Source: a virus (taxonomy: Duplodnaviria; Caudoviricetes). Taken from it: 25,642 nucleotides of DNA. Numbering within the stretch: position 1 is the first letter of the stretch; every line of letters starts with the position of its first letter. Below, piece after piece: positions 1-25,642 of the stretch. Position numbers and translations under genes: made by a program. The DNA lies in the IMG/VR virus record IMGVR_UViG_3300012862_000025, positions 1-25,642 of that record. The stretch is one strand, 5' to 3'. The notes under the pieces were generated by a model. That model made no database searches. It was given only the letters and a program-made list of their open reading frames with translations, and was not told the DNA's origin.

Positions 1-273
1 AACCGAAAAAATATCCAATAGTGAAAAAAGAGTTTGTATAGTACATATAGTATTACCAAATTTGCCTGTATAATCAATTCAGAATTAAACCAATAATCTG
101 TATAGCTATATAAGGACAAGACAGGTTGGGTTCGAGCTTAAACTAAGGTGAAAGTAATGTGAAAGTATGCTTTTAGTATGTAAGGCATGGGATTTGGTGC
201 TATAATCATGGTTTAAGTATGTTTTAAGGACGATTTTAATAGAAAAGATGGTGTTTTACATAGCAAACTCTCT

Positions 274-357
274 TCATTGCGAGGAGGTACGAGGAAGCAA
301 TCTTTGGACTACACTCAGCATTTCATGCGGGAAGATTGCTTCGTTCCTCGCAATGAC
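274..357. repeat. REP-like palindromic element
   Basis: TCATTGCGAGGA..GAAGCAATCT (274-303) is an imperfect inverted repeat of AGATTGCTTCGTTCCTCGCAATGAC (333-357). It is intergenic and resembles the GTCATTGCGAG-type palindromes of Bacteroidota genomes. Confidence 0.75.
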
Positions 358-363
358 GCGGCG

Positions 364-420
364 CCACTCATCCCACCACTCATCCATCCACTCATCCTCC
401 CCCCTCCCCCAATCCCCTCC
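364..420 (+). repeat. CCACTCATCC x3 (12-nt period) followed by a C-rich tract
   Basis: Copies at 364-373, 376-385 and 388-397, then C runs to 420. Confidence 0.8.
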
Positions 421-453
421 TAACATTTTTTTTAAAAATGGTAAAAGAAAGGC

Positions 454-461
454 TACTTTTG
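454..461 (+). promoter_or_regulatory. Putative Bacteroidota -7 promoter element for sdaA
   Basis: TACTTTTG matches TAnnTTTG and ends 17 nt before the ATG at 479. Confidence 0.55.
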
Positions 462-478
462 TCTTAATAAATTAAATT

Positions 479-1906
479 ATGGCAAAAGAGCAGATTTCTA
501 TTTTTGATATGTTTAAGATTGGGATTGGTCCTTCCAGTTCCCACACCTTAGGACCTTGGCGTGCTGCACAACGATTTGTGGAAGTGTTAAAAGAAAAAGC
601 TGCACTCGACCGTGTTCAAACGGTGAATATCTTGCTCTTTGGATCACTTGCCAAAACGGGTGTTGGCCATGGTACCGATATTGCGGTATTATTAGGCTTA
701 AGTGGCGATGATCCTGTCACATTCGATGTGCATGACGTGGTTCCCAAGGTGGACCGTATCAAAGCCAACAAAAAATTAACCTTGGGTGCTGAAAAGGAAA
801 TTGAATTCGACTACGATACCAATTTACTATTCCTTTTCGACCAAAGTTTACCGTTCCATCCAAATGCGGTCACTTTCCAGGCTTTCCTAAGCGATGGTTC
901 CGCCATCAGCGAAACCTATTACTCTATCGGAGGAGGTTTTGTTGTTCAGGAAAATGATACGGAAGGGGTATTGACAGAATTGGATCTGCCATTCCCCATC
1001 GATACCGCACAGGAATTGATGGTTGCCTGCATGCGTACCGGACTTAAAATTTCGGAACTGGTGCTGGAGAACGAGTGCTCCTGGCGCTCAGAACAGGAAA
1101 CCAAGCAAGGAGTGATGCAGATCTTCCATACCATTAAGGAATGTATCTATAAAGGCTGCCATACCGATGGTGTACTCCCAGGAGGATTGCACGTGGAACG
1201 TCGGGCATCCAAATTGAACAAACGTATGCTGAAAGGGCGTACTTACCATGATTATGATACCTGGCTGGAAGCAATCCGTGCCGGTGGACGTGATTTTGGT
1301 TATATATTAGATTGTGTAAGCTGTTTTGCCTTGGCGGTAAATGAGGAGAATGCTTCCTTTGGCCGTGTGGTAACAGCACCTACAAACGGTGCAGCAGGGG
1401 TTATTCCTGCCGTACTGCAATATTATCTGGCATTTCATGATGCCTATAAGGAAGAGAAGATCATTCAATTCATCGCAACAGCTTCTGAGATCGGTTCTAT
1501 CTTCAAAAAAGGAGCGACGATTTCTGCGGCTATGGGCGGTTGCCAAGCTGAGATCGGTGTTTCCTCCGCGATGGCGGCGGGCGCATTGACCGAGTGCTTG
1601 GGAGGATCCCAACGCCAGGTCTTGATGGCAGCAGAGATAGCCATGGAGCATCATTTAGGACTGACCTGCGACCCTATTGGTGGTCTGGTTCAGATTCCAT
1701 GTATTGAGCGGAATACCATGGGCGCGATCAAGGCCATTACAGCAGCCCAATTGGCGCTTCAATCCAATCCGGACAAAGCCAAAGTGAGTTTGGATGCGGT
1801 AGTGAGCACCATGTGGGAGACCGCATTGGATATGAACGCCAAATATAAAGAAACGGCTGATGGTGGATTGGCCATCAAAGTGCCATTGAGTTTACCAGAA
1901 TGTTAA
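479..1906 (+). CDS. sdaA: L-serine ammonia-lyase (Fe-S dependent, single chain)
   Basis: Motifs [44 protein letters not shown] and [16 protein letters not shown]. Confidence 0.96.
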
Positions 1907-1922
1907 TCCTTTAAATTTTTCC

Positions 1923-2756
1923 ATGATTAGGTATTGTGCGTTAGCTTCAGGGAGTAATGGAAACAGCTATTATATAGCGAAAGGGAATACGGCTATTCTG
2001 GTGGATGTGGGCATCAACAATAAGCATCTGCATCTGCGGATGGCTAGTCTGGGAATTAACCCTGCCAGCATCGATGCCATTTTTATTACCCATGAACATA
2101 CGGACCACATCTGCGGATTGGCCGTGTTTGCCAAAAGGTACCAGATACCGGTTTATCTGACCGTAGGGACCTATGAATCCTCCCGAATTCAATTACCGGA
2201 GTATCTCTTGCATTTTATCAAAGCCGATTCCATTGTAAATGTTGGTGACTTATCCGTTTATGGCATTCCTAAATACCATGACGCAAAGGAACCCTGCAGT
2301 TTCATGGTTACTGATGGAGAAATCAATATTTCGGTATTGACCGATATCGGAAGGATCTGTGTAAATGTGATGAAGGCGATCGAGATTTCCGATGTGCTGT
2401 TCCTGGAATCCAACTTCGATGAGGATATGTTGCAGAATGGAAGATATCCCTATTACCTAAAGAATAGGATCCGAGGAGGAGAGGGCCATCTTTCCAACAG
2501 GATTTCGATGGATGCCTTTTTGGCCCATCGTTCTTCCCGGATGAAACACCTGATCCTTGGCCACCTCTCCGGCGAGAACAATAGGGTAGAACTGGTGGAA
2601 GAATTATTTGCTCCTCATTGTGTAGAGATGATACTGTCGGTGGCGAAACGAACCGAACCCAGTGCTTTGTTCCAAATCGCTAGACCAGTGGAAACGGAAA
2701 TAAGCTATACATCGATTACCTATCAATCCATTCAGATTGAAGGCTATTCCGATTAA
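1923..2756 (+). CDS. MBL-fold metallo-hydrolase (YycJ/WalJ-like)
   Basis: LASGSNGN start, HxHxDH motif (THEHTDH), HDA, TD, LESN, GHLSN and GHLS motifs. Confidence 0.9.
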   Translation: MIRYCALASGSNGNSYYIAKGNTAILVDVGINNKHLHLRMASLGINPASIDAIFITHEHTDHICGLAVFAKRYQIPVYLTVGTYESSRIQLPEYLLHFIKADSIVNVGDLSVYGIPKYHDAKEPCSFMVTDGEINISVLTDIGRICVNVMKAIEISDVLFLESNFDEDMLQNGRYPYYLKNRIRGGEGHLSNRISMDAFLAHRSSRMKHLILGHLSGENNRVELVEELFAPHCVEMILSVAKRTEPSALFQIARPVETEISYTSITYQSIQIEGYSD

Positions 2757-2772
2757 TTGAAATAAAAATAAT

Positions 2773-2808
2773 AAAAGCCCTTTTCCTGAGCAGGATAAGG
2801 GCTTTTTT
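2773..2808. terminator. Bidirectional intrinsic terminator
   Basis: AAAAGCCCTT-T-TCCTG-AG-CAGGA-T-AAGGGCTTTTTT between convergent genes. Confidence 0.85.
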
Positions 2809-2833
2809 GTGGATGTATTTAACGATTGCTAAC

Positions 2834-3168
2834 TTAGTGCTGGATCAAATTTTTGATGGCACTTACAGGGATGGCTTCTTTGATGACCATTTGGAGGTTT
2901 TTCTGCTCCGCCTGGTTGTAATAAAATGATCGGGTTAGGGAGACAATTCCGGCAATATTTCCTTTATTGTCGAAAATTGGCCCACCGCTTGACCCAGCAG
3001 CATAATCTGCCGTGATCTCCATTTTTCTGCTCATGATACCGGCATTGCTTTCCGTCATGCAGGCAACTCTACCAGAGGTATAATAGTAGAAATAATCTCT
3101 TGGATGGGAAATGACAAACACGTCTGAACCTGCCTTCAAATCAGTTCCAATCGGATTGGCGGCAATCT
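2834..3168 (-). pseudogene. 3' fragment of a trypsin-like serine peptidase, interrupted by the prophage
   Basis: Contains GSDVFVISHP and the catalytic-Ser motif GSSGGP followed by GIVS, but no His/Asp half. The track's start at 3229 lies in AT-rich phage-end-like DNA. The boundary is approximate. Confidence 0.75.
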
Positions 3169-3244
3169 TAAAATCGCCAAAACGGCTTGACCCAAAAATC
3201 TCAAAAATTATTAAAACGACATGTACCAAAATAAAATAATATCG

Positions 3245-3288
3245 AACTTAGATTTAAAAGGCTTTTAATAACCTTTTAAATCTAAGTT
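3245..3288. repeat. Perfect 17-bp inverted repeat near the prophage end (terminator or protein-binding site)
   Basis: AACTTAGATTTAAAAGG (3245-3261) / CCTTTTAAATCTAAGTT (3272-3288) with a 10-nt spacer, just downstream of the methylase stop. Confidence 0.8.
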
Positions 3289-3305
3289 GAACATGTATTA
3301 TCGCA

Positions 3306-4133
3306 TCAAAACAAAGTCCAATTACCATGAGGATTATCCAAATCGTAATTTGCCGTAAGCACTTCAATTTTCTTTTTCCCTGATCCACCAGTACCATTTG
3401 CCACACTCACACTTTGCTCAATCTTCTTTGTTCTCCAACCGTTTTTAACTGTATATTTCGACAATATTTCACTTGGATAACTACTCATTAGAAATTTACC
3501 CTCTATTTGCTCTAAGGTCTTTAAAAGAGCCTCAAAATCCTCAATTGAATAACCATCATAATGCCCACAATCAGAATTGAAGTACGGAGGATCGCAGTAA
3601 TGAAATGCACCATTATAATCACGTGATTTTATCACTCTCAAAGCATCAGTATTCTCAATTTGAACGCTCTGCAATCTGATTGCATAATCTTCAGTAAAGG
3701 AATCTCGTTTATTACTTATTTTTCGTGAAGTAGTTCCTTTGACAACATCGTATCCCCATGTGCCATCAAGCATTGCACTAAACGATTGTGAAGAAAGCAC
3801 CCAAACAGCCCAAGCCCTCTGTATTCTAGTGAACAGATGTGGATTATTATAAATTACTGTTGCATCAGCATGTAAAGAGCGTGAATGCAGGCTAATTCTC
3901 ACCATTTTTTCTAATTCAATAAATTCATTTTGACACACATCATAAAAATTTATAAGTTCTCGGTTATAGTCATTTATAACCTCTACTTCACTAGGTCTTT
4001 TCGCCCAAAATATTGCACCGCCTCCAACAAATGGTTCTACATAAGTTTGATGTTTTGGAAATAAAGGAACAATTGTACTAACTAAATTTTGCTTACCCCC
4101 GTAATAACTTATAGGTGTTTTTAAATCTCTCAT
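3306..4133 (-). CDS. DNA adenine methyltransferase, Dam/D12 class
   Basis: YYGGKQ, EPFVGGGA (SAM binding), IND and catalytic DPPY motifs. Confidence 0.93.
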   Translation of the reverse strand: MRDLKTPISYYGGKQNLVSTIVPLFPKHQTYVEPFVGGGAIFWAKRPSEVEVINDYNRELINFYDVCQNEFIELEKMVRISLHSRSLHADATVIYNNPHLFTRIQRAWAVWVLSSQSFSAMLDGTWGYDVVKGTTSRKISNKRDSFTEDYAIRLQSVQIENTDALRVIKSRDYNGAFHYCDPPYFNSDCGHYDGYSIEDFEALLKTLEQIEGKFLMSSYPSEILSKYTVKNGWRTKKIEQSVSVANGTGGSGKKKIEVLTANYDLDNPHGNWTLF

Positions 4134-4147
4134 ATCTTTTATTTAGC

Positions 4148-4155
4148 TATATTTG
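4148..4155 (+). promoter_or_regulatory. Putative -7 promoter firing antisense to the late operon
   Basis: TATATTTG matches TAnnTTTG and sits directly 5' of a structured element. Confidence 0.55.
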
Positions 4156-4159
4156 TATC

Positions 4160-4272
4160 TCTCACCTTTTAATGCAAAACACCCCAGTCAGAAGACTTGT
4201 AGTCCTCCGCTTGGGGTGTTTTGCTCTAAAATTAAAAGGTGAGATGTTTAATTTTGCGGAGGACTCTTTTTT
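4160..4272 (+). ncRNA. Putative pseudoknotted small RNA, or a cis element on the minus-strand methylase mRNA
   Basis: Perfect pairings 4160-4173/4231-4244 (14 bp), 4174-4186/4212-4224 (13 bp) and loop 4201-4210/4256-4265 (10 bp), followed by T6 at 4267-4272. Confidence 0.65.
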
Positions 4273-4300
4273 AAGCCTATCCTCCTTAAGGCTTTATATT

Positions 4301-7063
4301 TTATCCGTATCCTTCAAGCCATTGACTTCCTGAATATCTATACTTGTAAGTTCCTCCACGAACAAGACTTGAATTCACTGAAGCTGTGTTATCCATTTTA
4401 TAGATATCGCTTCCATTACCATAAATAGTGATATTACCACCTGTAGCATTTTTAATTAATACCGAACGTCCAACCTCGACCCCTACAGAAGGAAGAAATA
4501 CATTTGAATTTGAACCACCTTTGGCAACATAGTAATCATACTCAGTTATGTAAGTGTCAGCGTTATCGTTATCAACCCTCACTGGCTCGTACATAGCACC
4601 AAGAAATTTTACACTGGATAACATTGCTCCATAACGTCCCCATGCTCCCCAAAGCAATTGTAAAGCTTGTGCTGCTAAATCCTGTCTCCTGACACCAATA
4701 ATACCAGCACGGACATTTGCTGTGAAAATTGGACGTTCAGTAGGTCTTACAACTGAAGCCTCACCAACTAAAGAGCCTGAAAAATCTAAACCTGTAGATG
4801 ACGGCAAAAAGCTCATTCCTGCATTTCTACTCAAAACACCCCAATCGCTTAATATAATTCCACTAGATGGGTTAGTCGGATCAGAACCACCATTATTAAC
4901 GTCTGTTGATCTTAATGTGGTAGTATCAATAACAAAGCCCCCGATCTTACCTTTTGTAGCAGACATTGAACCATCATTGAGGACGTTAAAAGGTGCTGTA
5001 TTCCGATCTTCAGCTGTTGCACCAGCCCAGAATCTTACAGAAGAGTTACCGTTATCGGAAAGCCCTGAAATACCTGCATTTGAATAACCATCAGAACCAA
5101 CACTGATCACCTGAGCAAAGAGACGAACCACATTAATAAAATAAGCAGTAATCGTGTCCGTCTCAATATCGCCTCCACTGATCATGGTGAACATCTTTGT
5201 TGGTCTGAAGGATCGTTTACCTTCAATAACGGATGAAAGCACACCAAGATTAAAAAACCAGTAGCCGTTTTCCGAATCAACAGCTTTCTGATCTGTAGTC
5301 AAAACCCATTCGCCAGTTAAGGCAGTTTGCGAACATTTGGCAGCTAAATAATATGGTTTGGTAGATATTAGACCATCAGCATTAAAAACAGGCAAATCCC
5401 ATATATATCCAAGTCCATCAATTTTATAACGCTTGTGTATGAGTTTGCCAGCGGTCAAACTGATAGCATTAGCATCGTTGCCAGCGTTCACAGTCAGCGA
5501 AACACCATCCAAATCATAGTACATGCTATCCGTGCCGAATAACCCAGCAATAGCCTGAATCAAGGCATTTTCTAAATTCCCATCAGGATCAAATACAAGC
5601 CCTTTAAATTCATTCAAAGCTTGAATGTTCCTGCGATCATTTTCGATGCTGGTTTTGCTTACCTGTGTTACAACCTCTTTAGTTTCTTTGATGTCCTTTT
5701 CAACCTTTTGAATGCGTGTATAAGTGACCTCGTTACCAATCTCAGCCGTGAACTTCATTCCTTGCTCTAGTACAGGGAACATAGCTGGATAGCTGACAGC
5801 CGTAACCCGAATTTTATCATCAAGTCCTATTTTTTCATCCACTACATGAACAATGTCACCTTCGTGCAATTCGGTGTTTTGTCGCTTTAGCCAAAGGATG
5901 TCCGTATCAAGTTCATAGACCACTCTAGGCACTTTGTTAGAATTCAGGTATTCCAATCGTTTTGCTTCCAACTCGGATAAAGCAGCTGTAACATAACTTT
6001 CAGGCATTCTTATGCCAAGGAGCGTATATAAGTCACCGACTTCAGCAACCATAGCTCCAAAAGGGCTAACATTACCATTGGTATCTTCATTTGCTTTGTA
6101 TCGGATTGTTTTTGATGTAGGACTATACGAAAGAATTGTAAACTCCTGACCATTCAAACCTCCCGATTTAAAAACAATTTTCGCTTCTGTCCCTTCAATA
6201 CGTTGACCGTTCAAATCAAAATCTAAGCTGCTATCCGAAATACTAAATGTACGGTCATTGATCTGCTCAATACCTGTAACCGATCCTGTGCGTTTGGGAT
6301 AAATCTCCTGATCTTCAAAAATGCCTTCACGGATTCCATAAAGATCGACCGATAAAGGATCATCAAGATAACCATCCAAAGTCAATTGCTTTTTTGAATA
6401 TCCCTGAGGTAAATTTTGTGTACCTCCTACTGCATAAGCACGTGTAATGATGGAGCTGTTGACCAAAGTTTGACGTGACAATGAGTATAGACCGTTGTCC
6501 TTTCCGTACTGCAACGTCAAAGCTCTAGCCGTCCCCACTATTTTTTTGATGGTTATTTCTTTACCTATGATTTGCCACTCGCATTCAGAGGCTTCAGCAA
6601 TATCATTCAGGGCTGACAAGCAATCAACTTTGTTAAATTCCAAAGCAAACGGCTCAACGTCTTCCAATTCTCCAACCGTCCAGCCCGAATCAACCGAATT
6701 GAGACATTCCAAGAACATGAACATATAATCGTTCAGGTCTCCGAAATAATCAAAAACAAATGCGCCTTCATCCTTCAGCTTGAACCGTTCTAGCGTATGC
6801 CTTGCACCCTGAAAGGTCACAACGTATTCAAATAAGTTGCTTCCTAGTTGGGTGTATTGCGGTTCTTGGTTAACGGTCATTATCTCACCTTTATAGGTCA
6901 GATAGTCACCAATGGTGATATCCAAAACGCTTGTTGAATTTATTGTAAATACAAGCGTATGCTCTGACATTAACCGCTTGTTATGAACCGCTTTATTCAA
7001 CGGCAGTGATATATGTAAATGATTATTTCTGTATGTTTGAATTGTCATTATATTCCCTTTCAT
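4301..7063 (-). CDS. Phage tail tip/hub protein with a C-terminal fibre-like domain
   Basis: 920 aa, downstream of TMP and Dit. YGKDNGL, TRAYAVGG and IYPKRTG segments are typical of Bacteroidota phage tail proteins. Alternative start at 7048. Confidence 0.75.
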   Translation of the reverse strand: MKGNIMTIQTYRNNHLHISLPLNKAVHNKRLMSEHTLVFTINSTSVLDITIGDYLTYKGEIMTVNQEPQYTQLGSNLFEYVVTFQGARHTLERFKLKDEGAFVFDYFGDLNDYMFMFLECLNSVDSGWTVGELEDVEPFALEFNKVDCLSALNDIAEASECEWQIIGKEITIKKIVGTARALTLQYGKDNGLYSLSRQTLVNSSIITRAYAVGGTQNLPQGYSKKQLTLDGYLDDPLSVDLYGIREGIFEDQEIYPKRTGSVTGIEQINDRTFSISDSSLDFDLNGQRIEGTEAKIVFKSGGLNGQEFTILSYSPTSKTIRYKANEDTNGNVSPFGAMVAEVGDLYTLLGIRMPESYVTAALSELEAKRLEYLNSNKVPRVVYELDTDILWLKRQNTELHEGDIVHVVDEKIGLDDKIRVTAVSYPAMFPVLEQGMKFTAEIGNEVTYTRIQKVEKDIKETKEVVTQVSKTSIENDRRNIQALNEFKGLVFDPDGNLENALIQAIAGLFGTDSMYYDLDGVSLTVNAGNDANAISLTAGKLIHKRYKIDGLGYIWDLPVFNADGLISTKPYYLAAKCSQTALTGEWVLTTDQKAVDSENGYWFFNLGVLSSVIEGKRSFRPTKMFTMISGGDIETDTITAYFINVVRLFAQVISVGSDGYSNAGISGLSDNGNSSVRFWAGATAEDRNTAPFNVLNDGSMSATKGKIGGFVIDTTTLRSTDVNNGGSDPTNPSSGIILSDWGVLSRNAGMSFLPSSTGLDFSGSLVGEASVVRPTERPIFTANVRAGIIGVRRQDLAAQALQLLWGAWGRYGAMLSSVKFLGAMYEPVRVDNDNADTYITEYDYYVAKGGSNSNVFLPSVGVEVGRSVLIKNATGGNITIYGNGSDIYKMDNTASVNSSLVRGGTYKYRYSGSQWLEGYG

Positions 7064-7092
7064 TAAGCCCCTACCGAGATGTGGGCTGTTGA

Positions 7093-9411
7093 TTAAAAAT
7101 TGAAATACTCTTCAAAATATCTCCACAACACCATCTGTCCTGTCTTGTTCAGATGAATCCCGTCCATTGTGAACGTGCTTCCGTTCTTGCCACTAGCTTT
7201 TAAAGCTTCATCATAAATGTTTGAGCCTTTACGTTTAGCCGTTTCTGTAATGCGATGGAAAAAGTTTAAAAAAGGCACACCTATCTGATTGAATCTGTAC
7301 TCGATATTGTCTACATCCTGAGCGCATGTGATAATATCACCGTTTGGAGCATGAGCGTAAAGAAAAATTCCTGATTCATCAACAAAGTTGGAATACTCGG
7401 CAGCCCATACGGCATAAGGAAGTACTAAGTAGTCTTTAGATACATATTCATTATACTTATCGACGAATTTTTGTCCGTAGTCTTTAGATCCAAACCCTCG
7501 ATCAGGTCTTCCTAACGCTTCGTTCAAAATCTGACATTGCCAAACGATAAGATCAGGATTGAACTCGTCTACCATCCAAGGTTCATAACGCTCTATCATA
7601 TCGATGCTATGACTGCCCTTCGATGCGTTGATGTATGTGAATAGGTATTCGTTAGGAGAATATTCAATACCCCAATATCCGAATCTACCTGCTCCTACAT
7701 TCTTTACGGTGATCGACTTTTCAGAAAGATTGGTCAAGCTGCGAAACTTCAACCTCTTTTGCGCGTTGTCGCGATAAATCCCTGGGGATGGCTGTGTTTC
7801 CGGTTCCTTGAAATAAACCGTTGCTCCATTTGCTTCCACCCACGCAATGCCATTGAAAACCTCAACCTTGCCATTGCCCTCAGCAACTGTTATCTGTTGG
7901 CTTTCTGACCACCTGCAATCAGTATGTACAATAAGCGACAATCTTTTCATATTAGCAGGGAATTTGAACGATACACCAGCGTCAGTTCCACCCTCAATTA
8001 CTTTCGTGTAGGGTAGATAGTACGAAGATCCTACTGCCCCCCAATAAGTATCCACACTCACAATAGAGGAAGTGCCGCCACCAAGTATTTCGGTAATTAC
8101 ACCGGGGTTGTCGAACCGTAGGTATTGCTGCTCTTTCCATCTTAACTTCTCCTCGAGGTAAGAGCTATTGTTGTATTCATTACAGAATGGAGGTCTTCTA
8201 TTGGCGTCAGGGCGCACATCAGTCCATCCCAACGGGGTATCGATGCTATCAGCTACCTTCACTAGTGTTACATCACTATTCCTTTGTAAGTATTTTTGCA
8301 CAAACGGCTGAATGTGCGACAATATGGTGCTCTTTGAAGAACTCGGTTTTGGCATCCATTCCGAAGTTGCCACGGAGGTTTGAAGAACCTCAATAGCTTG
8401 CGTGTTTTCGTCGGTTGCTGCCTTCGACTCGTAGACGTTCTCATTTATGGAGTTTTCAACGTATTTGTAGATAGCGATATACTCGATCAAGAACTCAACG
8501 TTCTTCTGATTGTTGGTCAACAATGCCAAAGCGTTTGGTGTATCTGTTGGTATAACAATCTTAGCTCGCTGTATAGCCCATTCGCTTGTGTTTATCGTAA
8601 ACAGTGTATTGATACCCGGAGTAAAGAAGCCCATTGTTAGGTACAATGTTCCTGGTGACACCTTCTTAACCTTCATCTCAACATTGTATGTACCTGCCTT
8701 AAGGTCAATACCTCCCTGCATCAGCCCTGTATTCTCGCTGTTGTTCGTTTTAATGTGCGCGACCCCATTCTTTATGCTAAGGTCGAATGTCGGTTCGTTC
8801 TGTTGCCAGAACTGCTCCCCATTTTCAAAACCACCGTCTTTAAGGATATTCTGAACGCCAATTACTTTCTTGGAAAGATCGTTATCTTTACCTTTGAAAT
8901 CCCAATCACTACCGGTCGAAGGTTCTTCTGATGTAGCCTTGTTCGCTTCATAGATAAAGCCGTTGTAAATCCTTTGATCACCTGAGGTATAGTTACCCGG
9001 TACCCATTCTTTGATTCTGGCTGAATCCGGCAAAGCCCCCATGTCTTTTAAAGACCAAGAAGAGCCTTTCCACTCAAAAATCCATTCTTTTCCTGAAGCT
9101 GCTGTAAAAACATTACCTCCAAACGAATAAACTCCCGGAGAAGCCTTACAAAATCTATACTCCGCTGTTCCGGGGCTTGTAAGAATAGTAGGTGCCTCAA
9201 CAGTACCGCCTGAAACCGATTCTAACTGAGCTCCAACCACGCCAACTCTATTAGCTGTCTCTTCGATCAATAAATCAATCTCGACTGATCCCACTAGTTC
9301 ATTTTCAGAATTAGTTGCAAGCAGTGATTTTACTTTACTTGCATCTGAAATTTTAGGTGTGTCTCTATCAAAGACGGTTACACCATTAATTTGAATATCA
9401 TTATCTTCCAT
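7093..9411 (-). CDS. Tail-associated protein with carbohydrate-binding modules and an SGNH/GDSL hydrolase domain
   Basis: CBM5/12-like WVPGNYTSGDQRIYNGFIYEA..W, CBM4/9-like NILKDGGFENG..W, and SGNH-like blocks VADSI, NASKGS, ILNE and DGIHLN. Confidence 0.7.
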   Translation of the reverse strand: MEDNDIQINGVTVFDRDTPKISDASKVKSLLATNSENELVGSVEIDLLIEETANRVGVVGAQLESVSGGTVEAPTILTSPGTAEYRFCKASPGVYSFGGNVFTAASGKEWIFEWKGSSWSLKDMGALPDSARIKEWVPGNYTSGDQRIYNGFIYEANKATSEEPSTGSDWDFKGKDNDLSKKVIGVQNILKDGGFENGEQFWQQNEPTFDLSIKNGVAHIKTNNSENTGLMQGGIDLKAGTYNVEMKVKKVSPGTLYLTMGFFTPGINTLFTINTSEWAIQRAKIVIPTDTPNALALLTNNQKNVEFLIEYIAIYKYVENSINENVYESKAATDENTQAIEVLQTSVATSEWMPKPSSSKSTILSHIQPFVQKYLQRNSDVTLVKVADSIDTPLGWTDVRPDANRRPPFCNEYNNSSYLEEKLRWKEQQYLRFDNPGVITEILGGGTSSIVSVDTYWGAVGSSYYLPYTKVIEGGTDAGVSFKFPANMKRLSLIVHTDCRWSESQQITVAEGNGKVEVFNGIAWVEANGATVYFKEPETQPSPGIYRDNAQKRLKFRSLTNLSEKSITVKNVGAGRFGYWGIEYSPNEYLFTYINASKGSHSIDMIERYEPWMVDEFNPDLIVWQCQILNEALGRPDRGFGSKDYGQKFVDKYNEYVSKDYLVLPYAVWAAEYSNFVDESGIFLYAHAPNGDIITCAQDVDNIEYRFNQIGVPFLNFFHRITETAKRKGSNIYDEALKASGKNGSTFTMDGIHLNKTGQMVLWRYFEEYFNF

Positions 9412-9418
9412 GAGTCGT

Positions 9419-9925
9419 TTAGTAACTTGTTTTAACCATCATTTTTTTATTATTGATCACAATGTATCTTCCTGAATTGTCCACGAGGTATTTAAATACA
9501 TAACCCTTGTTATGATTGCATTCCAAGCGCAACACAAAGCGAGCTGAAGTGGAGGAACCTAGATCGACATTGATAAAGTTCCAAGATGCTACACCTTTGT
9601 ACCGCAATCGGAACGCTTCACCCCAATCAATTACTTGCAGGTCAAATTCACCGTTAAAATCAATCAGAGACAAAAAGTCCTTTTTCTTTTTTCGGTAATC
9701 AACCATATTAGAAGCCGTAATCAGAAACGGAACTTCAAAAGTTTGAGTTTGATAAACGACAGGTGATTCCGTATCGTAGTCACGTCCACTCTGATCAGAC
9801 CATTCGTTGTAAAAAGGTTCTTTAGGTGTAGGTGGAATTTCAAAAACCTGCAACCCGCCATCTTCAAGATAAACACCAAAGGCGTCCCTAAGATCAAACC
9901 CATTTATCAAGACACTAACCGCCAT
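9419..9925 (-). CDS. Putative distal tail (Dit-like) protein
   Basis: 168 aa directly after TMP; INGFDLRDAFGV..PPTPKEP..W..G.D pattern. Confidence 0.6.
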   Translation of the reverse strand: MAVSVLINGFDLRDAFGVYLEDGGLQVFEIPPTPKEPFYNEWSDQSGRDYDTESPVVYQTQTFEVPFLITASNMVDYRKKKKDFLSLIDFNGEFDLQVIDWGEAFRLRYKGVASWNFINVDLGSSTSARFVLRLECNHNKGYVFKYLVDNSGRYIVINNKKMMVKTSY

Positions 9926-12900
9926 ATTTGCCCCCTTTCGTATTGGTATTAATTGCCTTCAGCTCTGTAACTGCATTCTTTAACTCGGTCACGGTATTAG
10001 CTGTATTATCCCTGATTTCCTCCTGAACTTTCAAACTCTGTACAAGTGTCCTGTAAGTGCTTTGAATGAAGTCTAAGGATTTTTGGATTAGCTGATACTT
10101 TTGTTTGTTCAGATCATAGTCAGCACGGTTTATTCCCATGAGTTCCGTACCTGTTTGCTCTGAAATACGTTCAATACCTGAAGTCGCTAAAGAGTTAGAA
10201 GAACTGGTTGTATTAAAGATGTCCAACCCTTGCTGTTTAGCTGCTTCCTTTGCTGCTTCCATCCATTTGTAGTAATTCTCACCAGCTGAACCAGCATCCT
10301 TCAGGAATTGAGCAAAAACATCAATTACATCACCTTCCTCACCAAACAACAAAGTGTCTGTCAATTGATCTTCAAATTGTTTAAAGATTTCATCAAACGC
10401 TTTGGAGAATAAGAGCTGTGACATCATGTCCTCCAAAACCTTGTTGACGGTTTTACCCATTGCCAAAGCAGCCGATTCACCTTGTTTAAAGTATTCAACA
10501 AGGTTATTACGCATATCAGAACCCAACGACCCTGTAAGCTCCTGAACCACTTCTTTTATTTGCGCCCTAGCTTCCTCAATCTTTTCAATCCATTCAAGAA
10601 CACCCTCGATCATTTGCTTGGTGTTCGCATCGACCGCCTTATCATTGTTTAAAGACGTAAGCAAAGCTTTTACATCCCTTAAATCTTGTGGCTCTGACGA
10701 TGTCAGCACGTCCGCAACCTCTTTAGGCAGATTGGTATATAAGTCCTCATACTTTGGCTTTTTCTTTTTACCTCCAAACAGCCCGATTATACCACCTACT
10801 ACAGCACCAATAGCAGCACCAATTGGAGCGGTTAACCAAGAGAATATACCAGCACCAGCAATACCGCCAATTGTCGCTCCGATTGTAGCACCACTTGCAG
10901 CACCTTTACCTACATTCTTCCAGTCAACTGCATTTTCCAAGCCCTTAGATATCTTGCCATCTCTTGCCAATTTCTGTACAGCTGTCTGATAATTTTTAAT
11001 CGCATCTTCAGCTGCAAGCATACCGTCCTTCATACGCCCAACATAATCCTTCAGATACACGCTTTCACCCAATTCGGACTGCAAACGTATCTGATCATTC
11101 AGGCTCATGTTGTATTCACGCTGAAGGTCAATGATAGCACTGTAATATTCCTCTTCAGCCTGTTTGCGTTCAGCAGCCGCATTAGCTACCATGCTGATCA
11201 GATCAATTGCTGAACTTATTGCAGCTGCATACTTTTCAGTATCATTTGCATTCTTATCGAAAGCAACTGATAAATTATCAATACCATTAGCCAAGCCTGA
11301 AAGAAATTGACCAGCATTGCTAATTAGGCTGTTTCCAAACGCATCACCTAAATTTGAAAGACTTTCACCAAGTTGGCTAACTGAAAACGCTATCCTCTGA
11401 AGAAGCTGAAGCATATTGCTCAAACCATCTTGATTGATTTGGTCAATTTCCTCCTGAGTTTCCTGAAGCTTATCATTAACCGCTTTAATTTCCTCTGCAC
11501 TCGCTCCAACCTTTTTTAAACGCACCAATTCATCAGCAAGCTTTCTGTACTGCTTTTGAAGATTTGCGAGCGTTGCAGCTCTAGCACCAAGTTTAGCAGT
11601 AGATTGAGCATTTGTTAATGCTGATTCTAGTTCATTGCGGAATTGTGGTGTTAAATCTTCACGAGCCAGCAGGTCTTTAATAACCTTGATTTGTGCACGA
11701 ATACCAGCCGTTGTAATAACTAATTGCTGTTTAGCTGCTTGAATCAGGATTCGGTTTTTCCTAGCTTCAGTTTCGTTCAACTGGTCAATTTCATCCTGTC
11801 TAGCCTGTTTAAGAAGTTCCTTTTTTTCTTCTGACATCTGTTCACCTTGTGCTTTGTATAGCCTTTGGTATTTTTCATTGATGTCTGCAAGATTATCACC
11901 GTATGTTTTGGTAAGATTAAACGATTCTAAAAAGGCTTTATCCTCCAAAGATTGCTTACTTTGGTTGTATTCTTTTAGAAGCTCTAAAAGCTTGTTTAAC
12001 CGTTCCGTTTCAGCTCCTGTCAATCCAACCGTGAACTGCTTACCCTGCAAGGCATTGATCTCACCAGTTACATCACGGTAATAGTTCTTTATCTTAGAAA
12101 GGTCTGAAGAAAAACGTTTGTCAGCTTCCTTTTCACTCGATGAAGTTTTAAATTCCTCATATTCCTGAACCAGCTTTTTACGTTCATTCAGTGATTCTGA
12201 AAGCTTATTCGTTTCATGCCTATACCTCAGGTCACTCATTGCCCTTTGCTCAATAGGATCAACAGCAGAAACGTCAATCAGATCAATCGGAGACTTTTTG
12301 TTTTTGGCATTGTACTCAGCAATCTTTTTGTTTTCGTCCTGAAGCACATGTCTGAGATCAGCAAACTTTTGCTTTAATGCCTCAATCTCCTGTTGATCGT
12401 TTTCAAATGACTTAACCCTGTATTCAGCATCAATCTCCTGAATTTTTTCAAGGGCTTCCTTTCTGATGTTGACAATACGCTTGTAAGCATTCTCTATGGC
12501 AGTGTTATTGACTTTTGGTGTTTTAGGATCATCACCGAAAACAGATATTCCCATTTTACCAGCGATCTCAGAAGCTTTTTTAAGAAAGTTGTCAGCAATT
12601 TTGGTTTGTGCATCTTCTGTTTTCTTAGCTTCAGATATTGCAGCGTCACGGGTTGCATTACCCATCCGCTCCATATCTTTTTTCGCCTGTGCCTCAGCCT
12701 GCTTAACATCATAACGCATACCCTGACCACCAAGTCCTGGCATTCTGTTCAGACCATCAACAAATTTTTGCCAGCCAGTCAAAGATTCTTCAGCAGTTTT
12801 TATTCTAGCTTGCTCAGCTTCATAAGCTCCTTTAGCAGCCTCCTGTAATGCGATGTTAGCAGCTGCTTTGTACATCGTCATCTTGACATAATTCTGCGCA

Positions 12901-13910
12901 TTGTCGATTAGGAAGCTTTCTACATCGTGTAGGGTTTTAACTTCACCTGTAGTCTTTCCAATGGTTTTATTGTATTCCTGTACGACTGCCTTCTTTGACA
13001 CAAAACCTTTTTTCGCTAAGTCAACCGCTATTTCAAGCCTTTTCACATTTTGCACCGCTGTAGTGTATTCCGTACCAGCTAAAGAATTATGAAGGGCTTT
13101 ATTCGCTTCCTCCAACGCATTGATTTCTTTCTTAGCCCCAAATAGACCTTTGATCCATTGACCGATTTCCTTACCATAGGTTGTCATCAGGACAATACCG
13201 ACCATCATTGCCGTTTGCCAACTAAGTAAAGCTGATCCTAATTCCTTCCAGACCGATTTACCTTTTTTACCCGATGCTACAAGAGCTTCATTCTCTTTTT
13301 TTACCCGAATAATTTCATCAGCGAAAATTGGAAGGTTGTTTGATATTGCTATCGCAAACGTCTGAAAGCCGTATGTCATGGCTGGAAGTTCCCTAGTTAA
13401 TTGATTGACGGAATTTTGCAGACCGTTCCAAGAACCACCTATGTTTTGACCTTTGGTAAGCTTTGATATTTCGGAGTTGATCAATCCTAGCTTTTGGCTG
13501 TACTTTTCCAAGTTAGCTGGGTTGGTAGCTTCCAACATTCCTTTTTCGTAAAGCTGGGCTGCACGGTATAAACGCTGTAAAATACCCTCATTAGAAAGCA
13601 TTGCATTCCCATGAGAATCAAAACCAGCTCGACCAGCCCGACCGACACGTACAAGCTCCTGTTCATAACGCTGAAGCTCTTTGTTTATGGAAGCGACCGA
13701 CATAACGGAATTAGCTTTTTCAGCCTCATTCTTCAGTTCAGCCATACGTCTCCGCAACCGTTCCAAAATCCCTTCACGTTCTTTCAGCGGAGCATTACCG
13801 CCCTTAGCTTCATCGTTGACGGATTTGACACCTTTGCGGATATCATCCGTTTCACGCTTTGCTTCAGGCGTATTAAATCTAAATTCTATATCTAATTGTC
13901 CGTCACTCAT
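9915..13910 (-). CDS. Tail tape measure protein
   Basis: 1331 aa, helical A/E/K/L/Q-rich. NGLQNSVNQLTRELPA..AISNNLPIFAD motif and a glycine-zipper hydrophobic segment. Follows the chaperone genes. Confidence 0.9.
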   Translation of the reverse strand: MSDGQLDIEFRFNTPEAKRETDDIRKGVKSVNDEAKGGNAPLKEREGILERLRRRMAELKNEAEKANSVMSVASINKELQRYEQELVRVGRAGRAGFDSHGNAMLSNEGILQRLYRAAQLYEKGMLEATNPANLEKYSQKLGLINSEISKLTKGQNIGGSWNGLQNSVNQLTRELPAMTYGFQTFAIAISNNLPIFADEIIRVKKENEALVASGKKGKSVWKELGSALLSWQTAMMVGIVLMTTYGKEIGQWIKGLFGAKKEINALEEANKALHNSLAGTEYTTAVQNVKRLEIAVDLAKKGFVSKKAVVQEYNKTIGKTTGEVKTLHDVESFLIDNAQNYVKMTMYKAAANIALQEAAKGAYEAEQARIKTAEESLTGWQKFVDGLNRMPGLGGQGMRYDVKQAEAQAKKDMERMGNATRDAAISEAKKTEDAQTKIADNFLKKASEIAGKMGISVFGDDPKTPKVNNTAIENAYKRIVNIRKEALEKIQEIDAEYRVKSFENDQQEIEALKQKFADLRHVLQDENKKIAEYNAKNKKSPIDLIDVSAVDPIEQRAMSDLRYRHETNKLSESLNERKKLVQEYEEFKTSSSEKEADKRFSSDLSKIKNYYRDVTGEINALQGKQFTVGLTGAETERLNKLLELLKEYNQSKQSLEDKAFLESFNLTKTYGDNLADINEKYQRLYKAQGEQMSEEKKELLKQARQDEIDQLNETEARKNRILIQAAKQQLVITTAGIRAQIKVIKDLLAREDLTPQFRNELESALTNAQSTAKLGARAATLANLQKQYRKLADELVRLKKVGASAEEIKAVNDKLQETQEEIDQINQDGLSNMLQLLQRIAFSVSQLGESLSNLGDAFGNSLISNAGQFLSGLANGIDNLSVAFDKNANDTEKYAAAISSAIDLISMVANAAAERKQAEEEYYSAIIDLQREYNMSLNDQIRLQSELGESVYLKDYVGRMKDGMLAAEDAIKNYQTAVQKLARDGKISKGLENAVDWKNVGKGAASGATIGATIGGIAGAGIFSWLTAPIGAAIGAVVGGIIGLFGGKKKKPKYEDLYTNLPKEVADVLTSSEPQDLRDVKALLTSLNNDKAVDANTKQMIEGVLEWIEKIEEARAQIKEVVQELTGSLGSDMRNNLVEYFKQGESAALAMGKTVNKVLEDMMSQLLFSKAFDEIFKQFEDQLTDTLLFGEEGDVIDVFAQFLKDAGSAGENYYKWMEAAKEAAKQQGLDIFNTTSSSNSLATSGIERISEQTGTELMGINRADYDLNKQKYQLIQKSLDFIQSTYRTLVQSLKVQEEIRDNTANTVTELKNAVTELKAINTNTKGGKYGG

Positions 13911-14130
13911 TGTTTGGTATTTGGTAGCTCATCAAAGCCCTTTAATTTTTGTTTCTTTTTACCGCTTGAACGCTGTACTCTTGGAGCATCAGCCAGCATC
14001 ATTCTGATATTGATCCAGCTTCTTTTATAAAGTATTTCATCCCAACTGCATCCAGTTTCTTTTTGTGCTGTTATAATTGTTCCCCAAAGGCTATGTAGAC
14101 CAACGGTCTTTAACTCCTCTGACTTTTTCT
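13907..14130 (-). CDS. Tail assembly chaperone extension (gpT-like), probably reached by -1 frameshift
   Basis: Open -1 frame overlapping the end of 14110..14592 and abutting TMP (GLHSLWG..W..I..MMLADAPR). The track's ATG at 14281 would overlap the upstream gene by 172 nt. Confidence 0.6.
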
Positions 14131-14592
14131 TTGGCTCGGATCGTTTGGTTTCGTCAGTCTCATCCCCTCTAACAATCCGATAGTATTCATAAAATCCTCT
14201 AGCCCTCCAAGCGTGATGATATGCATGATGTTCAAGAGAACGGAAAAAGGATAATGTTTTAATAATTGTTTTGCCAGCCATTTTCCGACCAACCAGTTTC
14301 TTTTCCGACCTCGTAAAATGCCAATAGCGAGAATGCGACCGACCGTAAACCCATGATTTACCCTATACTTTAAACCATCTTCCACACTCATTTGCTCAAA
14401 GTCAACATCAGTTATCCCCATCTGCAAACGAAGTTTTGTTATACGCAAACAAACAGATGCAGTTGGATCGTGTAGAACAAGCGGAATCGTTTTGATTCCC
14501 AACAGCCTTAAAAAAAAGGGGGCAGGGATATCTAACCTGACCCCTTCTTCTAATATGGTCTGTGCTGCCTGTATTTCAGTAGCTGCCTCCAT
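14110..14592 (-). CDS. Tail assembly chaperone (lambda gpG-like by position)
   Basis: 160 aa between the tail tube and TMP, with an overlapping -1 ORF. Confidence 0.65.
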   Translation of the reverse strand: MEAATEIQAAQTILEEGVRLDIPAPFFLRLLGIKTIPLVLHDPTASVCLRITKLRLQMGITDVDFEQMSVEDGLKYRVNHGFTVGRILAIGILRGRKRNWLVGKWLAKQLLKHYPFSVLLNIMHIITLGGLEDFMNTIGLLEGMRLTKPNDPSQRKSQRS

Positions 14593-14595
14593 AAC

Positions 14596-15105
14596 TTACG
14601 GTGCTGTTGCTGTTCCGATGATCTCAGGAGCAATACCAGCCTTTTTAGGTTGCAATACCGTCCAGCGCAATTCAATATGATTAGGCTCACCTACACGGAA
14701 ACGACCGATAACCTTAGCATTGATTCGACAACGAGGATATGTATAAGGCATACCTTTGCCATCGATAATCTGAATAGCTTTTTCGATGTTTGGCGTGCCT
14801 GAAGGAGCATGGTACTGGCCAGCAACTACAGTTCCTCCCAATAGATCAGCTCCAACCTCAGCAGTAACCTTGATCAGGTTTGCCACACCAGTTCTAAGAC
14901 CTGCTTTTAATGAGGTTTCTAATGGCGTGGATTCGCCTTGTGCATAAAATGCATTCTCGGTCGGATCAGCCTGAGTGATTTCAATAGTATCTTCATGCAC
15001 TTTCCCTGGGGATGTGAAGGCAGTCGCTAAACCTCCATCTGCTGGAATGTCGGCAATCTTAAAGCCGTCAATCTCCATATCATAGCTTACTTCGTCTCTA
15101 AACAT
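14596..15105 (-). CDS. Major tail tube protein
   Basis: 169 aa, beta/Gly-rich, immediately before the chaperones and TMP; shares its leader with the capsid gene. Confidence 0.65.
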   Translation of the reverse strand: MFRDEVSYDMEIDGFKIADIPADGGLATAFTSPGKVHEDTIEITQADPTENAFYAQGESTPLETSLKAGLRTGVANLIKVTAEVGADLLGGTVVAGQYHAPSGTPNIEKAIQIIDGKGMPYTYPRCRINAKVIGRFRVGEPNHIELRWTVLQPKKAGIAPEIIGTATAP

Positions 15106-15148
15106 GATTTTAAATAGTTTTAAAAGGGTTTTAAAAGTTTGTTAATTA
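15106..15148 (-). repeat. 43-bp leader repeat, copy before the tail tube gene
   Basis: 41/43 identical to 18049-18091. Confidence 0.9.
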
Positions 15149-15661
15149 ATCGTTTGGTAAAGTGATTTCGTCGCCTACTTTCACGCCTTGCTCTACCAAT
15201 TCAGGATTATTTAGAAGATCCTCTTCAGTAACGATATGCTTTTTATCCTCCTGATTTTCGCTAGGATTTTCAGTTTTTGCCAACTCAGCTTTTTTATCAG
15301 CAATAGCAGCCTGAAGCTTTTCTAAACCTAAATTGTGATGTGGCTTGGTATCAAAAAGCTCAATGTATTCCTTTACCAGAGCATCACGATCAGCTTCAGA
15401 AGATCCATTACCTAAAACTGGTTCAATGTTACCTTCTGATAGAACTTCTTTAAGTTTTTCAACTATTTTACTAGCAGAGCCATGACGATGATAAACTTCA
15501 ACAGTTCTATCTTTTAGCTTTTTCTTCCAGTCTTGTGCATAATGATCCGCACTGAAAACATTGCCATCAGAAGTGATGTAACAGGTGTTTTTATTACTGT
15601 TCTTTAGATTGGCAAAAAACGCCTTGGCTTCTTGCTCAAATTTTTTATTATTATCTGCCAT
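15146..15661 (-). CDS. Hypothetical phage protein with a small helical (HeH-like) motif and an acidic C-terminal motif
   Basis: Likely start MADNNKK at 15661, overlapping the spanin stop. Contains RDALVKEYIELFDTKPHHNLGLEKLQAAI and HIVTEEDLLNNPELVEQGVKVGDEI. Confidence 0.7.
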   Translation of the reverse strand: MADNNKKFEQEAKAFFANLKNSNKNTCYITSDGNVFSADHYAQDWKKKLKDRTVEVYHRHGSASKIVEKLKEVLSEGNIEPVLGNGSSEADRDALVKEYIELFDTKPHHNLGLEKLQAAIADKKAELAKTENPSENQEDKKHIVTEEDLLNNPELVEQGVKVGDEITLPND

Positions 15662-16184
15662 AAATCTTTTTATACAGTTTGAAGGCTCCATACCCGACAA
15701 ATCCCAAAAGGATCACTCCGAATATTTTGCCCAGATTGATAAATACTTTTTGAAAGAAGGTTAATTCTCGCTCGACTGGAACATTTACATATTGAGTTTC
15801 CTTTGTACTCAATTCCGTCACCAGTTCTTCAATACGAGCATGCAATTCAAGGTTCTCGGTTTGACAGTCAACCATCAATTGTCCTAAATCGTCCAATTTG
15901 ACTTTAGGAGCTTGCAACTGATTTTTTCCAGCACTTGAAATGGGATTCTTCAATACTGGTTTATTGTTCACACATTCAATCCAAGCCCTGTAATAAGAGC
16001 TATCCGCTTCAACCTCGATCACTGTATCACGAACTGTTTTTGTGACCAGCTTTTCTACTTCAACCGTTTTTGTTGATGGGATTGTGATGGCTTGTTTGCT
16101 TTTGCATCCGATACACATCGCAATGATTGCCACGATTGCGAAAACTGAAATCTTCAATTTTATAGTCGAAATTCTTCCTTTCAT
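15651..16184 (-). CDS. Putative unimolecular spanin (lipoprotein with a C-terminal TM helix)
   Basis: Signal peptide ending MCIG-C27, C-terminal IFGVILLGFVGYGAF followed by a basic tail; follows the holin and lysin. Confidence 0.6.
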   Translation of the reverse strand: MKGRISTIKLKISVFAIVAIIAMCIGCKSKQAITIPSTKTVEVEKLVTKTVRDTVIEVEADSSYYRAWIECVNNKPVLKNPISSAGKNQLQAPKVKLDDLGQLMVDCQTENLELHARIEELVTELSTKETQYVNVPVERELTFFQKVFINLGKIFGVILLGFVGYGAFKLYKKIYGR

Positions 16185-16585
16185 GCTACAATTAGTTTAA
16201 AGCCTTTCGGGGCAAGTTTTAAAATTCTGTCTAACGTTATCCTACTGGATGTCACATCAAGGCTGCCATCACCATTGATGTCCTTAAATTCCGAACCTAC
16301 AAGGATGCACCCTAAAATTTGAGTGTGATAATTTCCAGTGTGGATCAGGATATAAGTCCTGTTAGGCACATCTAAAATGTGGTAATGCTTAGAAAACTTT
16401 GGAGATGTGCGAGGAACGACATTGTATGTACCTGAAGGAATACACGACTTTTGAAACTCATTGTTCTTCCACGGAAGCTCCAATGTTTTACATTTCATCA
16501 GTACCGTTCCTTTATCATCTTTTAGGATAAGTTCACCTAGTGTCTGTTTATCCGTTTTAATGGTTCTGTTAATTTGTGCTATCAT
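16181..16585 (-). CDS. DUF5675-like protein, probable endolysin
   Basis: TLGEL, TLELPW, CIPSGTY, ILIHTGN and GCILVG motifs; lies between the holin and spanin. Confidence 0.8.
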   Translation of the reverse strand: MIAQINRTIKTDKQTLGELILKDDKGTVLMKCKTLELPWKNNEFQKSCIPSGTYNVVPRTSPKFSKHYHILDVPNRTYILIHTGNYHTQILGCILVGSEFKDINGDGSLDVTSSRITLDRILKLAPKGFKLIVA

Positions 16586-16883
16586 AGCCCTGTTCCTTCT
16601 GTACCTTTTTTATTTGCTTCAACTCACTCAAAAGCCTTGCATTATCACGTCTGAGCGTTCCTATTTCTAGCTGTAGATTTTGAATCTGTAAACTTTGCTC
16701 TGCCAGCTCTTTTTTTAAATCCTGAGCTATTTCACGCCAAATAGCAACCGCCTTTTCAACTGATTCTAATTCGCTCTGAACGGCTTCAGCTGTTTGTTTA
16801 CGTCTTCCAAAAAACCAACCTGAAAAAGCCCCAGCGATGCTAGTAATGAGAGGAATCAAAAGCGATTCTATTAGTTGCTCCAT
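16569..16883 (-). CDS. Putative holin (one TM helix plus coiled coil)
   Basis: LLIPLITSIAGAFSGWFFG-RRK followed by a heptad region; overlaps the lysin start. Confidence 0.6.
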   Translation of the reverse strand: MEQLIESLLIPLITSIAGAFSGWFFGRRKQTAEAVQSELESVEKAVAIWREIAQDLKKELAEQSLQIQNLQLEIGTLRRDNARLLSELKQIKKVQKEQGYDSTN

Positions 16884-16898
16884 TTGCTAAGGATTAGA

Positions 16899-16925
16899 AG
16901 CGGGTCGCACGAAGCGTCCCCGCTA
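16899..16925 (-). terminator. GC-rich stem-loop after the capsid gene (weak terminator or mRNA stabiliser)
   Basis: Minus strand AGCGGGGACGC-TTCGT-GCGACCCGCT with only a poor U tail. Confidence 0.55.
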
Positions 16926-16942
16926 TTGGTTTGGATGATTAA

Positions 16943-18046
16943 TTATGCTGCTGGCACTTGTTTTACCACACAAACACCGTCAAATTTTTCACGTTTTGCC
17001 CTTGCTCCAGCACGAACCAAGAATGAATAAATATCACCGTAGTAAGTTGCATCGTTTAGGTTTTCAAAGAATTTGATATCACCTAAAGCAAATTCAACGT
17101 TATTGCCGTTGTACAAAAGAATTCCTTCCACATCGGTTGTAGCAGCTTCAGCAGTCAAAGGCTTGAACGCACCTGCTGCATTCAACAATAACACTGTTGA
17201 GCGTGTGAAAATCTTAAAGCCCTGGGCTTTGTACATGACACCATTACGGCGTTCCTCTTCTGTTACGCTTGCCATGTAAGTAGCGGTAACTTGACTGTCA
17301 GCAGGGAACATTTGCGCCTCAGCTTCAGCTGTAATTACTGCATACATTTGACCTTCACGCCATGTGCCTTGACGGATAAAGAATGATCTTGCACGTTGTA
17401 AATCCTTCAGACTATAAGCCTTGACCTGTGCAGTAGCTGTTGGAGCTGTAGGATCAACTGCAACTCCTTCAGTAGGCAAAATACTAGTTGCTGGAAGATT
17501 GGTTGTCGTTCCAATAGAAGCCGTAACAGTGGACAGTAGCACGTCCTCAGCAACATTCTGATTTAGGTTCGCCTGTTCATCTTGAAGCACGGATTGACGT
17601 TTATCATAAGAAAGCTCTACTGTATCTGCATTCGGGATCAAGATCGGATCAGACGTGTACTCATTGATTTCATACGATGTCGGAATATCTGTACGAGTTT
17701 TAACGGTCGCTGGTAATGAACTTCTGTTTTTGACCACATCGCCAGCCCTTCCAGCTTGAGGAATGTGTACAGTTGTTCCGTTGATATTTTCCTTGTCAGC
17801 CTTTGAGAATGAATTAAGGAAAGTATTGTTCTTGTACAGGTTGTTTTGGATGTCCTTTGTCCAAATCTCTTTTTGGATAGCCATAAACAATGCAGCTTCA
17901 GGAGACTTGACGAATCCCAAAACAATACCTAAGACAATACCTACAGGAACGGAATAAACAATGTTCACACCTATCAAGGCAAACAACAACGCCACAACCA
18001 ACACATTGTACAAAAGGTTAAGCGGTTTGAATTCTAAATTTCTCAT
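16943..18046 (-). CDS. Major capsid protein (with a hydrophobic N-terminal extension)
   Basis: Follows the protease. MAIQKEIW..TVHIPQAG..ELSYDKRQS..YGDIYSFLVRAG pattern. Internal Met55 at 17884. Confidence 0.82.
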   Translation of the reverse strand: MRNLEFKPLNLLYNVLVVALLFALIGVNIVYSVPVGIVLGIVLGFVKSPEAALFMAIQKEIWTKDIQNNLYKNNTFLNSFSKADKENINGTTVHIPQAGRAGDVVKNRSSLPATVKTRTDIPTSYEINEYTSDPILIPNADTVELSYDKRQSVLQDEQANLNQNVAEDVLLSTVTASIGTTTNLPATSILPTEGVAVDPTAPTATAQVKAYSLKDLQRARSFFIRQGTWREGQMYAVITAEAEAQMFPADSQVTATYMASVTEEERRNGVMYKAQGFKIFTRSTVLLLNAAGAFKPLTAEAATTDVEGILLYNGNNVEFALGDIKFFENLNDATYYGDIYSFLVRAGARAKREKFDGVCVVKQVPAA

Positions 18047-18048
18047 TT

Positions 18049-18091
18049 GATTTTAAATAGTTTTAAAGGGGTTTTAAAAGTGTGTTAATTA
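18049..18091 (-). repeat. 43-bp leader repeat, copy before the capsid gene
   Basis: 41/43 identical to 15106-15148. Confidence 0.9.
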
Positions 18092-18107
18092 CTGCTTGAT
18101 TTGTGGT

Positions 18108-19154
18108 TTAACCTTCGTACTCTTTGTCAAACTCAGCTTTAAAAAGCTCTTTGAACAAATTAGGATCATCAGATTTAAGCTTAATCAATAAGCCTTCCTG
18201 ATCCAATTGTCCCCATGTCTTGTTTGCGTAAAGACTTACTTTGGCTTCCTTCTTTGTTTGGATTTGGCTCTGTACAGTTGGCGCACCTTGTTTGCCTCCC
18301 AAAATCTTTTCAACTGAAGCATAATCAGCCATTGCCAAAGTCACGAAATGTGGTTTTTCGTCAGCAGAGATTTTACGGTCGTCTACTGCACCTTGAACCA
18401 ACGTTTCTACTTTAGATGACAACTGAACTTTTTCAGCATCATCAACCTTTTTTTGTAAAGTTTGATTTTGATTTTTCAGCTTGTCGATTTCGGTTTTTTG
18501 GGATGCAGCCAATTGAACCACTTCCATCACCTTTGTTTCAAATTGGTCAACTGACTTCACATCAGTTCCCAATATCGCTGCTGCCTTTGCAGCTGACAAT
18601 TCGATTTTTTCCATATGTGATTTTTTATTATTGATAAGCAATGGGATTACAGCGTTCGTGTCGCTGGATGAGAGTTCAATACGAGTATGATTGGAATCAT
18701 ACAGAGCAATGGATAAGGCGTTATTATCTGCACCTATATCGGCAATACTGACTTCTTCGAGGATAGACCTTGCTAACGTTTCACCTCTTTGCCCCTGAAT
18801 GATCAAAGTTTCATCCGATGACCATTCTACAGGTAGCAAACCAGCTGATCCCATACGAAGCGTACCGTTCTGATATTTGTTGTAAATAGACTTGGCAAAA
18901 TCGTCCGTATCATCAAAGACTGGCAAACCTGTCAAGCATTTACCTATACCGTCAATGGATTCTACCTTCAGTTCAATGACGTTCCCCAAAGGAAGGATCA
19001 CTTCATTCTTTTTACCAAAGGCACGATAGTGCATCCAAAGTAAAATTGGGTTTCTTTCGTACTGCGTTAAGTCAACACCATCAACCAAAGCCCTAAAGCC
19101 ATATTTGTTGACCTGTTCACTTAAAATTATTAGCCGTTTTGTCGCTTTTAACAT
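18108..19154 (-). CDS. Prohead protease fused to scaffold
   Basis: N-terminal NPILLWMH..G.L.MGSAG..LEEVSIADIGADNNAL protease motifs; coiled-coil C-terminal half. Confidence 0.85.
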   Translation of the reverse strand: MLKATKRLIILSEQVNKYGFRALVDGVDLTQYERNPILLWMHYRAFGKKNEVILPLGNVIELKVESIDGIGKCLTGLPVFDDTDDFAKSIYNKYQNGTLRMGSAGLLPVEWSSDETLIIQGQRGETLARSILEEVSIADIGADNNALSIALYDSNHTRIELSSSDTNAVIPLLINNKKSHMEKIELSAAKAAAILGTDVKSVDQFETKVMEVVQLAASQKTEIDKLKNQNQTLQKKVDDAEKVQLSSKVETLVQGAVDDRKISADEKPHFVTLAMADYASVEKILGGKQGAPTVQSQIQTKKEAKVSLYANKTWGQLDQEGLLIKLKSDDPNLFKELFKAEFDKEYEG

Positions 19155-19330
19155 CTGTCTTTTTCGCTATTGTTGGCACAAACCTACATCGACAAAAACA
19201 GTCAAAAAAATCGCCTTTATGAATGCTAACACCTTGTGCAGTAAATGCCTGTAATTATTGCAAGCTTTTAATTTTACGATTTTTTACCCCTATATATAAG
19301 TGCCATTTTTGACCAGTTAACACGGATTTT
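19155..19330. promoter_or_regulatory. Divergent late promoter region
   Basis: Minus-strand TAGGTTTG (19186-19179) matches TAnnTTTG; plus-strand variant CATTTTTG at 19304-19311. Confidence 0.55.
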
Positions 19331-19786
19331 ATGGCAAAAAATAGACTTAGCAAAGCAGAACTTCAGGAGAAAAGAGAACACGCAAAACTTCTTTTCATCC
19401 GTGAAAAATTAACCCAAAAGGAAATTTCCAGACGGCTTCAGATTACTGAGGGAACAATCAGTAAATGGTCAAACGAGGACAATTGGGAACAAGCAAAAAA
19501 GAGCATCATGATGACTAGGGAGGATCAACTTAGACAGATGATGGATGAGCTTGAAATTCTTAACACTGAGATTGCAACTGGTGGTAGAGGATATGCAACA
19601 AAAGAACAAGCCTATATCCGAGACACATTGATCCAAAACATTAAGAAGCTTGAAACGGATGTTTCCGCATCAGAGGTATTTGATGTTGCAACCAAAATGA
19701 TCAGTCATTACAGAGGTATTGACTTAGACAAAGCTAAAGCACTCACAGAAGATTTTGATGGATATATTAAAACGCTTTTAAGATAA
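19331..19786 (+). CDS. Terminase small subunit-like HTH protein (DUF1804-like)
   Basis: AKLLF..LTQKEISRRLQITEGTISKW...NW HTH; stop overlaps the TerL start (TAATG). Confidence 0.75.
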   Translation: MAKNRLSKAELQEKREHAKLLFIREKLTQKEISRRLQITEGTISKWSNEDNWEQAKKSIMMTREDQLRQMMDELEILNTEIATGGRGYATKEQAYIRDTLIQNIKKLETDVSASEVFDVATKMISHYRGIDLDKAKALTEDFDGYIKTLLR

Positions 19787-21312
19787 TGGCAGCACAAAAG
19801 TTTACAAACAAACAGATATCCATAAAATGGGAGGACTTTGCCAAAGAAATGAGGCAAGCGACACCCATTGACATCCATGAAACTCCAACGCAAAAACAAA
19901 AGCGGATCGCTCGCTTAGAAAAAGAAGGGAATGAAGTGGAGTGGATGAAGTACTATTTCCCGAATTTCTGTAAAGCGGATTTTGCACCATTCCATTTAAA
20001 AACGTTTCGAAGGCTGATCAAAAACAAAAGATGGTTTGAGCTTTTAATGTGGGCTCGTGAATTGGCAAAATCTACCTCAGTGATGTTGATCGTGTTATAC
20101 TTGGTTTTAGTAAGAAAAGAACTAAGGAACATACTTCTTGTTTCCAACAGCTTCGATAACGCTGTTCGTTTATTGATGCCATACAAATTAAGTCTTGAAT
20201 GCAACCAACGCCTGATAAATGACTATGGAACTCAGGAGAAGTTAGGATCATGGACGGACGGTGAATTTACAACCAAAAACGGTGTGAGCTTTCGTGCATT
20301 GGGTGCAGGTCAATCGCCTCGTGGTACACGTAATGAAAATTTTAGGGTTGATTGCATCCTGATCGATGATATTGATACAGATAAAGAATGCAGAAACCCA
20401 CGTAGGATCATTGAAAAATTCAAATGGATTCAGGAAGCATTAATTCCAACGGTATCCGTTTCGGGCAATTATCGAATCATAGTATGTGGGAACAAGATCG
20501 CAAAAGTATGTGTCGTTTCGCTTTGCGAAAAATTAGCTGACTATGTACATCAGGTAAATATTAGGGATAAGAATGGTAAAAGCTCATGGTTAGCAAAAAA
20601 CAGTGAAGAAGATATTGACAAAATTCTCTCATTGATTTCTTATGCTTCAGCTCAGAAAGAATACTTCAATAACCCCATTTCAGAAGGGACGGTATTCAAG
20701 GAGATGAACTATAAAAAATTACCGCCATTATCACAATACAAATGGCTGGTGTGCTATACTGACCCCTCATTTAAAGACTCCAAGAAAAACGACTTTAAAG
20801 CAACTGTCTTGGTAGGAAGATGGAAAGACGAATTCCATGTTATTAAAGCCTTCTGTGATCAGACCACTACTGCCAATATGATTGAATGGCATTATCAGAT
20901 AGCGGAATTGGTTGCAGACCGTGTGCCAGTGTATTACATGATGGAAGCCAATTTTATTCAAGACACGCTTATAAACAAGTTTTATGAGTATTCCAGCGAG
21001 CACGATAAAAAGATCATCCCACTAAAAGGAGATCAGCGAAAAAAGGCTGACAAATTCACTCGGATTGAAACCCTATTAGAGCCATTGAACCGAAACGAAA
21101 AGCTATGGCTTAATGAAAAGGAAAAAGAAAGCCTGCACATGCAAAGGCTGGAAGAACAATTTTTAGCTATCGAAGCTGGTAGTTCAGCTCATGACGATGC
21201 TCCCGATGCAGTAGAAGGAGCTGTATGGGTAATCAATAACAAAAGCATTCACAACGCAGATAACATTCAAACTATATCAACCAGCCAAAACGGCTCTAAA
21301 CGTATCGCATAA
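19786..21312 (+). CDS. terL: Terminase large subunit
   Basis: Walker A variant ARELAKST, QSPRG, Walker B ILIDD, coupling motif GN, nuclease motifs YTDPS and HDDAPDA. Confidence 0.92.
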   Translation: MAAQKFTNKQISIKWEDFAKEMRQATPIDIHETPTQKQKRIARLEKEGNEVEWMKYYFPNFCKADFAPFHLKTFRRLIKNKRWFELLMWARELAKSTSVMLIVLYLVLVRKELRNILLVSNSFDNAVRLLMPYKLSLECNQRLINDYGTQEKLGSWTDGEFTTKNGVSFRALGAGQSPRGTRNENFRVDCILIDDIDTDKECRNPRRIIEKFKWIQEALIPTVSVSGNYRIIVCGNKIAKVCVVSLCEKLADYVHQVNIRDKNGKSSWLAKNSEEDIDKILSLISYASAQKEYFNNPISEGTVFKEMNYKKLPPLSQYKWLVCYTDPSFKDSKKNDFKATVLVGRWKDEFHVIKAFCDQTTTANMIEWHYQIAELVADRVPVYYMMEANFIQDTLINKFYEYSSEHDKKIIPLKGDQRKKADKFTRIETLLEPLNRNEKLWLNEKEKESLHMQRLEEQFLAIEAGSSAHDDAPDAVEGAVWVINNKSIHNADNIQTISTSQNGSKRIA

Positions 21313-21313
21313 T

Positions 21314-21730
21314 ATGGGACTAATAACACCTGAAGATTTTTACACGCACATGTACAGCGGAACTATCGAAGCTATTTCCGATGGTAACGAAGAAAGTTTA
21401 GCTGAAGCAATTGACACGGCAATAAGTGAAGCATTTGGCTATTTATCAAGATTTGACCTTGATGCAATCATGACCAGTGACGACCGTAAGACATACGCCA
21501 ACCTTAGAACATGGCTAAAAGATATTGCCAAATGGCATTTTATAAACATCTGTAATGTTGCCACTGATTTGGAATTAGCAAAAGAGCGTTATGATGATGC
21601 CATTGCAAGACTGAAGGACATTCAAAAAGGAATAGTAACGCCTAAAGGCTGGGCATTACCTCAGGATGAAAATGACCAATCAGGAGCTTTCACTGTATCC
21701 AGTAGACCTAAACGAGAAAACTATTATTAA
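21314..21730 (+). CDS. Mu gp36-like (DUF1320) head-tail connector
   Basis: AISEAFGYLSRFD..DIAKWH..ERYDDAIARLKDIQKG pattern and gene position. Confidence 0.82.
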   Translation: MGLITPEDFYTHMYSGTIEAISDGNEESLAEAIDTAISEAFGYLSRFDLDAIMTSDDRKTYANLRTWLKDIAKWHFINICNVATDLELAKERYDDAIARLKDIQKGIVTPKGWALPQDENDQSGAFTVSSRPKRENYY

Positions 21731-21732
21731 CA

Positions 21733-24408
21733 ATGGCAAAGAACAACAGACAAAGAACAAAACAGAAAATTGTTGCTGGAAAGAATACTTCAGCACCGAT
21801 TATCCAAAATATTTCAATTCAACCTTTTGCAAGGCAAAGTCAGGATATATCCAGCTGGAGGAATGCAACCCGATCAGCGGAATCACATATTCCAAGACGT
21901 GTTTACTTGTATGATCTGTATCACGACATCTCCACTACGGACGGACAGATCATAGCGGTATGGGGCAAACGGCAGGATGCGATTACTACGGCAAATTGGG
22001 AATTCACCGATAAAGACGGCAATCCAGTCGATGAAATAAACGAGCTTATTGACTGTATTGGCTTTGAGGATTTATTAAAGGAAATAATAGATTCCAAAGC
22101 ATGGGGTTATTCGATGTGTGAACCTACCTTTTTCGTTAATGAAAATGGTCAGAATGAATTTGAACTTTATTCAGTTCCAAAGAAGCACATGAGACCTGAA
22201 AGGGGAATCATTGTGAAACACCAAACGGATGATGAAGGAATAAATATCAACGATGGTATTTATAACAAAACCATAATGCGATTTGGTAAAGCAAATGATT
22301 TGGGTCTGTTGCTTTCTGCTGCTATGTACTCAATCTATAAAAGAGGCAGTACATCCGATTGGGCTGAATTTATTGAAATTTTTGGGCGTGGTATCATTGA
22401 TGCTGAATGGGACGGATTTGATGAAGGGCAACGTCAGCAACTTGCGAAAGCAATCCGTGAAATGGGATCAGGGGGAATCATGATCCGACCTTCAGGAACA
22501 AAGGTTGATATCAAGAACAATACAGGTAATGCCAACGGTCAGCTTCAGGATACTTTTGTAAGTAAAATGGATGCGTATATTTCAAAGGTTCTTTTGGGAT
22601 CAACGGAAACAACAGATTCCAGCACAAGAAGCGGTTACGCACAAGCCGAAATACACCAAAAAGAAGATCATAAAAAAAATGAATCCGACCTTCAGTTTGT
22701 AAGACGTTCATTGAACTCGCAGTTCATCAAAATTCTGAAGGCTGCTGGATTTGACACCAAAGGAGGAACGTTTGTCATCAAAAAAGACAAGAACCTTGAT
22801 AAGACGTCCTATGAAATACACAAGTCCATGCGTAAAGATTTGGGAATACCAATTGACGATGATTTTTATTACGAAGAATATGGAGTAAGAAAGCCCGACA
22901 ACTATGAGGAATTAAAAAACGAGCTTGAAGATAGCAAAAACAAAGATTTAGAAACTAAATCCGACAACAAAAATGCAGATACCCCCGAACTTTCAGAGGA
23001 AGAAAACACCGACACCCCCAACGAAAACAAGGAGGATAAACGCAAAAAGCTATCTTGGTTCAGAAGGTTATTGCAGCTTTTTCACCCAGCCCCGATAGCA
23101 CAAGACAGACAGCTAGTCGGGGCGTTTGGAGATCACCACACGAATAATATACAGTTAGCAAAATTCACCGCTTCCAAAGCTTTTGACACCATAAAAGATG
23201 ATGTCATTCAAAGAGCTTGGATTGCAAAAGGAACATTGAATTTTGACACTCAGCTGTATGAATTCACGGCTACTACTTTAACAATGGGTTTTGTTCAGGG
23301 ATGGAAAACAAAGCCAACGAAGTTAATGGATTTGGGCTTTTCCTATGGTGTAGACGATCCAGCAACATTAACAGCCTACGAGATGAATCTATTTAGGTTC
23401 GCTGGTGCTAAGACATTATATGAAGCCCAGCAATTAAATGAGTTATTCCGTAAAGCAAAATCATTCCGTGAGTTCTATGACACGGCAAGCTCAATGATGG
23501 ACGTTCACAATAAAGCTTGGTTGGAAACCGAATATAACACAGCTATTGCAGCCGGTGAAATGGCTTCCACTTACAATAGGCTGATGAAGCAAACGGATAA
23601 TTTCCCTTACTGGCAATATAAGACTGTTGCAGATGAAAGGGTACGTCATTCACATGCTTTATTGCACGATATTATATTACCGTGGAATCACCCAGCATGG
23701 AAATACATTTTACCTCCTAACGATTGGAATTGTCGTTGCTGGATTGTTCCAAGAACTAAAGCTGAGGTTACGGATGAAGAATTGAAAGCTTCAGAAGAAA
23801 AGGTTAAACTGTATTTGGATAGCCCAGAATTTAAGAAAGCAGCTAAAGGGGGTTGGGGTATAAACAGAGCGGACAAAGGTCAGGTATTTACCGAAAACCA
23901 ACACTATACAACGGATTATCTTGATGTAACCAAACGGATGAATAATCTAGGCTATAAGGATTGGGGTCTAAAACCGCTGGATCAAAATTTCAATACAAAA
24001 CAGTTCAGTCCCAAATTTGGTGAAGATCAAATTGAAGATGCAATTGAAGATTTTACAGGCAAACTCAAAAAGGTTACATCCAAGAAGTTTGGTATTACCG
24101 ACTATAACAATAGGATTATTACCATTGATAAAGCTACTTTAAAATCTCATACAAATACCCGTTATCAAAAGTACAGGACTAGGCATCTGTATTTATCTGA
24201 AGTGGAAAACATTTTAAACGCTCCTGATGAAGTATGGTTACAGAATTACCGAAACCAAAAGTATCAATCGTTTATATACTTGAAGTATTACAACGATCAA
24301 GCTGTTGTAGTGGTTTGTACACTAACGGATAGTTTAGAGCTGAAAATCGAAACATGGCACAAGCTGGATGATACAAGGCTTAGAAGGGGATTGCTGATAA
24401 AGAACTAA
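21733..24408 (+). CDS. Portal (Mu gp29/DUF935-like) fused to MuF (gp30) and a C-terminal PBECR-like nuclease
   Basis: Portal: DWAEFIEIFG, ISKVLLGSTETT, YAQAEIH. Acidic linker. MuF: WLETEYNTA, WQYKTVADERVRHSH, PPNDWNCRC. Tail: ILNAPDEVWL..YLKYY..VVVV..TW..RRGLLI. Confidence 0.85.
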   Translation: MAKNNRQRTKQKIVAGKNTSAPIIQNISIQPFARQSQDISSWRNATRSAESHIPRRVYLYDLYHDISTTDGQIIAVWGKRQDAITTANWEFTDKDGNPVDEINELIDCIGFEDLLKEIIDSKAWGYSMCEPTFFVNENGQNEFELYSVPKKHMRPERGIIVKHQTDDEGININDGIYNKTIMRFGKANDLGLLLSAAMYSIYKRGSTSDWAEFIEIFGRGIIDAEWDGFDEGQRQQLAKAIREMGSGGIMIRPSGTKVDIKNNTGNANGQLQDTFVSKMDAYISKVLLGSTETTDSSTRSGYAQAEIHQKEDHKKNESDLQFVRRSLNSQFIKILKAAGFDTKGGTFVIKKDKNLDKTSYEIHKSMRKDLGIPIDDDFYYEEYGVRKPDNYEELKNELEDSKNKDLETKSDNKNADTPELSEEENTDTPNENKEDKRKKLSWFRRLLQLFHPAPIAQDRQLVGAFGDHHTNNIQLAKFTASKAFDTIKDDVIQRAWIAKGTLNFDTQLYEFTATTLTMGFVQGWKTKPTKLMDLGFSYGVDDPATLTAYEMNLFRFAGAKTLYEAQQLNELFRKAKSFREFYDTASSMMDVHNKAWLETEYNTAIAAGEMASTYNRLMKQTDNFPYWQYKTVADERVRHSHALLHDIILPWNHPAWKYILPPNDWNCRCWIVPRTKAEVTDEELKASEEKVKLYLDSPEFKKAAKGGWGINRADKGQVFTENQHYTTDYLDVTKRMNNLGYKDWGLKPLDQNFNTKQFSPKFGEDQIEDAIEDFTGKLKKVTSKKFGITDYNNRIITIDKATLKSHTNTRYQKYRTRHLYLSEVENILNAPDEVWLQNYRNQKYQSFIYLKYYNDQAVVVVCTLTDSLELKIETWHKLDDTRLRRGLLIKN

Positions 24409-24435
24409 AGCCATTAGCGTTAACTAATGGCTTTA
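24406..24435. terminator. 12-bp hairpin, possibly a bidirectional terminator
   Basis: TAAAGCCATTAG-CGTTAA-CTAATGGCTTTA. Confidence 0.75.
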
Positions 24436-24526
24436 ATTAAGGTTGTGTAAAGTACCACGTTGGAAAACCAGTCATGAGCCACTGCTCAACCTATTTTAAC
24501 AGTCTCTCATTTACACGAGGTAGTAT
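24406..24526 (-). ncRNA. Putative small structured RNA antisense to the packaging operon
   Basis: Minus-strand TATATTTG at 24541-24534, several short stems, ending at the 12-bp hairpin; no ORF. Confidence 0.45.
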
Positions 24527-24550
24527 TACAATACAAATATAGTAAATAGT

Positions 24551-25090
24551 ATGGATAAGTTTGATAAACAGCTTGAAGCATTATTTAAGAAGATTGACAC
24601 AAAGATAGAATTAGCACCCCAGCTGGTTGCTGAAACTGCTTTGGAGCATTTTCAAAATGCACTGTTAAAAAAAGAATGGGACGGAAAGCCCTACCAACCA
24701 TATAAGGACAAGAAAAGAGAGCCATCAAGAGGATCGTTGATGTACCGTACTGGAAACCTATTTAGGACACTTAGGATAAATTACGTTTATCATGATAGGG
24801 CTGGTCTATCTGCTGGATCATCAAGAGTACCATACGCCAAAGCACACAACGAAGGTGAAACCATCCAGCACAAAGGAGGAATTAAACAAATTACCTTCAG
24901 GAAGCACACAAGAGGGAGATTTAAAGGAAAAACCCTGTTCTCGAAAAACAATGAACGAGCATCATTCAGTCAAAAGGCATCAGTTGGCGCATATACCGTT
25001 ACACTTCCTAAACGTCAATTTTTGGGTAAAAGTCAAAGCCTGATAACAGATATTAAAACAAGATTTAAAACTAATTTTAAAACCATTTAA
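24551..25090 (+). CDS. Phage virion morphogenesis protein (Mu gpG-like)
   Basis: LMYRTGNL, VPYAKAHNEG and LPKRQFLG motifs. Confidence 0.88.
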   Translation: MDKFDKQLEALFKKIDTKIELAPQLVAETALEHFQNALLKKEWDGKPYQPYKDKKREPSRGSLMYRTGNLFRTLRINYVYHDRAGLSAGSSRVPYAKAHNEGETIQHKGGIKQITFRKHTRGRFKGKTLFSKNNERASFSQKASVGAYTVTLPKRQFLGKSQSLITDIKTRFKTNFKTI

Positions 25091-25093
25091 AAG

Positions 25094-25525
25094 ATGAAAG
25101 AAATATTTAAAAACACATTATTAAAACTGGATACACTGGATAATATAGCGTTTATTGACAGAGATCGGGGTCAACTTGAAGGATACCATCAAAGACCTGA
25201 AGTAAAATTCCCATGTGCATTGATCAAGGTAAATATTCCAAGACGTGACAATTTGAACGCCATGATCCAACGGGCAACCTGTCAAATTCAAATCCGTGTA
25301 GCATTTGAAAAGCTTATCGACCAAAACAATTTAAACGCCTCACAACGACTCGAAAAAGCTTTAGAGTATTACGACACCATTGAGGAAATTGAAAACTTGT
25401 TTCAGGGCTTAAAATTAGGTAAAACGGAAAAATGGGAATGCACCAGTATAATTGATGAAGATAGAGCGGATTTTGAAGTAGTGCGAATTACTTTTGCGAC
25501 TGGTTTTGTTAAGGAATATCTATAA
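25094..25525 (+). CDS. Putative tail completion/terminator protein (Mu gp37-like)
   Basis: IDRDRGQLE..RPEVKFPCALI pattern, 143 aa, follows gpG-like. Confidence 0.6.
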   Translation: MKEIFKNTLLKLDTLDNIAFIDRDRGQLEGYHQRPEVKFPCALIKVNIPRRDNLNAMIQRATCQIQIRVAFEKLIDQNNLNASQRLEKALEYYDTIEEIENLFQGLKLGKTEKWECTSIIDEDRADFEVVRITFATGFVKEYL

Positions 25526-25540
25526 AAAAAGCGGTTATTT

Positions 25541-25642
25541 TGCAATGCCCCCAAAAAGTTAGACACTTTCTGGGGGCATTTTTATGAGAAAAAACAAAAA
25601 ACATAGTTTGGAATTCAAACTTAGTCTTGTCGATCGGATCGT
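25541..25642 (+). mobile_element. IS3-family insertion sequence, left end (partial)
   Basis: Starts TG; TGCAATGCCCCCAAAAAGTTAGACAC resembles IS150/IS861-group inverted repeats; OrfA follows. Confidence 0.8.
25584..25642 (+). CDS. IS3 transposase OrfA N-terminus (truncated by the window)
   Basis: Translates as MRKNKKHSLEFKLSLVDRI, the typical K-Y/H-S-x-E-F-K start of IS3 OrfA. Confidence 0.75.
   Translation, partial: MRKNKKHSLEFKLSLVDRI

Follow-up and report, generated by a model that had tools for sequence, protein, structure and literature searches.

A covarying, pseudoknotted RNA family beside DNA modification genes of Mu-like Bacteroidota phages and its predicted pairing with the methylase leader

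Where the late operon of a Mu-like prophage ends in a D12-class DNA adenine methyltransferase gene, the region just before that gene is rich in complementary strands, which raises the question of whether an RNA is made there, from which strand it comes, and what it does to the methylase. The locus lies in a viral sequence of 25,642 nucleotides, called the window below, which gene-family matches identify as the late half of the prophage (portal, MuF, terminase, protease, capsid, and tail genes), with host-type genes to its left. The methylase is the final gene of the late operon and the predicted target of the RNA element described here; a tail gene directly precedes it, with no gene between (Table 1). 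Among named phages, the Winogradskyella phage Peternella_1 carries the nearest relative of the methylase (78%), and for this reason the host is presumably a member of the Bacteroidota. A 72-codon ORF on the plus strand (4115-4333) had no family match and was treated as chance. Just past the methylase stop, near the prophage right end, is an AT-rich palindrome with 22-nt arms (3245-3288; 91%), and similar AT-rich palindromes are also seen at the Hankyphage end. Elsewhere in the window, a trypsin-like fragment (PF13365; 2834-3229, minus strand) is probably a host gene cut by prophage insertion, and a single 891-aa ORF (21733-24408, plus strand) combines Mu portal, MuF, and PBECR2 nuclease-like domains, an arrangement reminiscent of a MuF polymorphic toxin joined to the portal. 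Two perfect stems of at least 10 bp also lie at approximately 240-390, upstream of a serine dehydratase gene.

An earlier note, made from the sequence alone, had described a 14-bp plus 13-bp hairpin with a 6-nt bulge before the methylase, a loop able to pair with a strand 3' of the stem, a T-tract, and a promoter box. When the sequence was checked, the hairpin was found in full, as were the complementarity of its loop, AGTCCTCCGC, to the strand beyond the stem and the -7 box, TATATTTG, just 5' of the hairpin. The run of six Ts is also present, not immediately after the pairing strand as had been stated but after one intervening C (4266). All of the helices that had been counted as 37 perfect pairs exist; their simultaneous formation is unlikely, because an 11-nt linker would need to span 27 bp. 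Three further helices, not described by the earlier note, were found (P3, P4, and the accessory hairpin), and the pseudoknot helix P0 probably forms in an alternative fold in which P4 replaces the inner half of P1. Folding z-scores were -6.8 for the plus strand and -9.5 for the minus strand, with none of 200 shuffles as good. The element holds three perfect stems of at least 10 bp; none of 3000 dinucleotide shuffles reached even two, and no other sampled 126-nt stretch of the window holds three.

Table 1. Coordinates of the element, its predicted RNA, and the flanking genes in the window
Feature	Position	Strand	Details and basis
Long hairpin	4160..4244	+	P1 4160-4173/4231-4244 (14 bp); P2 4174-4186/4212-4224 (13 bp); bulge 4225-4230
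Pseudoknot helix P0	4201..4265	+	Loop 4201-4210 with 4256-4265; covariation, wobbles
P3, apex helix of the mRNA-strand rod	4189-4197/4201-4209	-	Minus-strand fold; same strand contested with P0
P4, 9-bp helix	4228-4236/4247-4255	+	Alternative to inner half of P1; dispensable among family members
Accessory hairpin (P5/P6)	4273..4294	-	Loop complements 4258-4263; can pair with P0 flank strand on the mRNA
Guide position	4187..4200	+	Loop segment unpaired when the pseudoknot forms; split-form guides occupy the same place
Sigma-ABfr -7 box TAnnTTTG, predicted promoter	4148..4155	+	Predicted start near 4159-4160; sequence and family conservation
U-tract after P0, predicted 3' end	4267..4272	+	Conserved U-richness
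Predicted RNA, ~114 nt, both ends predicted	4159..4272	+	Model R1 match; wobble direction
D12-class DNA adenine methyltransferase	3306..4133	-	PF02086, E 7e-24; phrog_56; DpnM/Dam relatives in PDB
Tail protein gene, same operon, upstream of methylase	4301..7063	-	PF06605

The element is a member of a large covarying RNA family in Mu-like Bacteroidota phages, Hankyphage and Peternella_1 among them. Among the best 80 of 119 methylase relatives, 58 loci contained the element: 48 with the same architecture directly upstream of the methylase (by judgement, and including two duplicates), 4 with the element before a thymidylate synthase gene one step upstream of the methylase, and 6 with the element directly behind the methylase. 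Two forms are distinguished below, the overlap form, to which the window element belongs, and the split form, in which the element follows the gene. The descriptor gave 4 matches in 115 kb of shuffled DNA; two marginal matches (L042 and L043) were set aside, and two copies that it missed (L038 and L047) were found by the covariance model. Motif-only scans of IMG/VR gave estimates of ~620 and ~540 stretches, and 95 of 120 loci from the first scan carried complete copies. Motif matches in GTDB were mostly in entries titled Bacteroidales (65 of 72), and the remaining 7, otherwise labelled, may be binning errors. A covariance model, R1, built only from 40 gut-type phage copies, matched the window at 4144-4276 (36.6 bits, E 5.9e-7) and nowhere else in it. 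The same model matched a single full-length copy in each of the phages Hankyphage and Peternella_1, on the cassette strand and at the genome right end, and detected 6 of the 14 split-form loci tried (E 4e-5 to 0.36). The methylase leader of phiHAP-1 gave no R1 match; lying between the tail gene and the methylase (L395:1345-1486), it forms several hairpins over 140 nt, in a fold unlike that of the element.

Motif-anchored matches numbered 131, including a few reverse-strand double counts, and 116 of them head a cassette of HTH, thymidylate synthase, D12 methylase, Mom, or GNAT-ATPase genes; the proteins preceded by the element in this family include true Mom proteins (PF25680, E 2.5e-62). The cassette enzymes are mutually unrelated, which suits base pairing more than ligand or enzyme binding. 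Five of the 131 matches head lysis-type genes. The full motif was seen before holin/endolysin-type genes, rather than modification genes, in L098, L100, L135, L147, and L268. Immediately behind the reverse promoter, gut phages encode an 80-aa HTH protein with weak likeness to Mor (L081:1365-1604, with 103 comparable first genes elsewhere), which could regulate the element RNA.

Covariation among homologues, which the earlier note had named as one check of its proposal, was present for the pseudoknot and hairpin helices by both the covariance model and helix-swap tests. When 47 divergent copies were aligned with MAFFT, RNAalifold returned no pairs, an alignment failure, and anchored helix tests were used in its place together with the covariance model. 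Double changes were found in 18 of 18 pairs of the R1 alignment (288 cells versus 93 shuffled), an alignment that is fitted to the structure and takes in weak and reverse-strand matches. When the alignment was not fitted to P0, all 8 P0 pairs still showed double changes, with 37 cells versus 10.8 shuffled and 0 of 500 shuffles reaching this level, relatedness being ignored by the shuffle. For the helix tests, 89 representatives with <80% identity were taken from 111 copies, with L038 and L120 left out. Own scores exceeded cross scores for P0 (26.2 versus 20.9), P1 (31.2 versus 18.5), P2 (32.2 versus 16.5), and P4 (14.9 versus 10.8); P3 showed weak covariation, at just 15.1 versus 13.6, with 8 of 89 copies above the 95th percentile of cross scores. 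Between sister phages, P1 is swapped as a whole helix. The G-rich strand upstream (P5/P6) scored 15.3 versus 11.8 and 11.3 at control positions (p ~1e-8, n = 89).

The direction of G.U wobbles points to the strand opposite the methylase, with antisense to sense counts of 85:3 for P0, 59:12 for P1, and 63:6 for P4 and a weaker lean for P2 (51:29), whereas P3 favours the mRNA strand (117 sense versus 32 antisense). The strand opposite the methylase also carries, 0-5 nt before P1, the box TAnnTTTG, which is given as the Bacteroides -7 consensus in the available text of PMC7366714. Of the 89 representatives, in the choice of which the box played a part, 86 carry it, as do all 64 distinct matches of a pattern lacking the promoter term, from which 4 short loci were dropped. 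It supplies the only invariant columns across 47 sequences, and a -33 TTTG accompanies it in 11 of 89 representatives. A U-tract (at least 5 of 8 positions) follows P0 in 83 of 89 copies versus 18 of 89 at a control position. No ordinary Rho-independent terminator, with a short hairpin before the U-tract, was found at 3900-4500 of the window, where the pseudoknot precedes the U-tract instead; the sigma-70 scan does not cover the TAnnTTTG promoter type. At the level of sequence only, the strand opposite the target bears the marks of a cis-encoded antisense RNA, a promoter and a terminator of its own.

RNA-seq was available as contigs for all 22 runs listed, 8 of which were placed on a Hankyphage-type locus. 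Depth in these unstranded contigs was shallower beyond the element in 4 of the 8 runs (X14, X15, X16, and X18), with strand, ends, and level unreadable, and flat, with one spanning contig, in the other 4; depth was not used as evidence. Run X15 also contains an 88-nt deep contig, which may be a repeat. Promoter box, U-tract, wobble direction, and covariation together lend good support to the plus-strand RNA antisense to the methylase leader that the earlier note had proposed, and make it very probable that a structured RNA, likely of 110-150 nt, is transcribed from the strand opposite the methylase, the plus strand of the window.

Searches against Rfam 15 returned no match in the window at the gathering threshold and, when relaxed to E 10, only sub-threshold miRNA-type hairpins for the element. 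Nor was the element matched in any of 33 homologue loci (20 + 13), the matches in the set of 13 being RT-3 elsewhere in L280 and a weak CrcZ match off the element. The RT-3 match (L280:497-646; 146.6 bits) lies in a Hankyphage-type DGR region, ~1.9 kb from the element. A D12-methyl motif, reportedly described by Weinberg in 2017, is said to be a structured RNA beside D12 methylase genes, and we take it to be one of the Rfam 15 families. The element shares with it a structured RNA next to D12 methylase genes and may differ from it, in that no Rfam 15 model matches the element in the window or the 33 homologue loci; the earlier note could not tell whether the two were the same. The term D12-methyl is absent from the main text of PMC5737381. 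Five candidates beside D12 genes described in the available text of PMC10690425 are 49-85 nt long and come from Firmicutes, proteobacterial, or unassigned marine hosts. As described in the corresponding part of PMC8040213, HMP2_5423 is from Ruminococcus, and the Bacteroidales candidates, HMP2_1881 and HMP2_1560, have few D12 neighbours. The alignment files of these two papers, and the supplement of PMC5737381, could hold the motif, such that some overlap of the element with their candidates is possible. Literature searches found no paper on the element, and the literature found gave no account of how Bacteroidota phages time DNA modification. For Hankyphage, stranded RNA-seq, strains, and CRISPRi exist, and the available portion of PMC12135933 makes no mention of the element RNA.

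A possible partner for the RNA can be seen in the split form. A pattern for one subtype found 11 viral loci, all directly following the methylase stop and four of them repeating earlier homologue loci, and 9 loci in metagenomes, three of them duplicates; a pattern for a second subtype gave 1 real locus of 5. Split-form methylases have a short hairpin before the ATG, and the loop beside P0, ~850 nt away, is complementary to the 5' arm of this hairpin. Of 17 loci examined, 15 could be scored, and in all 15 the cognate leader formed the best duplex among 65-189 windows, with the guide on the antisense strand. Duplex energies were -25.6 kcal/mol for own versus -13.8 kcal/mol for cross pairs, and the own leader was the best of all leaders in 10 of 15 loci and within the top three in 13. 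Mismatches between guide and leader comprised 12 antisense-compatible changes, 1 in the opposite sense (a 12:1 wobble bias), and 4 transversions; the loci are partly kin, with ~6-7 guide types by eye. The predicted target of the guide is the 5' arm and part of the loop of the hairpin. Counted from the first ATG, most duplexes stop 16-28 nt short of the start, clear of the ribosome window, and that of L405 stops 44 nt short. With the target blocked, predicted openness of the start (-15 to +5) rose from 0.24-0.53, a hidden state, to 0.38-0.94 in 10 of 10 split loci, a rise that follows by construction, because one hairpin arm is blocked.

When a longer guide was used for L410, its cognate leader ranked second of 49, and L417 had no methylase in the available DNA. 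L034 and L036 are split forms without a leader match; these copies (L034:2330-2460 and L036/L419) have one more hairpin within the loop. Short hairpins near the start, resembling those targeted in the split form, were also seen ~50 nt before the methylase ATG in L051, L053, L059, L062, L072, L073, and L078. Five of these seven contigs end at the methylase gene, and no descriptor match was found behind the methylase in L072 (139 nt) or L078 (1 kb). Split and overlap forms are intermixed on a methylase tree of 84 rows, a quick, unfinished version from which no direction is claimed. Covarying complementarity to a distant target, as expected of a trans-acting base-pairing RNA, was found for the split form and not for the overlap form. 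Pairing of the guide RNA with the methylase leader is likely.

For the overlap form, no consistent second target in trans was found in the window, Hankyphage, Peternella_1, or the 89 flanks. The guide of the window element complements the P3 apex of the mRNA rod. Across 45 methylase-first overlap copies, leader strands paired better with the start region of the same copy than with others (p 7e-4 and 1e-4), a signal missing in 39 gut copies (p 0.63 and 0.93). The start region of the free mRNA in the window is predicted to be 0.77 unpaired, open where that of the split form is hidden by the mRNA hairpin, and shows no clear OFF state. As a 76% repeat of the P1 arm, this region could still form a weak OFF pairing in the window.

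We propose, as a reading with an even chance of being correct, that a pseudoknot-held guide RNA pairs with the leader of the methylase mRNA, with activation of translation as the most likely result, which would make it an RNA counterpart of Com. Transcription from the TAnnTTTG box would yield the 110-150-nt RNA and would terminate after P0, the helix that would supply the stem ahead of the U-tract. P0 would displace P3, and the guide loop thereby freed would be held open by the pseudoknot. By pairing with the hairpin 5' arm, the guide of a split-form locus would release the 3' arm beside the ATG. The overlap-form guide would pair with the P3 apex of its own complement, and the RNA would take up leader strands otherwise able to pair with the start region. 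The two RNAs must meet, and one might speculate that the methylase would thereby stay low at one prophage copy and rise with genome replication. Activation is favoured because of the anatomy of the split form and the precedent of Mu Com; against it, in copies where P1 ends 9-13 nt before the ATG, a full duplex would cover the same bases as the rod.

Known RNAs offer partial parallels. DsrA and RprA are activating sRNAs that open an inhibitory hairpin on rpoS, and the element RNA would likewise pair with the 5' arm of a stem that hides the start, but differs in being phage-borne, in having one dedicated target and a 13-25-nt pseudoknot-held guide, and in its overlap form. IncI and IncB plasmids combine Inc RNA with a repZ pseudoknot, and here too antisense RNA, loop pseudoknot, and the proposed translation control would share one short region, but the plasmid pseudoknot lies in the mRNA and is blocked by the antisense RNA, whereas wobbles place that of the element in the antisense RNA. 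Com of phage Mu opens a translation inhibition structure (PMC6483171), and the toxic Mom is silent in lysogens (PMC12707154). The likeness to the Mu system, as far as the available text of PMC6483171 describes it, is a modification gene at the genome right end and, in the split form, a predicted start-hiding hairpin that would need opening in trans; the differences are that the candidate opener is an RNA rather than a zinc finger and that the element overlaps the leader or sits behind the gene. A Com-type CCCC zinc finger motif was absent from all called genes in the window, which is part of the prophage only.

The same RNA and pairing could act in the opposite direction, with an antisense RNA made in the lysogen silencing leaky methylase or Mom mRNA through duplex decay, blocked coupling, or promoter collision until late transcription overrides it. 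We regard such repression as rather unlikely, and still as a close rival to activation, above all for the overlap form of the window. It would suit a host-type promoter that faces into the prophage and is convergent with the late operon in both forms, the predicted open start of the window mRNA, and the occurrence of the motif before lysis genes as well. Antisense repression is also known for EcoRI and Eco29kI (PMC12707154), where, as is predicted here, a reverse promoter directs RNA against a modification or restriction transcript; those RNAs repress a nuclease, with no conserved pseudoknot described in the available text of that source, whereas the gene here is an orphan phage methylase. What repression accounts for poorly is the split form, in which the guide would pair with the hairpin arm lying farther from the start, in a hairpin already hiding the start, and the duplex avoids the ribosome window when covering the start would be simpler.

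The remaining readings seem to us improbable. The earlier note had offered, as its other possibility, a two-state switch on the minus-strand mRNA, and a cis-acting switch or attenuator of this kind, alternating between the rod P1-P2-P3 and P0 plus P4 under upstream translation or a protein, with the reverse promoter secondary, would explain why P3 wobbles favour the mRNA strand and would make use of the alternative helices P5-P0-P3, which could act as a relay close to the stop codon of the upstream gene. P3 is indeed kept on the mRNA strand. A switch on the mRNA alone is insufficient, for the element also sits behind the methylase, in 6 homologue loci and all 11 subtype matches, and can there match the leader; the wobbles of P0, P1, and P4 favour the opposite strand, and a protein-driven version lacks a Com-like ORF in the part of the prophage covered by the window. 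We attach equally little probability to a stable RNA or terminator-insulator at the phage right end, stopping host read-through or binding a protein, with the leader match as a duplication relic. The scaffold is indeed more elaborate than simple antisense control requires, both Hankyphage and Peternella_1 have the element close to the genome end, and the overlap form is without a trans target, but guide and leader change jointly between lineages in a fixed register and with the strong wobble bias, and the two forms are intermixed on the unfinished methylase tree. A SAM riboswitch is unlikely, and SAM sensing and self-cleavage by a ribozyme, considered together, have a very small probability: a pseudoknot with competing helices next to a methylase would be in keeping with either, but the sole invariant columns are those of the promoter box, the element also precedes Mom and lysis genes and lies 3' of the methylase, and Rfam holds no match.

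The phage RNA family is real and widespread, apparently uncatalogued, and offers a predicted guide-target pair. In its widest form, which we advance tentatively and at somewhat less than even confidence, the proposal is of a phylum-wide RNA family that replaces Com with RNA, in which a pseudoknot doubles as terminator stem and a swappable guide unlocks toxic modification genes, either overlapping them or from behind. Phage DNA modification shields progeny from restriction and can be toxic to the lysogen, and the element is a candidate controller of modification in hundreds of phage records, including Hankyphage. The split form provides natural guide-target pairs with built-in compensatory alleles. 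If the proposal is true, the design is an unusual one, with a single pseudoknot serving both to end the RNA and to free the guide, and the element would be a re-aimable, compact activator, useful as a gene-control part for gut Bacteroides.
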